Positions 1-64,000 of a stretch of 64,000 nucleotides of DNA are shown here, one piece after another; the stretch's first letter is position 1; each line of letters opens with the position of its first letter. The notes under the pieces were generated by a model. The model searched no databases. It saw only the letters and a list, made by a program, of their open reading frames with translations, and had not been told where the DNA came from. A program made the position numbers and the translations under genes. Origin of the DNA: Methanobacteriota archaeon (GTDB lineage: Archaea; JAADCQ01; Methanopyri; Methanopyrales; Methanopyraceae); contig JAMOPO010000027.1 of NCBI GenBank assembly GCA_027064425.1, positions 64,001 to 128,000 on the forward strand, written 5' to 3'.

Positions 1-61
1 GGAGCCTTAGGAGCTCTCCGCCCGTGTAACCGGAGGCGCCGACCACGCCCACGACGACCAC
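1..61 (-). CDS. argC: N-acetyl-gamma-glutamyl-phosphate reductase, 5' end only (runs off window)
   Basis: Manual translation from GTG at 61: MVVVGVVGASGYTGGELLRL, the ArgC N-terminal GASGYxGxELxRL signature; G-rich RBS upstream. Confidence 0.85.
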   Translation of the reverse strand, partial: MVVVGVVGASGYTGGELLRL

Positions 62-75
62 GGGGTGCCGCCCCC

Positions 76-777
76 TTGGGCGACCCTTTGGTGGAGATCG
101 TCGGGGAGATTCGCCGTGATCTGGGCTTTAAGGAGTCCGAGGATCGGCTGGCCGCGGCGCTGATGTGCGAGCTGTTGTCGGGTCGGGGACTGGATCTGAG
201 GGACGTCCCGGTCGCCCGGGAGGTGGTCGTGGTCGGGGCCGGACCGTCCGTCCGCAGGCTGCCGGAGGTTCGAGAGGAGCTTGAGGACCGGGTCGTTTAC
301 GCCGCGGACGGCGCGTGTGAGGCGCTGCTCCGGGCGGGCATCGTCCCGGACGTGGTGGTCACGGACCTAGACGGCCGGGTGGAGTTCCTGCTGATGGCCG
401 TGCGGGCGGGCGCGGTACCCGTCGTGCACGCGCACGGGGACAACGTGGACCGGCTGGCGCGGTGGGTCCCGGTGCTGGCGGATGAGGGAGTGCTCGGGAC
501 CTGCCAGGTGGACCCGCCGTGCCCGGAGCTCGTGAATCCGGGCGGGTTCACGGACGGGGATCGCGCGGTGGTGCTGGCGGCCAGGCGCGGGGCGCGCCGG
601 GTTCTAACCGTGGGGATGGACTTCGGGGAGCTGACGACGGAGTTCTCCAGGCCGGGTGAGGGGCGCGGCGTGTTCCGGGCGGACCCCGTCAAGCGAAGGA
701 AGCTGGAGTGGGGGGAGCGGATCGTGCGGATGGTCCGGGAGCACCTAGGGGTGGAGATCGTCCCGATGGTGGAGTAG
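76..777 (+). CDS. mptE: 6-hydroxymethyl-7,8-dihydropterin pyrophosphokinase (DUF115 family)
   Basis: VVGAGPS, AADGA, VTDLDG, VHAHGDN and GGFTDGDRAV motifs. Confidence 0.85.
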   Translation: MGDPLVEIVGEIRRDLGFKESEDRLAAALMCELLSGRGLDLRDVPVAREVVVVGAGPSVRRLPEVREELEDRVVYAADGACEALLRAGIVPDVVVTDLDGRVEFLLMAVRAGAVPVVHAHGDNVDRLARWVPVLADEGVLGTCQVDPPCPELVNPGGFTDGDRAVVLAARRGARRVLTVGMDFGELTTEFSRPGEGRGVFRADPVKRRKLEWGERIVRMVREHLGVEIVPMVE

Positions 778-834
778 GGGCTCGGCCTCGTGCCGTGTCA
801 TCACCGGTCAGCAGGGGCGCCGGGTCACCTCATC
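778..834 (-). ncRNA. C/D box sRNA candidate overlapping cobB stop codon
   Basis: Minus strand: degenerate C GAGGTGA (831-825), 13-nt guide, D' CTGA (811-808), C' GTGATGA (804-798), guide CACGGCACGAGG, D CCGA (785-782); guide complementary to conserved archaeal 16S CUCGUGCCGUG. Confidence 0.7.
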
Positions 835-1580
835 GCACGGATCTCTTCCCACAGCCTGCGCATCGCCGGCGCGGCGCGCTCGCGGATGCACACGTGCATG
901 TGGTGGGACAGCTGGGTCTCGGAGGGGTTGATCTCGATCAGCCTGGCCCCGTGCTGCCGGGCGATCACGGGCAGGTCGGCGGCGGGCCGAACCTCCCCGG
1001 AGGTGCCGATCACGAGCATCACGTCGCAACCTCGAGCCAGCTCCTCAGCCTCGACGAGGGCGTCCGGTGGGAGGGGCTCGCCGAACCAGACGACCCCGGG
1101 CCGCAGCAGCTCGCCGCACTCGGGGCACCGGGGAGGGAGCTCGTCGTACTCGAGCCCCTCTCCACGTTCCGGGTCGTTCATCCGCTCGTAGTCGCAGTCG
1201 ATGCACTCATCGCGCCAGATGTTCCCGTGCAGCTCGATGACGCGCTCGGAGCCGGCGCGCTGGTGCAGCCCGTCAACGTTCTGGGTGATCACGGCCTCCA
1301 GAAGGCCTTCCTCTTCCATCCTAGCGAGGATCCGGTGCGCGTCATTGGGCTCCGCCTCGGCGATCTTCTTCCGGCGCCAGAGGTACCATTTCCAAACTTT
1401 CTCGGGATCCTTGGCGAACGCCTCCGGGGTGGCGAGCTCGCGGGGATCGTAGCGGTTCCAGAGCCCGTCCTTGCCGCGGAAGGTGGGGATGCCGGAGTCG
1501 GCGGAGGCCCCGGCTCCGGTCAGGGCGACGACGGTCTCGGCGTCCAGGATGAGCTCCGCGGCGCGCTCCAGCTCACTCAT
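825..1580 (-). CDS. cobB: NAD-dependent protein deacylase, Sir2 family
   Basis: [29 protein letters not shown], Zn-binding CxxC pairs, [14 protein letters not shown]. Confidence 0.95.
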
Positions 1581-3096
1581 TTTGCTCCTTCCTCCGCTGC
1601 TTCTTCCACTCCTCCAGCGGGACGCCGAACTTCCGCTCGACCTCCTCCCGGTGGATGGTGTTGTAGGCGCAGAACGGGATGATCCGGCCGTCCGGGGTGG
1701 CGTAGTGGATCACGCAGCGCCGCACCCGGTCGACCTGGAAGTTGTACGGGTCCATGAAGTGCATGCAACCGAGTAGGAACGCGTTCCAGTGGTACTCGGA
1801 GAGGGCGTCGTACGTTCCCTTGGTGACCACGTCCACGACCAGACGCGCCAGGCGCTTCTTGCCGGTGATTCCCTTGAAGATCCGGCGGAGGTTCTTGGCG
1901 ATGATCCAGGTTGCCTTGGCCTTGTCCCGCGTCCGCTCCAGGCTGCCAATCTTCCTTGCGACCTTCTCGAGCGTGTCGAGGAAGGCGTCCGGGTCGACGT
2001 AGTCGGTGATCGGCCGGTACCAGTCGTCCTCCTCGATGAGGTAAGTGGCGACGCCGCAGATTGGGTGGGCGGAGAACTCGGGCTTGGGCTCACCGTGCAG
2101 GCGGCCGATCAGGTGCGCGATCTTGGCGGCGACGGGGACGGGGTAGAAGCTGTCGGCGGGGATCCTGCCATCGGTCTGCTCCTCGACGAGCTTGACGAAG
2201 TCTGGGATGGTGATCCGCATCCGCTCGCGCTCCTCTTTCGGCGTCCGGCCGGTGAAGGAGATGGGCTGAACGTTGATCCCGCGGATGACCTCGTACTCGC
2301 GGGCGAAGTCGAGCATGGGTCGGATCTGGTCGTCGTTCACGCCGCGGGCGAGGGTGGGGACGAGGACGGTGGAGAGCCCCACGCGCTCGAGAACCTTGAT
2401 CGCCTCCTTCTTGAGCTCCAGGACCTTCCGGCTGCCGCGCACCTCCTCGTAGATCTCGGGCTTGAGCCCGTCGAACTGCAGGTACACGACGTTGAGCCCG
2501 GCCTCGTGCAGGTCCTCGGCGAGCTCGGGGTTGCGCGCGAACTCGATCCCGTTGGTCGCGATCTGGACGTGGAAGCCGCGCTCGTCGGCCGCCGCGATGA
2601 TCTCGTGGATGTCGTCTCGAACGAGCGGCTCGCCGCCCGCAAACTGGACGGCCGGGGTCTTCACGGGGCGCTCGGAGCGGAGCAGGTCGAGCATCTCCTC
2701 GATCTGCTCGAGGCTGGGCTCGTAAACGTACCCCTTCGCCTCGGCGTTGGCGAAGCAGACCGGACAGTTCAGGTTGCAGCGGTTGGTCACGTCGATGATG
2801 CCGAGGGCGGTCGTGCTGAGGTGACGGTCGCAGAGGCCGCAGCTGCGGGGACAGCCCTCGGAGCACTCCGTCTGCGGGTTCTCGATCCCGGGCCCCTTAT
2901 GCTCGTACTTCATGGCGCGCTCGAACATCTCCACGTCGGACCACACCACCTCCCGGAACTCGCCGTGCTCGGGGCACTTCTTAACTATCTCAACCTCACC
3001 GTTCCCGGTGCGCACCAGCCGGGCCGGAACGATTTCAAGGCACTCCGGGCAGAGGCTCTCGGTCTCGTACAGCACCTCGTTATTCTCGGTGGTCAC
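1573..3096 (-). CDS. tes: Tetraether lipid synthase (radical SAM, MJ0619/GDGT-MAS family)
   Basis: N-terminal [28 protein letters not shown] radical SAM motif, C-terminal [34 protein letters not shown]; start placed at GTG 3096 after GGGGGTG RBS. Confidence 0.88.
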
Positions 3097-3124
3097 CAGT
3101 GCACCCCCGGAAGGGGATGGTGGA

Positions 3125-3640
3125 ATGGACGTGGGTGTGACCGTAATCGAAGTCGCTCGAGGGGTGTGGTTCATACTGCCCGCCTACATCGCCAACCTTA
3201 GCGCTTGCCTGTTCGGGGGCGGTACCCCGCTGGATTTTGGTAAAAAGCTTTCCGACGGGCGACGCCTGCTGGGCGACGGCGTAACCGTTCGCGGGTTCTG
3301 CGTGGGGGTGCTGGCGGGGGCGCTGACGGGGCTTGCGGAGGGTATCGCCAGCGGGAACCCCTCCAGGTGGCTGGAGGGAGCCGTCCTGGGCTTCGGGGCG
3401 ATGGCGGGTGACGCGGCGGGAAGCTTCATCAAGCGGCGGCTCGGGCTCGAGCGGGGGGCACCGGCCCCGGTCCTGGACCAGCTGGACTTCTTCGCGGGCG
3501 CCCTCCTCGCTTACTACCTGGTCTACGGGCAGGCCCTCACCGCGAAGATGATCGCGGTGCTGGCGGGGCTAACGCTCTTCCTGCACTGGCTGACCAACGC
3601 CCTCGGCTACCTGTTGAAGCTGAAGGAGGTGCCGTGGTGA
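3125..3640 (+). CDS. carS: CDP-archaeol synthase (DUF46)
   Basis: LPAYIAN, PLDFGK..DGRRLLGDG, GDxxGSFIKRRLG, PVLDQLDF, LKEVPW; ATG 3125 chosen. Confidence 0.9.
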   Translation: MDVGVTVIEVARGVWFILPAYIANLSACLFGGGTPLDFGKKLSDGRRLLGDGVTVRGFCVGVLAGALTGLAEGIASGNPSRWLEGAVLGFGAMAGDAAGSFIKRRLGLERGAPAPVLDQLDFFAGALLAYYLVYGQALTAKMIAVLAGLTLFLHWLTNALGYLLKLKEVPW

Positions 3641-4185
3641 TGGAGCGGGAGCGGCTCGTAAGGATGCTCCTGGACGCTGGGGCGCTGAAGTTTGGGAACT
3701 TCGTTCTCTCCTCCGGGCGCCGCAGCGATTACTACGTCGACATCAAGGAGGCGTGCACGCACCCGGAGGTGCTGGACGCGCTGACGGACGCGCTGGCGGA
3801 GATCCTACCCGACGGCGAGGTGGTAGCGGGACCGGAGCTGGGTGCGGTACCGCTCGTCTCGGTCCTGGCGGTTAAGACGGGTCGGGAGATGGCCATCATC
3901 CGGAAGAGACGGAAGGAGTACGGCCGGGAGGAGAGGATCGTAGGCGACGTGGAGGGTCGGCGGGTGATCCTCGTGGACGACGTGGCAACGACGGGCGGGT
4001 CCCTGCTCGAGGCGGCGGAGGCTGTCGAGGAGGCGGGCGGCGAGGTGCGGGACGCGGTCGTCGTCGTGGACCGGCGCGAGGGGGCGGAGGAAGCGCTTAA
4101 AGAGCGTGGAATCAGGCTGAGGAGCGTGCTGACGGCCGACGAGCTGCGGGGGGCGGCGGAGCGTGAAGGTGATGATCGTGGGTAG
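3640..4185 (+). CDS. pyrE: Orotate phosphoribosyltransferase
   Basis: FVLSSGRRSDYYVD, ILVDDVATTGGS PRPP motif; TGATG overlap with carS. Confidence 0.95.
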   Translation: MERERLVRMLLDAGALKFGNFVLSSGRRSDYYVDIKEACTHPEVLDALTDALAEILPDGEVVAGPELGAVPLVSVLAVKTGREMAIIRKRRKEYGREERIVGDVEGRRVILVDDVATTGGSLLEAAEAVEEAGGEVRDAVVVVDRREGAEEALKERGIRLRSVLTADELRGAAEREGDDRG

Positions 4186-5514
4186 CGGGGCCCGGGAGCA
4201 CGCGATCGCGGAGGCGCTGTGCGGGGCCCCGGACGAGGACGTGGAGTTGTACGCGTTCATGGGGAACCGTAACCCTGGGCTGATCCGCCTCTCCGAGGAC
4301 TACGAGGTGGGTGACCCGACGGACGTCGACGCGGTGGCCAAGGCGGCGGCTAGGTGGGACGTCGACCTGGCGGTGGTCGGCCCCGAGGACCCGCTGGCCG
4401 AGGGCGTCGCCGACCGCCTGGAGGAGGAGGGCGTCCCGACGTTCGGTCCCAAGCGCGACCCGGCGCGGATCGAGTGGGACAAGGGTTTCGCGCGCCGGCT
4501 GATGAAGAAGTACGGGATCGAGGGTTACCCGGAGTTCGGGGTGTTTGAGGACCCGGACGAGGCCTGCGACTTCATCGACGAGCTGGGCAAGCCGGTGGCT
4601 GTGAAGCCGGCCGGCCTCACGGGCGGTAAGGGCGTCAAGGTGGTGGGTGATCAGCTGAAAAACCTGGAGGAGGCGAAGGAGTACGTCCGCGAGATCTTCG
4701 AGAAAGAGATCGGCGGCATCCCGAAGGTGGTGATCGAGGAGCGGTGCGTGGGCGAGGAGTACACCATCCAGGTGTACACGGACGGTCGGAAGGTGCTCCC
4801 GACGCCCGCCGTGCAGGACCATCCGCACGCCTACGAGGGGGATGAGGGGCCGATCACCGGAGGTATGGGCTCGTACTCCTGCCCGGATGGACTGTTACCG
4901 TTCCTGTCGAGGAAGGAGTACAAGGAGTCCATCCGCATCCTGGAGGAGGCCGTCGAGGCGATTCGGAAGGAGACGGGCGAGCCGTATCGGGGCGTCCTTT
5001 ACGGTCAGTTCATGCTGACGGCGGACGGGCCGGTGCTGATCGAGTTCAACTGCCGGTACGGAGACCCGGAGGCGATGAACATCCTGCCGATCGCGGAGGG
5101 CGACCTGGTCACCCTGCACGCCTCGATCGCGGAGGGCTCGATGGAGGGCGACGTCGAGTTCCTGGAGCGTGCCACGGTGTGCAAGTACGTGGTGCCGGAG
5201 GGCTACCCGGAGTCCTCGGAGGGTGAGGGCGAGCCGATCGAGGTGGACGAGGAGTGCATCCACCGGCTCGACGCCATCCCGTACTACGCGTCCGTGAACC
5301 TGGAGGAGGACGGCACGATCACGATGACCTCCTCGCGGGCGGTCGCGATCGTGGGTATCGGGGAGCGGCTGGAGGAGGCCGAGGAGGCCGCGGAGCGTGC
5401 GATCCGCGAGTGCGTGAGCGGTGAGAAGATCAGGCACCGGTCGGACATCGGCAAGCCCGAGACGGTAAGAGAGAAGGTCCGCCGGATGGAGCGGATCCGG
5501 GGGCGGGGCGGGTC

Positions 5515-5518
<4 letters not shown>
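4163..5518 (+). CDS. purD: Phosphoribosylamine--glycine ligase
   Basis: GSGAREHA, VGPEDPL, GKGVKV, GPITGGMGSY, EFNCRYGDPE. Confidence 0.96.
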
Positions 5519-7415
<1,897 letters not shown>

Positions 7416-7434
7416 GCGGCGAGGAGGTGTCCCG

Positions 7435-8832
7435 TTGAGCCGAGAGGAGCTGGTCGCCTACCTGACGGTGGCGCTCACGACCGCGTTCCTCATGTTCACC
7501 GCCCCCACGCTGATGAACTGGTACGACGTCCACTACTTCGAGCAGTGGTTTCGCGCCGCGGCGGCGCATGGGATCCTCAAGGTCTACTCGGTGTGCGAGA
7601 AGGTCCACTACCCGCCTCTGGCCGTGATATACTACGTCGCGGTGCGGGACCTCGTGCACGTCCTGCGCCTGGACACCGACCCCTGGACGTTCCAGTTCTC
7701 CATGAAGGTGCCTTTAGCTCTCTGCTACCTCTTCACCTCGCTGATAATCGTCTGGAGGTTCAAGTGGCCCGTCGCCCAGTGGGGAATCGTGTCGATACCC
7801 ATGGGACTGGTGATTTGGGGGTACCAGTTCGACACCATCATCGCGTTCCTGATGGCTCTATCCGCCGTAAGCGTCCTCGAGAGCAGGCCGGTCGCGGCGG
7901 GCGCGCTCCTGGCCCTGGCCACGAGCTTCAAGTACGTGCCCGCGGTGATGGCGGTCCCGATGGCCCTGGTACTGCGTGCCAGGGGCGGAAGTGTCCAGTC
8001 AACGAGGTTCCTCGCGGCCTTCGCTGGGCTGACCGCCGCCCTCTGGCTGCCGTTCTTCCTCGAGGATCCGGGGGCTTTCTGGCGGCAAGTGTTCCTGTTC
8101 CACATGCTCAGACTGCCGCAGGATCTGACTCCGTTCTACCTGCCATTGGTACTGTCCAGGTGGCACGTTCACCCATGGTTCTTCCTCCTTGGGAAGGTGT
8201 CCGGGGCGATCATGGTCGCGGGATTCGCCGTGATCGCCTGGTGGATGTGGAACAGGCGCGATGGGGTCATCAAAACGCTGATCGACAGGGTAGGGCCCAA
8301 GTTCGCCCTGTGGGGAACCTGCGCTCTGCTTGCCGCCTGGTTCGCCCTAACGACCAAGGTCGGCAACCCGTACTATCTGGCCTGGGTTTACCTCTGGGTG
8401 TTTCCGTTCGCTGGTTGGCTCATACCCGCGTGGCGGGTGGGGCTGATGAACTCGATACCGTTCCTGTTCACCGTTAACAGACTGCCTGCCCCCGTGCTCA
8501 ACGAGAAGGTGTTCGTGGTGGAGGACCTGCGGTGGTACCCCGCCCTCAGCCTGCTCGGGTTCTCGTCCCCCCACGTGCTCGAGAAGGCTCACCAGCTGCG
8601 GAAGGCAGCGCCCAAGCTCATGTGGGTCTGGTACAACCACATGCACCTGACCGAGGCGGCGCTGGTGGCCTGCTACACCATGGTGACCGCCTGGAACCTG
8701 ATCGACATTCTTAGGTGGGTGCGCGATCCGAGAGAGCCGAACGAGCGGCCCGACAACCGACCGATACACCCACTGCTGGTGGCCTTCACGCTGCCCGGGT
8801 TCGCGTTCGCCCTCTACCTGGCGTGGCCTTAG
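7435..8832 (+). CDS. Multi-pass membrane protein, probable GT-C fold glycosyltransferase (GT87/DUF2029-like)
   Basis: Many TM segments; YPPL, QFD and A..FKYVP motifs typical of lipid-donor glycosyltransferases. Confidence 0.6.
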   Translation: MSREELVAYLTVALTTAFLMFTAPTLMNWYDVHYFEQWFRAAAAHGILKVYSVCEKVHYPPLAVIYYVAVRDLVHVLRLDTDPWTFQFSMKVPLALCYLFTSLIIVWRFKWPVAQWGIVSIPMGLVIWGYQFDTIIAFLMALSAVSVLESRPVAAGALLALATSFKYVPAVMAVPMALVLRARGGSVQSTRFLAAFAGLTAALWLPFFLEDPGAFWRQVFLFHMLRLPQDLTPFYLPLVLSRWHVHPWFFLLGKVSGAIMVAGFAVIAWWMWNRRDGVIKTLIDRVGPKFALWGTCALLAAWFALTTKVGNPYYLAWVYLWVFPFAGWLIPAWRVGLMNSIPFLFTVNRLPAPVLNEKVFVVEDLRWYPALSLLGFSSPHVLEKAHQLRKAAPKLMWVWYNHMHLTEAALVACYTMVTAWNLIDILRWVRDPREPNERPDNRPIHPLLVAFTLPGFAFALYLAWP

Positions 8833-10073
8833 GCCCGCTCCACGGTGCAGAAGATGACCTTGAGATACTGGGTGTCCGGGTTGCCGGGGACGACGGGGTG
8901 GCACGGAGGCTGCCCGCGGATGGGCCCGAGCATCCGGAGCCGCAGCCCGCGGCGCCGGGCCGCCTCGGACACGACCCGGATGAAGTCGTCCGGCTCGAGG
9001 AAGTGGCTGCAGGAGCAGGTGACGAACAACCCGCCCTCCTTAACCAGCCCCAGGGCCTTGTAATTCACGTCGAAGTAGGCCCGCTTGCCCCGCTCGATGT
9101 GGTCCCGGGACGTGATGAAGGCGGGCGGGTCAAGGATCACCACGTCGAACTGCTCGTCGCGCCTCTCAAGCTTCTCGAGCAGGGAGAACGCGTCTCCTAC
9201 CAGGAACTTGACCCGGTCCCGGACGTCGTTCAGTGTGGCGTTCTCGTACGCGGCCTGCACGATCCGGTCGAACTTCTCGATCCCGACGACCTCCTCAGCG
9301 CCTCCCACGGCCGCGTGGATGGCGAAGCAGCCCACGTAGGAGAACACGTCCAGCACGCGGTCGCCCTCCTCTACGAGCCGCTGCACCTCGCCGCGGTTGT
9401 CCACCTGGTCGATGTAAAATCCGGTCTTCTGACCTCGCTCGGCGTCCACGTAGAACCGCACGTCGTACTCCGTAACGATCGTGCAGGACTTCTCCTCGCC
9501 GGCGACGGGCCGTTTTCGAACCTCCATCCCCAGCTGGCGGCGCTTCCGGGAGTCGTTTTTCTCGTACAGCGTTTCGACGTCCAGGATCTCCAGCAGCTCC
9601 TCGGCGTGCCGGAGGACGATCTTCTCCATTGCGGGACACGTCGTTTGGAACACGGCCATATCGTTGAACTTGTCGATGATCAGGCCGGGGAGGGCGTCCG
9701 CCTCCGAGAACACGACTCGCATGTGGTTCCGGTGCCGGTCCACGCGCCAGCGTTTCCGCTCCCGGTACCGCTCTCGGATCCGCTCCAGCACGATCTCTTC
9801 GGGGGAGCGGTCCGGGTACTCCCCCTCGGAGTCGAAGATCCGGGCGATGATGCCGGGAGAGCGGCCGCTGCGGATGTCCCGATCCGAGGCCTGGGCGAAG
9901 GCGTGGCCCAGAAACTCCCCGCTACCCGTCTCGATGCGGACGATGTCTCCAGCCTGAAACCTGCCCCTAATCCTTCGGACCGCCGGGGCGAAGACGGACA
10001 GGGCGCCCGACTTGATGGCCTCCCGGGCGCGCTTATCGACGACGATGGTGGGCAGCCGGCTCGTGCTCGTGAT
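8829..10073 (-). CDS. PUA-domain class I SAM-dependent rRNA m5C methyltransferase (RlmI/YccW-like)
   Basis: SEADALPGLIIDKF, GQKTGFYIDQ, LDVFSYVG, ILDPPAF, CSCS; the frame continues upstream of the ORF-track start through a PUA-like domain (KSGALSVFAPAV..GDIVRIETGSGEFLGHAF) with no ATG/GTG/TTG; start tentatively ATC 10073. Confidence 0.85.
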   Translation of the reverse strand: MTSTSRLPTIVVDKRAREAIKSGALSVFAPAVRRIRGRFQAGDIVRIETGSGEFLGHAFAQASDRDIRSGRSPGIIARIFDSEGEYPDRSPEEIVLERIRERYRERKRWRVDRHRNHMRVVFSEADALPGLIIDKFNDMAVFQTTCPAMEKIVLRHAEELLEILDVETLYEKNDSRKRRQLGMEVRKRPVAGEEKSCTIVTEYDVRFYVDAERGQKTGFYIDQVDNRGEVQRLVEEGDRVLDVFSYVGCFAIHAAVGGAEEVVGIEKFDRIVQAAYENATLNDVRDRVKFLVGDAFSLLEKLERRDEQFDVVILDPPAFITSRDHIERGKRAYFDVNYKALGLVKEGGLFVTCSCSHFLEPDDFIRVVSEAARRRGLRLRMLGPIRGQPPCHPVVPGNPDTQYLKVIFCTVERA

Positions 10074-10089
10074 GGTCGCGAGTCCCCCG

Positions 10090-10779
10090 TTACCTGGCGT
10101 ACCTCGTTGGGTCCTTCACACCCGCCTCCCGGAAGGCGCGCCGTCGGTGGTAACAGGACTCGCACTCACCGCAGTGGACGGGCCGGCCATCCTCCCACTC
10201 CGGGTTGTAACAGCTCACGGAGTGTTCCATGGGGGCGTCGAGCTCGTCCCCGAGCTTAACGATACCGGGCTTGTCCAGGTCCGCGAGCGGGCTGTGGAGC
10301 TCGGGCTCTGAGGGGAGCCCGGCCTTCAGGGCCTCGGCCGCGGCCTCGGCGAACTCCTTCGCGTTGTCGGGGAACCGCTCCGCCTCCTCCGCGTTGATCC
10401 CCCAAACGATGTGGAACTCGTCGTCCTCACCCTCCAGGTAGAGCTGGTCGCACAGGGCCGCGGCCACTCCGAGTAGGTTCCAGTTCCTGGCGGGGAGCCA
10501 GTTGGCGGAGAGATCCTCCGGGCCGGCCTCCCGGGGTAGACCGCCGACGAAGAGGGGGTTGTCGGGGCAGAGGCGACGGAGCCAGAACGTTCCGAGCGCC
10601 CGGAACTCAGCGCCGACCGCGTCCGCGATCTTTTCGGCCGCGCGCCGCTCGATGGGGGCGTTCCGCTGGCCGTAGTCAACGAAGAGGCAGATCACCCGGC
10701 CGCTCAACTCCTCGACCGCCCACTTGGAGATGACGCTCGAGTCCAGACCCCCGCCGCAGAGGACGATCGCGGTGGCCAT
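10090..10779 (-). CDS. queC: 7-cyano-7-deazaguanine (preQ0) synthase
   Basis: PP-loop variant CGGGLDS, DYGQR, PARN, SCY..HCGECESC. Confidence 0.88.
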   Translation of the reverse strand: MATAIVLCGGGLDSSVISKWAVEELSGRVICLFVDYGQRNAPIERRAAEKIADAVGAEFRALGTFWLRRLCPDNPLFVGGLPREAGPEDLSANWLPARNWNLLGVAAALCDQLYLEGEDDEFHIVWGINAEEAERFPDNAKEFAEAAAEALKAGLPSEPELHSPLADLDKPGIVKLGDELDAPMEHSVSCYNPEWEDGRPVHCGECESCYHRRRAFREAGVKDPTRYAR

Positions 10780-10791
10780 GCCGGCCCCCTC

Positions 10792-11463
10792 CTAGCCGTA
10801 GAAGGGCCGCTTCTCCTTGGGCACGATCTTGGTCAGGGAGCGAAGGTCGTCCTTGGTGACCTCGAAGTCGTACTTCTTTACGAGCTCGTAAACCTTCCCG
10901 ATGTCCTCCTCGTCCGGTTCCACGACCTTGGCGTTCTTGCCCAGGTCCTCCACCTCGCCCAGGACGTAGATCTCACCGCGGAGCATGCTCTCGCCGGTGT
11001 AGGAGCCGGCGTCTCCGAGCACCACGATCGTGCCACCCATCATGTACATCCCGGTCATGATCTCGACGTCTCCGCCGATGATTACGGTGCCGTTCTTCAT
11101 GATCTGACCGACGCGGGAGCCCGCGTCACCTCGCACGACTACGGTCCCGCCGTACATTCCCTGTCCCACGCCGTCCCCGGCGTGCCCCTCAATGACGATC
11201 TCTCCCTTGGTGACGTTGTCCCCCGGGTACCAGCCGGCGTTGCCCTTCACCAGGATCCGCGGGCCGTGGATCATCGTGCCGACGTAGTACCCGACGCTGC
11301 CCTCGATGATCACCTCCACCTCCTCGACCAGGCCTGCCGCGATGTAGTGCTTCGCGCCCGGGTTCTTCAGGATGATCCGGTCGTAGTCGGGGGCGTAGGT
11401 CTTCAGCGCGCTGTTGATGTCGCGCGGTTCCTTGCCCTTGCAGTCGATCACCTTCTCCTTCAC
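10792..11463 (-). CDS. Glutamate synthase domain 3-like GXGXG repeat protein
   Basis: Repeated GxxGxxxGxxM beta-helix motifs; GTG 11463 overlaps upstream stop (GTGA). Confidence 0.85.
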   Translation of the reverse strand: MKEKVIDCKGKEPRDINSALKTYAPDYDRIILKNPGAKHYIAAGLVEEVEVIIEGSVGYYVGTMIHGPRILVKGNAGWYPGDNVTKGEIVIEGHAGDGVGQGMYGGTVVVRGDAGSRVGQIMKNGTVIIGGDVEIMTGMYMMGGTIVVLGDAGSYTGESMLRGEIYVLGEVEDLGKNAKVVEPDEEDIGKVYELVKKYDFEVTKDDLRSLTKIVPKEKRPFYG

Positions 11464-12404
11464 CGACGACCCCCCACCTCGAAGACCTCGTACTCCCCGG
11501 GCTCGATCTGGCTGATGCCCTCGATCTCCTCCCCGAAGATCCGGCGCAGGGCGACCTCCTCGGACGAGATGCCGATCGTGCCGTCCTTGCCGTACCCGAT
11601 GACGCCCGGTCTCAGGCCGAGCGGGTCCCGAGCGACGGCGATGGCGTCCGGGGTGCTGATGATGAAGCAGAACGGGCCGTCCAGCTCCCGGATGGCCTCC
11701 TCCATCGCCTCCTCGAGCGAGTAGCCGTTCATGAGCTTGTCCGCGATGTAAACCACGATGCACTCCGAATCGTTGTCAGTCTTGAACTTGTAGCCTTTCA
11801 TCTCCAGGAGCTCTCGAATGGAGTAGTAATTGGTGATCTGGCCGTTGTGCACCACGGCGATGTTCGGGACGAGGTAGCTCTGGAACGGGTGCGCGTGGTA
11901 CCGGTCGACCACGGACTCCGTGGAGAAGCGCACGTGCCCGATCCCGTGCGTGCCCGTGAGATCCTCCACCCCGTACTGCGACGAGACCTCCACCGCCTTG
12001 CCAACGTCCTTGAGGATCTCGAACCCCTGACCCGCGCTGAGCACGGTGATGCCGGCCTCGTCCTCGATCTTGCGGGTCACCTCGGCGAGCTCCCGCTGCC
12101 CCTCCTCGCCCGCCGGGATGCCCTTCACGAAGACGCGGTAGACGACGGTGCCGCCGTCCTCGGTCAGCCGCTCGACCTTGGTCACCTTGCGGTCCGGCCC
12201 GAGGCAGTGTTCCACGCTGGAGAGCAGGTCTCGCTCCTCATCGGCGGACAGCTCCAGCACCAGGATCGTGGAGTCCGTGTCCCGGTAAATACCGTAGCCG
12301 GCCGAGTCGGGCCCCCTGTGCTGCATTGCATCGAGCATCTCGGTCAGCAGGTGGCCCACCGAGCCCGGCTCGGGCAGGACTATCCCGGCGATCCCGCACG
12401 TCAA
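11460..12404 (-). CDS. Class II glutamine amidotransferase (glutamate synthase domain 1-like)
   Basis: N-terminal CGIAG, HRGPDSAG, GHVRFST, AHPF, HNGQITN, TDNDSE, RDPLGLRP. Confidence 0.9.
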   Translation of the reverse strand: MTCGIAGIVLPEPGSVGHLLTEMLDAMQHRGPDSAGYGIYRDTDSTILVLELSADEERDLLSSVEHCLGPDRKVTKVERLTEDGGTVVYRVFVKGIPAGEEGQRELAEVTRKIEDEAGITVLSAGQGFEILKDVGKAVEVSSQYGVEDLTGTHGIGHVRFSTESVVDRYHAHPFQSYLVPNIAVVHNGQITNYYSIRELLEMKGYKFKTDNDSECIVVYIADKLMNGYSLEEAMEEAIRELDGPFCFIISTPDAIAVARDPLGLRPGVIGYGKDGTIGISSEEVALRRIFGEEIEGISQIEPGEYEVFEVGGRR

Positions 12405-12419
12405 CCCCGCTCACTCCCG

Positions 12420-13031
12420 TCACACCTTTTCCAGGAAGTAAGCGTGGAGGCGGTGATCGTCCGTCAGCTCCGGGTGGAACGCGGTGGCCAGCAGGTGGTC
12501 CTGCTCCACGGCGACGATGTAGTCACCGTACTCGGCCAGCACGTCCACGTCGTCGGACAGGACCTTGTCCACGGCGGGCGCGCGAATGAACACGGCCCGG
12601 AACTCGCCTCCCTCCAGCCCCTTGATCTCCAGGTCGACCTCGAAGGACTCCCGCTGCCGTCCGAACGCGTTCCTCACCACGCGGACGTCCATCAGGCCCA
12701 GCAGGGGCTGCTCGATGTCCACCTTAGTCCCGGGGTGCGCCTGCGGCACGACCTCCCGGGCCAGCAGCACCATGCCCGCGCACGTTCCCATGATCGGGAC
12801 CTCGGACTCCGCGAGCTCCAGCAGCGGCTTGACGAGCCCGTGCCGCTCCATCAGCTTGCCGATGGTCGTGCTCTCCCCACCCGGTAGTACGACCGCGTCC
12901 ACCCCCTCGAGGTCCTCAGGGTACCGGGCCCAGACCACCTCAACGTCCTCGCCCAGCTCCTCGCCCGCGCGCTCGAGCGCCCACTCATGCTCCTCCACGT
13001 CACCCTGCACGGCTATCACGGCCACCTTCAC
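12420..13031 (-). CDS. pdxT: Pyridoxal 5'-phosphate synthase glutaminase subunit
   Basis: LPGGESTT, GTCAGM, RNAFGRQ, FIRAP, FHPE. Confidence 0.96.
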   Translation of the reverse strand: MKVAVIAVQGDVEEHEWALERAGEELGEDVEVVWARYPEDLEGVDAVVLPGGESTTIGKLMERHGLVKPLLELAESEVPIMGTCAGMVLLAREVVPQAHPGTKVDIEQPLLGLMDVRVVRNAFGRQRESFEVDLEIKGLEGGEFRAVFIRAPAVDKVLSDDVDVLAEYGDYIVAVEQDHLLATAFHPELTDDHRLHAYFLEKV

Positions 13032-13043
13032 GGCGACACCCCC

Positions 13044-13994
13044 CTAGATCTCGCTCAACTTACCCCCCACTCGACGGTAGTACCGTGAGCCGCGAGCGCG
13101 CAGCGGCCCGGTCACGGCCTCGTCGCTCAACCTGCCGCTGCGGATCACCACGTCGCGACCGTAGCGCTTGGGACAGTCTAAAATGCACGCGACGACGCGC
13201 TCGTGCTCCTCCAGCAGGAGCTCCCGCACGCGATCCACCACCCGCTCGGGAGGGTTCTTTGAGGAGGCCGCGACCCCGTAGAATTTCACGTTTTCCACCT
13301 CGAACTCCCCCCACTCGACCTCGCCACGAAACCTCCCCAGCGCGCGCATGAGCCGCTCCATCAGGGAGCGGTCCCACGTGATCGCGCTGAGGTTGACGCC
13401 GCGGGACTCCACCGCCCCGACGGTCTCCCACCCGGTATCCTCGCCCCGCGTGACCGCCCGGACCTGCGCGATCGTTTCCTCCCCACCCACGAACGCGTTC
13501 CCGCTGATCCGCACCACCTCACCGGAGTACTCCGCGGGCCGACCCATCACCACGGTGTAATCGTCCACGTCCTCCTCCACCACCGAGCCCGCCCCCACGA
13601 CCGCGCCGTCGCCCACGCGCACGCCGCCGTAGATGACCACCCGCATGCCGATGAAGCAGTCGTACCCCAGGACCGCCCGCTCCCCGCCCACCACGCCGAC
13701 CAGCGACCCGTCCCCGATGAACGCGTCGTTCCCCACCTCCGCTCGCACCACCGAGAACGGGGAGATGCTGGCGCGCTCGCCCACGTCGGAGTCGAACACG
13801 CGGCAGAACCCGTAGATGGCGGCCTTCCGCCGGATGACCACGCCCGGCCCGATCTCCGCGTACGCGCCGATCTCCGCGGTCACGTCGGCCAGATTGTCGC
13901 CTATGATCCGGACGCCCTCGTCCAGGATCGCCGGGTGACGGTACTTGTCGTCCTCCCGCAGGGGCCGCAGTCGCTCCCGCTTATCCCTCCTCAT
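13044..13994 (-). CDS. Left-handed beta-helix (hexapeptide repeat) acyltransferase-like protein with extra C-terminal domain
   Basis: Hexapeptide repeats ([34 protein letters not shown]). Confidence 0.7.
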
Positions 13995-14577
13995 CCCCCT
14001 CTCCCTCCCGGTACTGCAGGTACCTCTCGATCACGCGCTGGGCCTCCTCGTCCTCCAGCCAGTCCACGTCGTCACCCTCCCGGGACTCCACGGCCTCGAG
14101 CACCCGCTCCGCCACCTCGTCCTCGTCCAGCCCCGTCACGTCCAGCTGGACCACATCCTTCGGCGGCCGCATGGGGTGCCCGCCGGACCTCACCTCCACC
14201 GCCTCCCCGTAGCAAACTCCCACGAACTCCGCCTCCAGGTTCTCCGCGATCTTGCGCGGGGAGTAGCCCTTCTTCTTCAGCCGCCGCTCGAGCTCCCGGG
14301 GGTGCAGCCGCAGCACGATCACCAGGTCCACCGGCATGAGGTGGGCGTAGTGCGACTCGACGAACGCCGGATCGGACTCCGGCTCCCACTCCTCCACGTA
14401 CCGCTCCAGCGCGTGCAGGTCCACCACGCGCGCCTGACGCTCCTCGTCCTCCTCCAGCAGCGCGTCGATCTCCCTCGCCACCCGGTTGAGATGCAGCACA
14501 TCGTACCCCCTGCGCCGCAGCACCTTGCCCACGGTCGTCTTGCCGACCCCGGGAGTTCCCGTGATCGCCACCTTCAC
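13981..14577 (-). CDS. Adenylate kinase, AK6/Fap7 family
   Basis: [11 protein letters not shown] Walker A, FVESH, RLKKKGY..KIAEN. Confidence 0.88.
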
Positions 14578-14601
14578 GGCGGGCTCGCCCCTTGCGCGGC
14601 T

Positions 14602-15567
14602 CTACCGGTACACCTCCACGCGAAGGCCCTCGTCCCGGAGGATCCGCCTAGCCCGCGCGAGCCCGCCTTCACCCACGGCCTCGGCCCGTCCCCTCGCGGG
14701 CGGTCTCGAAACCGTGTTCAGCTGCACCTCCCGAACCCCCAGCCCGGACAGTAAGCCCGCCAGCTCCCGCAGGTGGTCTGGGCCCGCGTTGGTAACGTCG
14801 CCCACCCGGCAGAGCAGCACCTCCACCGTGACGTCCTCCGAGACCGCCTCCAGCTGCTCCACCAGGTGGTCCAGGGACAGGTCGGGGTGCGGCCGGTTAA
14901 TCCGACGGTACAGATCCTCCCGGGCGCAATCCAAGCTGGCGATGATTCGGTCCAGCTCGGCGGGACACTCCGAGACCCAGGTGGAGTTGGTCAGGATGAC
15001 CAGCTCGGCGCCGGCCCGCTCCACCAGTGGGGCGATTTCCTCCACGACCTCCTCCAAGTTGGCGCACAGGGTCGGCTCCCCCACGCCCGCGAGCGTGACG
15101 GCGTCCGGCCGGCAGTCCCCGAGCGCGGTCCGCAACTCCTCAGCGAGCGTGGTCGGGTCGATCTCAAACCGCTCCTCCGGGGACACGCGCCGCGGGACGC
15201 CGACGCTGCAGTACTCGCAGTCCTGGGTGCACACGCCGCGGGGCAGATCGATGCCTAGGGACTGACCCAGCCGGCGTGAGGGTACGGGCCCGTACACCAG
15301 CGGGCGCCGGGGCGCGCTCTCCAGGGACTCCACCTCCACCTCGACGCCCAGCTTGCGGGCGAGCTTCACCAGGGTGCGGGCGGCGGAGTCCTCACCGCGC
15401 CCCGTGATCCGCAGCTCTCCGGAGTCTCGATCGACCTCGACCTGCTGTCCCGCGGGAGAAACCGCCACCATCCGAGACCCTTGCTCGCGGACCCTCCAGC
15501 CGAGCTCACGCAGCCCCCGCATGAGCCGATCCGGATCCCGGGTTCGACCCGTGAGCACGGTGCTCAC
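14602..15567 (-). CDS. Radical SAM protein (COG0731-like) with extra N-terminal domain
   Basis: YGPVPSRRLGQSLGID, CTQDCEYC, GVGEPTL, LTNS. Confidence 0.8.
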   Translation of the reverse strand: MSTVLTGRTRDPDRLMRGLRELGWRVREQGSRMVAVSPAGQQVEVDRDSGELRITGRGEDSAARTLVKLARKLGVEVEVESLESAPRRPLVYGPVPSRRLGQSLGIDLPRGVCTQDCEYCSVGVPRRVSPEERFEIDPTTLAEELRTALGDCRPDAVTLAGVGEPTLCANLEEVVEEIAPLVERAGAELVILTNSTWVSECPAELDRIIASLDCAREDLYRRINRPHPDLSLDHLVEQLEAVSEDVTVEVLLCRVGDVTNAGPDHLRELAGLLSGLGVREVQLNTVSRPPARGRAEAVGEGGLARARRILRDEGLRVEVYR

Positions 15568-16265
15568 TCCCGAAGCGCCTCGATCAGGTCCTCAACCTCG
15601 CCCGACCCCAGGAACTCGAACGCGTCGGGATGCTCCCGGCCCAGCTCCCGGTAAACCGTGGCAAAGTCCTCGTTCCGGACGACGTCTTCGAGCACGATCA
15701 CGCGCCGGAGGTTGGGGACGTGCTTCCTGATCGTGTATTTAAACCGCTCCCGCGGGCGACCCCTCAGCTTACGGACCGGATTGTGGGCGACGATCAGGTA
15801 GTCCGGGTCCATGTGCGTGAATATCGAGGACATCTGCGCGCGGATCCCGAAGTCGATTCCCGCCTCCATCCCGCACCTGAGGTTGAAGTACGTGTCGTCG
15901 ACGGGCGTCCCCACGGCGACGAACCGCAGGTCCTCACGCAGCTCGTCGACCACGCGCTCCAGGCACTCTGCCGCCCGGTACAGGACCTCGTGGTTGCGGC
16001 GGTCGGTGAGAAAGCACACGGCCACGGCCACCTCAGGACGCCCCGCCGTCAGGTTCCCCCCGCGGCGGCAGCGATCGCAGTACGGGCCGGTGCCGTTCAC
16101 GTAGGGACCCTCCTCCAGCTCCTCTCCCCGGAGGTCGTTGCACCGGGTGCAGTTGCAGTGCGACAGCGGGATCCTGATCAACCGCCCGCAGCCGGCGCAC
16201 CTCCGGATCTTGAAGGAGCCCAAATCCCGAGGGTCGGGCGGGTTCCTGGCGGTCACCAGAGACAA
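15564..16265 (-). CDS. Hypothetical Cys-rich protein
   Basis: TTG 16265 after G-rich RBS; CAGC, CNCTRC, CDRC; GTGA-coupled to the radical SAM gene. Confidence 0.6.
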   Translation of the reverse strand: MSLVTARNPPDPRDLGSFKIRRCAGCGRLIRIPLSHCNCTRCNDLRGEELEEGPYVNGTGPYCDRCRRGGNLTAGRPEVAVAVCFLTDRRNHEVLYRAAECLERVVDELREDLRFVAVGTPVDDTYFNLRCGMEAGIDFGIRAQMSSIFTHMDPDYLIVAHNPVRKLRGRPRERFKYTIRKHVPNLRRVIVLEDVVRNEDFATVYRELGREHPDAFEFLGSGEVEDLIEALRE

Positions 16266-16599
16266 TTCCCGCCCCCCCCGGTTAGCCGGATCAAGGACGC
16301 CCGAGAGATGAGAACGCGCGGCTAGGGGGCGCCCAGCGGGCCCACCACGAGCCGTGATCGGGCGAGTGCTCGGGGCGAGGGGACGGGTCATTCAGGCTCC
16401 ACGCACGGGCTTCGGGAGATCAGCGGTCGCCGCGCCGCTCGCCGCTTCTCACCGAGCACGCGGCACGCGGAGCGTGGGATGAGCCGTCGACCCCCGGCGC
16501 GATCCACCGGCTCCGCCTCCGAGGCCCGCGCCACGCCTCGAGAGGAGTGATCGGGCGGGTGGAGCGGTCGGGCGCACGACCTTTTTCCGGCCCGAGAGC

Positions 16600-16658
16600 C
16601 GGCTCGGCAACGGCGGTCCCGATCATCCGCTCACCCTATCTACCGGTCGTCATCGCCC
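16600..16658 (-). ncRNA. C/D box sRNA candidate immediately downstream of gatA
   Basis: C ATGACGA (16653-16647), guide CCGGTAGATAGG, D' GTGA, C' ATGATCG, guide GGACCGCCGTTG, D CCGA (16607-16604), GGC/GCC terminal stem; first guide complementary to archaeal 23S CUAUCUACCGG. Confidence 0.75.
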
Positions 16659-18032
16659 TCACGGCTCGAACCGGGCGGCGTCCTCCAACGCCGCCATGGC
16701 GTTCAGGACGGTGAGGTCCTCCCAGGGCCGGCCTATCACCTGCACCCCGCACGGCACCTCGTCGCCGTCGACGCGGATGGTGTCGAACGGGACGGTGCCC
16801 GCCGGGCACCCGGCCAGGTTGGGGATGACCGTGAGCACATCGTACTCGTACATCTCCCGGACGGTGAGCTCCTCGCCCAGCCGGTGCGGCGGTTTGGGTA
16901 CCGTCGGGCCGATCAGCACGTCGTACTCCTCGAGCACCTCCAGCAGCTTCGACCGGATCCAGGACCGGGCGCGCAGGGCCCGCTCGTAGTACTTGCCGCG
17001 CGCCTCCTGCCGGCTGATCGCCGCTCCGGCAACGATCCGCCGCAGCACCTCCCTCCCGCACACGTGCTCGATCCGACGGCCGTACCGGCGACCGTCGAAG
17101 CGGCGCGTCGCGGAGAAGAACTCAACGTAGTTAATGATGTAGTACGTCGGCAGGGCCAGATCCACCAGCTTGCGTCCCACGCTCACGACCTCTACCTCGG
17201 CGCCCGCCGACTCCAGCGCCTTGGCCGCCTCCTTCGCCACCTCCGCGATCTCCGGCTCGGACACCTCCAGGAACTCCTCCACCAGCCCCACGCGCAGGTG
17301 CCTCACCTCGTCAGGGTCGAGCAGCTCCGAGTAGCGCGGGACCTCGGTGCGGCGCAGCGTGCCCTCCGCCTCCTCCGACGGGCCGGCGATCACCTCCAGC
17401 ACGAGGGCCGCGTCGCGCACCGTTCGGGCGATCGGGCCGATCTGATCGAAGCTCATCGCCAGGTCGATCAGGCCCTGCCGGGGCACGAGCCCGTACGTGG
17501 GCTTGAACCCGACGACCCCGCAGTGCGAGGCCGGGTTCCGGATCGAGCCGCCCGTGTCCGTGCCCAGGGCCGCGTCGCAGAAGCCGGCCGCGACCGCCGC
17601 CGCGCTCCCGGAGCTCGAGCCGCCCGGGATACGGCCCGGGCACCGGGGGTTGTCCGTGGGACCGTGGCACGAGGTCTCACCCGAAGAACCCGCCGCGAAC
17701 TCGTCCATGTTCGCCAGTCCCAGGATCGCCGCTCCCTCGCGCCGGAGACGCTTGACCACGGTCGCGTCGTACGGGGCCCGATACCCTTTTAGTGTGCGTG
17801 ACGCGCAGTCGCAGGGCATCCCCTCGACGTTGATGTTCGCCTTCACCAGGATCGCCGCGCCCGCCAAGCGCCCCTCGTCCGAGACCTCCTCGGGCGCGTC
17901 ATCGTTGACGTACGTCACCGCGTTAATGTCCTCGTCGCGCTCCTCGATCTCCTCCAGGTAACGGTGCACCCGCTCCTTCGGGTCCTCCCGACCCGATGAC
18001 ACCTTCTCCACCGCCTCCACCAGCATGCCCAT
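16659..18032 (-). CDS. gatA: Glu-tRNA(Gln)/Asp-tRNA(Asn) amidotransferase subunit A
   Basis: Amidase signature PGGSSSGSAAAVA, GTDTGGSIRNPAS, MDEFA, EVLRRI. Confidence 0.92.
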   Translation of the reverse strand: MGMLVEAVEKVSSGREDPKERVHRYLEEIEERDEDINAVTYVNDDAPEEVSDEGRLAGAAILVKANINVEGMPCDCASRTLKGYRAPYDATVVKRLRREGAAILGLANMDEFAAGSSGETSCHGPTDNPRCPGRIPGGSSSGSAAAVAAGFCDAALGTDTGGSIRNPASHCGVVGFKPTYGLVPRQGLIDLAMSFDQIGPIARTVRDAALVLEVIAGPSEEAEGTLRRTEVPRYSELLDPDEVRHLRVGLVEEFLEVSEPEIAEVAKEAAKALESAGAEVEVVSVGRKLVDLALPTYYIINYVEFFSATRRFDGRRYGRRIEHVCGREVLRRIVAGAAISRQEARGKYYERALRARSWIRSKLLEVLEEYDVLIGPTVPKPPHRLGEELTVREMYEYDVLTVIPNLAGCPAGTVPFDTIRVDGDEVPCGVQVIGRPWEDLTVLNAMAALEDAARFEP

Positions 18033-18052
18033 CGCCCCGGGGTGACCGCTCG

Positions 18053-20212
18053 GTGCCGGTCCCGCTCCTGGTCACGGTCATATCGTTAACCGTCGCGGCG
18101 CCGGCGGGCGCGCTCCCGCCGGTCCACCTCGATACGAGCTACTTCGTGTACATGGACATAGGGTCCGAGGATCCGAACGATCAGCTGTCCCCGGTCTCTC
18201 CACCGTTCGTGGGTCTCCCCGCCACGAGCCAGTTCACCGGGAGAACAACCTCCGGACCGGCCGGCCAGGCCCAGGGACAGCAGGCGCAGCGGACCGGCCA
18301 GCAGGCCACGACGCCAGCGCCGTCCACGGGCCAGCAGCGGGTGCAGCGGCCCAGCGAGATCGGCGACTGGATCAAGCCGAAGCAGGGGCCTCGCGGCGAG
18401 ACGTACGTGCTCGAGCAGGTGTCGAGCTCGTACCAGATCTCGGTGTACTGGCTGCCCTACTTCTCGCTGCTCTCGTACATGGACGCCCAGGGTCGAATCC
18501 ACGTGATCCCCGCCTCGGCCGACCCCTGGCTCAGGTACCCGGTGCTCAAGGCCGTCCGGCAGCGGTGCCCCGGCATCACGGTCGTCAGGCTGGGGCTGAG
18601 GAACGCCGGGGAGATGCCGGACGTCGTTGACTTCGCGGCCAAACTCGGTTACAGTCGCCTGATCACGATCCTCGCGGAGTACGACCCGCTGGCGCTGTCG
18701 GCGGCTCTCGCCCTCAAGTGGAGGCTGGTGGAGGAGTACTGCAGGGAGGCTGGAGTGGATCCCGCGACCGTGGGCGTGGTGGTTACGGCGGTGGCCCTGA
18801 CCATGGCGAGGGTGCGAGTCGAGAACCCGGCGGATGAGACCGTGGACAGGCGCTACGTGACCGTCCTCGCCCCACTGCTTCCGAACGCGGCCGTCATCGA
18901 CGTAACCGACCTTGACCCGCGGGAGTCGGCCGGTCCACAGTTTCTCGACAACTTCGACCGGCTCCTGGTGGGTGATCGCGAGGTCGACGTCGTCAAAGTC
19001 GTCGTCGTGTACTCAAGCGACCTGTTCCGGGGGTACCTGGAGCGCTACTTCGAGTGGCTACTCGGAAACGTCCCAGGGTTTAGGCGCGAGAAGATCGTGT
19101 TCGTGCGCGCCTCGGCGGACGTCATCCGGGGATCATTCGCGGTCGTGCTGAGCCCTCCGCAGATCCCGGGAGGAGAGGGGTCTCCGAGGGAGCGGGAGGT
19201 CGTGGAGCACTTCTTCCCGTGGCCGGCCACGATGTTCCTGGCCGCGGTGTACGGGATTCCGGTCCTGTGGATGACTCGCGACGTCCAGCCCGAGGGCGTG
19301 CGGTGGGAGGGCCTCATCCTGATCTGGGCGCCGAAGCCGTCGGGCGGTTGGTACTGGGACTTCGAAACTGAGTTCACGCTCACGCTGCCGAGCCTCCTTG
19401 CGGAGATGACGGGACAGGACACCGGGCGGGGTGGGCGAGCAGTCTCGCCCACCACCCTGCTGTCCTACGCGACTCTAATCGACCACCGGGGCAACGCCGT
19501 CCAGGTCGGGGCTCCGGCGTACCTGTTCTCACTACCCTGCCTGGGCCTTTACCCGTGGGACCTGAGCGCGATCGACCTGAACACGGCCGCCGTCGCGTTC
19601 CAGGATCTCGGAATCCTCGTGAATTATTTCCACATCCTCCGACAGGAGCCGGGTGGCGGACACGAGCTTCTGCTCACAGCCCTGTGCGGCCCTTATGGGA
19701 TCGTGGCGGAGGCGGATGCCGCTGGGACGCGCATCATGACGGCCATCAGCAGGCTCGTCCGCGGGCTCATAGATCGCGCAAGATCCAGCCCGGAGCTCCG
19801 GAGCCTGCTCCGCGACGTGCAGGCCGTGGGCGTGGGCCTAAACCTCGCGCTGACCCTGATTAAGGGCCATTACTTCGGCGACGTGCGCCGCGTCGTTGAG
19901 GCAGTCACCGGAGGTGAGGTACACTTCCGGTTCGGTGCCTTCTTCGGCTTAGCCCTGTCCAGGGGCGGGACGAGGACTGAGCCCGTGGTGATCGACTTCG
20001 ACGGTATCGACGAACGCTTCCGCGTCATCATCGGCCGGGGCCGAGCGCCGCGAGTCACGGGGCCGTGCCTGCAGGCCTGGGTGTGTGACATCTACACGGT
20101 CCTGGAGTGGAGTCACTCGCGGGGACGGAGGCACGTCCCGGGGGTCGTGTGGTGGTGGGTGTGCGCGCTGGCGTGGTGCTGCTGGCGCTGGTGGCCGCGG
20201 CGGTGCCGGTGA
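18053..20212 (+). CDS. Large secreted/surface hypothetical protein with Gln-rich linker
   Basis: GTG 18053 after GGGGTGA RBS; hydrophobic signal peptide; GQAQGQQAQRTGQQ linker; hydrophobic plus basic C-terminus. Confidence 0.7.
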   Translation: MPVPLLVTVISLTVAAPAGALPPVHLDTSYFVYMDIGSEDPNDQLSPVSPPFVGLPATSQFTGRTTSGPAGQAQGQQAQRTGQQATTPAPSTGQQRVQRPSEIGDWIKPKQGPRGETYVLEQVSSSYQISVYWLPYFSLLSYMDAQGRIHVIPASADPWLRYPVLKAVRQRCPGITVVRLGLRNAGEMPDVVDFAAKLGYSRLITILAEYDPLALSAALALKWRLVEEYCREAGVDPATVGVVVTAVALTMARVRVENPADETVDRRYVTVLAPLLPNAAVIDVTDLDPRESAGPQFLDNFDRLLVGDREVDVVKVVVVYSSDLFRGYLERYFEWLLGNVPGFRREKIVFVRASADVIRGSFAVVLSPPQIPGGEGSPREREVVEHFFPWPATMFLAAVYGIPVLWMTRDVQPEGVRWEGLILIWAPKPSGGWYWDFETEFTLTLPSLLAEMTGQDTGRGGRAVSPTTLLSYATLIDHRGNAVQVGAPAYLFSLPCLGLYPWDLSAIDLNTAAVAFQDLGILVNYFHILRQEPGGGHELLLTALCGPYGIVAEADAAGTRIMTAISRLVRGLIDRARSSPELRSLLRDVQAVGVGLNLALTLIKGHYFGDVRRVVEAVTGGEVHFRFGAFFGLALSRGGTRTEPVVIDFDGIDERFRVIIGRGRAPRVTGPCLQAWVCDIYTVLEWSHSRGRRHVPGVVWWWVCALAWCCWRWWPRRCR

Positions 20213-22185
20213 GCGCGGAGCGGGTGTACGTCCTGGTGAACGTGCCCGGAACGTTCTCGCTGGAGGATGACTGGGCGAAGGTCTTCATCACGGCCGCGTC
20301 GCTGGCCCGATCCAACGGTCCGTCGGTCGTTCCGGTCCCGGTGCAGGGACCGTTGGGACCGCTGGAGCTCCGGCTGCTGAACGAGCCGTCCCGCGTGCTC
20401 ACGTACGGCGTCTCTACGGTCAGGCCCGGCTGGGAGCGGCTCCCGGACACCGTGGAGGAGGCCTGCGCCCGGGTGGTGAACGCGGCGAGGGAGGCGGGTG
20501 TGCGGGTGGACTTCCTCCTCTGCCTGGACCGGGCGAACGTGCTGCCGGCGTTGGAGCTGGCCCCGGTGGTGGCCAAGCAGTGTGGGGCGATCGTGTGGGG
20601 AGACCCGACGGTGTACCTCCGGAGCGTGCCGGGGGTACCGGTGCTGACGCTGGACGAGTACCTGCGGCGGTTCTCGGGGGCGAAGGTGTCCGTCCGCGCG
20701 GTCGCCGCGGCGACCCCACCTGGTCCGGGCAACCCGAACCCGATGACCCTGGCCGCGGTCCTGTTCGCGTGCCTGCGGCCCGCGGTCTTGGGGCTGGTGA
20801 GCCCCTCGAGCGACCCGAGCAAGGTGGTAGGTGAGGTCCGGGGCCGGCTGAGGTCCGTGTACGGGGTCGACGTCGACTCCCGGGACGTCAGGTACCTGGT
20901 CGTGTTCGGCGCGGAGTTCGCGGAGCTGAAGCCGCCGAGGGGCCTCGTCGTAGCGGCGTTCCCGTTCCGGGGCGTGCCCGGGTTCTTGGCGGCGTGCCGG
21001 ATGATCCTGGCGGGGCTGACCGACGGCGAGCCGTGCCCCGTGCTGCTTTACGACCCGAGGAGTCGGTGGGTGCGGTACGAGCCGCGGCTGAGGGAGTGCG
21101 TTCAGGTCTCGGTGCTCAGGGTGTCCGACGTGGCGGCGCTGAACGTGGGGCTGGCCTCGCACCCGTGCGCGGTCGTGGACGCGAGCGAGGTGGCGACCGC
21201 GCCCGCGGGTCAGGGGGCTCAGCCCTCCCAGGCTCAGCAGCAGGGTCAGCGGGGGAGGACGGGCGGGCAGGCGCAGTCGCAGCGGGCCCAGCAGACCGGT
21301 CAGCAGCAACCGGCCCAGCCGGGCGGGCAGGCTCCGGCTCCGGGCGCCCCCTCGGGTCCGACGTCCTGGCTGGGGGCGCTGGACTCTCAGGGGAGGTGCG
21401 CGCTGTTCCTGGCGGCGAGCCCGAACGTGATCCGGCAGGCCCAGTCGTTCGCGACCCCGAACGGGTACCCGAAGTTCTCGTCCGTGGCCGCGTTCGTGAG
21501 CCCGGTGGGCGCCCTGCTGGCCTACCTGTTCGCGGCGGCCGGGTACGAGCTGGGGGAGGCCGTCCAGTGGGCGTCGTGGGTGCTGGAGGTGCTCCGGGAG
21601 CGCGGGTGCGGGGAGGGTGGGTTGGCGAACCCGGCCTACGTGCTGATCGGTGACCCGTTCCGGCGGTTCCGGGCGGTGCTCGAGTACCCGCTGCCGGGCT
21701 TGAAACCGGGATCCGTCGTCGTGAGCGTCTCGCCGGCGTTTCTGGTGCCCTTCGGTCGGTACTGGCTGCTTCCATTGGTGCTGCCGGGGTTCGTCGTCGG
21801 GCTGTGGGAGATCCCGAGGGACAACGACTGGATGGTGGTGGCCGAGGGGCTGGACTTCGTGCGGTTCCGGCTGGGGTCTCGGGAGTTCTCGGTGAGCGCC
21901 ATCCTGGCGGCGCCGGCGGGCGTGCGATCGTCGTACGCGCTCCCGCTGAACGAATTCAATAAGTACCGCGTGACCGTCGTGGTCGGGCTCGTCCCGCGCT
22001 CGGAGCGGGCTCGTCCGGCCTGGGTGGGGGTTTCGGCTTGCGGGGTCGTGGTCGGGTTAGCATTGTTGCTGGCGGTCAGTGGGGCGACGAGGGGAAGGGT
22101 AAGATCGTCGCGTACCTGGCGGTGCAGGACGAGCCGAGCGTTGTGGCGCGGGCGGGTGTGGGGCCGAACGCGGGTCACACGGTGA
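20149..22185 (+). CDS. Large secreted/surface hypothetical protein with Gln-rich linker and C25/CHAT-like motif
   Basis: Signal peptide [16 protein letters not shown]; QAQQQGQ..AQQTGQQ linker; [16 protein letters not shown]; C-terminal TM overlapping purA; exact start uncertain (20149-20161). Confidence 0.7.
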
Positions 22186-23078
22186 GGGTGGACGGGAAGG
22201 AGTACGGGCTGAGGCAGATCCCGTGCGGGTTCCCGTACGAGGACGCGCAGCTGGCGATAGGGCCCGGGGTGCTGGTGAACCCGGAGGTCCTGTTGGACGA
22301 GGTGGACCGGCTGTCCGAGTTTCGGGTGAAGGAGCGGCTGGTGGTGGACGAGCGGTGCGCGATCATCGAGGAGAAGCACATAGAGGCGGAGCTGAAGTCC
22401 AAGCACCTCTCGGACGAGATCGACACGACGAAGACGGGCTGCGGGCCGGCGAACGCGGACCGGGCGCTGCGCAAGGCGAAGCTGGCGAGGGACGTGGACG
22501 AGCTGGAGGAGTTCCTCGGCGACGTGCCCGGGCTGGTCAACGAGTGCGTGGACGAGGGTGAGGACGTGCTGGTGGAGGGGACGCAGGGCTTTGGGCTGTC
22601 TCTGTACCACGGGATCGAGTACCCGTACGTGACGAGCAAGGACACGACGGCGAGCGCCTTCGCGGCGGACGTGGGGATCGGTCCGACGCGGGTGGACGAG
22701 GTTTACGTGGTCTTCAAGGCGTACGCGACGCGGGTGGGTGAGGGCCCCTTCCCGACGGAGCTCAGCCGGGAGGAGGTGGTGGAGAAGTTCGGTGAGGAGC
22801 TGCTGGAGGTGGAGCGCGGTACGGTGACCGGGCGGCCGAGGCGGATCGGTGAGTTCGACTTCGAGATGGCCCGGCGGGCGTGCGTGATCAACGGGGCGAC
22901 CCAGGTCGCGATCACGTGCATCGACCGACGGTTCCCGGATGCGGCGGAGGCTGAGACGTGGGGTGAGCTGCCCCGGGAGGCGAAGAAGTTCGTGGAGAAG
23001 GTGGAGGAGGCGGTGGGCGTGCCGGTGACGCTGATCTCCACGGGGCCCGAGCTGGAGCACACGGTGGACCTCAGGTAG
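22038..23078 (+). CDS. purA: Adenylosuccinate synthetase (short archaeal type)
   Basis: [38 protein letters not shown]. Confidence 0.96.
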
Positions 23079-23085
23079 CCTTTCC

Positions 23086-24384
23086 TTACTCAGACTCCAG
23101 CCTTTTCAGGACCTCGCGGGCCCGGTCCGTGACCGGCACCCGGACCACCTCGTACCGCTCCCTCTCCTCCACCGGCGCCGTCGCGTCGAAGATCGCCTTC
23201 GCCATGATCCCTTCCTCGCTGGACGGATCGAGCGTCGAGCCGAGCCCGCGCACGACGTGCAGGTCCCGGTCGGCCTGGAAGCGGGTGGACAGGGCGTACT
23301 CGACCTCCTCCGGGTCGTCCGGGTCGATGTCCTCGTCCACCACGATCACGTGCTTGAGGCTCGGGTGAGCGGCCAAGGCGGCGAGGCCCGCGTTCACGGC
23401 CTCCCCCTCCGTCCGCTTCCGGATCGAGATGACCGCCTGAAGCCACCGTCCACCGCCCGGGGTCAGCCGAACCTTCTTCACCTCGCACACCCGGGAGACG
23501 TGCGCCAGGATGGTCGCCTCCGCCGGTCCGCCCATCATGATCCGGTGCTCCTCGCCGCCGGGCAGGATCACGGTCGGCGTGAAGTCCTCGCGCGCGTACA
23601 CCTTCTCCACGACCAGGACCGGCTCCTTCCGGCGCTCGTCCAGGGTCCTCGTGACGTCGACGAACGGCCCCTCGGGCGCTCGCTCGTCCACGAGCCGGCC
23701 CACCATCACGACCTCGCTCTCGGCGGGCACGGGCAGGTCGTAGTCCACCTCGTGCACGCGGAAGTCGTCCCAGAAGGCGGCCGCGACCTCCAGCTCGTCC
23801 ACGTCGTAGGGCACCCGGGCGCAGCACGCGAACATGGTCCTCGGATCCACTCCCAGGCACACGGCCACGGGCAGGTCGCGGCCGGACCGCTCGTAGTACC
23901 GGTACAGGTGCCGGGGCACGATCCGCACGGCGAACCGGCCGTCGCCCAGGTACATCATCCGGTGGACCGAGGCGTTGGGCGTGCCCTTCTCGGGCTCGCG
24001 CGCGATGATCAGGGAGGTGGTCAGGTAGGGGCCGCCGTCCGTCTCGTAGAATCGGCACATGGGGAGCTCCTCGTCCAGGAACTCGGGGCCGTGCTCGGCC
24101 TCCAGGAAGGCGGGGGAGGGGTCCTTTCCGGGCCGCTCGGGGTTCTCCATGGCCTCGGCCAGGCGACGCAGGACGTCGTCCCAGGAGTCGACGCCGAGCG
24201 CCTCCGCCAGGTATCGGCGTCGGGCGCAGAGGTTGCCAAGGAGGGGAGCCTCGTACCCCCTCACCCGCTCGAAGAGCACCGGTCGGTCCAGCTCCTGCAG
24301 CACGGCGGGGATGTCGTACCTCGGCGAGAGCTCCTCTCGCACGGTCACCAGCTCGTCCTCGACAACCTTAAGGAAGTCCCGCAC
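23086..24384 (-). CDS. UbiD-family decarboxylase (probable anhydromevalonate phosphate decarboxylase)
   Basis: DGGPY, NASVHR, EGPF, PGGEEH, KHVIVVDEDID, GSTLDPS. Confidence 0.88.
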   Translation of the reverse strand: MRDFLKVVEDELVTVREELSPRYDIPAVLQELDRPVLFERVRGYEAPLLGNLCARRRYLAEALGVDSWDDVLRRLAEAMENPERPGKDPSPAFLEAEHGPEFLDEELPMCRFYETDGGPYLTTSLIIAREPEKGTPNASVHRMMYLGDGRFAVRIVPRHLYRYYERSGRDLPVAVCLGVDPRTMFACCARVPYDVDELEVAAAFWDDFRVHEVDYDLPVPAESEVVMVGRLVDERAPEGPFVDVTRTLDERRKEPVLVVEKVYAREDFTPTVILPGGEEHRIMMGGPAEATILAHVSRVCEVKKVRLTPGGGRWLQAVISIRKRTEGEAVNAGLAALAAHPSLKHVIVVDEDIDPDDPEEVEYALSTRFQADRDLHVVRGLGSTLDPSSEEGIMAKAIFDATAPVEERERYEVVRVPVTDRAREVLKRLESE

Positions 24385-24395
24385 GCCCAGGCCCC

Positions 24396-24452
24396 CGGGA
24401 TGAAGAGGAAGTCCCGGACCGAGGGGTGAGGACCGGGACGCGGGCGGACCCG
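24396..24452 (+). ncRNA. C/D box sRNA candidate antisense to the npdG-ubiD junction
   Basis: GGG-C ATGAAGA (24400-06), guide GGAAGTCCCGGA, D' CCGA (24419-22), C' GTGAGGA (24426-32), guide CCGGGACGCGGG, D CGGA (24445-48)-CCC. Confidence 0.75.
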
Positions 24453-24453
24453 C

Positions 24454-25128
24454 CTACTCGAGTCCCGTGAATCGGATCCCGATGCTCTTCTCCCCGTACC
24501 GCTGGTTCAGGCTGATCAGCAGGGCGGTTATGGCCTCCACGATCCGGGCGTTGGCGAGCGGCCCACCGTCGATCGCCCGCACGCCGGGGATGTCCTCCGC
24601 GAGCTCCATCACCGTCTCCTTCGCGTCCTCGTCGTCGGAGCAGACGACCACGTCGCACTCGACCTCTCGGTCCAGGTCCTGGAGCAGCTCCGCCGAGACG
24701 TTCTCGAAGGCCGAGACGACGGGCTGGTCCAGCAGGGACTGAACGGTCTCCGCGGCCGAGCCCTCCCACGGGGTGACCAGCCGGGTCGGCCGGCCGCCGA
24801 TGGCGGTCTCCAGCGGCACGGTCACGTCCACGACGATCGCGTCCTCCGGGAGCGAGTCACGGAGCCCCTTGACCGTCTCGATCACCGCGAAGAAGGGGAC
24901 CGTCAGGAAGACCACGTCCGCGTCCGAGACGGCCTCCTCGTTCTCCCTCCCCTCCACGGTCGCGTCCCCGTACCCGTGCCCGGACAGGATCTCCCTCGCC
25001 TTCTCGGCGGCCTTGAGCGCCCGTTCCTCCTCCCGGGATCCGATCACGACCTCATGACCCGCGGCCGCGAACCTGAGGGCCAGGCCGAACCCCTGGTCGC
25101 CGGTGCCTCCGACGAGCGCGATGCGCAT
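24454..25128 (-). CDS. npdG: F420H2:NADP+ oxidoreductase
   Basis: IALVGGTGDQGFGLALR, IGSR, VTVPL, GSAAE, AFENVSA, DGGPLANARIVE. Confidence 0.93.
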   Translation of the reverse strand: MRIALVGGTGDQGFGLALRFAAAGHEVVIGSREEERALKAAEKAREILSGHGYGDATVEGRENEEAVSDADVVFLTVPFFAVIETVKGLRDSLPEDAIVVDVTVPLETAIGGRPTRLVTPWEGSAAETVQSLLDQPVVSAFENVSAELLQDLDREVECDVVVCSDDEDAKETVMELAEDIPGVRAIDGGPLANARIVEAITALLISLNQRYGEKSIGIRFTGLE

Positions 25129-25182
25129 CGTGCACCCCTCCGTCGGACCTCGAGGACGGGGTTTTAGGGGTGCCGGATCCGG

Positions 25183-25938
25183 TTAGAACAGCTGGAGGGC
25201 GTTGTCACGAACGACGGCCTCCACGTCGTCGAACCCCCTCCGCTCGAGCTCGAGGGCTACCTCGGCCACGGCGAGCACGTTGCTGGGCGCCCGGGACGCG
25301 TCGCTGTTGATCAGGATCCGGTCCGAGTCCTCCCGGTGCTCGAGGACCATCTCGACGGCCTCCTCGACGGTGGCCTTGCCCGGCTGAACGGTGATACCGG
25401 CGTTGAAGCCCTCACCGAGCACGGCGTCCAGGAACTTCTCGTCCAGGTGATCCACCACGACCAGCTCGGGGTCCGCGTCCGACTCCTTAACCGTCTCAAG
25501 GATCCGGGAGATGACCTTCGGGTCCCGGCTGCGCGGGGTGTGGACGACGACGGGCACGTCCTCGGTGGCGGCGAGGTCGAGCTGCTCTCGCAGGACCTCG
25601 ACCTCTTGATCCGTGGCCTTCTCCAGCCCGACCTCCCCGACGGCGTCGATGTCGTCGAGGCGGGACTCCAGGGCCCGCAGGGCCTCCTCGATCCCCTGCT
25701 CCGGGACGGCGCGCGGGTGAATCCCGAGCCCGATTCGGGCGTCGACCAGGTACTCCGAGGCGTCCTCGGCCGCGGACTGGACGGCCTCCCAGTGCCCCAT
25801 CAGGGCCTCGTGGTTTCGGAAGGGCATGGGGTCGTGGGCCAGGGTAAGCACGTAGCGGATCCCAGCGAGGCTCATGCGCCTGACGTCGTCCTCCGGCCGC
25901 ACGTCCAGGTGCACGTGCGAGTCGAACTTCGCGAGCAT
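25183..25938 (-). CDS. TatD-family metal-dependent hydrolase
   Basis: DSHVH, GIHP, AVGEVGL, VHTP, VDH, INSD. Confidence 0.88.
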   Translation of the reverse strand: MLAKFDSHVHLDVRPEDDVRRMSLAGIRYVLTLAHDPMPFRNHEALMGHWEAVQSAAEDASEYLVDARIGLGIHPRAVPEQGIEEALRALESRLDDIDAVGEVGLEKATDQEVEVLREQLDLAATEDVPVVVHTPRSRDPKVISRILETVKESDADPELVVVDHLDEKFLDAVLGEGFNAGITVQPGKATVEEAVEMVLEHREDSDRILINSDASRAPSNVLAVAEVALELERRGFDDVEAVVRDNALQLF

Positions 25939-25961
25939 GGCCGGCGGGCGCCCCTTTCCTA

Positions 25962-25973
25962 GAGTTTAAATAC
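25962..25973. promoter_or_regulatory. TATA box (TTTAAATA) between divergent TatD-family and regulator genes
   Basis: TTTAAATA at 25965-25972 in an otherwise GC-rich intergenic region. Confidence 0.65.
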
Positions 25974-26006
25974 GCGGGAGCGGCCCTCGGCTGGGGGGTG
26001 CGCCCG

Positions 26007-26555
26007 ATGACCGAGCCGGTCGAGGAGGTTATCGACCTCTCGGAGATTCCATTCCAGCCGATGGACAAGCAGGAGATCCACCAGCTGGAGACCGTGCTGC
26101 TGGTCGCGACGCTCTTCCGGCCCAAGGTGCTGGAGATGATTCATGAGCAGAAGTTCCTGACCTGGGTGGACTCGCTGGCGGTCGCGGCGGCCGCGCTGGC
26201 CCGGCAGAAGGCCGGGTACACGGTCGCGGAGATCGCGGAGGAGCTGGGGCGCACGGAGACTACGATCCGGAAGCACCTGCAGGGTGAGACGAAGGCGGGC
26301 GAGCTGATCCAGGAGACTTACGACATGCTGAAGAGCGGAGAGCTCAAGATCGTGACCGGTAAGGAGGAGGTGGAGGAGAAGCTGAAGGCGGAGGAAGAGG
26401 AGCTGGAGCGGCTGCGCTCTAAGGTGAGCGACGTGGCCTCCTCGCTGAACCGGGTGGCGGAGAGCCTGCGCGAGTGCCGGTCCTCGATGGACGATGCGAT
26501 CGAGGAGCTGGAGGGCGTGGTGGACGAGCTGAGGGACCTCAGCGAGAGCGAGTAG
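26007..26555 (+). CDS. HTH transcriptional regulator of the KaiC-associated family (COG1318-like) with C-terminal coiled coil
   Basis: LTWVDSLAVAAAALAR..AG..IAEELGRTETTIRKHLQGETKAG; heptad-like acidic tail. Confidence 0.8.
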   Translation: MTEPVEEVIDLSEIPFQPMDKQEIHQLETVLLVATLFRPKVLEMIHEQKFLTWVDSLAVAAAALARQKAGYTVAEIAEELGRTETTIRKHLQGETKAGELIQETYDMLKSGELKIVTGKEEVEEKLKAEEEELERLRSKVSDVASSLNRVAESLRECRSSMDDAIEELEGVVDELRDLSESE

Positions 26556-27171
26556 CCTCCCGGAGCCCGCGAAGCCGCTTACGCAGCCCCTCCAGGTACT
26601 CCTCCACCTTCTCCTCGTCCACGGGCTGTTTCCAGGAGCCCGCCAGCATGCACTTGGGCTCGGAGCCGCGCACGGACACGCGCCGTTCGATCAGCCCCTC
26701 GTACACCTCCTTCTTTTCCAGGTCCCAGACCGGGGCCAGGTACTCGACGCCGTACTCCTTGCACATCTCCTCCCAGAACTCCTTGGCGGCGGGCGTCTGC
26801 TCGGGGTAGTCTCGGGAGCGGCGGTCTCCGGTCACGATCACGTCCGGCTTCAGCTTCTCGAGCGCGTGGTACAGCATGCAAAACTTGCAGTCCAGGCACA
26901 CCGGGTTCCACCCGAACCTCAGGATCCTGCGCTCGAGCCCGCGCAGGCCCCAGCGGTGGAAGATCCCGTGCACGTCGAACACGCGCCACTCCAGCTCACA
27001 CTCCACCCGACGGCGGACCTGAGAGTAGTTGATCTTCGCCTTCTCGACGTTCAGCAGCACGCCGTTATCGTACGTGGCGAGGAGCATACGGTCCGGCTCC
27101 AGCTCCTCCCAGGCGAGCAGGGCGGCCAGGACGGAGTCAGGGCCACCGGAGAACAGGACGACGACGCGCAT
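26539..27171 (-). CDS. PP-loop ATPase (QueC-like adenine nucleotide alpha hydrolase)
   Basis: VLFSGGPDS, CLDC, YPEQ, EPKC. Confidence 0.75.
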   Translation of the reverse strand: MRVVVLFSGGPDSVLAALLAWEELEPDRMLLATYDNGVLLNVEKAKINYSQVRRRVECELEWRVFDVHGIFHRWGLRGLERRILRFGWNPVCLDCKFCMLYHALEKLKPDVIVTGDRRSRDYPEQTPAAKEFWEEMCKEYGVEYLAPVWDLEKKEVYEGLIERRVSVRGSEPKCMLAGSWKQPVDEEKVEEYLEGLRKRLRGLREATRSR

Positions 27172-27183
27172 TCCGGGACCCCT

Positions 27184-28362
27184 TCAGGACACCTCGAGCC
27201 CGTGCTCCTCGGCGATCTCGTGGAAGGCCTCGATCACCCGCTCCACCTGCTCCTCGGAGAGGCCGTACACGCTCAGCTTGATCGTCTTCGTCTGGCCGGG
27301 CTGGATCCCCGTGATCCCGCGCTCCTTGAGCTCCTCGTACAGGAAGTACCCCTTCCTCGGGTGCTCACGGGCGATCTTGTCGAACCCCGGGGTCTCAAAC
27401 TTCACGAGATCGTGCCGCTTGGGCCGCTCACCCAGCTGGCGGACGCCCTCGATCCGCTCGAGTTCCTCCACGAGCCAGCGCGTCTTCTCGACCTCCTCCT
27501 TCCACCTCTTGACGCGCTCGACCACGTGCGGGAAGCTGGCCATCATGGTGACGATCGGTGCGCCCATCACCGTGCAGCCGAGCAGCTCCACCTCCTTGTG
27601 CGGCCAGCTTCGCCCGGAGAAGTCGCCCTTCACTGAGGACCCGCGGAGCACCTCCTCCGCCCACTCCTCCCGCATCGCGAGGACGCCGCAGGGCGCACAG
27701 GCGGCCATGCCCTTGTGCCCGCTGCCGATCATGAAGTCCGGCTTGGGCTTGAGCTTGGAGAGGTCCATGCGTCCCATCGTGTAGGCGCAGTTGAGGACGC
27801 AGGGCACGCCCCGCTTTCGGCAGATCTTGATGAACTTCTCCGCGTCGGCCAGGTTCCCGTACTCGCTGTCCACGTGGGTGAGCAGCGCGAGCGCCGGCGG
27901 GTCCCCGGTCTCGTCCTCCACCTCGTCGAAGATCCGCTCGTACTCCTCCACCTTGACCCGGTACTCCGGGTGGCCCGTGTGCGGGACCTCCCGGACCTTC
28001 ACTCCCCATCGCTCCGCGGCGAGGAAGGTGGTGTAGTGGGCCAGGGCGTCGACGACCATGACGTCCCCCTCCTCGCACAGGGCCCCCACGACGGCCTCCT
28101 TCGAGTACCGGGCGCCGGCGGTCACGCGCGCGACGTCCATGCCCAGAAACTCGGCCAGATCCTCGTGGAACTGCTTGATCGGCGGCTTCTCGACCTCGTG
28201 AAGCAGGCCCTCGCAGAAGTCGCACACGCTGTACCCGTCGCCGAACTCGATGAGCGCCTTCTTGGCCTCGGGGGTGAGGACGCCGCCCCGCTGGATCGGG
28301 TTCACGTTGATGTATCGCCGCTCCGTGTCGCGGACGAGCCGGCGGTAGGCGTCCAGGTTCAC
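27184..28362 (-). CDS. pscS: O-phospho-L-seryl-tRNA:Cys-tRNA synthase (SepCysS)
   Basis: INVNPIQRGGVLT, DGYSVCDFC, AHYT, YGNL, LNCAY, GSGHK (PLP lysine), ELLGCT. Confidence 0.95.
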   Translation of the reverse strand: MNLDAYRRLVRDTERRYINVNPIQRGGVLTPEAKKALIEFGDGYSVCDFCEGLLHEVEKPPIKQFHEDLAEFLGMDVARVTAGARYSKEAVVGALCEEGDVMVVDALAHYTTFLAAERWGVKVREVPHTGHPEYRVKVEEYERIFDEVEDETGDPPALALLTHVDSEYGNLADAEKFIKICRKRGVPCVLNCAYTMGRMDLSKLKPKPDFMIGSGHKGMAACAPCGVLAMREEWAEEVLRGSSVKGDFSGRSWPHKEVELLGCTVMGAPIVTMMASFPHVVERVKRWKEEVEKTRWLVEELERIEGVRQLGERPKRHDLVKFETPGFDKIAREHPRKGYFLYEELKERGITGIQPGQTKTIKLSVYGLSEEQVERVIEAFHEIAEEHGLEVS

Positions 28363-28374
28363 GGGGCCGCCCCC

Positions 28375-28803
28375 TCAGAGGTCGACCACGTACTCGGCGA
28401 CCCACCGGTCGTCCTCTCGCTCGACCCGCATGTTGTGGTACGTGATCGCCTTGACCTCGGTGTGGAACGGGTGCCGGTCCGGGTCGTAAGGCTCCCCCTT
28501 CGCCGTACCGACCAGCCGCCACCCCTCGTCCGTCTCCTCCAGCTCCTCGACCTCGAACTCGGAGAACAGGAGGCCCTCCACCTCGTGCTGGAAGTGGATC
28601 TCCTCGAGCCAGTCGTGCAGTAGCTCCACCTCGTCCTCCGCCTCGGTCACCTCGATCCTCACCTCCTCCCTCGGCTCGACCGCGTCGAGGTCCGTGATCA
28701 GGTCGAAGAGCGCCTTGGCCGCGTCGACGAGCAGCTCCTCCAGCGAGTCCGCCCACACGCGGAAGGCCGCGTCCGCGGTGTGCTCGATCTCCTCCCAGGG
28801 CAC
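28375..28803 (-). CDS. Archease
   Basis: GTG 28803; EHTAD, VKAITYH, YVVDL. Confidence 0.93.
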   Translation of the reverse strand: MPWEEIEHTADAAFRVWADSLEELLVDAAKALFDLITDLDAVEPREEVRIEVTEAEDEVELLHDWLEEIHFQHEVEGLLFSEFEVEELEETDEGWRLVGTAKGEPYDPDRHPFHTEVKAITYHNMRVEREDDRWVAEYVVDL

Positions 28804-28875
28804 TTGGAGCGCCCCCGGCCCGCGGAGGGAAAATACGAAAGAAATCCTTCGGTCGCCCGTGGGGGGCCGCCTCGC

Positions 28876-29130
28876 ATGTGTCTGGCCATTCCAGGGAAGA
28901 TCGTGGAGCTGCAGGGCGACCGAGCGATCGTGGACTTCGGAGGCGTGAAGCAGGAGGTGGACGTGAGCCTGCTGGAGGACGTGAAGGAGGGTGACTGGGT
29001 CATCGTGCACACGGGGTTCGCCATTCAGAAGCTCTCCGAGGAGGAGGCGAAGGCGTCCCTGGAGGTGTGGGAGGAGGTGCTCAAGCACGTGGAGGAGGAG
29101 CTGAAGCATGGAGAGGCGGAGGATGGTTGA
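28876..29130 (+). CDS. hypC: Hydrogenase maturation chaperone
   Basis: MCLAIPGKI..VDFGGVK..GDWVIVHTGFAI. Confidence 0.96.
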   Translation: MCLAIPGKIVELQGDRAIVDFGGVKQEVDVSLLEDVKEGDWVIVHTGFAIQKLSEEEAKASLEVWEEVLKHVEEELKHGEAEDG

Positions 29131-30157
29131 GCGCATCGTCCGGCGCATCCACCGGGAGGCCGAGAAGCTCGACCGCGAGGTCTCCATCATGCACGTGTGC
29201 GGCTCGCACGAGCGGACAGTCGTAGAGCACGGTCTCCGGTCGCTCCTCCCGGAGAACGTGCGCCTCGTTTGCGGGCCGGGCTGCCCGGTCTGCGTGACTA
29301 CGGCCGGAGAGCTCGCGGCCGCCATCGAGGCGGCGGAGGACGGAATGGTCGTCTGCGCGTTCGGGGACGTGTACCGCGTCCCGACCCCGCGCGGCTCGCT
29401 CTCATCCTGCGACGGGGACGTCCGGGTGGTCCAGAGCGCGCGGCAGGCGGAGCAGATCGCCGAGTCGGAGGATCGGGACGTGCTCTACCTGGCGGTGGGG
29501 TTCGAGACCACGGCTCCGACGACCGCGGCCGTGCTGCTCGACGACCCGCCGTCGAACCTGTACGTGCTCTCGGCCCACCGGCTGATACCGCCCGTGATGG
29601 AGTGGCTGCTCGAGCAGGGCGAGTGCGAGATCGACGCGTTCATCTGCCCCGGGCACGTGTCCACGATCATCGGCGAGCGGCCCTACGAGCCGATCGCGGA
29701 GCGGGCGCCCTGCGTGATCGCGGGGTTCGAGCCCGAGGACGTGCTCATCGCGGTCCTCGCGTGCCTCAGGATGGTCCGGCGGGGCGAGACCGGCCTGGTT
29801 AACGAGTACACGCGGGCGGTGAGGCCGGAGGGGAACCGGGTGGCGCTGAGGGCCATGGAGCGGGCCTTCGAGCCGGAGGACCGGCCGTGGCGTGGATTCC
29901 CCACGATCCCGGAGTCCGGGCTGGCGCTGCGGGAGGAGCTCTCCGAACACGACGCAAGCGAGGCCGGGATCGAGCCGGACTTTAGCATCGGCGCGCACGA
30001 GAGGTGCATCTGCGACCGAATCCTGCGAGGCCTCGCCACGCCCGAGGACTGCCCACTCTTCGGCAGGGAGTGCACGCCGACCAACCCGGTGGGCCCGTGC
30101 ATGGTCTCTGAGGAGGGGCCCTGCTTCATCAAGTACCGGTTCGGCGGAGGTGCGTGA
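29108..30157 (+). CDS. hypD: Hydrogenase formation protein
   Basis: MHVCGSH, GPGCPVC, GFETT, PGHVS, C-terminal CPLFGRECTP..GPCMVSEEGPC. Confidence 0.96.
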   Translation: MERRRMVERIVRRIHREAEKLDREVSIMHVCGSHERTVVEHGLRSLLPENVRLVCGPGCPVCVTTAGELAAAIEAAEDGMVVCAFGDVYRVPTPRGSLSSCDGDVRVVQSARQAEQIAESEDRDVLYLAVGFETTAPTTAAVLLDDPPSNLYVLSAHRLIPPVMEWLLEQGECEIDAFICPGHVSTIIGERPYEPIAERAPCVIAGFEPEDVLIAVLACLRMVRRGETGLVNEYTRAVRPEGNRVALRAMERAFEPEDRPWRGFPTIPESGLALREELSEHDASEAGIEPDFSIGAHERCICDRILRGLATPEDCPLFGRECTPTNPVGPCMVSEEGPCFIKYRFGGGA

Positions 30158-30889
30158 ATGAGCGTTGATCATTGGCTGAGACGCCTGGAGAAGGCCCTGC
30201 GAGACGGCGAGAGGGATCGAATCCTGGACCCGGCCGCGGCCGTCGGCCTGGTGGTCTTCGCCCCCGTCGTCTCGACATCCGCCGTGGTGGTCACGGCGGC
30301 CGGATTCCTACGCGTCTCCGGTGCCTCCATCGGTCGGGCCGGGGACCTGGCGATACCGCTCGGGCTGCTGAACTTGGTGGTCTCCTTCGCGGTCGTGAAC
30401 GCCGTGCTCGCGTACCTGCTCGTGCGCGGGGTCAACTTCCATCTCGAGCGCTCGGAGCGGTTCTTCCGCGCGCTGGCTGAGGTGCTGTACGAGGCGGGGA
30501 TGATTTCGAGGCGGCGCTACCTCACCGTGACGCGCAAGCTGGGCGAGCTGGCGCGGGTCGAGAGGATGGACGAGATCCTGTGGGCGGTGGCGGGCCTGGT
30601 CACGCTCGGTCTCTCGTGCCTGTACGTCCTGTGCCGGGTGTACTGGCGCATGCACCGGCACGAGCGGAAAGAGGTCGCGATAGTGGAGTTGCTCGGGGAG
30701 CACCTCGAGGCGGGCCTGGAGATGCGACGGTGCGTGTCGTACGAGGGGGTGGGCTCGTACGCCCTGCTCTCCCTGCTCCTGCCACCGGTGTACCCGCTGC
30801 TCGTTTACCGCGTGTTCCGGGACCTGGACAGGCACCTCGCGGCCCACCGAGCGTTCGAGCGGGAGCTGGTCGAGCGGGTCTTCTCGTAG
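30158..30889 (+). CDS. Hypothetical membrane protein (DUF4234-like repeats)
   Basis: Several TM segments each followed by a His-containing amphipathic helix. Confidence 0.6.
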   Translation: MSVDHWLRRLEKALRDGERDRILDPAAAVGLVVFAPVVSTSAVVVTAAGFLRVSGASIGRAGDLAIPLGLLNLVVSFAVVNAVLAYLLVRGVNFHLERSERFFRALAEVLYEAGMISRRRYLTVTRKLGELARVERMDEILWAVAGLVTLGLSCLYVLCRVYWRMHRHERKEVAIVELLGEHLEAGLEMRRCVSYEGVGSYALLSLLLPPVYPLLVYRVFRDLDRHLAAHRAFERELVERVFS

Positions 30890-30904
30890 CCCGTCGTCTC
30901 CGGC

Positions 30905-32014
30905 TCACTCGCAGGCCTCCCGCCAGCGCTCGTACACTTCCTCGCACTTCCTCACCATGTCCTCCGGGGTCACCTCCCCGCGCGTCTTGAGGGCGGCCGC
31001 CAGCTGAGCCCCGCCGGCCCCGACCCCCTCCTTCACGTACCCTTTCTCGTACAGGGTGAACCCCCGGTACTTGGACTCCGAAAACCCCGGGTCGGCGGAG
31101 AACAGGGCGAACTCTCCCACCTGACTCAGCAGGTCCTGGATGTCGGAGTCCTCGTCCTCGACCACGTACTTGGTGGTGCCCACGAACACGCGACCGGGGT
31201 CGTACTCTCCCTCCTCAGACAGGCACGCGAGGATGGGTGCCATCTGCGTCCCACCGGCCAGCAGGACCGGGACCTTGGACCCCTTGATGATCCCGATCAC
31301 CGCGGGCATCATCGGGTCGCCGAACCGGCGGATGGCCTCGTGCGGGTCCACGTCTCCCGGCTCCACGCCCTGCGCTTCGAGCCCCTCGCGCACGACCCTC
31401 TCCTTGATCTCGTGCGGGGTCTCGTGCGAGCTGCTCGCGAATCGGCCGCTGACCTCGTACCCGAGCGCGGCCATCACCGCCATCGCAGTGGTCGTGCCGC
31501 CCGGCACGCTCTCCCCCACGGTCAGGAAGCCCACGTCCCGGCTCAGCTCGCGACCCAGGAGCCTCCCCGCCTCGATCAGGTCCTCGTACGTGTTCTCGGA
31601 CAGCGCCGGACCCTTCCGGAAGTCCCGAGCCACCTCCCCGCCGAGGTCAATGCAGGGGCACGCGGGCTCCACGGCAACGCCGGCGTCGGCGGGAAGGAAG
31701 GGGATCGAGGCCAGCTCCATGGCCGCCCGGGTGATCACGGCGGGGGAGGGCGCTCCCGACGGGTTCTGCGGAACGTCCTCCGCGTTCACGATCCGGTCCA
31801 GGCAGATCAGCTCCACGTCCCCGGCGGGCGTGTGTAGCGTTAGCTCCGGCGTTCTCCCGGCCGCGGAGATCCCCGGAATCAGGCTGATCTCCGTGTTCCC
31901 GATCACGCATATCAGGACCGTGCGCTCCCCTAAGCACGCCCGAAGGGCGTCGCGAACGGCCCTCCGGCTCCCGTAGGCTCGTATTCCCGGGAGCACCTCC
32001 CCCAGGCCGGTCAA
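30905..32014 (-). CDS. cobT: Archaeal nicotinate-nucleotide-dependent phosphoribosyltransferase
   Basis: IPGISAAG, PSPAVITRA, GESVPGGTTTA, GDPM, LAGGTQM, YEKGYVKEGVGAGG; TTG 32014. Confidence 0.88.
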   Translation of the reverse strand: MTGLGEVLPGIRAYGSRRAVRDALRACLGERTVLICVIGNTEISLIPGISAAGRTPELTLHTPAGDVELICLDRIVNAEDVPQNPSGAPSPAVITRAAMELASIPFLPADAGVAVEPACPCIDLGGEVARDFRKGPALSENTYEDLIEAGRLLGRELSRDVGFLTVGESVPGGTTTAMAVMAALGYEVSGRFASSSHETPHEIKERVVREGLEAQGVEPGDVDPHEAIRRFGDPMMPAVIGIIKGSKVPVLLAGGTQMAPILACLSEEGEYDPGRVFVGTTKYVVEDEDSDIQDLLSQVGEFALFSADPGFSESKYRGFTLYEKGYVKEGVGAGGAQLAAALKTRGEVTPEDMVRKCEEVYERWREACE

Positions 32015-32967
32015 ACGACCCACTCCCGAGGCAGGTTGGTGAGCACCTCGCACCCGTCCCTTCGAACGACCGCCATCTCCTCCACCCGAACCCCGAACCG
32101 CTCGGAGTACAGGGCCGGCTCGACGGTTATTACGGCCCCTTCCGGCAGCTCGCCGGTCAGCCTACCCTCGTGAACGGCTACCCCGACGTGGTGGCCGAGA
32201 CTGTGCGGGAACTCGAAGTCCTGGAACTCGTCCTCCATCTCCTTCCGGACACGCTCCTCGATCTCTTTGGGGTTCACCCCGGCCTTGAGCTCGTCCAGGG
32301 CTTCCTCCAGGGCCTCACAGACGGTCTCGAGCACCGGGACCGCGTCGCCGTCCCGCGCGCATACGGTCCGGGTGACGTCCGTGCAGTAAACGCACTTCAA
32401 GCCGAAATCGACTAGCATCACGTGGTCCCACTCCCTCCGGCGAGGGTCGGGGTGATGGTGGGGGACGCCGGCCCCCTCGTCGTAGCCGACGATGGGATCG
32501 AAGGCGGGCTTGGCGCCGATCTCAACGGAGGTCCTCGCAAGCTCGCCGGCCACCTCACTCTCGCTCCGGCCCTCCGCGGGTATGAGGGATCTCATGACGT
32601 CCTCGGTGATCCTCACCAGCTCCTGGATCACCTCCACCTCCTCTTTCGTTTTGGAGAGCTTAACGTTCTGGACCCGGTCCGACACCTTCAGCCGGTAGCA
32701 CGGCACGTGCTTGGGGGCCCGGTCGGAGTCGCTCACCCGCGCCGGCCTCAGGTCGCCGGCCCGGTCACGCTCGACTACCTCAACCTCCTCCGGCACGGGC
32801 CACTCACGGACGGCGCTGAGGTCCATTTTCGGGACGACGAGGACGTACTCTTCCGCCTCGAAGTCGGCGTAAAACGCCAGGCCGGGGAAGTGGGCCGCCC
32901 ACTCCACGCTGTCGCGCCGGACCAGCGCGCACCGCTCGCCGTTGCAGGCCTCCTCAAGCCTCCTCAT
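32011..32967 (-). CDS. Xaa-Pro aminopeptidase (M24)
   Basis: PHH, VDFG..YCTDVTRT, HSLGHHVG..VHE, TVEP, GVRVEE; start uncertain (32967 or 33051). Confidence 0.88.
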   Translation of the reverse strand: MRRLEEACNGERCALVRRDSVEWAAHFPGLAFYADFEAEEYVLVVPKMDLSAVREWPVPEEVEVVERDRAGDLRPARVSDSDRAPKHVPCYRLKVSDRVQNVKLSKTKEEVEVIQELVRITEDVMRSLIPAEGRSESEVAGELARTSVEIGAKPAFDPIVGYDEGAGVPHHHPDPRRREWDHVMLVDFGLKCVYCTDVTRTVCARDGDAVPVLETVCEALEEALDELKAGVNPKEIEERVRKEMEDEFQDFEFPHSLGHHVGVAVHEGRLTGELPEGAVITVEPALYSERFGVRVEEMAVVRRDGCEVLTNLPREWVV

Positions 32968-33904
32968 CTTCGCCCGGAATAATCTCCTCCGGCTCAGCCT
33001 CTCCTTCACCTTCTCCAACCTCTTCCTCAGCCTCCGCTTCCTCTCCTCCATCCTCCCCAGCGCCCTCGTCCCGCCTCGAGAGCTCCATCGTGGACTTGTA
33101 AATCCGAAGAACCTCGAGCGCGTCCTCTCGGGACGGGGCGGCCATCCTACGCTTTCCCACGACCACCTCGATGCCGATGGTCTCGCCGATCTCCTCCACC
33201 ACCTCCGGCTCCAGGTCGCCGGGGGACAGCCCGACCTCTCGGCAGAGGTCCTCGAGCTCCATTGGAACCAGCAGGTCCTCGCGGTCCTTGAGCTTCTCTC
33301 GGAGGCGCTCCACCTCGTCCCGCAGACGCTCGACCTCCTCCTCTAACCGCTCCTTCTCCTCCTCCAGCTCACGGCGCTCCTCCGACACCTCCTCGAGCTC
33401 TTCCCGGAGCTCCTCGAGCTCCTCCTCTTTCTCCTCCAGGCTCTCCTCCAGCTCCTCGAGCTCCTCCACGCGCTCGCGGAGCTCCTCCAGCTCCTCGCGC
33501 ATTTTCTTGAGCTTAACCAGGCCCTTGAGCCCGGCCCGGATGAGGGCGTTGCGGAGCTCCTTCTCCACGATGTCCAGGTTGACGTGCTCCACGTCGTGAC
33601 CGATTGGCATCTTCACCCGCTCGACGTGCCCGACGAGGTCCTTGAGCTCCTCCTTGAACTCGCTGGCCAGCTTCCTTCCCGGCTTGTCGGCGTCGGTGGC
33701 GATGAGGACCACGTCGGCGCCGTCGGCCGCGCGGCGGGCGATGTGAGGGTGCGTGGTGGGGATGATGGAGGTGATGGTGACGTTGAACTCGCCGCCGAGG
33801 GCCATGCGCTGGAGGACCTTGGAGACTACCTCCGCGTCGGCGGCCCCCTCGACGATCACTCGCACGTCGACGGGCGATCGCTTCCGCTCGCGCTTAGGTG
33901 GCAT
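32954..33904 (-). CDS. TOPRIM-domain protein with long acidic coiled coil (COG4026-like)
   Basis: VDVRVIVEGAAD, IATDADKPG, GHDVE, EL-rich heptad stretch. Confidence 0.82.
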   Translation of the reverse strand: MPPKRERKRSPVDVRVIVEGAADAEVVSKVLQRMALGGEFNVTITSIIPTTHPHIARRAADGADVVLIATDADKPGRKLASEFKEELKDLVGHVERVKMPIGHDVEHVNLDIVEKELRNALIRAGLKGLVKLKKMREELEELRERVEELEELEESLEEKEEELEELREELEEVSEERRELEEEKERLEEEVERLRDEVERLREKLKDREDLLVPMELEDLCREVGLSPGDLEPEVVEEIGETIGIEVVVGKRRMAAPSREDALEVLRIYKSTMELSRRDEGAGEDGGEEAEAEEEVGEGEGEAEPEEIIPGEDEEA

Positions 33905-33916
33905 GCCGGGCCTCCC

Positions 33917-34105
33917 TTACCGTCGCCGCTGCCGGTTGACCTTCTTGTTCTGCCAGTTGTACTTCCGCATCCGCCGCGAGCGCCCGAACCCGCAGGCGGC
34001 GCAGTACCCCTTTCTCACGTGGTAAGCTCGGCGACCGCACCGGCGGCACCTAACGTGGGTCTTCGTCTTGTTACGCTTGCCAAACGAGGGCGTGCCCTTG
34101 GACAA
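33917..34105 (-). CDS. rpl37e: 50S ribosomal protein L37e
   Basis: [30 protein letters not shown]. Confidence 0.97.
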
Positions 34106-34124
34106 GGGTTACCACCCCCTCCGC

Positions 34125-34346
34125 CTACCCGACCTCCGCGGGGGATATTAAGGTCACACTGTCACCACGGACGAGCACGCGTCCGAGCCGGACCTCGGAG
34201 TCGCCCGAGATCTCGACGCAGTCATCCAGAACGAGGTTCAAGTGCCCATCGAAGGATACGAGCCGACCGCGGAGCGTCTTCCCGGTCTTCAGCTCCACGA
34301 TCACGATGTCGTCCAAAAAATCCCGCAGGGCGTCGTGCGGCCTCAA
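34125..34346 (-). CDS. Sm-like (LSm/SmAP1) protein
   Basis: TTG 34346; RPHDAL, VELK.G..LRGRLVSFDGHLNLVL, LVRGDSVTLISP; conserved Sm-rpl37e synteny. Confidence 0.93.
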   Translation of the reverse strand: MRPHDALRDFLDDIVIVELKTGKTLRGRLVSFDGHLNLVLDDCVEISGDSEVRLGRVLVRGDSVTLISPAEVG

Positions 34347-34394
34347 CGGGGCTACTACCCCCGTTCGGATCACGGGTGGGGGGAGAAGCGCGAC

Positions 34395-34901
34395 ATGAAG
34401 GTTTCTCGGAGGCATCCGGTGTCGGAGAAGGAGTTGATGAAGGTGTTGGACAGCGTTAGGGAGGCGGTTGGAGTCGATCTCGAGGGGCCGCTGGAGGGGG
34501 AGGACATCGTCGAGCTGGGGCACGTCAAGGAGTCGGACGTAGAGCGGATAATCATCGCGAAGGGTAAGGTAATGGCGTTCGAGATCGAGGGGCTGTGGCT
34601 GCCGACCCTCCACCCGCTCCTAGAGATGGAGCCCGAGGATGTCGGGCACGCGGTGCTTGTGGACATGGGGGCGGTGAAGCCGATCGCCTCGGGCGCGGAC
34701 GTCATGGTGCCCGGGATCGTGGAGGTTCGCGGGGAGTTCGAGGAAGGGGACGGCGTGGTCGTCATGGACGAGCGGAACCAGCGGCCGTTGGCGGTGGGCA
34801 TCGCCCGGTTCGGGGCGTCAGAAATCGAGGAGAGGGATCGAGGACGGGCGATCAAGAACGTGCATCACGTCGGGGACGATCTCTGGGAGGCGCGGTTCTA
34901 G
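34395..34901 (+). CDS. PUA-domain RNA-binding protein (MCT-1/DUF1947-like)
   Basis: LPTL, VDMGAVKPIASGADVMVPGI, GRAIKNVHHVGDDLW. Confidence 0.9.
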   Translation: MKVSRRHPVSEKELMKVLDSVREAVGVDLEGPLEGEDIVELGHVKESDVERIIIAKGKVMAFEIEGLWLPTLHPLLEMEPEDVGHAVLVDMGAVKPIASGADVMVPGIVEVRGEFEEGDGVVVMDERNQRPLAVGIARFGASEIEERDRGRAIKNVHHVGDDLWEARF

Positions 34902-34902
34902 C

Positions 34903-35706
34903 TCACCGCTTACCGAACAGTCCCTTGATGATCCTGGACAGGATGCCCTCCTTGTCCGGGACCTCGATCTCGTACTCGATGCCGAGCAGCTCCGCGGCCA
35001 GCTTCTTGAACGCCTGAGCGGCCGCCGACTTGGGGCTGCGCACCACCACCGGCTCGCCGAACGCCGCGGCGCGGCGCACCTCGGGGTCCTCGGGGATCTC
35101 GGCCAGGACCTTGGTCTCGAGGATCTTCTCGATCTCTTCTTTCGTGAGCTCGGTCTTGTCCTTGGTCACCCGGTTAACGGCGGTTCCGGTGACCTCCGTT
35201 CCGACCCGCTCGGCGACCGCCTTGACCTTGAGCGCGTCGGTGATCGAGGCGATCTCGGGGTTAACGACCAGCAGGCACTCGGTCGAGGCTGAGAGGGCTG
35301 TCAGGGCGTCGCGGCCCAGCCCCGCCGGACCGTCGATGAGCAGGAAGTCGGCCTGGTCGACGATCCACTCCACCACGTCCCGGAGCCGCTCCGGGTTGGC
35401 CTTCCGGATGCCCTCCAGCGAGATCCCGGCCGGAACAACTTTCACGCCTTTGGGACCCTCATACACGGCCTCCTCGACCTCGGCCTCGCCGGCCAGCACG
35501 TCGTGCAGGGTCACGGGCGCGTCCTCCATCTGAAGAATCAGACCCAGGTTGGCCATGGCGATGTCCGCGTCCAGGATGAACACCTCCCCATCCATATCCG
35601 CGAGCGCGGTGCCCAGGTTGGCGGTCACGGTCGTCTTGCCGGTTCCGCCCTTACCCGACGCGATGCAGATGACCCTGCAGCCCTCCCTTTCCTCGGACTC
35701 AGCCAA
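34903..35706 (-). CDS. minD: MinD-family ATPase with C-terminal amphipathic membrane-targeting helix
   Basis: [35 protein letters not shown], tail [14 protein letters not shown]. Confidence 0.93.
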
Positions 35707-35711
35707 GCTCG

Positions 35712-36590
35712 CTACCCCTCCTCTGAGGGCTTAGCCTTGGACTTGGAAGCTGACGTCTCGGCGGTGAGGTCGATGAGACCCTCCAGGCTGGACGCGAGGG
35801 ACTTGGCAACTTTTTCACACTCTTCGTCAACCTCCTCCAAGTCTGACTCGACGACGAAGGCGACTAAGACATCCTTATAGGGTTTTACCGCCAGAGTTTC
35901 CCCGGAATCGGTCGTGAGCTTTACCCACTCCAGTTCCCCTACCAAGTGCTCGTCCAAGAAGTCCGCCAACCTGCTGACCTCAGCGGCGATTCGGTCCGGA
36001 TTGGATACTCCAGACGAGGCGACCACGAGTCCCTGCCTGTCGGTCACCACGTACGGGGTGTCCGTCTCCTCGGTCGAGGCCGGGAGACTCGCGGACTCTA
36101 TCACCATGCTGAGGTCGTTCCTTAACATGAATATGTCCGCATCCGAGGGCGTTGTCTTGGTCTCGCAGATCGCAATGCTGTCGTTGATCTTGACCGCTAG
36201 GTAATTCGGTCCCTCGCTCTCGGACGACACGATGATCGTGTCCGCGGTCTCAGCGGCCTCGAACACGCTCCTAAGCGCCTCGATGAGCTCGGTCTCGAAC
36301 GACCCACCACCGGACATCCCGATGGGCTTCCCGTCCCTGTCGATGACCACCATCCGCTCGAACCCGAAGTACTCCCTGAGCTCGCTGAGCGCCTTGGACA
36401 TGTCGCGCTTGGCCGTCTCCACCAGCTCGTCCGGCTCCAGCTGCTTAGACGCTATCTGGAGGGCGCGCTGGAGTGCCTCCTCCCTGACCTCCCGAGCCTC
36501 TTCCTCTGGGAGCCTCTCCTCAGTACCCTCCTCCCCTCTCCTGAAGAGCCGCTTGAACTTACCCACTATGCGAGCCACGATGTTCAGCAC
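35712..36590 (-). CDS. Hypothetical protein with N-terminal amphipathic helix and two roadblock-like repeats
   Basis: [19 protein letters not shown]; repeats [12 protein letters not shown] and [13 protein letters not shown] resemble the roadblock (LV)VSSDGLIIA strand-turn. Confidence 0.65.
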
Positions 36591-36593
36591 CCT

Positions 36594-36641
36594 AAAACCT
36601 CCTCCGAGTCGTTTGAAGGGATTTGGAGGGAGGAGGAAAGG
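36594..36641 (-). promoter_or_regulatory. Inverted repeat occluding the RBS of the tandem-roadblock gene
   Basis: mRNA: UAA CCUUUCCUCCUCC..GGAGGAGG UUUUAGG GUG; CCTCCTCC 36598-36605 pairs with GGAGGAGG 36629-36636. Confidence 0.55.
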
Positions 36642-36989
36642 TTATAGCTGCTTGGCGATCTCCTCCGCCGCCTCCTGCGCCCTCAGCCGAATGAGACCCA
36701 GGTTGGCGTCGGGGTCGGTGATTAGGACCAGCGTCGCCTCGTCGCTGATCGCAATGATCATCACTTTACCCTCGGACGACTCGATGAGCATCTGCTCCAG
36801 CTCGCCGAGATCCATCTCGTCGACGACTCGCTCTCCCGAACCGTACACCGTGGTGGCGATGGCTCCCACTACCTCCGAGTCGATGTCCGGCGGCACCGCT
36901 TCGGCGATGATCAGACCGTCGCTCGAGACGACCAGCGAGCCGTGCACACCGTCCACGCGGTTCAGATCCGCCAGCACCTTCTCGATCAA
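36642..36989 (-). CDS. Roadblock/LC7 (MglB-like) protein
   Basis: LNRVDGVHGSLVVSSDGLIIA..VGAIATTVYGSGER..LGELEQMLIESSEGK..NLGLIRL. Confidence 0.93.
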   Translation of the reverse strand: MIEKVLADLNRVDGVHGSLVVSSDGLIIAEAVPPDIDSEVVGAIATTVYGSGERVVDEMDLGELEQMLIESSEGKVMIIAISDEATLVLITDPDANLGLIRLRAQEAAEEIAKQL

Positions 36990-37019
36990 GCCGGACGACC
37001 CCCGGCGCTGAGTGCCGGG

Positions 37020-37046
37020 ACTTAACGCTCAAATAAGGCTTAATTG
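37020..37046. promoter_or_regulatory. AT-rich divergent promoter region
   Basis: CTTAAC / AAATAAGGCTTAATT between divergent operons. Confidence 0.5.
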
Positions 37047-37067
37047 CTTTGGGCCGGGGGGACCGCC

Positions 37068-37916
37068 GTGGGCGCGCTGACGGTGACGATTTCGGCCCTC
37101 TCGACCCTACTGCTCGCGGCCCTCGCCTACACGGTCGGGACGGCGGGCCGAATGCTTGGGTCTCCGGCGGTCGCCATCGGCGGGTCCGCCGCCCTTGGGG
37201 TCGCGGCCGGGGCGTTCCTCATCGTTCCGGCGCTCACGGACCTGCCGGGGGTCGTGGCGGAGTTCTGGAGCGAGCAACCGCTGCTGGCCAAAGTGACCGC
37301 CACCCCCTCCGACCTCCCCTCGGCCCTAAAGGAGCTGCGGAGGCACGGGGCGAGACCGGTCGGGTCCGAAGTGACCGTGGAGCTCACGTTGGGGGAGCCG
37401 GTGGACCCGGAGCGGCAGCGCTGGATCGAGCGGAAAGTTCGGGTCGCGTTCCCCGGGATCGGCAGTGCCCGGTTCGCCTCACCGAGCAAGCTGGTGCTGA
37501 CGCTGGACACCAGGCGGGTTAAACTTGAGGACGTGCCTAAGCTGGTCGACAGGGTTTCGGGGTGGATCACCTACACGAGCGGGTACGTGGTGGTCGGTGC
37601 TTCAGCGACCGTGAAGGTTCGGGCGCGGCGGAGCGCGCTGTCCGACGTGCAGGAGAGGTTCCGTGGCCTGGTCAACGTGAGCGTCCTGTTCGACCCGTCG
37701 CGGGTGGTGAAGCAGAGGGTGGCCCGATGCATCCCGGCCCCGGCCACGGCCCTGGCGACGACGGTGGGCGCGTTCGTGCTGCTGGGGGTCGCCGGGTGGC
37801 ACGGCGCGGTCGGTCGGGTAGTGGGGATTATCAGAAGGAAGGTTAGGGAGCTCGAGATTGAGCGCCGGCGGAGGAGGGTAGTGAGGCTTGGTAAGGCTGG
37901 TGAGGTTCAGCGCTGA
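37068..37916 (+). CDS. Hypothetical membrane protein with extracytoplasmic domain
   Basis: Two N-terminal TMs, soluble middle, C-terminal TM and basic tail; GTG 37068 after GGGGGGA. Confidence 0.6.
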   Translation: MGALTVTISALSTLLLAALAYTVGTAGRMLGSPAVAIGGSAALGVAAGAFLIVPALTDLPGVVAEFWSEQPLLAKVTATPSDLPSALKELRRHGARPVGSEVTVELTLGEPVDPERQRWIERKVRVAFPGIGSARFASPSKLVLTLDTRRVKLEDVPKLVDRVSGWITYTSGYVVVGASATVKVRARRSALSDVQERFRGLVNVSVLFDPSRVVKQRVARCIPAPATALATTVGAFVLLGVAGWHGAVGRVVGIIRRKVRELEIERRRRRVVRLGKAGEVQR

Positions 37917-38280
37917 CCTTCTCGACTCGCTGCTGGAGGCGAGCCGGGAGAACCACCCGAACGAGTTTTTCACGGTCCTGGGCGGAGAGGTGGACGGGGA
38001 CGAGATCGTCGTGGACTCGGTCCTGGTTGTCCCGTTCGAGGCGTCGGACACGGGGGCCGTGTTCGACCTGATGTCCGTGCACCTGAAGGGGGCGGTGGGG
38101 ACGTTCCACTCCCACCCCTCCGGGGACCCGGCCCCCTCGGAGGACGACTTAATGCTGTTCAAGCGGCTGGGTGCCGTGCACGCGATTGCGGCGTACCCGT
38201 ACCGTCGTCGGGACGTTCGCTTCTACGACAAATCCGGCAGAAATATAACCGAGCTGGTGGCTCTGGCGGACGACCGATGA
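37900..38280 (+). CDS. JAB/MPN (JAMM) metalloprotease
   Basis: HPNE..LGG, GTFHSHPSGDPAPSEDD JAMM motif. Confidence 0.9.
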   Translation: MRFSADLLDSLLEASRENHPNEFFTVLGGEVDGDEIVVDSVLVVPFEASDTGAVFDLMSVHLKGAVGTFHSHPSGDPAPSEDDLMLFKRLGAVHAIAAYPYRRRDVRFYDKSGRNITELVALADDR

Positions 38281-38337
38281 CGAGGCGAACAACCGCGGAT
38301 TCACGCTCATGAAGACCCTGCGACCACGCCGAGGCGG
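38273..38337 (+). ncRNA. C/D box sRNA candidate A (predicted 23S Um2552-equivalent guide)
   Basis: C ATGACGA (38277-83, contains JAB stop), guide GGCGAACAACCG, D' CGGA, C' ATGAAGA, guide CCCTGCGACCACG, D CCGA (38329-32). Confidence 0.8.
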
Positions 38338-38400
38338 GATGAAGAGATCGAGGTAGGCCGACCCCGGTCGGGTGAATGACGAGCCCTGGGGTACTTGACC
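38336..38400 (+). ncRNA. C/D box sRNA candidate B (predicted 23S Cm2498- and 2441-equivalent guides)
   Basis: C ATGAAGA (38339-45), guide GATCGAGGTAGG, D' CCGA, C' ATGACGA (38376-82), guide GCCCTGGGGTAC, D TTGA (38395-98). Confidence 0.8.
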
Positions 38401-39306
38401 GTGGCGAGGACGCTCAGGTTCGGCGATATTAAGGTCCGGCCCCTGGGGTTCGAGAGCTTCGGAGTCAGATCCATGGCCACGCTGATTGAGACCCCCGACG
38501 TGACCGTGCTCGTGGACCCCGGCGTGTCCATACCCCCGAAGCGCTACGGCCTGCCCCCGGCCGACGAGGAGTGGGAGGCGCTGGAGGAGGTCCGGGAGGA
38601 GATACAGCGGGCGGCGGATCGGGCGGACGTGATCACGATCTCGCACTACCACTACGATCACCACACTCCCTTCCTGGAGCGGGAGTACGAGGCGTGCGAC
38701 GAGGAGACGGCCAAGGAGCTCTACTCGGATCGGCTGGTGCTCCTCAAGGACCCGGAGGAGAACATCAATCCGAACCAGATGCGGCGGGCGAAGGCGCTCA
38801 CGAGCCGGCTGGAGGAGGAGGGCGTCGAGTACGAGGTGGCCGACGAGCGCTCGTTCGAGTTCGGAGACACCCGACTCGAGTTCTCGCCCCCGTTCCCGCA
38901 CGGGCCAGAGGGGACCAGTCTGGGGTACGTGCTGTGCCTGCGCGTCCGGACGGAGAACGCGACGGTCCTGCACGCGTCGGACGTGCAGGGACCCGTCTAC
39001 AGGCCCGCCCTGGAGTGGATCGTCGAGGACCGGCCGGATCTTGTACTGATCAGTGGCCCTCCAACGTACCTCCTCGGCTTCCGGTTCTCCAAGGAGAACC
39101 TGGAGAAGGCCTCCGATCACCTCCTGGAGATGTCCGACCGGGTCGGTCAGGTGATCCTGGATCACCACCTACTCCGGGACAAGAAGTACCGGGACCGGCT
39201 CTCGGACGTGTACGAGTCGAGCAACGTGGTCACGGCCGCCGAGGCGGTCGGGGAGGAGGAGCGGCTGCTGGAGGCGCACCGCGACGAGCTGAGCGGGGAG
39301 GAATGA
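38395..39306 (+). CDS. Metallo-beta-lactamase fold hydrolase (UPF0282)
   Basis: ESFGVRSMA, DPGVS, ISHYHYDHH, PHG, SDVQGP, GPPTYL, DHHLLRD. Confidence 0.88.
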   Translation: MTVARTLRFGDIKVRPLGFESFGVRSMATLIETPDVTVLVDPGVSIPPKRYGLPPADEEWEALEEVREEIQRAADRADVITISHYHYDHHTPFLEREYEACDEETAKELYSDRLVLLKDPEENINPNQMRRAKALTSRLEEEGVEYEVADERSFEFGDTRLEFSPPFPHGPEGTSLGYVLCLRVRTENATVLHASDVQGPVYRPALEWIVEDRPDLVLISGPPTYLLGFRFSKENLEKASDHLLEMSDRVGQVILDHHLLRDKKYRDRLSDVYESSNVVTAAEAVGEEERLLEAHRDELSGEE

Positions 39307-39307
39307 G

Positions 39308-40192
39308 GTGCTTGAGCGCGTCGGTCGCGCGGTCTGGAAGTTCACGGCCATCGTCGGCTACATCGTGGTGAACCTGCCGTGGTTGATCGTTAAGGCGATT
39401 CGAGAGGGGCCGAAGAGGTCGGCGCAGATGGCGTCTCAGCTGGCCGACTCAGCCGAGCGGTCGATCGAGCTCTTCCACCGGCTGACCAGGACCGCGCAGG
39501 AGACGGTGGAGGCCGTCCGCGAGGGCAGGGTCCTTCTGCCCGAGCTCGAGGAGATCCCGTTCAAGGACATCGAGATCAGGGGTAAGAGGATCGCGGCCGC
39601 GCCGAGGATGCCGTGGGATATCCCGGCCCTGACCTTCCAGCTCTCTTTGCTCGCCACCGTTATCTTCGTGGTGCTGGAGGAGATCGTCGTGCCCCCGGTC
39701 TTCCTTTGGGAGTGGCTCTCCGTCCTCTCAACGTTCGTCGCTGCCTTCAGCCTGGGTTGGCTCCGGCGCGTTTCCCCGTTCGAGGAGCACTGGCAGCCGT
39801 ACCGGTACGCCGCTTTGATCATCCTGGGCTCCGTGATAATCTCCGCCGCGCTGACTAACCTGCCTCCACTGGTGGCGCTGATGTTGCCGCTGGAGCTGAC
39901 CCTGCCCGGTGTCGGAGCCTTCGGCATTCCGATCGCGGGCGTCGTTCTGGCGCTGGTGACGCTCCGGCGCAAGTTCACGCGCGACTGGACGCTCGGCGTC
40001 GTGCTCGAGAGGTCCGGTGAGAATCGAGTGGTGGTCATCGTCGGCAGCGACCTGGCCGCGAACACCCTGCCCGGGGAGTACGAGGTGGAGGGGGACGCCG
40101 AGCCGGGCACTCCGGTGATCGTGGAGGTGAGGAGGAGTAAATTCTCGCTGACGGGGGCCGTGCCGACTAGGATCATTAAGGAGGGGTGGTGA
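39308..40192 (+). CDS. Membrane protein (DUF2101-like)
   Basis: TM cluster followed by FTRDWTLGVV..DLAANTLPGEY..PTRII. Confidence 0.65.
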   Translation: MLERVGRAVWKFTAIVGYIVVNLPWLIVKAIREGPKRSAQMASQLADSAERSIELFHRLTRTAQETVEAVREGRVLLPELEEIPFKDIEIRGKRIAAAPRMPWDIPALTFQLSLLATVIFVVLEEIVVPPVFLWEWLSVLSTFVAAFSLGWLRRVSPFEEHWQPYRYAALIILGSVIISAALTNLPPLVALMLPLELTLPGVGAFGIPIAGVVLALVTLRRKFTRDWTLGVVLERSGENRVVVIVGSDLAANTLPGEYEVEGDAEPGTPVIVEVRRSKFSLTGAVPTRIIKEGW

Positions 40193-40260
40193 CCCCTCGG
40201 CCAGCCATCCTCTCGTCACGGGGCCCGCCCGCTCGGCTAACAGCTCAGTCGTCATCGGGG
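40193..40260 (-). ncRNA. C/D box sRNA candidate targeting the 23S L11/GTPase-associated region
   Basis: CCCC-G-C ATGACGA (40255-49), guide CTGAGCTGTTAG, D' CCGA, C' GTGACGA (40219-13), guide GAGGATGGCTGG, D CCGA (40200-197)-GGGG; guides complementary to UAACAGCUCA and CAGCCAUCCU. Confidence 0.85.
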
Positions 40261-40268
40261 GATCCGCG

Positions 40269-40952
40269 GTGACGAGGCGCGACCGGCTGGAAGAACTTTT
40301 TCGCCGGGCGGTCGCCTCGGGGCGCGGCCGGCTCAGGGTCCCGAGGGACCTGGATGAGGTCAAGCTGGACGTGGACGCCGTCCGGGACATCGTGCACGCG
40401 GCGCTGGAGCTGGACCACTACCTGACGCGCTCGGCCCCGGATCACGTGGTGAAGGGGCGCGAGGCTAGGCGGGTGGCCAAGCTCCTGAACGATATCCTCT
40501 CGGGTGTGGAGCGGATCGCCGGGCTGGAGGCCGAGGAAGAGGTCAGCGAGGAGCGGGTCCGCGAGGAGTTTCGGGACGCCGTGTTCATCGTGGTGAGGGG
40601 TAGGGAGCGGAAGATCCTGCGCGACCTCGTGGAGCGGCCGGTGGTGCAGACGGGTGGCCCGCTGATTCCCGAGGACTATCGGAAGGTGAACCCGAACCTG
40701 CCCGAGGAGCTGCCCGAGGGGATCATTAAAACGGTGAGGCGGGCCCGGCGAGAGGTCCGAGAGAGCGTGGAGAAGTCCGGCGCGGAGCGGCTGGTGCTGG
40801 TGCGGGAGCGAGGGGACAAGGTGGGTAAGATCCTGGAGGAGGAGCTGCCCGAGATCGCGGAAGAGCTGGGCGTCAAGCACGAGGTGATCGTGGTGGAAGA
40901 CTTCTCGGAGCTGAGTCCCGCGGAGCTCCTGTCGGGGTCCGCTCGGTCTTGA
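40269..40952 (+). CDS. Conserved methanogen hypothetical protein (DUF2100-like)
   Basis: SAPDH, TGGPLIPEDYRKVNPNLPE motif. Confidence 0.65.
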   Translation: MTRRDRLEELFRRAVASGRGRLRVPRDLDEVKLDVDAVRDIVHAALELDHYLTRSAPDHVVKGREARRVAKLLNDILSGVERIAGLEAEEEVSEERVREEFRDAVFIVVRGRERKILRDLVERPVVQTGGPLIPEDYRKVNPNLPEELPEGIIKTVRRARREVRESVEKSGAERLVLVRERGDKVGKILEEELPEIAEELGVKHEVIVVEDFSELSPAELLSGSARS

Positions 40953-42187
40953 CCGAGACCGTTGAGACCCCCTCCGGGGAGCGCCCCAAGATTCCGGCGA
41001 AGGCCCGGGTGACGTTCTCCCGGACGATGCCGGCCGCCCTGCCCGAAACCGTGGAGCACACGGTACAGCTGTACAAGGCCGAGCTGGAGCACGTGGCCGA
41101 GGAGGAGGTGGGGCTGCGGATCGAGGAGAAGAAGGATGGGACGAACGTGCGCGTGGTCCTGGGGAAGGCGCTCGAGGACGTGGTGGGCGAGCCCATCATC
41201 GCGCACACGCGGAGCTGGGTTCGGGTGGAGGAGGTGGAGAAGTTCGTCGAGTCCGTGATCGATCCCTCCGAGCACTTCCTGACCGTGATCGAGGGGGAGT
41301 TCCTGCCGCTTTCCGCCTTCGGGACGTCGGTCTTCCAGCTGTGGGAGGAGACCCTGGACCACATTGATTACCACGTGCGGCTCATGTCCAAGTACACCCT
41401 GAACCCGCGGAGGAAGCGCGTCCCACGCTCGTGGATCGGGAAGCTCTTCGACCGGCTCTCCAAGCTGAGGAAGCACGTGCGGACGCTGGAGGCCGTGCAG
41501 CGCAGGCTTCCGGACGTGAAGCTGGCGGAGGACGACGAGTTTCAGCGGCTGAGGGACGAGATCGAGCGGCTGACGTCGATCGCCGTCGAGAAGGACTACG
41601 TGCCGGACGACGCGGTGGAGATGCTGAAGGAGGTGCTGAGGCGGATGGATGAGCTGGACGCGTACGAGCCGGAGGAGTCTGAGCCCGTATACTACGTCTT
41701 TGCGGTTGACCTGTTCGACGGCGAGGTGACGGTCCGGGAGCCCAAGACCCGGCAGTACGAGCTCCTCTCGGACTTCGTGGACGGGGAGAACATCAAGCCG
41801 GTCCCGACCACGCTGTGCGATCTGGGCGAGGCGGAGTCCGTGGCCCGGGAGATGATGGAAAGGGTGGAGGAGAACCGGCTGGAAGGCCTCGTGATCAAGC
41901 CGGAGCGGGAGGTCCCGGGCGTCCCGCACGCTCGTAAGGTGCGGGCGGAGTGGTACCTCCGCGGGATGAAGCTCACCTCCAGGCTGAACCTGGACGGGTT
42001 CACGGGCGCCGCCGAGCGGGCCGCAAGGAACGAGACCCGTCGCGCCCTGGCCGCCATCGAGACGGCCTACCTGTACCGGGCGCTGAGGGCGCTCTCCGAG
42101 GGTGACCTGGAGCGGGCCGCGCGCATCGTCTCGGAGGCCGAGAGAACCGTTGAAAGTATGTCGGAGTGGGACGACCCGACGGTTTGA
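40949..42187 (+). CDS. Putative ATP-dependent RNA ligase-like nucleotidyltransferase with helical insertion
   Basis: Motif I EEKKDGTNV, Ia HTRS, III IEGEF, IIIa FAVDL, IV EGLVIK, V RKVR. Confidence 0.7.
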   Translation: MTETVETPSGERPKIPAKARVTFSRTMPAALPETVEHTVQLYKAELEHVAEEEVGLRIEEKKDGTNVRVVLGKALEDVVGEPIIAHTRSWVRVEEVEKFVESVIDPSEHFLTVIEGEFLPLSAFGTSVFQLWEETLDHIDYHVRLMSKYTLNPRRKRVPRSWIGKLFDRLSKLRKHVRTLEAVQRRLPDVKLAEDDEFQRLRDEIERLTSIAVEKDYVPDDAVEMLKEVLRRMDELDAYEPEESEPVYYVFAVDLFDGEVTVREPKTRQYELLSDFVDGENIKPVPTTLCDLGEAESVAREMMERVEENRLEGLVIKPEREVPGVPHARKVRAEWYLRGMKLTSRLNLDGFTGAAERAARNETRRALAAIETAYLYRALRALSEGDLERAARIVSEAERTVESMSEWDDPTV

Positions 42188-42210
42188 CCGGTCGGGAGGG
42201 GGTGAGGAGA

Positions 42211-42384
42211 ATGGGCAAGAAGGTCCGTGAGGAGCGGGCCGAGCTGCCGCCCGTCCGGGCCGGTATCCTGAGCTTCTGGGACGAGGAGGCGCCCGGCCTG
42301 AGGGTCGATCCAGACCACGTGATCTACGCCTGCTTCATTATCGCCGCGATCCTGGCCATTCTCCACGTGATGATGGTGGTGTAA
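42211..42384 (+). CDS. secG: Preprotein translocase subunit Sec61-beta
   Basis: AGILSFWDEE..GLRVDPDHVI plus TM; ATG 42211 with GGTGAGG RBS. Confidence 0.9.
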   Translation: MGKKVREERAELPPVRAGILSFWDEEAPGLRVDPDHVIYACFIIAAILAILHVMMVV

Positions 42385-42391
42385 GGACCTC

Positions 42392-43047
42392 ATGGCCATT
42401 CACAGCTACGTCCCCGAGGACCCGCTGGAGGAGACGGAGCTGCCGGAGATCGTCTTCGTTGGGCGCTCCAACGTCGGCAAGTCCAGCCTGATCAAGGCCA
42501 TCACCAGGGGCGGCGCCGACGTCAGGGTCGGCAAGCGGCCCGGTGTGACCCGGTGGCCGGTTTTTCACGAGCTGGACGGCGAGCTCGTGCTCGTTGACAT
42601 GCCCGGGTTCGGGTTCATGAGCGGCGTCCCCAGGAGGCACCAAGAGCGCGTCAAGGATCTGATCGTGGAGTACCTGGAGACCAAGGACAACATCCTCTTC
42701 GCCGTCCACGTGGTCGACGCCAAGGCGCTGCCGGAGATCGCTGAGCGGTGGGAGAAGCGTGGCGAGATTCCCATCGATCGGGAGATGTTTCAGTTCCTCA
42801 ACGAGCAGGGCCTGGACCCGATCGTAGCGGCCAACAAGATCGACAAGATCAAGCCCGTCGAGTTCGAGGAGCACATGGACGCGGTCGTCGAGGCGCTCGG
42901 CCTGTTCCCGCCGTGGAGGCAGTGGCTGGACACCGTCTTTCCCGTCTCGGCGAAGACGGGAGAGGGGCTCGTGGAGTTCCTGGAGGCGATGCAGGAGAAG
43001 GTGAAGAAAGCCGGGCACCCGGAGTTCGCTCGGTTCTTCCGGACGCG

Positions 43048-43051
<4 letters not shown>
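42392..43051 (+). CDS. engB: GTP-binding protein EngB/YihA
   Basis: GRSNVGKSS, PGVT, DMPGFG, NKIDK, VSAKTG. Confidence 0.93.
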
Positions 43052-46469
<3,418 letters not shown>

Positions 46470-46471
46470 GA

Positions 46472-47164
46472 CTACACCTCCCGGAGCAGCTCCCGGAGGA
46501 ACTCGGCGACTCCCTCCCCGTCGTCGGCGTCCAGGACGACGTCGGCCGCCTTCTTAGCCTTCCGGCTGGCGTTCGCGGGCGCGACACCCAGCCCCGCCTC
46601 GCGGAGCATCGGCGCGTCGTTGTCCCCGTCACCCAGCGCTACCACGTCGTCCGGATCCACGTCCAGAAGCTCGCACGCCCGGAGCAGTCCCTTGCCCTTG
46701 TCCACCCCGCGGAGCTTCAGATGGTACGCGAAGCCCGTGTCCACGACCTCCACCTCCTCGTCGTAACCGTACTCCCGAAGGACCTCGCGGACGCGCTCCA
46801 CGGGGACGTCCCGGTAGATGGCGACCTCGGTGTGCCGGAGGCCGGGCGGTTCGGTCCGCCGCACCCCCAGCTCCTCGCGGAGCGTCTCGTACGCCTCGCG
46901 AACAACGCTCACCCGGTCCTCGTCCGCGAGGACCTCCTTGCGACCGTCCACCTCGATGACGCCGCCGTTCTCCGCGATGAGCGGTCCTTCCAGGCCCAGG
47001 AGGGTGGCGGCCGACCGGGTGTAGTACAGGGTGTTCCCCGTCGCGATGCCGACGGGGATTCCGCGCCGCTGGAGGGCCCGGAGGTACCTCACCGATTTTA
47101 GGTGGACGGAGCGGTCCCCTCCCGTGATCGTCCCGTCCAGGTCCGTGACCACCAACGAGACCAA
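46472..47164 (-). CDS. Phosphoglycolate phosphatase (HAD IIB)
   Basis: TDLDGTIT, ATGN, IAENGG, VDKGKG, GDGDND; TTG 47164. Confidence 0.9.
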   Translation of the reverse strand: MVSLVVTDLDGTITGGDRSVHLKSVRYLRALQRRGIPVGIATGNTLYYTRSAATLLGLEGPLIAENGGVIEVDGRKEVLADEDRVSVVREAYETLREELGVRRTEPPGLRHTEVAIYRDVPVERVREVLREYGYDEEVEVVDTGFAYHLKLRGVDKGKGLLRACELLDVDPDDVVALGDGDNDAPMLREAGLGVAPANASRKAKKAADVVLDADDGEGVAEFLRELLREV

Positions 47165-47177
47165 GGGGTAGCCCCCG

Positions 47178-47873
47178 ATGGCGCGGCTGTGCTTCGTGCT
47201 GGCCGAGTCGGAGCTGGAGCTGATCCCGCCGAAGCTTCGGAGCCACCCGCACGTTACCCGGTGGGCCAAGCGGCGTGGTAAGAAGCCCGGGGAGTGCCTG
47301 CTGATCGCGAGCAAGCATCACGTGGCGATGGAGGACAAGCGGCTGCCGGAGCGGGATCGGCGGGGTCGGCCGGACATCGTCCACGTGACGCTGCTCCACG
47401 TGCTCGACTCGCCGGCCTCGCGGGAGAACCTGATCGACGTCTACGTGCACACGCGGCACGACCAGGTGATCTGGTTCCGGAGCGACGTGCGGCTCCCGCG
47501 GGATCAGTACCGGTTCATCGGGTTGATGGAGCAGGTGCTCAAGGAGGGGCAGGCGCCGCCGGACTCCGACGAGCCGCTGATCGAGGTGCTCGACGTGGAC
47601 ATTTGGAAGATCCTGGACTCCAACGACGTGAACGTGCTGTTCTCCGAGAAGGGCGACCGGATCGAGCCGGTGGGGTACATCGCGGGCATCCTGGACGCCG
47701 GGGTGGACCGGGTGGGCGTGATCGTCGGCGGGTTCCCCAAGGGCGACTTCTCGGAGGAGTTCTACGACCGGGCGGACGACGTGGTGCGGCTCTACGACGA
47801 GCCGCTGGACACGTGGACGGTGGCGGCGCGCATCGTGACGGCGTTCGAGCTGGCGGCCGGAGTGCTCGGCTGA
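47178..47873 (+). CDS. nep1: 16S rRNA pseudouridine N1-methyltransferase (SPOUT)
   Basis: LAESELE, RGRPDIVH..LDSP, RLPR..RFIGLMEQ, GGFPKGDF. Confidence 0.93.
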   Translation: MARLCFVLAESELELIPPKLRSHPHVTRWAKRRGKKPGECLLIASKHHVAMEDKRLPERDRRGRPDIVHVTLLHVLDSPASRENLIDVYVHTRHDQVIWFRSDVRLPRDQYRFIGLMEQVLKEGQAPPDSDEPLIEVLDVDIWKILDSNDVNVLFSEKGDRIEPVGYIAGILDAGVDRVGVIVGGFPKGDFSEEFYDRADDVVRLYDEPLDTWTVAARIVTAFELAAGVLG

Positions 47874-48122
47874 TCACTCCTTCACCTTGATGTTCTCGAT
47901 CATCTCCTTGGGTATCTCCACCTCATCGTTCTCCTCAATCTCGCCCTGGGATATCATCTGGGCGAGCCAGGTGTTGATCGCCGTGCAGATGTGGATGGGC
48001 TCAACGCCGGCCTCGAGCGACTTCTCCGCGATCGCCTCGGCGATCTCCTCCTTGTTTTTAATCTTGATATTGTACGTCCGCTCCATGATCGTCAGGTGCG
48101 CCAGGGCCTCAGACTTCGACAA
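47874..48122 (-). CDS. Small acidic hypothetical protein
   Basis: Protein-like composition (MERTYNIKIKNKEEIAE..); TTG 48122 after GGGGGA, or ATG 48086. Confidence 0.6.
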   Translation of the reverse strand: MSKSEALAHLTIMERTYNIKIKNKEEIAEAIAEKSLEAGVEPIHICTAINTWLAQMISQGEIEENDEVEIPKEMIENIKVKE

Positions 48123-48167
48123 CCCGGCGCTTCCCCCAGCGGGCATCTGGCGTTCGGGGGCACCTGC

Positions 48168-49391
48168 ATGGAGGATTTTGTTTGCATCGGTCTCACGCAC
48201 AAGGAGGCGAAGGTCGAGCGGCTCGAGCGGGCCCGGCTGGAGGGACCCGAGGCTCTACCCGAGGTGAAGGAGGCCTTCGATCTCTCCGGGTGCGCCCTGC
48301 TGCAGACGTGTAACCGGGTGGAGCTGTACGCGTCCGGGGTCGAGGAGGGGAAGGTGGACCGGCTGCGAGAGCTGATCGACGAGGACGCCTGGGTGAAGCG
48401 CGGCCTGGAGGCCGTGGAGCACCTGTTCCGGGTGGCCTGCGGGCTGGAGTCGATGATGGTGGGGGAGCAGGAGATCCTGCGGCAGGTGAAGGAGGCGTAC
48501 GAGACCGCGGCCGAGCTGGGCACGCTGGACGACCGGCTGAAGCTCGTGTTCCGGAAGGCGATCTCGGTCGGGAAGCGGGCCCGGGAGGAGACGAGGATCA
48601 GCGAGGGTGCGGTGTCCATCGGGTCGGCCGCGGTGGAGCTCGCGGAGCGGGAGCTGGGGGGCCTAGAGGGGAAGACCGTCCTGGTGGTGGGCGCCGGTGA
48701 GATGGGTCAGACCGTGGCCAAGGCGCTCGTGGACCGAGGCGTGGACGCCGTGCTGGTGGCCAACCGGACGTACGAGCGGGCCGTCGAGCTGGCCGAAGAG
48801 CTGGGCGGGGAGGCCGTCCGGTTCGATCGGTTGGAGGAGTACCTGGCCGTCGCGGACGTGGTCGTCTCCGCCACGGCCGCCCCTCACCCCGTGATCACGG
48901 CCGATCACGTGAAGCGCGCCCTGAGGGATCGCGGGGATCGACCGCTGCTCATCATCGACATCGCGAACCCGAGGGATGTGGAGGAGGAGGTGGAGCGGCT
49001 CGAGGGCGTGGAGGTGCGGACGATCGATGACCTGCGCGAGATCGCCCGGGAGAACCTGGAGCGGCGCCGCTCCGAGATCCCGAAGGTGGAGCGGATCATC
49101 CGGGAGGAGCTGAAGTCCCTGTCCGCCGAGCTGGAGCGGCTGGAGCGCCGCCGGTCGGTGGCCAAGGTGGCCCGGTCGCTTAACGAGCTGAAGGAGCGGG
49201 AGCTGGAGCGGGCGCTGCGGCGGCTGGAGAGCTCGGACCCGGAGCGGGTGTTGAGGGACTTCGCGGAGGCGTACACCAAGCGGCTGATCAGCGCGGTCTC
49301 CTCCACGGTCCACCGGCTGCCGGGGGAGGACCGAGAGAAACTTTGCGAGGAGCTGGCGAGGGCCGTCCGGGAGCTGGCGAATCGGGGGTGA
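48168..49391 (+). CDS. hemA: Glutamyl-tRNA reductase
   Basis: ATG 48168; LQTCNRVE, GLESMMVGEQEIL, VGAGEMG, ANRT, DIANPRDV; similar to M. kandleri GluTR. Confidence 0.97.
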   Translation: MEDFVCIGLTHKEAKVERLERARLEGPEALPEVKEAFDLSGCALLQTCNRVELYASGVEEGKVDRLRELIDEDAWVKRGLEAVEHLFRVACGLESMMVGEQEILRQVKEAYETAAELGTLDDRLKLVFRKAISVGKRAREETRISEGAVSIGSAAVELAERELGGLEGKTVLVVGAGEMGQTVAKALVDRGVDAVLVANRTYERAVELAEELGGEAVRFDRLEEYLAVADVVVSATAAPHPVITADHVKRALRDRGDRPLLIIDIANPRDVEEEVERLEGVEVRTIDDLREIARENLERRRSEIPKVERIIREELKSLSAELERLERRRSVAKVARSLNELKERELERALRRLESSDPERVLRDFAEAYTKRLISAVSSTVHRLPGEDREKLCEELARAVRELANRG

Positions 49392-49395
49392 GCGC

Positions 49396-50376
49396 GTGGC
49401 CGAGTACCCGCTGGTGCGGATGAGGAGGTACCGGAAGTCCGAGGCCGTCCGGGACCTCGTCGCGGAGACCGACCTGAGTCCGGACGACCTGATTTACCCG
49501 ATCTTCGTCCGGGAGGACGGCAAGACGGGCGAGATCCGGTCGATGCCGGGCCAGCGGTACCACTCCGTTGAGACCGCGGTCGAGCTCGTGGGCGAGCTGC
49601 TGGACAAGGGGCTCCGGGCGTTCATCCTCTTCGGGATCCCGCGGGAGAAGGACCCGGAGGGGCGCGTCGCGGCGGACCCGGACGGGGTCGTGCAGCGGAC
49701 GGTCCGGGCGCTGAAGGACGAGTACGGGGACGAGGTCGTGGTCATCACGGACGTGTGCCTGTGCCAGTACACGACGCACGGGCACTGCGGGGTGGTGGAC
49801 GAGGACACGGGCCGGATCCTGAACGACCCGACCGTGGAGCGGTTGACGGAGGTGGCCCTGTCCCACGCGGAGGCGGGGGCGGACGTGGTCGCTCCGTCGG
49901 ACATGATGGACGGGCGGGTGAAGGCGATCCGGGAGGCGCTGGAGAGTGAGGGGTTCGAGGACGTGCTGATCATGGCGTACTCGGCCAAGTACCACAGCGC
50001 GTTCTACGGCCCGTTCCGGGACGCGGCCGAGTCGGCGCCCAAGTTCGGCGACCGGAGCACGTACCAGATGGACCCGCGGTGCCTGCGGCAGGCGCTCCGA
50101 GAGCTGGAGCTGGACGTGAAGGAGGGCGCGGACATCCTGATGGTCAAGCCCGCGATGCCGTACCTGGACGTGGTCCGGGAGGCGCGCCGGCGGTTCGACC
50201 TGCCCATCGCCGCCTACCAGGTCAGCGGTGAGTACGCGATGATCAAGGCCGCGGCCGAGCAGGGGTACGTGGAGTACAAGGACGCCGTTCTCGAGTCGCT
50301 CGTGTGCATCAAGCGGGCCGGCGCCGACCTGATCCTGACCTACTTCGCCCCGGAGGTGGTGGAGTGGCTGGAATAA
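49396..50376 (+). CDS. hemB: Porphobilinogen synthase (Zn-type)
   Basis: DVCLCQYTTHGHCG, APSDMMDGR, FYGPFRDA, MVKP, YQVSGEY. Confidence 0.97.
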   Translation: MAEYPLVRMRRYRKSEAVRDLVAETDLSPDDLIYPIFVREDGKTGEIRSMPGQRYHSVETAVELVGELLDKGLRAFILFGIPREKDPEGRVAADPDGVVQRTVRALKDEYGDEVVVITDVCLCQYTTHGHCGVVDEDTGRILNDPTVERLTEVALSHAEAGADVVAPSDMMDGRVKAIREALESEGFEDVLIMAYSAKYHSAFYGPFRDAAESAPKFGDRSTYQMDPRCLRQALRELELDVKEGADILMVKPAMPYLDVVREARRRFDLPIAAYQVSGEYAMIKAAAEQGYVEYKDAVLESLVCIKRAGADLILTYFAPEVVEWLE

Positions 50377-50834
50377 TCGAGGCGCTCAAGCGGCTGGACG
50401 AGAGGGTGATAGAGCGCGTACCGCGGCGGCCTCGTCCCTGGGCGGAGGCGGTGAGCTTCGCGCTCAGCGGCTGGACGCTCTTCCCCACCGCTCTCCTCAT
50501 CTGCCTGCTCGTGAGCCACCGGATCGGGCTGAAGATGCTCGAGGCCCTCGTCCTTTCCATGGCGGCCAGCGAGGTGATCAAGCTGCTCGTGGGGAGGAAG
50601 CGGCCGGAGCGGCCCGGCCGGAAGCCCTGGGGGTACTCGTTCCCCAGCACCCACACGGCCCGTATGGCCTCGCTGATCCCCGTGGCCTTCGACGTCTCCC
50701 CGGGCGTTGGGCTGGCGGTCACCGGGCTCGCGGTCCTCGTCGGCGTCGCCCGCATCGCCTCGCGGGCGCACTACCCATCGGACGTGCTCGCCGGGTTCCT
50801 GCTCGGCTGCCTGATGGGGTGCCTGGTGGCATGA
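50364..50834 (+). CDS. PAP2-family membrane phosphatase
   Basis: KLLVGRKRP, SFPSTH, ARIASRAHYPSDV. Confidence 0.88.
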   Translation: MAGIIEALKRLDERVIERVPRRPRPWAEAVSFALSGWTLFPTALLICLLVSHRIGLKMLEALVLSMAASEVIKLLVGRKRPERPGRKPWGYSFPSTHTARMASLIPVAFDVSPGVGLAVTGLAVLVGVARIASRAHYPSDVLAGFLLGCLMGCLVA

Positions 50835-51727
50835 ACGAGGCCGACGAGATCGCTGTCAGCCTGACGCTCGGCGCGCTGCTGGAGGTGTCCGGGTGGCCCA
50901 AGCCCGGGAACGTGCACCGGACGCGGGACCACGACGACACCCGGTTCGAGCACTTCCTGGCCAGCGCCGTGGCCGCCTACCCGGTGCTCAGGGAGCTGGC
51001 CGAGACGGCCGCGACGCGGGACCGAGTGCCGCTCGGCAGGTACCTTTACCGGGCCGTAAAGGCCTCCAGGTCCGCGCACACGGGCGGGAACACGAACCTC
51101 GGCATCCTCATCCTCGACACGCTGCTGGCGGCGGCACTGGCCCGCGCCTCGTTGCACCGGCGCGAGGTGCGGAGGGAGGCCCGCCGGCTGGCCCGGGCCA
51201 CCACGGAGGAGGACGCGTACTACCTCTACCGAGCGATCGCGCTCGCGGGGGCGGGCGGGCTGAAGCGGGTCCGGCGGGGTGACGCCCCGGACGTGAGCGA
51301 CCCGAGGCGCGTGCTGGAGGAAGGGATCACGATGTACGACGCGCTGAAGAGCTCCGCCGACCGGGACGCGGTGGCCGAGGACTGGGTGAACGGGCTGAAG
51401 CGGACCCTCCGGGTAGGCCTACGGGTGATGGACTTAATGGCCGAGTACGGGGACGTGAACGAGGCCGTCGTCCGGGCCTTCCTGGAGGAGCTGGCCCGCC
51501 GTCCCGACACGCTGATTTGGCGGAAGCACGGGCTGAGGACGGCGCTGGAGGTCTCGCGGCGGGCGCGGGAGGTGCTGGAAAGCGCGGGGGACGACCCCGT
51601 CACGCAGCGTCGGGAGCTGCGGCTGCTCGACGAGGAGCTGCACGCGCGTGGGATCAACCCTGGGTCCACTGCGGACATCCTCGCGGCGGGGCTGGGGTAC
51701 GCGTGCCGGTTGGGGATGAGGCCGTAG
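50831..51727 (+). CDS. citG: Triphosphoribosyl-dephospho-CoA synthase-like protein
   Basis: LEVSGWPKPGNVHR, NTNLG, PDTLI..KHG, NPGSTAD. Confidence 0.85.
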   Translation: MNEADEIAVSLTLGALLEVSGWPKPGNVHRTRDHDDTRFEHFLASAVAAYPVLRELAETAATRDRVPLGRYLYRAVKASRSAHTGGNTNLGILILDTLLAAALARASLHRREVRREARRLARATTEEDAYYLYRAIALAGAGGLKRVRRGDAPDVSDPRRVLEEGITMYDALKSSADRDAVAEDWVNGLKRTLRVGLRVMDLMAEYGDVNEAVVRAFLEELARRPDTLIWRKHGLRTALEVSRRAREVLESAGDDPVTQRRELRLLDEELHARGINPGSTADILAAGLGYACRLGMRP

Positions 51728-52395
51728 TCCTCGCCCGGGTCCTCTCCTGCCCGGAGCTCTTCGACGTGGAGTCCGTGGAGGAGGCCGAAGAGGTGGCGCG
51801 GAAGCTAGTGGAGGGGGAGCTCGAGCCCCCGCTGGAGTTCTTCGGCCTGAGGTCGGAGGCCGTCAACGAGGTGCTCGCGGTCACCGAGGGGCCCGAGGGG
51901 CGGAACGTCGCCCCGCTCGGGCTGCGCGTGTTCAACGGGGAGCTTGGCGCGGTCCTGTACCCCGGATCGCGGACCCGAAGGAACTTCGAGGAAACGGGGC
52001 GGATGGTGGCCTGCGTGAACCCGAACCCGGTTGACTTCCTTCGCGCCCTTTTCGACGAGCTCCCGATCAGGGAGTGCGGCGGCGTGCCCGTGGCGGAGGG
52101 AACGCGCGCTTTCCTGGTCCTCGAACGGGTCCGGGAGTCAGGGGGAGGCGACGACCCCCTGCGGGTTGAGCTCGAGCCGGTCGACTGGGGGCTGCTGCAC
52201 CCGCGTCCCCGGGCTCTGGTGCGAGGTGAGGGGGCGCTGGTGGAGGCGCTCGTGGAGTTCACCCGCCTCCACCTCGGTGAGAGCCACGCGCGGAGGTGCC
52301 GGGAGGCGCTGGAGGTGGTCAAGAGGACGGTCGGAAGCCGGGAGTACAGGGAGGCGGTGAAGAGGTTGGAGGAGCGGCTGGGGGCCCGGTCTTGA
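51703..52395 (+). CDS. DUF447 family protein
   Basis: NVAPLG, YPGSRT..N, RGEGALVEALVEFTRL; GTG 51703 tentative. Confidence 0.75.
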   Translation: MPVGDEAVVLARVLSCPELFDVESVEEAEEVARKLVEGELEPPLEFFGLRSEAVNEVLAVTEGPEGRNVAPLGLRVFNGELGAVLYPGSRTRRNFEETGRMVACVNPNPVDFLRALFDELPIRECGGVPVAEGTRAFLVLERVRESGGGDDPLRVELEPVDWGLLHPRPRALVRGEGALVEALVEFTRLHLGESHARRCREALEVVKRTVGSREYREAVKRLEERLGARS

Positions 52396-53672
52396 GGGTC
52401 ATCCGAATCCCCGTGCACGGGTTCGTGGAGGTCGACGGAGCCTGCGAGAAGGTGCTCGATTCCCCGGAGGTGCAGCGGCTGCGGCGGGTACGCCAGCTGG
52501 GCCTGGCCGAGCTGGTGTACCCGGGCGCGACGCACACCCGGCTGGAGCACAGCTTAGGGGTGAAGTGCCTCTGCGACCGGGTCCTGGAGATTCACTGGGA
52601 GCGGCTGAGGCGCGACGTCCCGGAGGTCGGCCGGTTCTCCCGCGATTACGTCGAAGAGGTGCTGGGCCTGGCGGGCCTTCTCCACGACGTCGGCCACCCG
52701 CCGTTCTCGCACGTGCCGGAGCCACTGCTGGAGGAGGAGCTGGGGGTCGATCACGAGGACATCGGCGCCGCGGTGGCGCGGGTGGTGCTGGAGCGGGTGG
52801 ACGTGATGGACCCGGAGGCGGTGGTGGAGATCGCGTTCGGGCCGGGTGAGGGTTGGACGCGGCTGCTTCACCAGGTCATCGCCGGGGACCTCGGCGTGGA
52901 CCGGCTGGACTACCTCGTCCGGGACTCGCTGCACGCCGGGGTGGAGTACGGTCGGATCGAGCTGGACCGGGTGCTTCACACGCTGGAGCTGGGCGAGCGG
53001 GTCACGGTGCACGGGAAGGGGGTGGAGGCGGCGGAGTCCGTGCTGGTCGCGCGGTACCACATGTACCGGACGGTGTACTTCCACAAGACCTGCCGGGCCG
53101 GGGACGCGATGCTCCTCCGGGCGATCCGGCTGGCGGCCGACGACGGGCACCTGGACCTGCGCGCCTTCGATCCGAAGCGGCTGCTGAGGAAGGAGGACGC
53201 GATGTCCGCGTTCCTGGAGATGGATGACTGCAAGCTCATGCACGAGCTGTTGGAGCACCCGGAGAGCCGGGAGCTGGTGGAGGGACTTCGCGCGCGTCGG
53301 CTGTACAAGTGCGTGGCCGAGTACAAGGCCTCCGAGGAGCCGGCGCACGGGGAGCTGATGCGGTGGGCGGAGGAGGTGTCGGAGGAGCACCTCGGGGACC
53401 CGAACGGCGTCCTGCTGGACTCGTCGAAGATCGTGCCGTACGATCCCTCCTCGGACGAGGTCATCGTGCGGACCGAGGACGGGGAGGTCCCGCTGTCCGA
53501 GGTGTCGGACCTCGTGCGGACGCTGAGGGAGCGGGCGGAGCGGGAGATCCCCACGCTCCGGGTGTACGTGAGGCCGGAGATTCGGGACGACGAGGAGGTC
53601 GTCCGGAGGATCGTGGAGGACGTGAAGTCCGCGGTCCCGCCGGCCGGGGAGGGTTCGTTACGAACCTCGTAA
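52392..53672 (+). CDS. HD-domain phosphohydrolase (COG1078/SAMHD1-like)
   Basis: QRLRRVRQLG..VYPGATHTRLEHSLG, LLHDVGHPPFSH, DRLDYLVRD, MYRTVYFH. Confidence 0.92.
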   Translation: MRVIRIPVHGFVEVDGACEKVLDSPEVQRLRRVRQLGLAELVYPGATHTRLEHSLGVKCLCDRVLEIHWERLRRDVPEVGRFSRDYVEEVLGLAGLLHDVGHPPFSHVPEPLLEEELGVDHEDIGAAVARVVLERVDVMDPEAVVEIAFGPGEGWTRLLHQVIAGDLGVDRLDYLVRDSLHAGVEYGRIELDRVLHTLELGERVTVHGKGVEAAESVLVARYHMYRTVYFHKTCRAGDAMLLRAIRLAADDGHLDLRAFDPKRLLRKEDAMSAFLEMDDCKLMHELLEHPESRELVEGLRARRLYKCVAEYKASEEPAHGELMRWAEEVSEEHLGDPNGVLLDSSKIVPYDPSSDEVIVRTEDGEVPLSEVSDLVRTLRERAEREIPTLRVYVRPEIRDDEEVVRRIVEDVKSAVPPAGEGSLRTS

Positions 53673-53683
53673 CAATTCGGGGG

Positions 53684-53773
53684 CGGCCGCCGCGGGGAAT
53701 TGAACCCCGCGCCCCGTATCGGGGCGCGCCGGATCTGAAGTCCGGCCCGGGGACCACCCCGGTGGCGGCGGCC
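53684..53773 (-). tRNA. selC: tRNA-Sec (anticodon UCA)
   Basis: GGCCGCCGC 9-bp acceptor, extended D stem CCGGGG/CCCCGG, anticodon arm CCGGAC-TTCA-GATCCGG, long variable arm, 4-bp T stem GGGG-TTCAATT-CCCC, G discriminator. Confidence 0.96.
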
Positions 53774-53805
53774 TGACGGGCGGGCCCGTCCGAACCCGGG
53801 ATAAG

Positions 53806-53826
53806 ACCGGTATTAAGGGGTTTCGC
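53806..53826 (-). promoter_or_regulatory. BRE/TATA promoter for selC (possibly bidirectional with nth)
   Basis: Minus strand GCGAAACCCCTTAATACC about 40 nt upstream of the tRNA 5' end. Confidence 0.6.
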
Positions 53827-53843
53827 GGGCCGGGGGGAGAGCT

Positions 53844-54488
53844 GTGAACCCGGTGATGCGGATCGTGGAGCTTTACGAGGACCACCCGATCATGGAGCGG
53901 CTGGACCGACGTGAGGACCCGTTCCGCGTCCTCATCCGCACGATCATCTCCCAGCGGACCCGGGACACGGTGACCCGCCGCGTGTCTGAGCGCTTCTTCG
54001 AGCGCTTCGACGGGCCCGAGGACGTGATCGAGGCGGATCTCGAGGAGATCCAGGAGATCCTCCGGGGGGCCGGATTATACCGGCAGAAGGCCCGGTGGAT
54101 CAGGGCGTGCTGCGAGCGGATCGTGAGTGAGGGTATCGACCTTAGCGAGGTGGTCCGCCGCCCGGTCGAGGAGGCCAGGGAGACGCTGCTCGACCTGCCC
54201 GGCGTGGGTCCCAAGACCGCTGACGTGGTCCTGCTGTTCGCCGGTGGGCACGACATCTGCCCGGTGGACGTGCACGTGCGGCGGATCGTCGGGCGGCTGG
54301 GGCTGGTCGACTCCCGGGACTACGACGACGTGCAGCGGGCCGTGCATGAGGCGGTTCCGGAGGGGAAACGAGGAAAAGCTCACCTCGCCCTCATACAGTT
54401 CGGCCGTGAGATATGCAGGTCGGAGCCCAAGTGCGAAGCCTGCCCAGTCCGTCCCCTTTGCCCGACCGGAGGTGGTGAGCGCGGTTGA
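53844..54488 (+). CDS. nth: Endonuclease III (HhH-GPD, 4Fe-4S)
   Basis: IISQRTRD, LPGVGPKTA, PVDVHV, CRSEPKCEACPVRPLC. Confidence 0.92.
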   Translation: MNPVMRIVELYEDHPIMERLDRREDPFRVLIRTIISQRTRDTVTRRVSERFFERFDGPEDVIEADLEEIQEILRGAGLYRQKARWIRACCERIVSEGIDLSEVVRRPVEEARETLLDLPGVGPKTADVVLLFAGGHDICPVDVHVRRIVGRLGLVDSRDYDDVQRAVHEAVPEGKRGKAHLALIQFGREICRSEPKCEACPVRPLCPTGGGERG

Positions 54489-56971
54489 GCGTGAAGGCCG
54501 TCTACGAGGAGCTCCGGGAGGTCGTGCTCGAGAAGCTGGACAAGGGAGAGGACCCAATACCGCAAATTCTCGGCCAGGACGAGGTCAAAATGCACGTTCT
54601 CTCCGCGCTGATTGCGGGCCGACACGTGCTCATCGAGGGTCCGCCCGGGGTGGGCAAGACCACGCTGGCCCGGGCCATCGCCGACCTGCTGCCGCCGGCC
54701 GAGGCGGTGAAGGGGTGCCCGTTTCACTGTCACCCGGAGGATCCCGTGTGCCCGCTCTGCAAGTCGAAGCCGAAGGACGAGCTCGAGACCGAGGTCATCC
54801 CGGGCCGGGAGCGGTTCGTGCGGATCCAGGGCAGCCCCGACCTAACGCCGGAGGACCTGCTGGGCGACATCGACCCCGTGGCCGCCCTCAAGTACGGGCC
54901 CACCGACCCCCGCGCGTTCACACCGGGCAAGCTGCTGCGAGGTAACCGCGGCGTCGTCTTCTTCGACGAGATCAACCGGTGCCCCGAGAAGCTGCAGAAC
55001 GCGCTCCTTCAGGTTCTGGAGGAGCAGCGGGCCACCATCGCGGGGTACGAGGTGGACTACCCGGCCAACTTCATCATGATCGCGACGATGAACCCGCACG
55101 AGTACGCGGGCACCGAGGAGCTCTCCGAGGTTCTGCTGGACCGCTTCGACACCGTTGAGATGACCTACCCGAAGTCCAAGGAGGTCGAGAAGCAGATCGT
55201 CGTCGAGCGCGGGAAGGACCTGGACGTGGAGGTCCCGGAGCACGTGCTCGAGTTCATCGTTGACCTCGTCAGGGCCACCCGGGAGCACGAGGAGATCGAG
55301 CGGCCGGCGAGCGTCCGGGCCACGATCGGGCTGTACGAGCGGGCCCAGGCCCACGCGGCCCTCGAGGGCCGGTCCGAGGTCGAGATCCAGGACGTCGTGC
55401 AGGTGGCCCCCTCCGTGCTGAAGAAGCGCATCAAGCTGAGCCCACGCGTCCAGCACGTCAAGTCGGAGGAGGAGGTGATCCTGGAGATCATCCGCGAGCT
55501 GCTGGAGGAGAACTACGACATCAAGCTCGAGCAGCTCGACGTCGATCTGGGCGAGGGGGAGGGAAAGGAGGAGGCGGGAAAAGGGAGCCGGGGAAAGGAG
55601 CCTGAGGAGCGGCGCGGGCAGCGGGTGAGGGCTCGCAAGGAGGAGAGTGGGGAGGAGAGTAGTGGGCGGAGCTCCCAGGGCCGATCGAGGGTCCGATCGC
55701 TCGGGTCAACGTCGGCGGCATCGTCCGAGGCCTCGGGCGCGGGCGGCGGGTCCGGGGTCGAGGCGGAAGCCGAGGAAGTCGCCGGGGAGGAGGGTCACCG
55801 TTCGAGCCGCGGCAGGCTGCGTTTCCAGCACCTGACGAAGCGGGATCAGCTGAGGTACGTCGAGGGCGACGAGCGGTACGTGTTCTCGGCCCGGGTGCTC
55901 CGCAGCCTCCTGAACCGGGGAATCGAGTACCTGCGTCCCCATCAGCTCGCGGAGTCGCTGGTCGTGAGCGCGGCTCACATCAAGAGCAAGTACGGGCGCG
56001 AGTTCATCGAGGATATCACCGGGTACGATTACGAGGTGATCGTGCAGCGCCAGCACGACTACTCGTTCATCGACGAGCTCGAGGAGCGCATCCGAGAGCG
56101 TCTCAAGATCCTGGAGGAGCTCGGGTTCATTCGACCCTCCTACCAGGGCGGCGTAAGCATCACGCTGAAGGGCAAGGAGCTGGCGGCCTTCTCCGCGTTG
56201 ATCGAGGAGCTCGAGGCGTTCGAGGGCGAGGAGTTCGGGCACCACGCGTCCAAGCGGCTGAGCGCGCACGGAACGGGGCACCGAGGACACGTCCGCGAGT
56301 ACCGGCGCGGCGATCCGTACAGCAGTATCGACGTGAGGAAGTCCATCCGGACGTCGGTCCGGCGGGGCCGGAAGAAGGTGCTCCCGGAGGACCTTCGAGC
56401 CTGCGATCGGGAGGAGGAGGTCGGTATCGACATCGTCTACGCGATCGACACGTCCGGCAGCATGGCGGGCGACCGGATCGACGCGGCCAAGCGGGCGGCG
56501 ATCGCCCTCACGCACTTCAGCCTCAGGCACCAGGACCGGGTGGGAATCGTTGAGTTCAACTCCAAGGCTCGAGTGGTCACCGACATCACGTCGGACATCG
56601 AGAAGATCATCACGGAGGTGATCTCTCTGAAGCCTGGCGGGGCCACCGACATCGGGGACGCCATCCGCGTGGGCGTGAAGCTGTTCGAGCGGTGCGGGGA
56701 GCGGGACCGGGACTGGCACATGATACTGCTCACGGACGGGGTTCCGACGAAGGGCGAGCCGGACCCGGAGAGCAAGGCCGTGTCCGAGGCGATCGCGGCT
56801 GCCCGGCGCGGCATCACCATCTCCACGATCGGGATCCGGCTGCCCCGGGAGGGCAGGCGCCTCATCGAGCAGATCGCCAGCATCACGGGCGGTCGGTCGT
56901 ACCACATAGCGAGCCCGGAAGAGCTGACGCTGGTCACGCTCAACGAGTACAGGCGGGCGAAGATCAGTTGA
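54485..56971 (+). CDS. ChlI/MoxR-type AAA ATPase fused to a vWA domain (ChlI-ChlD-like)
   Basis: EGPPGVGKTT, GCPFHC..CPLC, DEINR..QNALLQ, ATMNP, LDRF; low-complexity linker; MIDAS DTSGSM, GGATD, LTDG. Confidence 0.88.
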   Translation: MSVKAVYEELREVVLEKLDKGEDPIPQILGQDEVKMHVLSALIAGRHVLIEGPPGVGKTTLARAIADLLPPAEAVKGCPFHCHPEDPVCPLCKSKPKDELETEVIPGRERFVRIQGSPDLTPEDLLGDIDPVAALKYGPTDPRAFTPGKLLRGNRGVVFFDEINRCPEKLQNALLQVLEEQRATIAGYEVDYPANFIMIATMNPHEYAGTEELSEVLLDRFDTVEMTYPKSKEVEKQIVVERGKDLDVEVPEHVLEFIVDLVRATREHEEIERPASVRATIGLYERAQAHAALEGRSEVEIQDVVQVAPSVLKKRIKLSPRVQHVKSEEEVILEIIRELLEENYDIKLEQLDVDLGEGEGKEEAGKGSRGKEPEERRGQRVRARKEESGEESSGRSSQGRSRVRSLGSTSAASSEASGAGGGSGVEAEAEEVAGEEGHRSSRGRLRFQHLTKRDQLRYVEGDERYVFSARVLRSLLNRGIEYLRPHQLAESLVVSAAHIKSKYGREFIEDITGYDYEVIVQRQHDYSFIDELEERIRERLKILEELGFIRPSYQGGVSITLKGKELAAFSALIEELEAFEGEEFGHHASKRLSAHGTGHRGHVREYRRGDPYSSIDVRKSIRTSVRRGRKKVLPEDLRACDREEEVGIDIVYAIDTSGSMAGDRIDAAKRAAIALTHFSLRHQDRVGIVEFNSKARVVTDITSDIEKIITEVISLKPGGATDIGDAIRVGVKLFERCGERDRDWHMILLTDGVPTKGEPDPESKAVSEAIAAARRGITISTIGIRLPREGRRLIEQIASITGGRSYHIASPEELTLVTLNEYRRAKIS

Positions 56972-58032
56972 CGGTGGTAGGGGTCGTCGCGGCCTCTGAG
57001 CTGGCGGAGCGGGAGGTCCTGAGGGAGGCCGAGCGGCGACTGAGGGAGCTGGGGCTGGACGGTGTCGAGACCGTCACCGACCCGGAGGATGTGCCCGACG
57101 ATCCCGCGGTCGTCCTGGTCGCCACCGGTGGAACGGAGGACATCTTGGAGTCGATGATGGAGGAGTGTCCGGCCCTGCTCCCACTGTACTGGCCGTCCTA
57201 CAACTCGCTCGCCGCCGCGGTCGAGGTCGGCCTGTCGCCGGTGAGCGTGGAGGGTTGCGACGCCGTGGTCGAAGCCTTCCGGCGGCTCGTTGAGCGGAGA
57301 GTGCTCGTGCTGGAAGGCAAGTGCAGGTGGGTTCGGAGCGAGGAGCCGGATGAGTTGCCCTACCTGAACGTGGCCACCGTGAACGTGGACGACCTCGGTG
57401 AGGTCGAGCCCGCGATCCGGAAGGTTAAGCGCCTGCTTTCCTCGGCGGGCGTCGACCCGGGGAGCTTGGATGAGGAGTTCCTGGAGCTGGCGGGACGGTT
57501 GCACGCGCTGGCCGAACGTGAGGGCGCGGACGTGATCACGGGCGACTGCTTTGGCCTGTACGAGGAGTACGGCGCGGTGCCCTGTCTCTACTTCTCGGCT
57601 CGGACCGGGTACTGCTGCGAGGGGGACGCGACCGCGCTCCTTACCGTGCTGGCCTGTCGGGATCAGCCGTTCGTCGCCAACGTGGTGGAGCTCGCCGAGG
57701 ACCGGGTGCGGCTGGCTCACTGCGCCTGCCCGGTGGAGCTCGTGGACGACCCCCGGCCCTGCGATCACATGGAGACCGGGGCGCCCCACGCGGTCCGGGG
57801 CACCGTCCGTTCGGGCGAGCTCGGGCTGGTCAGGTTCCCGGACGTGTGGCGCGTCGAGGCCGTGGAGACGGAGTGGCGGGAGGATCAGTGCCGGGTCCAG
57901 GCGGAGGTGGTCGTCGGCGAGGGGTTCAGGCCCCGGGGGAACCACCACTGCCTGGTGCGGGTGAAGGAGGCTGAGGTCCTCGAGCGGCTGTTCTCGTCGG
58001 TGGTACTGTCGCGGTCGCCGTCAGCCGAGTGA
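56968..58032 (+). CDS. L-fucose isomerase-like protein
   Basis: ATGGTE, NSLAAA.E, CF..PCL, CEGD, AHC, CRVQ, GNHH; TTGA-coupled to the AAA-vWA gene. Confidence 0.7.
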   Translation: MTVVGVVAASELAEREVLREAERRLRELGLDGVETVTDPEDVPDDPAVVLVATGGTEDILESMMEECPALLPLYWPSYNSLAAAVEVGLSPVSVEGCDAVVEAFRRLVERRVLVLEGKCRWVRSEEPDELPYLNVATVNVDDLGEVEPAIRKVKRLLSSAGVDPGSLDEEFLELAGRLHALAEREGADVITGDCFGLYEEYGAVPCLYFSARTGYCCEGDATALLTVLACRDQPFVANVVELAEDRVRLAHCACPVELVDDPRPCDHMETGAPHAVRGTVRSGELGLVRFPDVWRVEAVETEWREDQCRVQAEVVVGEGFRPRGNHHCLVRVKEAEVLERLFSSVVLSRSPSAE

Positions 58033-59643
58033 CCCTCGCATGCGACCCATCTCGAGCAGGAGGTCGCGGACGAAGGGGTTGACCTCCTCGACGCCGCCCT
58101 CCGCGACCACGTATCGCAGGTAGGGTTCCAGCGTATGGACCAGGTTCTGGTACTCGAAGTCGGACGGTGGCTCGAGGTCGAGGTACTCGACGCAGTACTC
58201 CAGGTCCGCGTTCACCATGGACACGCCGGAGGTGGGCAGGACGGACCCGGCCGTCTCCAGGAAGGTGTGCTGGACCGCGAACTGCAGGTCCTCGCGGAGC
58301 ATCGGGTACAGCCGGGAGATCACGGCGTCCAGGGCGTCCTCGCCCAGGCGCTCCTCCACCTCGGCGAGTCCCCGGCCGGTGCCGATGAGCTCGGGCGGCA
58401 TCCCAACGGTGTAACACGCGCCGGTGAACTTGATCGCTCGTGGCAGCTCCGGCAGCTTCTCGACGCGCATTCGCCGGAGCTCTCGGTAGAGCTCGCGCCC
58501 CACGTCGTCGTTCACCTGCTTGCAGAGCTTCCCGACCTTGTCCGGCTCGGGGATGTCCCGGGCGTAGCCGACGGGTCCCTTACGGGCGAGCCGGTCCCGG
58601 GTGTTGGGGATTAGGTCCGAGATGATGTTGAGCGTGCCGATGCACCGGTAGAAGACGCTCAAGTAGTGCTTCACGAAGATCCCGGTCGCGAGGATCAGGT
58701 ACTCGACCTCGTCGTCTGAGAGCTCGATCGGCTCGTTGGCGGCGAGGTCGTTGATTCGGCGGATGGACCGGATGACCTCGTCCTCGTCGTGGTCGTACCG
58801 GAACCCGGACTGGATGGTGTACGTGGCCGCGCCGGCGTACTCCTCGGTGAAGTCGTCCTCCGCGCCCGGCTTGATGTGTCCGCGGAAGGGCAGGCAGCCG
58901 CCGCCCAGGATGGGGGCCATCGGGATCCCGAGCTCGTCCGCGAGCTCGTAAACCTGGAAGATCGCGTACTTGCAGGCCAGCACGGCCGGGACGTGACCGT
59001 AGGACAGGGCCGGATCGGAGCGCCCGATAAAGACTCGGAGGTAGCTGACGTCCATCCCGATGTCGCGCATCCCGTTGATGTACCCTTTCAGGATGCTGCG
59101 GATGGTCAGGAGCTCGGGCACCTCCTCGATGAGCGGGATGATGCGCAGGTGGCCCGCGCTCAGCGGGATGTCCAGCTCGCGGGAGGCGAACCGCCGGGCG
59201 TAGGATATGCGGTCCGCGGTGTCCAGCAGCTCCTCCGGGGAGGAGGTCATCGGGTGGACGACCTCGAAGATTCCTCGAGCGTCGGGATCCTCCTTAAGCA
59301 GCTCCGAGTTGGCCTCCATCACGCCCAGCAGCGCCTGGATCTGGCGGAGGACGTTCTCCTTCGACGCGCTCGGCACGCGGACGATCACGAACTTATCCTC
59401 GCCGACCTCGACGCCCGCCTCGTGCAGCTCCATGAGCACCTGGATGGGCTGCAGGTAGGGCGTGAGCTTGCCCTCGAAGTCGATCATGTACTCCTCAGCG
59501 TCGTACTTCGTGAGACACTCGACGGCCTCCTCGGGCTCCTCCTGAACCCGCACGGACTTGGTCGCGTCCGGGTGTTGCGTCGCGAGCGTCCGCGCGATCC
59601 TCGCCTCGCGTACCCTCTCCACCTCTCTCACGACCTCGTTCAA
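58021..59643 (-). CDS. ppcA: Archaeal phosphoenolpyruvate carboxylase
   Basis: RTLATQHPD, DFEGK, IPLIE, RVFIGRSDPALSYG, GCLPFRG, TIQSGFRYD, LPRAIKFTG, RGSLG. Confidence 0.95.
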   Translation of the reverse strand: MNEVVREVERVREARIARTLATQHPDATKSVRVQEEPEEAVECLTKYDAEEYMIDFEGKLTPYLQPIQVLMELHEAGVEVGEDKFVIVRVPSASKENVLRQIQALLGVMEANSELLKEDPDARGIFEVVHPMTSSPEELLDTADRISYARRFASRELDIPLSAGHLRIIPLIEEVPELLTIRSILKGYINGMRDIGMDVSYLRVFIGRSDPALSYGHVPAVLACKYAIFQVYELADELGIPMAPILGGGCLPFRGHIKPGAEDDFTEEYAGAATYTIQSGFRYDHDEDEVIRSIRRINDLAANEPIELSDDEVEYLILATGIFVKHYLSVFYRCIGTLNIISDLIPNTRDRLARKGPVGYARDIPEPDKVGKLCKQVNDDVGRELYRELRRMRVEKLPELPRAIKFTGACYTVGMPPELIGTGRGLAEVEERLGEDALDAVISRLYPMLREDLQFAVQHTFLETAGSVLPTSGVSMVNADLEYCVEYLDLEPPSDFEYQNLVHTLEPYLRYVVAEGGVEEVNPFVRDLLLEMGRMRGSLG

Positions 59644-59671
59644 GGCGCGAGGGCCCGATGGGGAGGGCGGG

Positions 59672-60571
59672 TCAGGCGCTCAAAATGTTACTCCCCAGCG
59701 CCTTCCTGACCTCCTCCACGTGCTCCGGATCCCAGTCTACGCGATCCAGCTCCCTCTCCATCTTGGACAGCGTGCGCTCGTCCGTCAGCGGGCCCGACCA
59801 GACGTAGCCCACCCCGGGCTCCCGGCGCAGGTTTTCGAGGGCCCGGTTCGCGTACGATTTACCCCGACGACACTCCAGACAGACCCGAACGCGCAGCCTC
59901 GGCTCCACGAGGCAGTACCGGGGGAACGCCCCCACGTCGACCGAGGCGGCCAGGCGCACGAGGGTGCCCACGATGGCGCGCGCCTCGAGCTCCGGGTCCC
60001 GCTCCTGGAGGGGCCCCTCGAGAAGGTACTTCCGCCGGGCGGCTGGGGTGTAGAGCGACTCCAGGTCCGTGGCCGTGAGGTGGACGTACCCGTCCCCCAC
60101 GCCTCGAAACGCGACCTGAGCGAACGGAACGGGGGACCCGTGCACGTCCAAGTCCACCGCGTCGAGGTCGAAGCTGGCCAGGACGATCGCCGCGTCGTGA
60201 CAGTAGACCTGCGCCTTGAGACCATGCCTTCGCACGTTCATCCGCGCGACGCGGCAGGCGAGCGGGTTCACGTCGGACAGCACGGACTCCTCGACGCCCG
60301 CCTCGAGGTGCAGGCGAACGGCCCGCGCCCCCACACCGCAGAACACGTCTCCGAACCGGGAGATCCGATTCACCCGGTGAAACAGCACCAGGATCGACCG
60401 GTTCACCGCGGCGTTCGGGGCGAAGGCGATCGGGGAGTCCTTGGAGGGGAGGCCGCCCTCGCAGTACCGGTTAGGGTCGGGGACGTAGAACTCCGACGAT
60501 CCCTCCCGGTAAAGGACGAGATCAGCGCCTGCGACCCTCTTCACCCCTCCGTCGGTCCTCACCCTCATCAT
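59672..60571 (-). CDS. Short tRNA (guanine-26-N2) methyltransferase-like protein
   Basis: Trm1 motifs: YREG, F.P...NR, DVFCGVGARAVR, DLDVHGSP, TATD, WSGPL; lacks the usual Zn-finger/C-terminal region; start uncertain. Confidence 0.72.
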   Translation of the reverse strand: MMRVRTDGGVKRVAGADLVLYREGSSEFYVPDPNRYCEGGLPSKDSPIAFAPNAAVNRSILVLFHRVNRISRFGDVFCGVGARAVRLHLEAGVEESVLSDVNPLACRVARMNVRRHGLKAQVYCHDAAIVLASFDLDAVDLDVHGSPVPFAQVAFRGVGDGYVHLTATDLESLYTPAARRKYLLEGPLQERDPELEARAIVGTLVRLAASVDVGAFPRYCLVEPRLRVRVCLECRRGKSYANRALENLRREPGVGYVWSGPLTDERTLSKMERELDRVDWDPEHVEEVRKALGSNILSA

Positions 60572-60576
60572 CCCCG
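60517..60576 (-). ncRNA. C/D box sRNA candidate embedded in the tgtA/trm1-like overlap
   Basis: Perfect C ATGATGA (60571-65), 13-nt guide, D' CGGA, GGG, C' GTGAAGA (60544-38), 12-nt guide, perfect D CTGA (60525-22), CGGGG/TCTCG terminal stem. Confidence 0.75.
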
Positions 60577-61898
60577 GGTTCCACGAGCGAGTGGCACGGG
60601 TACGTCCACGAAAGTTCTCCGGGGACGATCCCCAGCCACTCGTCGGCGAAGGCCAGCTCCCAGGGCTCCAGCCACTCCACCAGCTCGGCGAAGGGTCTCC
60701 TGAGCCCCTTTACGAGCCTTCGCCCCTCGAGTGACCCGAACCGCTCGCGGAGACGGCGCCGGTACAGGTGCAGCTCCGGCCGGCCCTTGGACACGTCGTC
60801 AAACACGAAGACGCTGCGCTTCGTCCCGGGCACCCACCGCTCCAGCTCCTCGCCTCGGCGGGACAGCTCCTCCATCCCGCGCCACGCGGCCGGGTGCGTG
60901 CGGCAGACCGACTCAGCGAGCTCCCACAGCTCGCCGGAGGCGATCGCCTGCCGGACGGTGCGGACTATCCGGTGGAGCTCGTAGAGGTTGTGCCGGGCGA
61001 GGAGCTCCGTCCGCTCATCTTCGTCCATCTCCCGCAGCTCCTGCGGGTCGTGCTTGGTGCAGACCGGGCAGGAGCACGGGAACTCCCGCAGCTCCTCCAG
61101 CTTGATGGTCCCGAGCGCGGACAGGTACCGGCCGGTCCTCGCGTAGATCGCGTAGGAGGCGGAGTCGAACAGGTCGCACCCCATGCAGACGGCCAGCGGG
61201 ATCGCCAGCGGGTGACCGCAGCCGAAGAGGTGGACCGGTCGGTGGGGCGGTAGGGCGGACTTGGCGGCGAGGACGACCCGGACGACGTCGGCGAACCGGT
61301 AGTCCTCCAGCAGGGGCACCACGCCGCCGATGGGGTACACCGCGGCCGGGAGCTCGGAGAGCCGCTCGGCGCAGGACCGCCGCAGGTCCTCGTAGGTGGA
61401 CCCCTGCACGGTCAGCGCCAGTGGCGGGCGCTCCTCCAGCGAGACGGCCTCACGCGCCCGCTTAACGGTCGTTTCCACGTCCTTTTCAGCCCGTTCCCTG
61501 GGAGCGTCCGGCGGCGTCGGGATGTCAAGGATGGTTCCGACGTCCGATCCGATCCTGGACTGGAACTCCACGATCTCCCGGTTGGTCACGTCCACGTCGC
61601 CGTACTCCGCGAGCTGGAAGGAGCCGGAGTCGGTCATCACGAACCCATCGAACTCCAGCAGCCCGTGCACGCCGCGTTCCAGCGCCTTCTCCCGCAGGTG
61701 CTCGTGCTTCCTGATGATGTAGGAGTTGGTGATCACACCGTCGAAGCCCATCCGCTCGATCTCCTTGGGCGGGACCACCAGGTCGTTGGGGTTAATGACC
61801 GGGAGCAGGGCGGGGGTCTCGAGCCGGCGTCCGTTTACCTCGAACCGGGCGAGCCGGCCGGCGACGTCTCGATCCCTCACCTCGAACCGGACCTCCAA
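60522..61898 (-). CDS. tgtA: Archaeosine tRNA-guanine(15) transglycosylase (no PUA domain)
   Basis: ETPALLPVINP, MTDSGSFQ, LDIPT, QGS, IGGVVPL, HLFGCGHP, FDSASY, CSCPVC..HN. Confidence 0.94.
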   Translation of the reverse strand: MEVRFEVRDRDVAGRLARFEVNGRRLETPALLPVINPNDLVVPPKEIERMGFDGVITNSYIIRKHEHLREKALERGVHGLLEFDGFVMTDSGSFQLAEYGDVDVTNREIVEFQSRIGSDVGTILDIPTPPDAPRERAEKDVETTVKRAREAVSLEERPPLALTVQGSTYEDLRRSCAERLSELPAAVYPIGGVVPLLEDYRFADVVRVVLAAKSALPPHRPVHLFGCGHPLAIPLAVCMGCDLFDSASYAIYARTGRYLSALGTIKLEELREFPCSCPVCTKHDPQELREMDEDERTELLARHNLYELHRIVRTVRQAIASGELWELAESVCRTHPAAWRGMEELSRRGEELERWVPGTKRSVFVFDDVSKGRPELHLYRRRLRERFGSLEGRRLVKGLRRPFAELVEWLEPWELAFADEWLGIVPGELSWTYPCHSLVEPGDDEGEDRRRGEEGRRR

Positions 61899-61902
61899 CG
61901 GA

Positions 61903-62574
61903 TCACACCCTCACGAACACCGTGACGGCGACCTCTTCCTCCAGCACGCTCGCGAGCTCGTTCGGGTCGGGTCCGGACTCCTTCCCGTCCTTTCCCACGT
62001 ACCGCTGGACGACGACGTAGTCCGGATCGATCTCTTTGACGGACTCGATCAGCGGCTCACAGTCGTCCGGCAGGTACGGGTGCGCGGTGATTCTAAGCTC
62101 CAGCTCGGCCCGGCCGCGGACGGCCTGGACCGCGCGCCTCAGCTCGGCCGCGTCCATGACATCACCGGTCGCCCTGAGGTAGGCCTCGTCCCGCAGCGGG
62201 GCCTTCAGGTCGAGCGCGACCCGATCGAAGGAGTCCGCCACGCGGTCCAGGCGCTCCGCCGGGTACCCCGAGGTGTCGAGGACGGGGGATAGGTCCATCC
62301 GGCGGATCAGGCGACAGAGCTCTCGGAGCTCGTCGATCGGCTGGGCGAGCGGCTCACCACCCGAGACGATGACGGCGTCCAGGTAGTCCGCGTACCTCTC
62401 GATCTCTCCAGCCACCTCGCTCGGGCCCATGTCGGTGCCGCCGTCCGGCGGGCGCAGCTCGGGGTTGTGGCACCACGGGCACCGCAGCGGGCATCCCTGG
62501 GTCCAGACTACCGAGCACACCTCTCCGGGCAGCCCGTCCGAGCAGCTGATGACTCTGAGTCCGGCGACCTTCAG
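61903..62574 (-). CDS. Anaerobic ribonucleotide reductase activating enzyme-like radical SAM protein
   Basis: CPLRCPWCHNP, SGGEP, DTSG, DLKAP; the family-typical N-terminus MKVAGL..S.SD.LPG begins at a CTG (62574) after GGAGGGGG. Confidence 0.8.
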   Translation of the reverse strand: MKVAGLRVISCSDGLPGEVCSVVWTQGCPLRCPWCHNPELRPPDGGTDMGPSEVAGEIERYADYLDAVIVSGGEPLAQPIDELRELCRLIRRMDLSPVLDTSGYPAERLDRVADSFDRVALDLKAPLRDEAYLRATGDVMDAAELRRAVQAVRGRAELELRITAHPYLPDDCEPLIESVKEIDPDYVVVQRYVGKDGKESGPDPNELASVLEEEVAVTVFVRV

Positions 62575-62589
62575 TGCGCTTCCCCCTCC

Positions 62590-63225
62590 TCACATGAACT
62601 CGTCGAGCGTGGACTGCTTCCGCTCGGAGGCGACGCGATCGTAGGTGCTCCAGGACCTGCGAAAGTAGTCCAGCAGCGGTCCCCGGCGCTCCAGCTCCCG
62701 CCTGAGCGCCTCAATGGTCCTAGGGTCGGATGGGTACCCGGAGCCCACGCTGGCCCCGAACTCCCGCTCCAGCAACCTGACGATCCAGTCCCGGTAGGTT
62801 TTGGCAACGATGGACGCGGCGGACACGATCTCGTAACGCTCGTCCGCCCGGTCCTCCGCGATGACTTTCACGTCTGAGGGCGGTCGAAGCTCCCGCTTCA
62901 CCCGCTCGGGATCGTAGTTCCCCGGCTTGTCGACGAGGACCAGGTCCGGATCGTGCCTGCGAATCAGCGCGCTCATCGCCCGGAAGCCGGCCTCGCTGAC
63001 CCCCTCCTCGTCGATCTCCCAGGGCCAGACGACCTCAACGTCCACCTTCAGCCGCTCATCCCTGAGAAGCTCCAGCAGCTTCCTCCTCCGGGCTCCGGGA
63101 GTCAGCCGCTTGGAGTCCCTGGCGCCCACTCCCAGCTCCTTGTCGGGTCCGAGGACGCCGGCCACTACCATTGGGCCGAACACCGGGCCCCGACCCGCCT
63201 CGTCGATCCCCAGTACCCCGCTCAC
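62590..63225 (-). CDS. rnhB: Ribonuclease HII
   Basis: GIDEAGRGP, DSKRL, VSAASIVAK, GSGYPSDP, C-terminal PIP box QSTLDEF. Confidence 0.96.
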   Translation of the reverse strand: MSGVLGIDEAGRGPVFGPMVVAGVLGPDKELGVGARDSKRLTPGARRRKLLELLRDERLKVDVEVVWPWEIDEEGVSEAGFRAMSALIRRHDPDLVLVDKPGNYDPERVKRELRPPSDVKVIAEDRADERYEIVSAASIVAKTYRDWIVRLLEREFGASVGSGYPSDPRTIEALRRELERRGPLLDYFRRSWSTYDRVASERKQSTLDEFM

Positions 63226-63267
63226 CTTTTGTAACCCCCGTCCCGCCGGGTGGCGGCGGGGCTGAGC

Positions 63268-63591
63268 ATGGAGGACCTGGAGGAGGCGCTAGAGACGCTG
63301 GTTCGGTACGGCAGGAAGGAGGAGCTCGAGGAGCTGCCGGGCGATCTCTCCAGCGTGGCCAAGCAGATGCAGAATATCATCAACACGGGGGGCAGGTACG
63401 AGATAGTGGTCGAGGAGGGCGAGGAGGGGGCCAAGGTGACGGTCTATACCTTGCGCCGCTCGCGAAGGCTCGGCACCTCCAAGTACCCGGGCTGGGAGCG
63501 GACGAAGAAGATCGCCGAGCTGGAGCTGAGCGAGGAGGAGGTGGAGGAGGTGATGGAGCTGTCGGAGAAGGTCGCGGAGCGAGTCTCCTAG
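63268..63591 (+). CDS. Hypothetical acidic protein
   Basis: ORF with Methanopyrus-like Glu-rich composition; ATG 63268 (or GTG 63250). Confidence 0.6.
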   Translation: MEDLEEALETLVRYGRKEELEELPGDLSSVAKQMQNIINTGGRYEIVVEEGEEGAKVTVYTLRRSRRLGTSKYPGWERTKKIAELELSEEEVEEVMELSEKVAERVS

Positions 63592-64000
63592 CCCCTCTCT
63601 CGCAGCTCCTCCACGATCTCCGAGACCCGCCGCACCACCTCCCGGAATATCCTCCTTCCCTTCTCGCGGTCCGCCGGCCTGGGGTCACCCTTCACGCCCG
63701 TCTCCGAGATCTCGTGGTAATCCGGGTACTCCCACACCTCCGTCCTACGACCGTCCTTGACCAGCTCGTCCTCGCGGACCAGCTCAGGGTACAGGTACAT
63801 CATCACCGAGGTCTCCAGCTCGTCCGCGTGCCCGCCCCAGTCGGTCTCCAGCACGTCCGTGGGCGCCAGCCTCCACCAGCTGACCCAGTAAAACCGCTCC
63901 TCTTCCTCCGCGACGGTTCCCAGCGCGGGCTCGTTGCCACCGTGCCCGTTGATCGCCAGCGTGGCCGCGGCCCCGTGGTGCAGGAACGACCGATGGATGT
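63588..64000 (-). CDS. Creatininase-family protein (ArfB-like), 3' part only
   Basis: AINGHGGN, GHADELETS, GVKGDP..A..EKG; continues off window. Confidence 0.85.
   Translation of the reverse strand, partial: IHRSFLHHGAAATLAINGHGGNEPALGTVAEEEERFYWVSWWRLAPTDVLETDWGGHADELETSVMMYLYPELVREDELVKDGRRTEVWEYPDYHEISETGVKGDPRPADREKGRRIFREVVRRVSEIVEELRERG

Follow-up and report, generated by a model that had tools for sequence, protein, structure and literature searches.

The locus described here raises the question of whether proteins of the Roadblock fold serve as partners of an archaeal MinD ATPase. Archaeal MinDs are widespread and occur without MinE and MinC, and the available text of two studies describes no activating or adaptor partner for them (10.1101/2020.04.03.021790; PMC11312570). 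In the window, by which is meant the whole 64,000-nt stretch of DNA that was analysed, three co-oriented minus-strand genes encode a Roadblock/LC7 protein, a 292-aa protein and MinD; the open reading frame list bears out the original prediction as to these genes and their positions. From upstream to downstream, the features of the locus are:

37028..37037, minus strand: AT-rich patch CCTTATTTGA, 40-48 nt ahead of the Roadblock start, within a divergent intergenic region of 54 nt
36642..36989, minus strand: canonical Roadblock/LC7 protein, 115 aa (Pfam PF03259 match)
36598..36605, minus strand: Shine-Dalgarno-like GGAGGAGG, read directly from the sequence, with 7 nt between it and the GTG of the 292-aa gene
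35712..36590, minus strand: 292-aa protein, in which an amphipathic helix at the N-terminus is followed by an acidic linker and a pair of Roadblock-fold domains (open reading frame, AlphaFold2)
36540..36590, minus strand: basic amphipathic helix, residues 1-17 of the 292-aa protein, a candidate membrane-targeting sequence or MinD-contact peptide
36090..36434, minus strand: Roadblock-fold domain 1, residues 53-167, pLDDT 78-88, probably related to the S family found upstream of minD
35739..36065, minus strand: Roadblock-fold domain 2, residues 176-284, pLDDT 68-80, closer to canonical Roadblock
35715..35723, minus strand: GAGGAGGGG ribosome-binding motif, within the last codons of the 292-aa gene and upstream of the MinD TTG, also a direct reading
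34903..35706, minus strand: archaeal-type MinD ATPase, 267 aa (NCBIfam TIGR01969 minD_arch)
34906..34947, minus strand: C-terminal amphipathic tail of MinD, 14 aa, from sequence reading

A gap of 51 nt separates the Roadblock gene from the 292-aa gene. The 5-nt spacing between the latter and minD, as predicted, is found (the stop ends at 35712 and MinD starts at 35706), and such tight spacing argues for co-translation. The 292-aa open reading frame starts with GTG and that of MinD with TTG. The presence of GAGGAGGGG inside the end of the 292-aa gene suggests translational coupling with MinD, and in the congener genome G002 the orthologous 292-aa gene and minD are 1 nt apart. The CCTTATTTGA patch lies in surroundings of 64-72% G+C and is possibly the TATA box of the operon. 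The Roadblock, 292-aa and minD genes would constitute one operon, in which an archaeal MinD ATPase is accompanied by two Roadblock-fold partner proteins. The segment 34800-37100 of the window was found in five DNA runs from two studies, and no RNA run containing it was listed.

The trio is intact in six of six genomes of the host genus, including members in which the 292-aa protein is merely 40-43% identical; identities are 79-85% for MinD and 85% for Roadblock. That the trio is kept in all six despite so diverged a 292-aa protein indicates that the arrangement is not due to chance.

At the level of the individual proteins, MinD scores 400.1 bits against TIGR01969 (cut-off 201.75) and is the sole match above the cut-off in the genome. 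The deviant Walker A motif SGKGGTGKT with its signature lysine is invariant in 30 MinD sequences, and the invariant residues of this alignment include S17, G18, K19, G20, G21, G23, K24, T25, D46, D48 and D125. Score, Walker A motif and a predicted C-terminal amphipathic helix place the protein among archaeal MinDs. The tail quoted in the original prediction forms the last residues of the protein, and 30 archaeal MinDs have the C-terminal consensus GLFGRR. According to the accessible text of PMC11407121, the C-terminal amphipathic helix of MinD-type ATPases functions in membrane targeting; by analogy, the tail may have the same role here.

The 115-aa protein matches Pfam PF03259 (Robl_LC7) with 72 bits (cut-off 23), an E value of 3.5e-20 and coverage of profile positions 1-91 of 91, and by the Pfam gathering cut-off it is a Roadblock/LC7 protein over the whole domain. 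It is 85% identical to its orthologue in the distant congener G002 and 48-51% identical to the Roadblock genes of five Methanobacteriaceae-type loci (L022, L023, L038, L045 and L046), where a minD cluster is found near the Roadblock gene.

MinE (PF03776) and MinC (PF03775) have no match at E up to 0.1 in the host genome, which is estimated to be 99% complete, and control genomes did match. The trio is thus not a MinCDE system. Ras/Arf profiles have no match within the window. Their best scores genome-wide are weak (27.2, 25.7 and 20.7 bits), the proteins concerned being one of 745 aa and HSR1-type GTPases, and these profiles find no Rag-type GTPase in the host genome. There is no clear MglA in the genome, although a very divergent one is possible, and the trio does not qualify as an MglA-MglB system. 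That the window lacks MglA, minC and minE, as previously noted, is confirmed, and within reach of profile searches the same is true of the genome. MinD is the only NTPase near the Roadblock genes.

Two small HSR1-type GTPases, of 194 aa and 222 aa, are encoded in the genome, the larger with an amphipathic basic N-terminus. The 222-aa GTPase lies with OapB and OapC in a Dip/Oap operon separate from the trio (G000:C27 ~141486-142794; L013 852-2160), and no match to the Dip/Oap families (OapA/DipA, OapB/DUF2073, OapC) is present among the three trio proteins. As the Dip/Oap operon is separate, the trio represents an additional system. The Haloferax Dip/Oap system is reported, in the accessible part of its description, to position the divisome (10.64898/2026.05.19.726155), and since the host has such an operon, a cell-division role is not the default for its MinD. 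Haloferax MinDs themselves do not place the division ring, as far as the accessible accounts go (10.64898/2026.05.19.726155; 10.1101/2020.04.03.021790).

The 292-aa protein stays below the Pfam gathering cut-offs, with Robl_LC7 reaching 17.1 bits (E 0.0045) over residues 68-118 only and the LAMTOR5 profile a sub-threshold 13.8 bits over residues 179-244. A protein search yields five relatives, all of the same genus, and among 1.84 billion representatives three clusters are found, again of the same genus only. Homologues are present in five of five congeners, with no credible match in 35 other genomes. An origin as a divergent DUF2226 protein was considered and rejected, with an hhalign value of 0.1% for the family against 10 DUF2226 proteins and no match to DUF2226 (Pfam PF09987, PATAN-like) at E up to 0.1.

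The AlphaFold2 model of the 292-aa protein (m9fdd05e4e887) has a mean pLDDT of 67. Two independent AlphaFold2 models agree on the order a-bb-a-bbb-a at residues 53-167 and bb-a-bbb-a at residues 180-283. In VIA-align comparisons, domain 1 superposes on the Roadblock/LC7 protein 3kye_A with Z 12.3 and rmsd 2.5 A over 107 of 120 residues, and on MglB (6hjm_A) with Z 11.1. Domain 2 superposes on Asgard Roadblock3 (9jue_D) with Z 12.5 and rmsd 2.4 A over 101 of 120 residues, on MP1-p14 (2zl1_B) with Z 11.4 and on MglB (3t1r_A) with Z 11.3. The top superpositions of both domains span nearly the whole solved chain, and Foldseek matches of the first model are Mon1-Ccz1, MglB and MP1/p14. By structure the protein has a Roadblock/longin-like fold, by a small margin over GAF and profilin folds at Z 9.6-11.9. 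The two roadblock-like segments of the original prediction are real domains, each having solved Roadblock proteins as best structural matches, and the fold analysis that it had proposed finds Roadblock folds in the AlphaFold2 model.

Sequence likeness to canonical Roadblock is detectable only in domain 2, for which hhalign against an eight-sequence Roadblock alignment gives 82% (E 1e-5, 72 columns); domain 1 gives 4.8% against the Roadblock alignment. BLASTP of the neighbouring 115-aa Roadblock against the 292-aa protein reaches E 0.055 at best, over 61 residues of domain 2. No internal repeat is detected by sequence, and hhalign of domain 1 against domain 2 gives 3.5%. ESM Atlas matches are a Roadblock cluster at 0.88 and an Iainarchaeota hypothetical-protein cluster at 0.87, both below the 0.9 level.

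The N-terminal helix, at residues 2-17 in the second AlphaFold2 model, has a hydrophobic moment of 0.94 and a net charge of +4. Moments are 0.77-0.94 in ten of ten members of the 292-aa family, and all ten N-termini fall in the 98th-100th percentile among 494 open reading frames of at least 150 aa from the surveyed loci, in agreement with the basic amphipathic helix noted at the outset. The pattern of the helix resembles that of the MinD C-terminal tail.

Domain 1 and the helix have a probable counterpart outside the genus. The S family comprises proteins of ~150 aa that have no Pfam family and are encoded directly upstream of minD in DPANN and in one Archaeoglobaceae genome. Its layout consists of an N-terminal amphipathic helix, a charged linker and a divergent Roadblock-like domain, and residues 1-170 of the 292-aa protein match it in both architecture and gene position. 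The net charge of S-family N-termini is +1 to +7 in 10 of 11 open reading frames. Comparisons of domain 1 with the S family by hhalign give 64% (E 6.6e-5, 103 columns), 47% and 70% (E 4e-5), with an overall range of E 4e-5 to 1.9e-4 over 100-104 columns, the profiles being very shallow (Neff ~1.9). An S-family HMM has the 292-aa open reading frame as its sole match among 7830 six-frame open reading frames of the host genome (E 0.0072, a weak value) and aligns with the whole domain of the G004 orthologue at 24.9 bits. Conversely, the only matches at E up to 1 of a domain 1 HMM outside its own family, among 3139 surveyed open reading frames, are three S-family members (E 0.002-0.024). These values are suggestive, though not proof, of orthology, such that domain 1 plus the N-terminal helix would be the local form of the S family. 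A fusion of an S module, in which the charged linker is helical, with a second, more canonical Roadblock domain is the best explanation of the 292-aa protein.

The S family itself can be tied to Roadblock through one open reading frame, L027 2006-2572, which scores 24.1 bits with Pfam Robl_LC7 and 31.8 bits with the S HMM and thus forms a bridge between the two. Against PDB sequences the S profile has weak matches, seven of 17 being dynein Roadblock light chains (E 0.08-0.4); against Pfam, the 11 S-family open reading frames give nothing meaningful at E up to 1. Ninety-six S-family proteins annotated 'hypothetical' were found. Longer fused forms were sought at 309-2000 aa and none was found; sizes of 287-308 aa lay outside both S-family searches.

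Two sets of loci show how far the linkage to minD extends. In the first, MinD score was the sole basis for choosing 40 loci from 36 further archaeal genomes. Of these 40 loci, 13 have a co-oriented DUF2226 gene just upstream of minD, and in 10 of the 13 an S-family open reading frame of 128-168 aa fills the gap between the two. In L040 the DUF2226 gene is ~3 kb from minD on the opposite strand. DUF2226, S and Roadblock are all undetected by local HMMs in 26 of the 40.

The second set consists of 54 loci chosen by Roadblock orthologue alone, with the Roadblock alignment. Here minD lies within 6 kb of the Roadblock orthologue in 35 loci, usually together with a DUF2226 (PATAN-like) gene; these 35 are from Methanopyri, Methanobacteriaceae, Methanomicrobiales and Archaeoglobaceae. 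A further seven loci end on the expected minD side, and in five of the seven SepF, DUF2226 or both still occur in the order expected. In the remaining 12, minD is not in the flank (six Thermococcus-type, two Archaeoglobus, two further archaea and two bacteria), so the Roadblock orthologue also exists without an adjacent MinD. Since ~33 of the 54 loci are of Methanobacteriaceae, there are fewer independent observations than the counts suggest. Conservation of the minD linkage, on which the original prediction had asked for a survey, extends well beyond the genus in both sets.

DUF2226 appears as a third conserved neighbour in the wider module. It is unlinked to the trio in the host genome, which has two canonical DUF2226 genes elsewhere. 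An S or Roadblock domain hidden in the long C-terminal region of Methanobacteriaceae DUF2226 was looked for and rejected (hhalign 0.1-1.4%). In Methanobacteriaceae the minD module is co-operonic with SepF. A full-text literature search on DUF2226 found no paper, a search on the PATAN domain with roadblock found only Myxococcus pili work, and a search on roadblock/MglB with MinD and archaea found no description of the present linkage in the text accessible. New here are the likening of domain 1 plus helix to the S family upstream of minD, and the proximity of Roadblock orthologues to minD in 35 of 54 loci.

What, then, do the Roadblock-fold proteins do beside MinD? They may be direct, membrane-proximal partners or regulators of MinD, a reading that we hold with confidence evenly divided between acceptance and doubt. 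The membrane-tethered Roadblock scaffold for MinD that was first suggested has gained Roadblock folds and a conserved minD linkage in its favour. From gene order, folds, conserved linkage and the lack of MinE and MinC matches we infer binding, membrane tethering and an effect on the ATPase; gene neighbourhood alone does not amount to regulation. Profilin-longin-like domains are often associated with SIMIBI GTPases, according to the accessible text of 10.64898/2026.10.19.760177. A three-way complex prediction, in which MinD was the scored partner of the 292-aa family together with the Roadblock alignment, gave 0.16 against a mark of 0.32 without controls and is neutral on binding. In Haloferax, cells deleted for HVO_0596, the conserved neighbour of MinD2, showed no phenotype in the part of the account available (PMC11312570), hence co-operonic MinD neighbours need not matter visibly.

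In the mechanism proposed, the Roadblock domains would pair with one another, with the 115-aa Roadblock or with both, and the resulting dimeric platform would be like those of MglB, MglC and LAMTOR. Through the N-terminal helix this platform would stay at the membrane, to which ATP-bound MinD dimers would attach by their own C-terminal helix. The platform would bind MinD depending on nucleotide state and would tune its ATPase rate and membrane residence, as MinE does for MinD and MglB for MglA, or would couple it to cargo. Because the genome has a Dip/Oap operon, the division ring would be a less likely cargo than machinery of the pole or envelope, for example archaella or pili.

The helix could equally be a MinD-contacting peptide as a membrane anchor. 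An N-terminal helix with a long flexible linker is the typical layout of tethered activating peptides, and the 292-aa protein conforms to it: the helix is at the extreme N-terminus, is mostly basic (+2 to +6 in eight of ten family members) and leads into an acidic linker that is long, flexible and low in pLDDT. This leads to an alternative in which the helix is an ATPase-stimulating peptide comparable to the N-termini of ParB, MinE, McdB and PomX and not an anchor, the Roadblock domains provide dimerisation and cargo attachment, and the 292-aa protein is an adaptor or cargo. Taken as a whole it is unlikely, as the high moments in all ten members and the likeness to the MinD tail suit a lipid-binding helix at least as well. 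Moreover, the two roles are not exclusive, the MinE N-terminus performing both.

Another possibility is that the target of the Roadblock proteins is a GTPase from another part of the genome, HSR1-, OapA/DipA-type or other, and that MinD is adjacent only through a shared polarity or envelope pathway, without direct contact. Roadblock/MglB is the established GAP for MglA, with a solved MglA-MglB complex (6izw), and the host genome does encode the two small GTPases of HSR1 type described above. Elsewhere, an MglA-like GTPase open reading frame lies between the Roadblock/DUF2226 genes and minD in L024, where the Roadblock may serve that GTPase; an Arf/Ras-type GTPase adjoins the Roadblock gene in L026; and Thermococcus-type loci retain Roadblock and DUF2226 without an adjacent MinD. 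The 222-aa GTPase, however, shares a separate operon with OapB and OapC, and in Haloferax, to judge from the accessible text, DipB is the partner of the DipA-type GTPase (10.64898/2026.05.19.726155). In addition, no GTPase gene is in or beside the trio in the six congeners examined, and the S family is immediately upstream of minD in ten of ten DPANN-type loci, in a flank scan that used no GTPase profiles. The GTPase explanation is improbable. That there is no functional link, the operon being a lineage-specific convenience and the 292-aa product a structural protein unrelated to MinD function, would agree with its far faster evolution than its neighbours and its lack of sequence relatives beyond the genus, but is very improbable, as the linkage between Roadblock-fold genes and minD recurs in several archaeal classes in differing gene orders, which points to selection on the linkage.

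The proposed MinD-Roadblock partnership only partially resembles systems already described. As in the MglA-MglB systems of Myxococcus and Thermus (with the paralogue MglC), a Roadblock-fold gene is beside the P-loop NTPase that its product would regulate, and both 292-aa domains superpose on MglB. Stacked Roadblock-Roadblock assemblies are known from MglB-MglC. The NTPase here, however, is a SIMIBI MinD-type ATPase, which forms an ATP-sandwich dimer, and not a TRAFAC small GTPase; one of the Roadblock proteins bears an amphipathic helix at its N-terminus and has its domain in tandem; and no MglA-type gene was found. With MinCDE the locus shares a MinD with a C-terminal amphipathic helix and a small same-operon partner with an N-terminal one, and it would work on the same principle, by stimulation of the ATPase and release from the membrane; it differs in having no MinE or MinC match and a partner of Roadblock fold rather than MinE fold.

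Li, Burroughs and Aravind describe, in the text accessible, ParA-type ATPases that replace MglA beside MglB (10.64898/2026.10.19.760177). There too an ATPase of the ParA/MinD clade takes the place of the GTPase beside an MglB-like protein, but those systems belong to the PriB1 (ParA-proper) clade and to a Myxococcus-type switch; an overlap with archaeal MinD loci is possible. The host MinD has the serine before KGG that is given there as the PriB2 mark, an assignment by residue and not by tree placement.

The Ragulator-Rag (LAMTOR) and EGO complexes likewise use several Roadblock domains as a membrane-anchored NTPase platform, a resemblance of fold only. The 292-aa domains align with MP1-p14 at Z 11.1-11.4, with Gtr/Rag C-terminal domains at Z 10.8-11.4 and with Gse1p at Z 10.1 (VIA-align). 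Ragulator differs in its anchor, the lipidated LAMTOR1/Ego1 as opposed to a candidate amphipathic helix, and in its clients, which are Rag GTPases with Roadblock domains of their own and not an ATPase without one.

The Dip (Oap) NTPase, as far as described in the accessible text, is bound to the membrane by an amphipathic helix, has a small releasing partner and achieves Min-like positioning without MinE or MinC (10.64898/2026.05.19.726155), but its proteins are unrelated: an HSR1-type GTPase, the SepF-like DUF2073/OapB and a Zn-ribbon protein. In Haloferax volcanii the paralogues MinD4 and MinD2 position archaella and chemotaxis arrays (PMC11312570; 10.1101/2020.04.03.021790). MinD2 has a conserved small co-operonic neighbour, HVO_0596 (PMC11312570), as does MinD here; the portions available of these accounts differ in that they mention no Roadblock (PMC11312570; 10.1101/2020.04.03.021790).

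A broader proposal can be put forward tentatively, with somewhat more doubt than belief: archaeal MinDs may be controlled by an ancient three- to four-component module of the 115-aa Roadblock, the S protein and DUF2226, spread over Methanopyri, Methanobacteria, Methanomicrobiales, Archaeoglobi and DPANN, which would be the missing activator and adaptor. If so, the module would stand to a SIMIBI ATPase as MglB stands to MglA and MinE to bacterial MinD, and the Roadblock platform would have regulated both P-loop switch classes before its use with eukaryotic Rag/Rab GTPases. The co-operonic association with SepF in Methanobacteriaceae might bring the module into direct touch with the division machinery.

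The locus and its relatives supply small, soluble and assayable candidate partners for MinD, a rare case in which comparative genomics leads to a defined biochemical test for archaeal MinD regulation. Two unannotated families, DUF2226 and the Pfam-less S family, are also placed in a functional context for the first time. Should the partnership with MinD be true, the Roadblock/longin platform, known to act with small GTPases in systems as far apart as Myxococcus and the lysosomal Ragulator, would extend to a MinD-type ATPase.

An ORF listing confirms that the three genes are consecutive open reading frames of the minus strand, as the original prediction had placed them:

36642-36989, minus strand: Roadblock/LC7 protein, 115 aa, with a full-length PF03259 match (72 bits)
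35712-36590, minus strand: 292-aa protein (middle gene), GTG start
34903-35706, minus strand: archaeal-type MinD, 267 aa, TTG start (TIGR01969, 400 bits; cut-off 201.75)

Archaeal-type MinD is single copy in the source genome (1.54 Mb, estimated 99% complete), where the runner-up TIGR01969 match has 62 bits. The G+C content of the window is 64-72%. The Roadblock and 292-aa genes are separated by 51 nt, and the 292-aa and MinD genes by 5 nt. As read from the sequence, the motif GGAGGAGG is found 7 nt ahead of the GTG of the 292-aa gene, and GAGGAGGGG, inside the last codons of that gene, precedes the MinD TTG. On the MinD side, 1 nt separates the stop codon from the end of a convergent gene for a PUA-domain protein, and on the other side a divergent membrane-protein gene begins 54 nt upstream of the Roadblock gene. 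Because of the short gaps, the motifs and the flanking convergent and divergent genes, the trio looks like one transcription unit. The sole AT-rich patch, CCTTATTTGA, lies 40-48 nt upstream of the first start, that of the Roadblock gene, and may be the operon promoter.

The product of the divergent gene (37044-37916, plus strand) is a predicted membrane protein of 290 aa that Pfam does not match. The gene has the same divergent place in the congeneric genome G002 (38% identity, E 6e-64), and the module might include its product as a membrane component. The gene at 32954-33904 (minus strand) encodes a protein of 316 aa that has a Toprim domain at its N-terminus, together with a long coiled coil rich in E, R and L and an acidic tail; its many coiled-coil Pfam matches are compositional.

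The trio is adjacent and co-oriented in all six genomes of the genus (G000-G005), as determined from match coordinates plus ORF listings of G002, G001 and G004. Over the deepest split of the genus, identity is 79-85% for MinD, 85% for Roadblock and 40-43% for the 292-aa protein, and this fast divergence accounts for the orphan look of the latter. The protein has no above-threshold Pfam or NCBIfam match; sub-threshold Pfam matches are to Robl_LC7 (17 bits, residues 68-118) and LAMTOR5 (14 bits, residues 179-244). Its sequence relatives are confined to the genus in the searches made: five proteins (69-100% identity) among 5.8 billion clusters, three clusters (100, 44 and 43% identity) among 1.84 billion representatives, and matches in 5/5 congeners versus a single, spurious one in a further 35 archaeal genomes. 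One further cluster match proved to be a coiled-coil artefact.

Two AlphaFold2 models of the 292-aa protein, one built with five close sequences (mean pLDDT 58) and one with 10 sequences that took in the relatives of 40-43% identity (mean pLDDT 67), agree on its layout:

residues 2-17: helix
residues 29-48: helix, within a low-confidence acidic stretch
residues 53-167: domain 1, a-bb-a-bbb-a, pLDDT 78-88
residues 180-283: domain 2, bb-a-bbb-a, pLDDT 68-80
after domain 2: disordered C-terminal tail

When compared by VIA-align with 48,161 solved chains, Roadblock proteins rank first for both domains, and the Roadblock chains are covered nearly end to end. Domain 2 is closest to Asgard Roadblock3 (9jue_D, Z 12.5, rmsd 2.4 Å over 101 residues), with further matches to MP1-p14 (Z 11.4) and MglB (3t1r_A, Z 11.3). 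Domain 1 is closest to a Streptomyces Roadblock/LC7 protein (3kye_A, Z 12.3, rmsd 2.5 Å over 107 residues), followed by a C-terminal domain of Gtr (Z 11.4), by MglB (6hjm_A, Z 11.1) and by Asgard Roadblocks (Z 10.9). Domains of the GAF and profilin type have the same general fold and come next at Z 9.6-11.9, a small margin from Roadblock. With the first model, Foldseek matched the whole protein to the multi-longin GEFs Mon1-Ccz1, CPLANE and BLOC-3, and the single domains to MglB and MP1/p14. At the sequence level, hhalign of domain 2 to an eight-sequence Roadblock profile gives 82% (E 1e-5, 72 columns); domain 1 gives only 4.8%, in the correct register. Thus, the "tandem roadblock" of the original prediction is correct as a statement about fold.

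The N-terminal amphipathic helix is present in all 10 members of the 292-aa family, with hydrophobic moments of 0.77-0.94, the 98th-100th percentile of 494 control N-termini. Net charge of the first 22 residues varies from 0 to +6, and the copy in the window has a moment of 0.94 and a charge of +4. In pattern, this helix is like the C-terminal tail of MinD, as the original prediction had noted. The helix is a candidate lipid binder, MinD binder, or both.

Among 40 other archaeal genomes, matches to Robl_LC7, minD_arch and DUF2226 are found less than 5 kb apart at several places. DUF2226 (PF09987), detected by Pfam on the ORFs, is the third recurrent gene at these loci, and one copy also matches the PATAN-like DUF4388. 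The loci had been selected for proximity of matches and are a biased sample; therefore, two samples were drawn blind to the feature counted. The first was built on the top minD_arch matches in 36 additional genomes and comprises 40 loci, scanned with local HMMs. A co-oriented DUF2226 gene is directly upstream of minD in 13 of the 40, and a Roadblock gene is at most 4.5 kb away in three. In 26, the local HMMs detected neither DUF2226, Roadblock nor S, the name used here for a family of ∼150-aa Pfam-less proteins encoded directly upstream of minD. At locus L040, DUF2226 is ∼3 kb off and on the opposite strand.

The second sample, found with a Roadblock alignment and limited to one genome per species, has 54 loci. 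The minD gene is within the fetched flank in 35. Seven further loci stop short of the expected minD place, and five of these carry SepF and/or DUF2226 in the expected order. The 12 loci without minD are six of Thermococcus type, which have Roadblock and DUF2226 only, two from Archaeoglobus, two from unnamed archaea and two from bacteria. As ∼33 of the 54 loci are from Methanobacteriaceae, the independent lineages amount to about four classes, not 35.

Gene order differs between these lineages. The order is Roadblock, 292-aa gene, minD in Methanopyri (3/3 loci); Roadblock divergent from SepF, DUF2226, minD and often a second minD in Methanobacteriaceae; Roadblock, a 618-756-aa protein, a DUF2226-like gene and minD in Methanomicrobiales (five loci); and S, a coiled-coil gene, minD, Roadblock, DUF2226 in Archaeoglobaceae.

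The Methanobacteriaceae clusters (L081-L113; also L022 8117-11309, where a DUF1611 gene is ahead of SepF) conserve SepF, DUF2226, MinD and often a second MinD paralogue, with the divergent Roadblock gene ∼1.2 kb upstream. The FtsZ anchor SepF thus shares an operon with MinD in these clusters. The Methanomicrobiales 618-756-aa protein (L125-L129, e.g. L125 4632-6506) is encoded between the free Roadblock gene and the DUF2226-like gene. Its N-terminus is PATAN/DUF2226-like, its C-terminus is a Roadblock domain (Pfam 28.9 bits), and it includes a long disordered region rich in proline; by its domain matches, the protein is a fusion linking DUF2226-type and Roadblock domains. Two DPANN-type loci of different families (L032 113-3375 in G017; L033 2179-5348 in G040) share the string TatD DNase, NYN nuclease, DUF2226, S, MinD.

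The S family was recognized where a short DUF2226 gene and minD leave 400-730 nt between them. This space holds an ORF with a length of 128-168 aa in 10 of the 13 DUF2226 loci of the MinD-selected sample, and also in two of the loci studied before. A good alignment was obtained for 11 of the ORFs (alignment A4). These 11 display an N-terminal amphipathic helix, mostly basic (hydrophobic moment 0.44-0.81), then a charged helical stretch, and a domain whose hairpin carries the motif D-G-S-V-I and whose secondary-structure rhythm is that of Roadblock. Pfam gives no match to them. A profile search found 96 proteins, all "hypothetical" and none with Pfam domains; those with a named source are from Micrarchaeota, "ainarchaeum" and unclassified archaea, i.e. 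DPANN. The Roadblock profile and a 63-sequence alignment of the family (A5) match from end to end (36%, E 3.8e-4), and 7 of 17 weak matches of the S profile to PDB sequences are dynein Roadblock light chains. In addition, the ORF at L027 2006-2572 is above the Pfam Robl_LC7 cut-off and is also matched by the S HMM. This evidence suggests that the S family is a divergent Roadblock.

The S family appears to correspond to residues 1-170 of the 292-aa protein, which include domain 1. By hhalign, the 292-aa family matches A4 with 64% (E 6.6e-5, residues 62-165 aligned with 46-150) and A5 with 47% (E 1.9e-4); domain 1 alone matches A5 with 70% (E 4e-5), versus 4% for domain 2. The A5 HMM finds one match in the source genome (7830 six-frame ORFs of at least 60 aa), the 292-aa ORF itself (E 0.0072), and scores 24.9 bits on the G004 orthologue (HMM positions 40-148). 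In the reverse direction, among 3139 surveyed ORFs, the domain-1 HMM matches, beyond the 292-aa family itself, just three ORFs, all of the S family (E 0.002-0.024), and the domain-2 HMM matches one Roadblock and one Roadblock/S-like ORF (E about 0.01). We read the 292-aa protein as a fusion of an S protein with another Roadblock domain that is closer to the canonical type. Shallow profiles keep each single statistic modest; in our view, the case is carried by architecture, gene position and reciprocal searches pointing the same way.

The original prediction had reported no minC or minE gene in the window. A genome-wide profile search bears this out: neither MinE nor MinC was found in the source genome, and the control genomes gave matches. 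SepF is on a different contig from the trio, and two canonical DUF2226 genes are elsewhere in the genome, away from the trio. A weak second Roadblock-like ORF of 129 aa is found on contig C5 (19099-19488, plus strand; local HMM 19.2 bits, E 4e-4).

Outside the window, which spans G000:C27:64001-128000, the same contig carries a Dip/Oap operon:

G000:C27 about 141486-142794 (L013 852-2160), minus strand: 222-aa HSR1-type GTPase, OapB (PF09846, 102 bits), OapC (PF09845, 38 bits), in that order

The GTPase has a basic amphipathic N-terminus, and the operon is the counterpart of the Haloferax divisome-positioning DipABC. According to a 2026 preprint, the Haloferax Dip system is a Min-like oscillator that places the division ring (10.64898/2026.05.19.726155). 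The same authors describe the four Haloferax MinDs as dispensable for division and as positioning archaella and chemotaxis arrays. By analogy, the MinD of the source genome more likely positions something other than the Z ring.

The main rival explanation for the role of the Roadblock proteins is that they serve an unlinked GTPase instead. In the source genome, the best Ras/Arf scores are 27.2 bits, for a 745-aa protein, and 25.7 and 20.7 bits, both for a 194-aa HSR1-type GTPase; the 222-aa GTPase also matches these models. Contig C15 (389820-391826) has SepF (PF04472, 41.6 bits) ∼1.3 kb downstream of the 194-aa GTPase gene. One locus, L024, favours the rival: an MglA-like ORF separates its Roadblock/DUF2226 genes from minD. 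This 142-aa ORF (5273-5701, plus strand, in G030), directly upstream of minD, covers a small GTPase from G3 to G5, with TPGQ and NKWD motifs (Ras 27 bits); as called it is without the P-loop part, which points to a wrong start or a disruption. Locus L026 (G035; 78-3046, 4190-5623) has a KaiC-like ATPase, a MinD paralogue and a type IV pilus/archaellum-type secretion ATPase in a row, and in the vicinity an Arf/Ras-type small GTPase, a V4R protein and a Roadblock gene.

Of the explanations considered, a direct partnership between the Roadblock-fold proteins and MinD has the best support. The operons are tight and seemingly translationally coupled, the linkage survives rearrangements in several classes, and MinD is the sole NTPase in the cluster. 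The Roadblock fold is, moreover, an established dimeric platform that senses the nucleotide state of P-loop switches, as in MglB-MglA and LAMTOR-Rag. A partner whose N-terminal region contacts the ATPase is also the general rule for ParA/MinD ATPases, according to a review (PMC11407121). In one version of the direct partnership, the N-terminal helix of the 292-aa protein would be a membrane anchor; in another, it would be an activating peptide. In MinE, one helix can serve as both.

That Roadblock-like domains accompany SIMIBI ATPases is an idea already in print: an October 2026 preprint reports that, next to MglB, ParA domains of the PriB1 clade take the place of MglA, and that SIMIBI GTPases are often accompanied by profilin-longin-like domains (10.64898/2026.10.19.760177). 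In the text of that preprint and in the literature covered by full-text searches, no description was found of a Roadblock linkage to the archaeal MinD clade, of the S family, of the DUF2226 connection or of the Methanopyrus fusion with an amphipathic helix. The practical value of these findings lies in naming a defined set of candidate partners for archaeal MinD.
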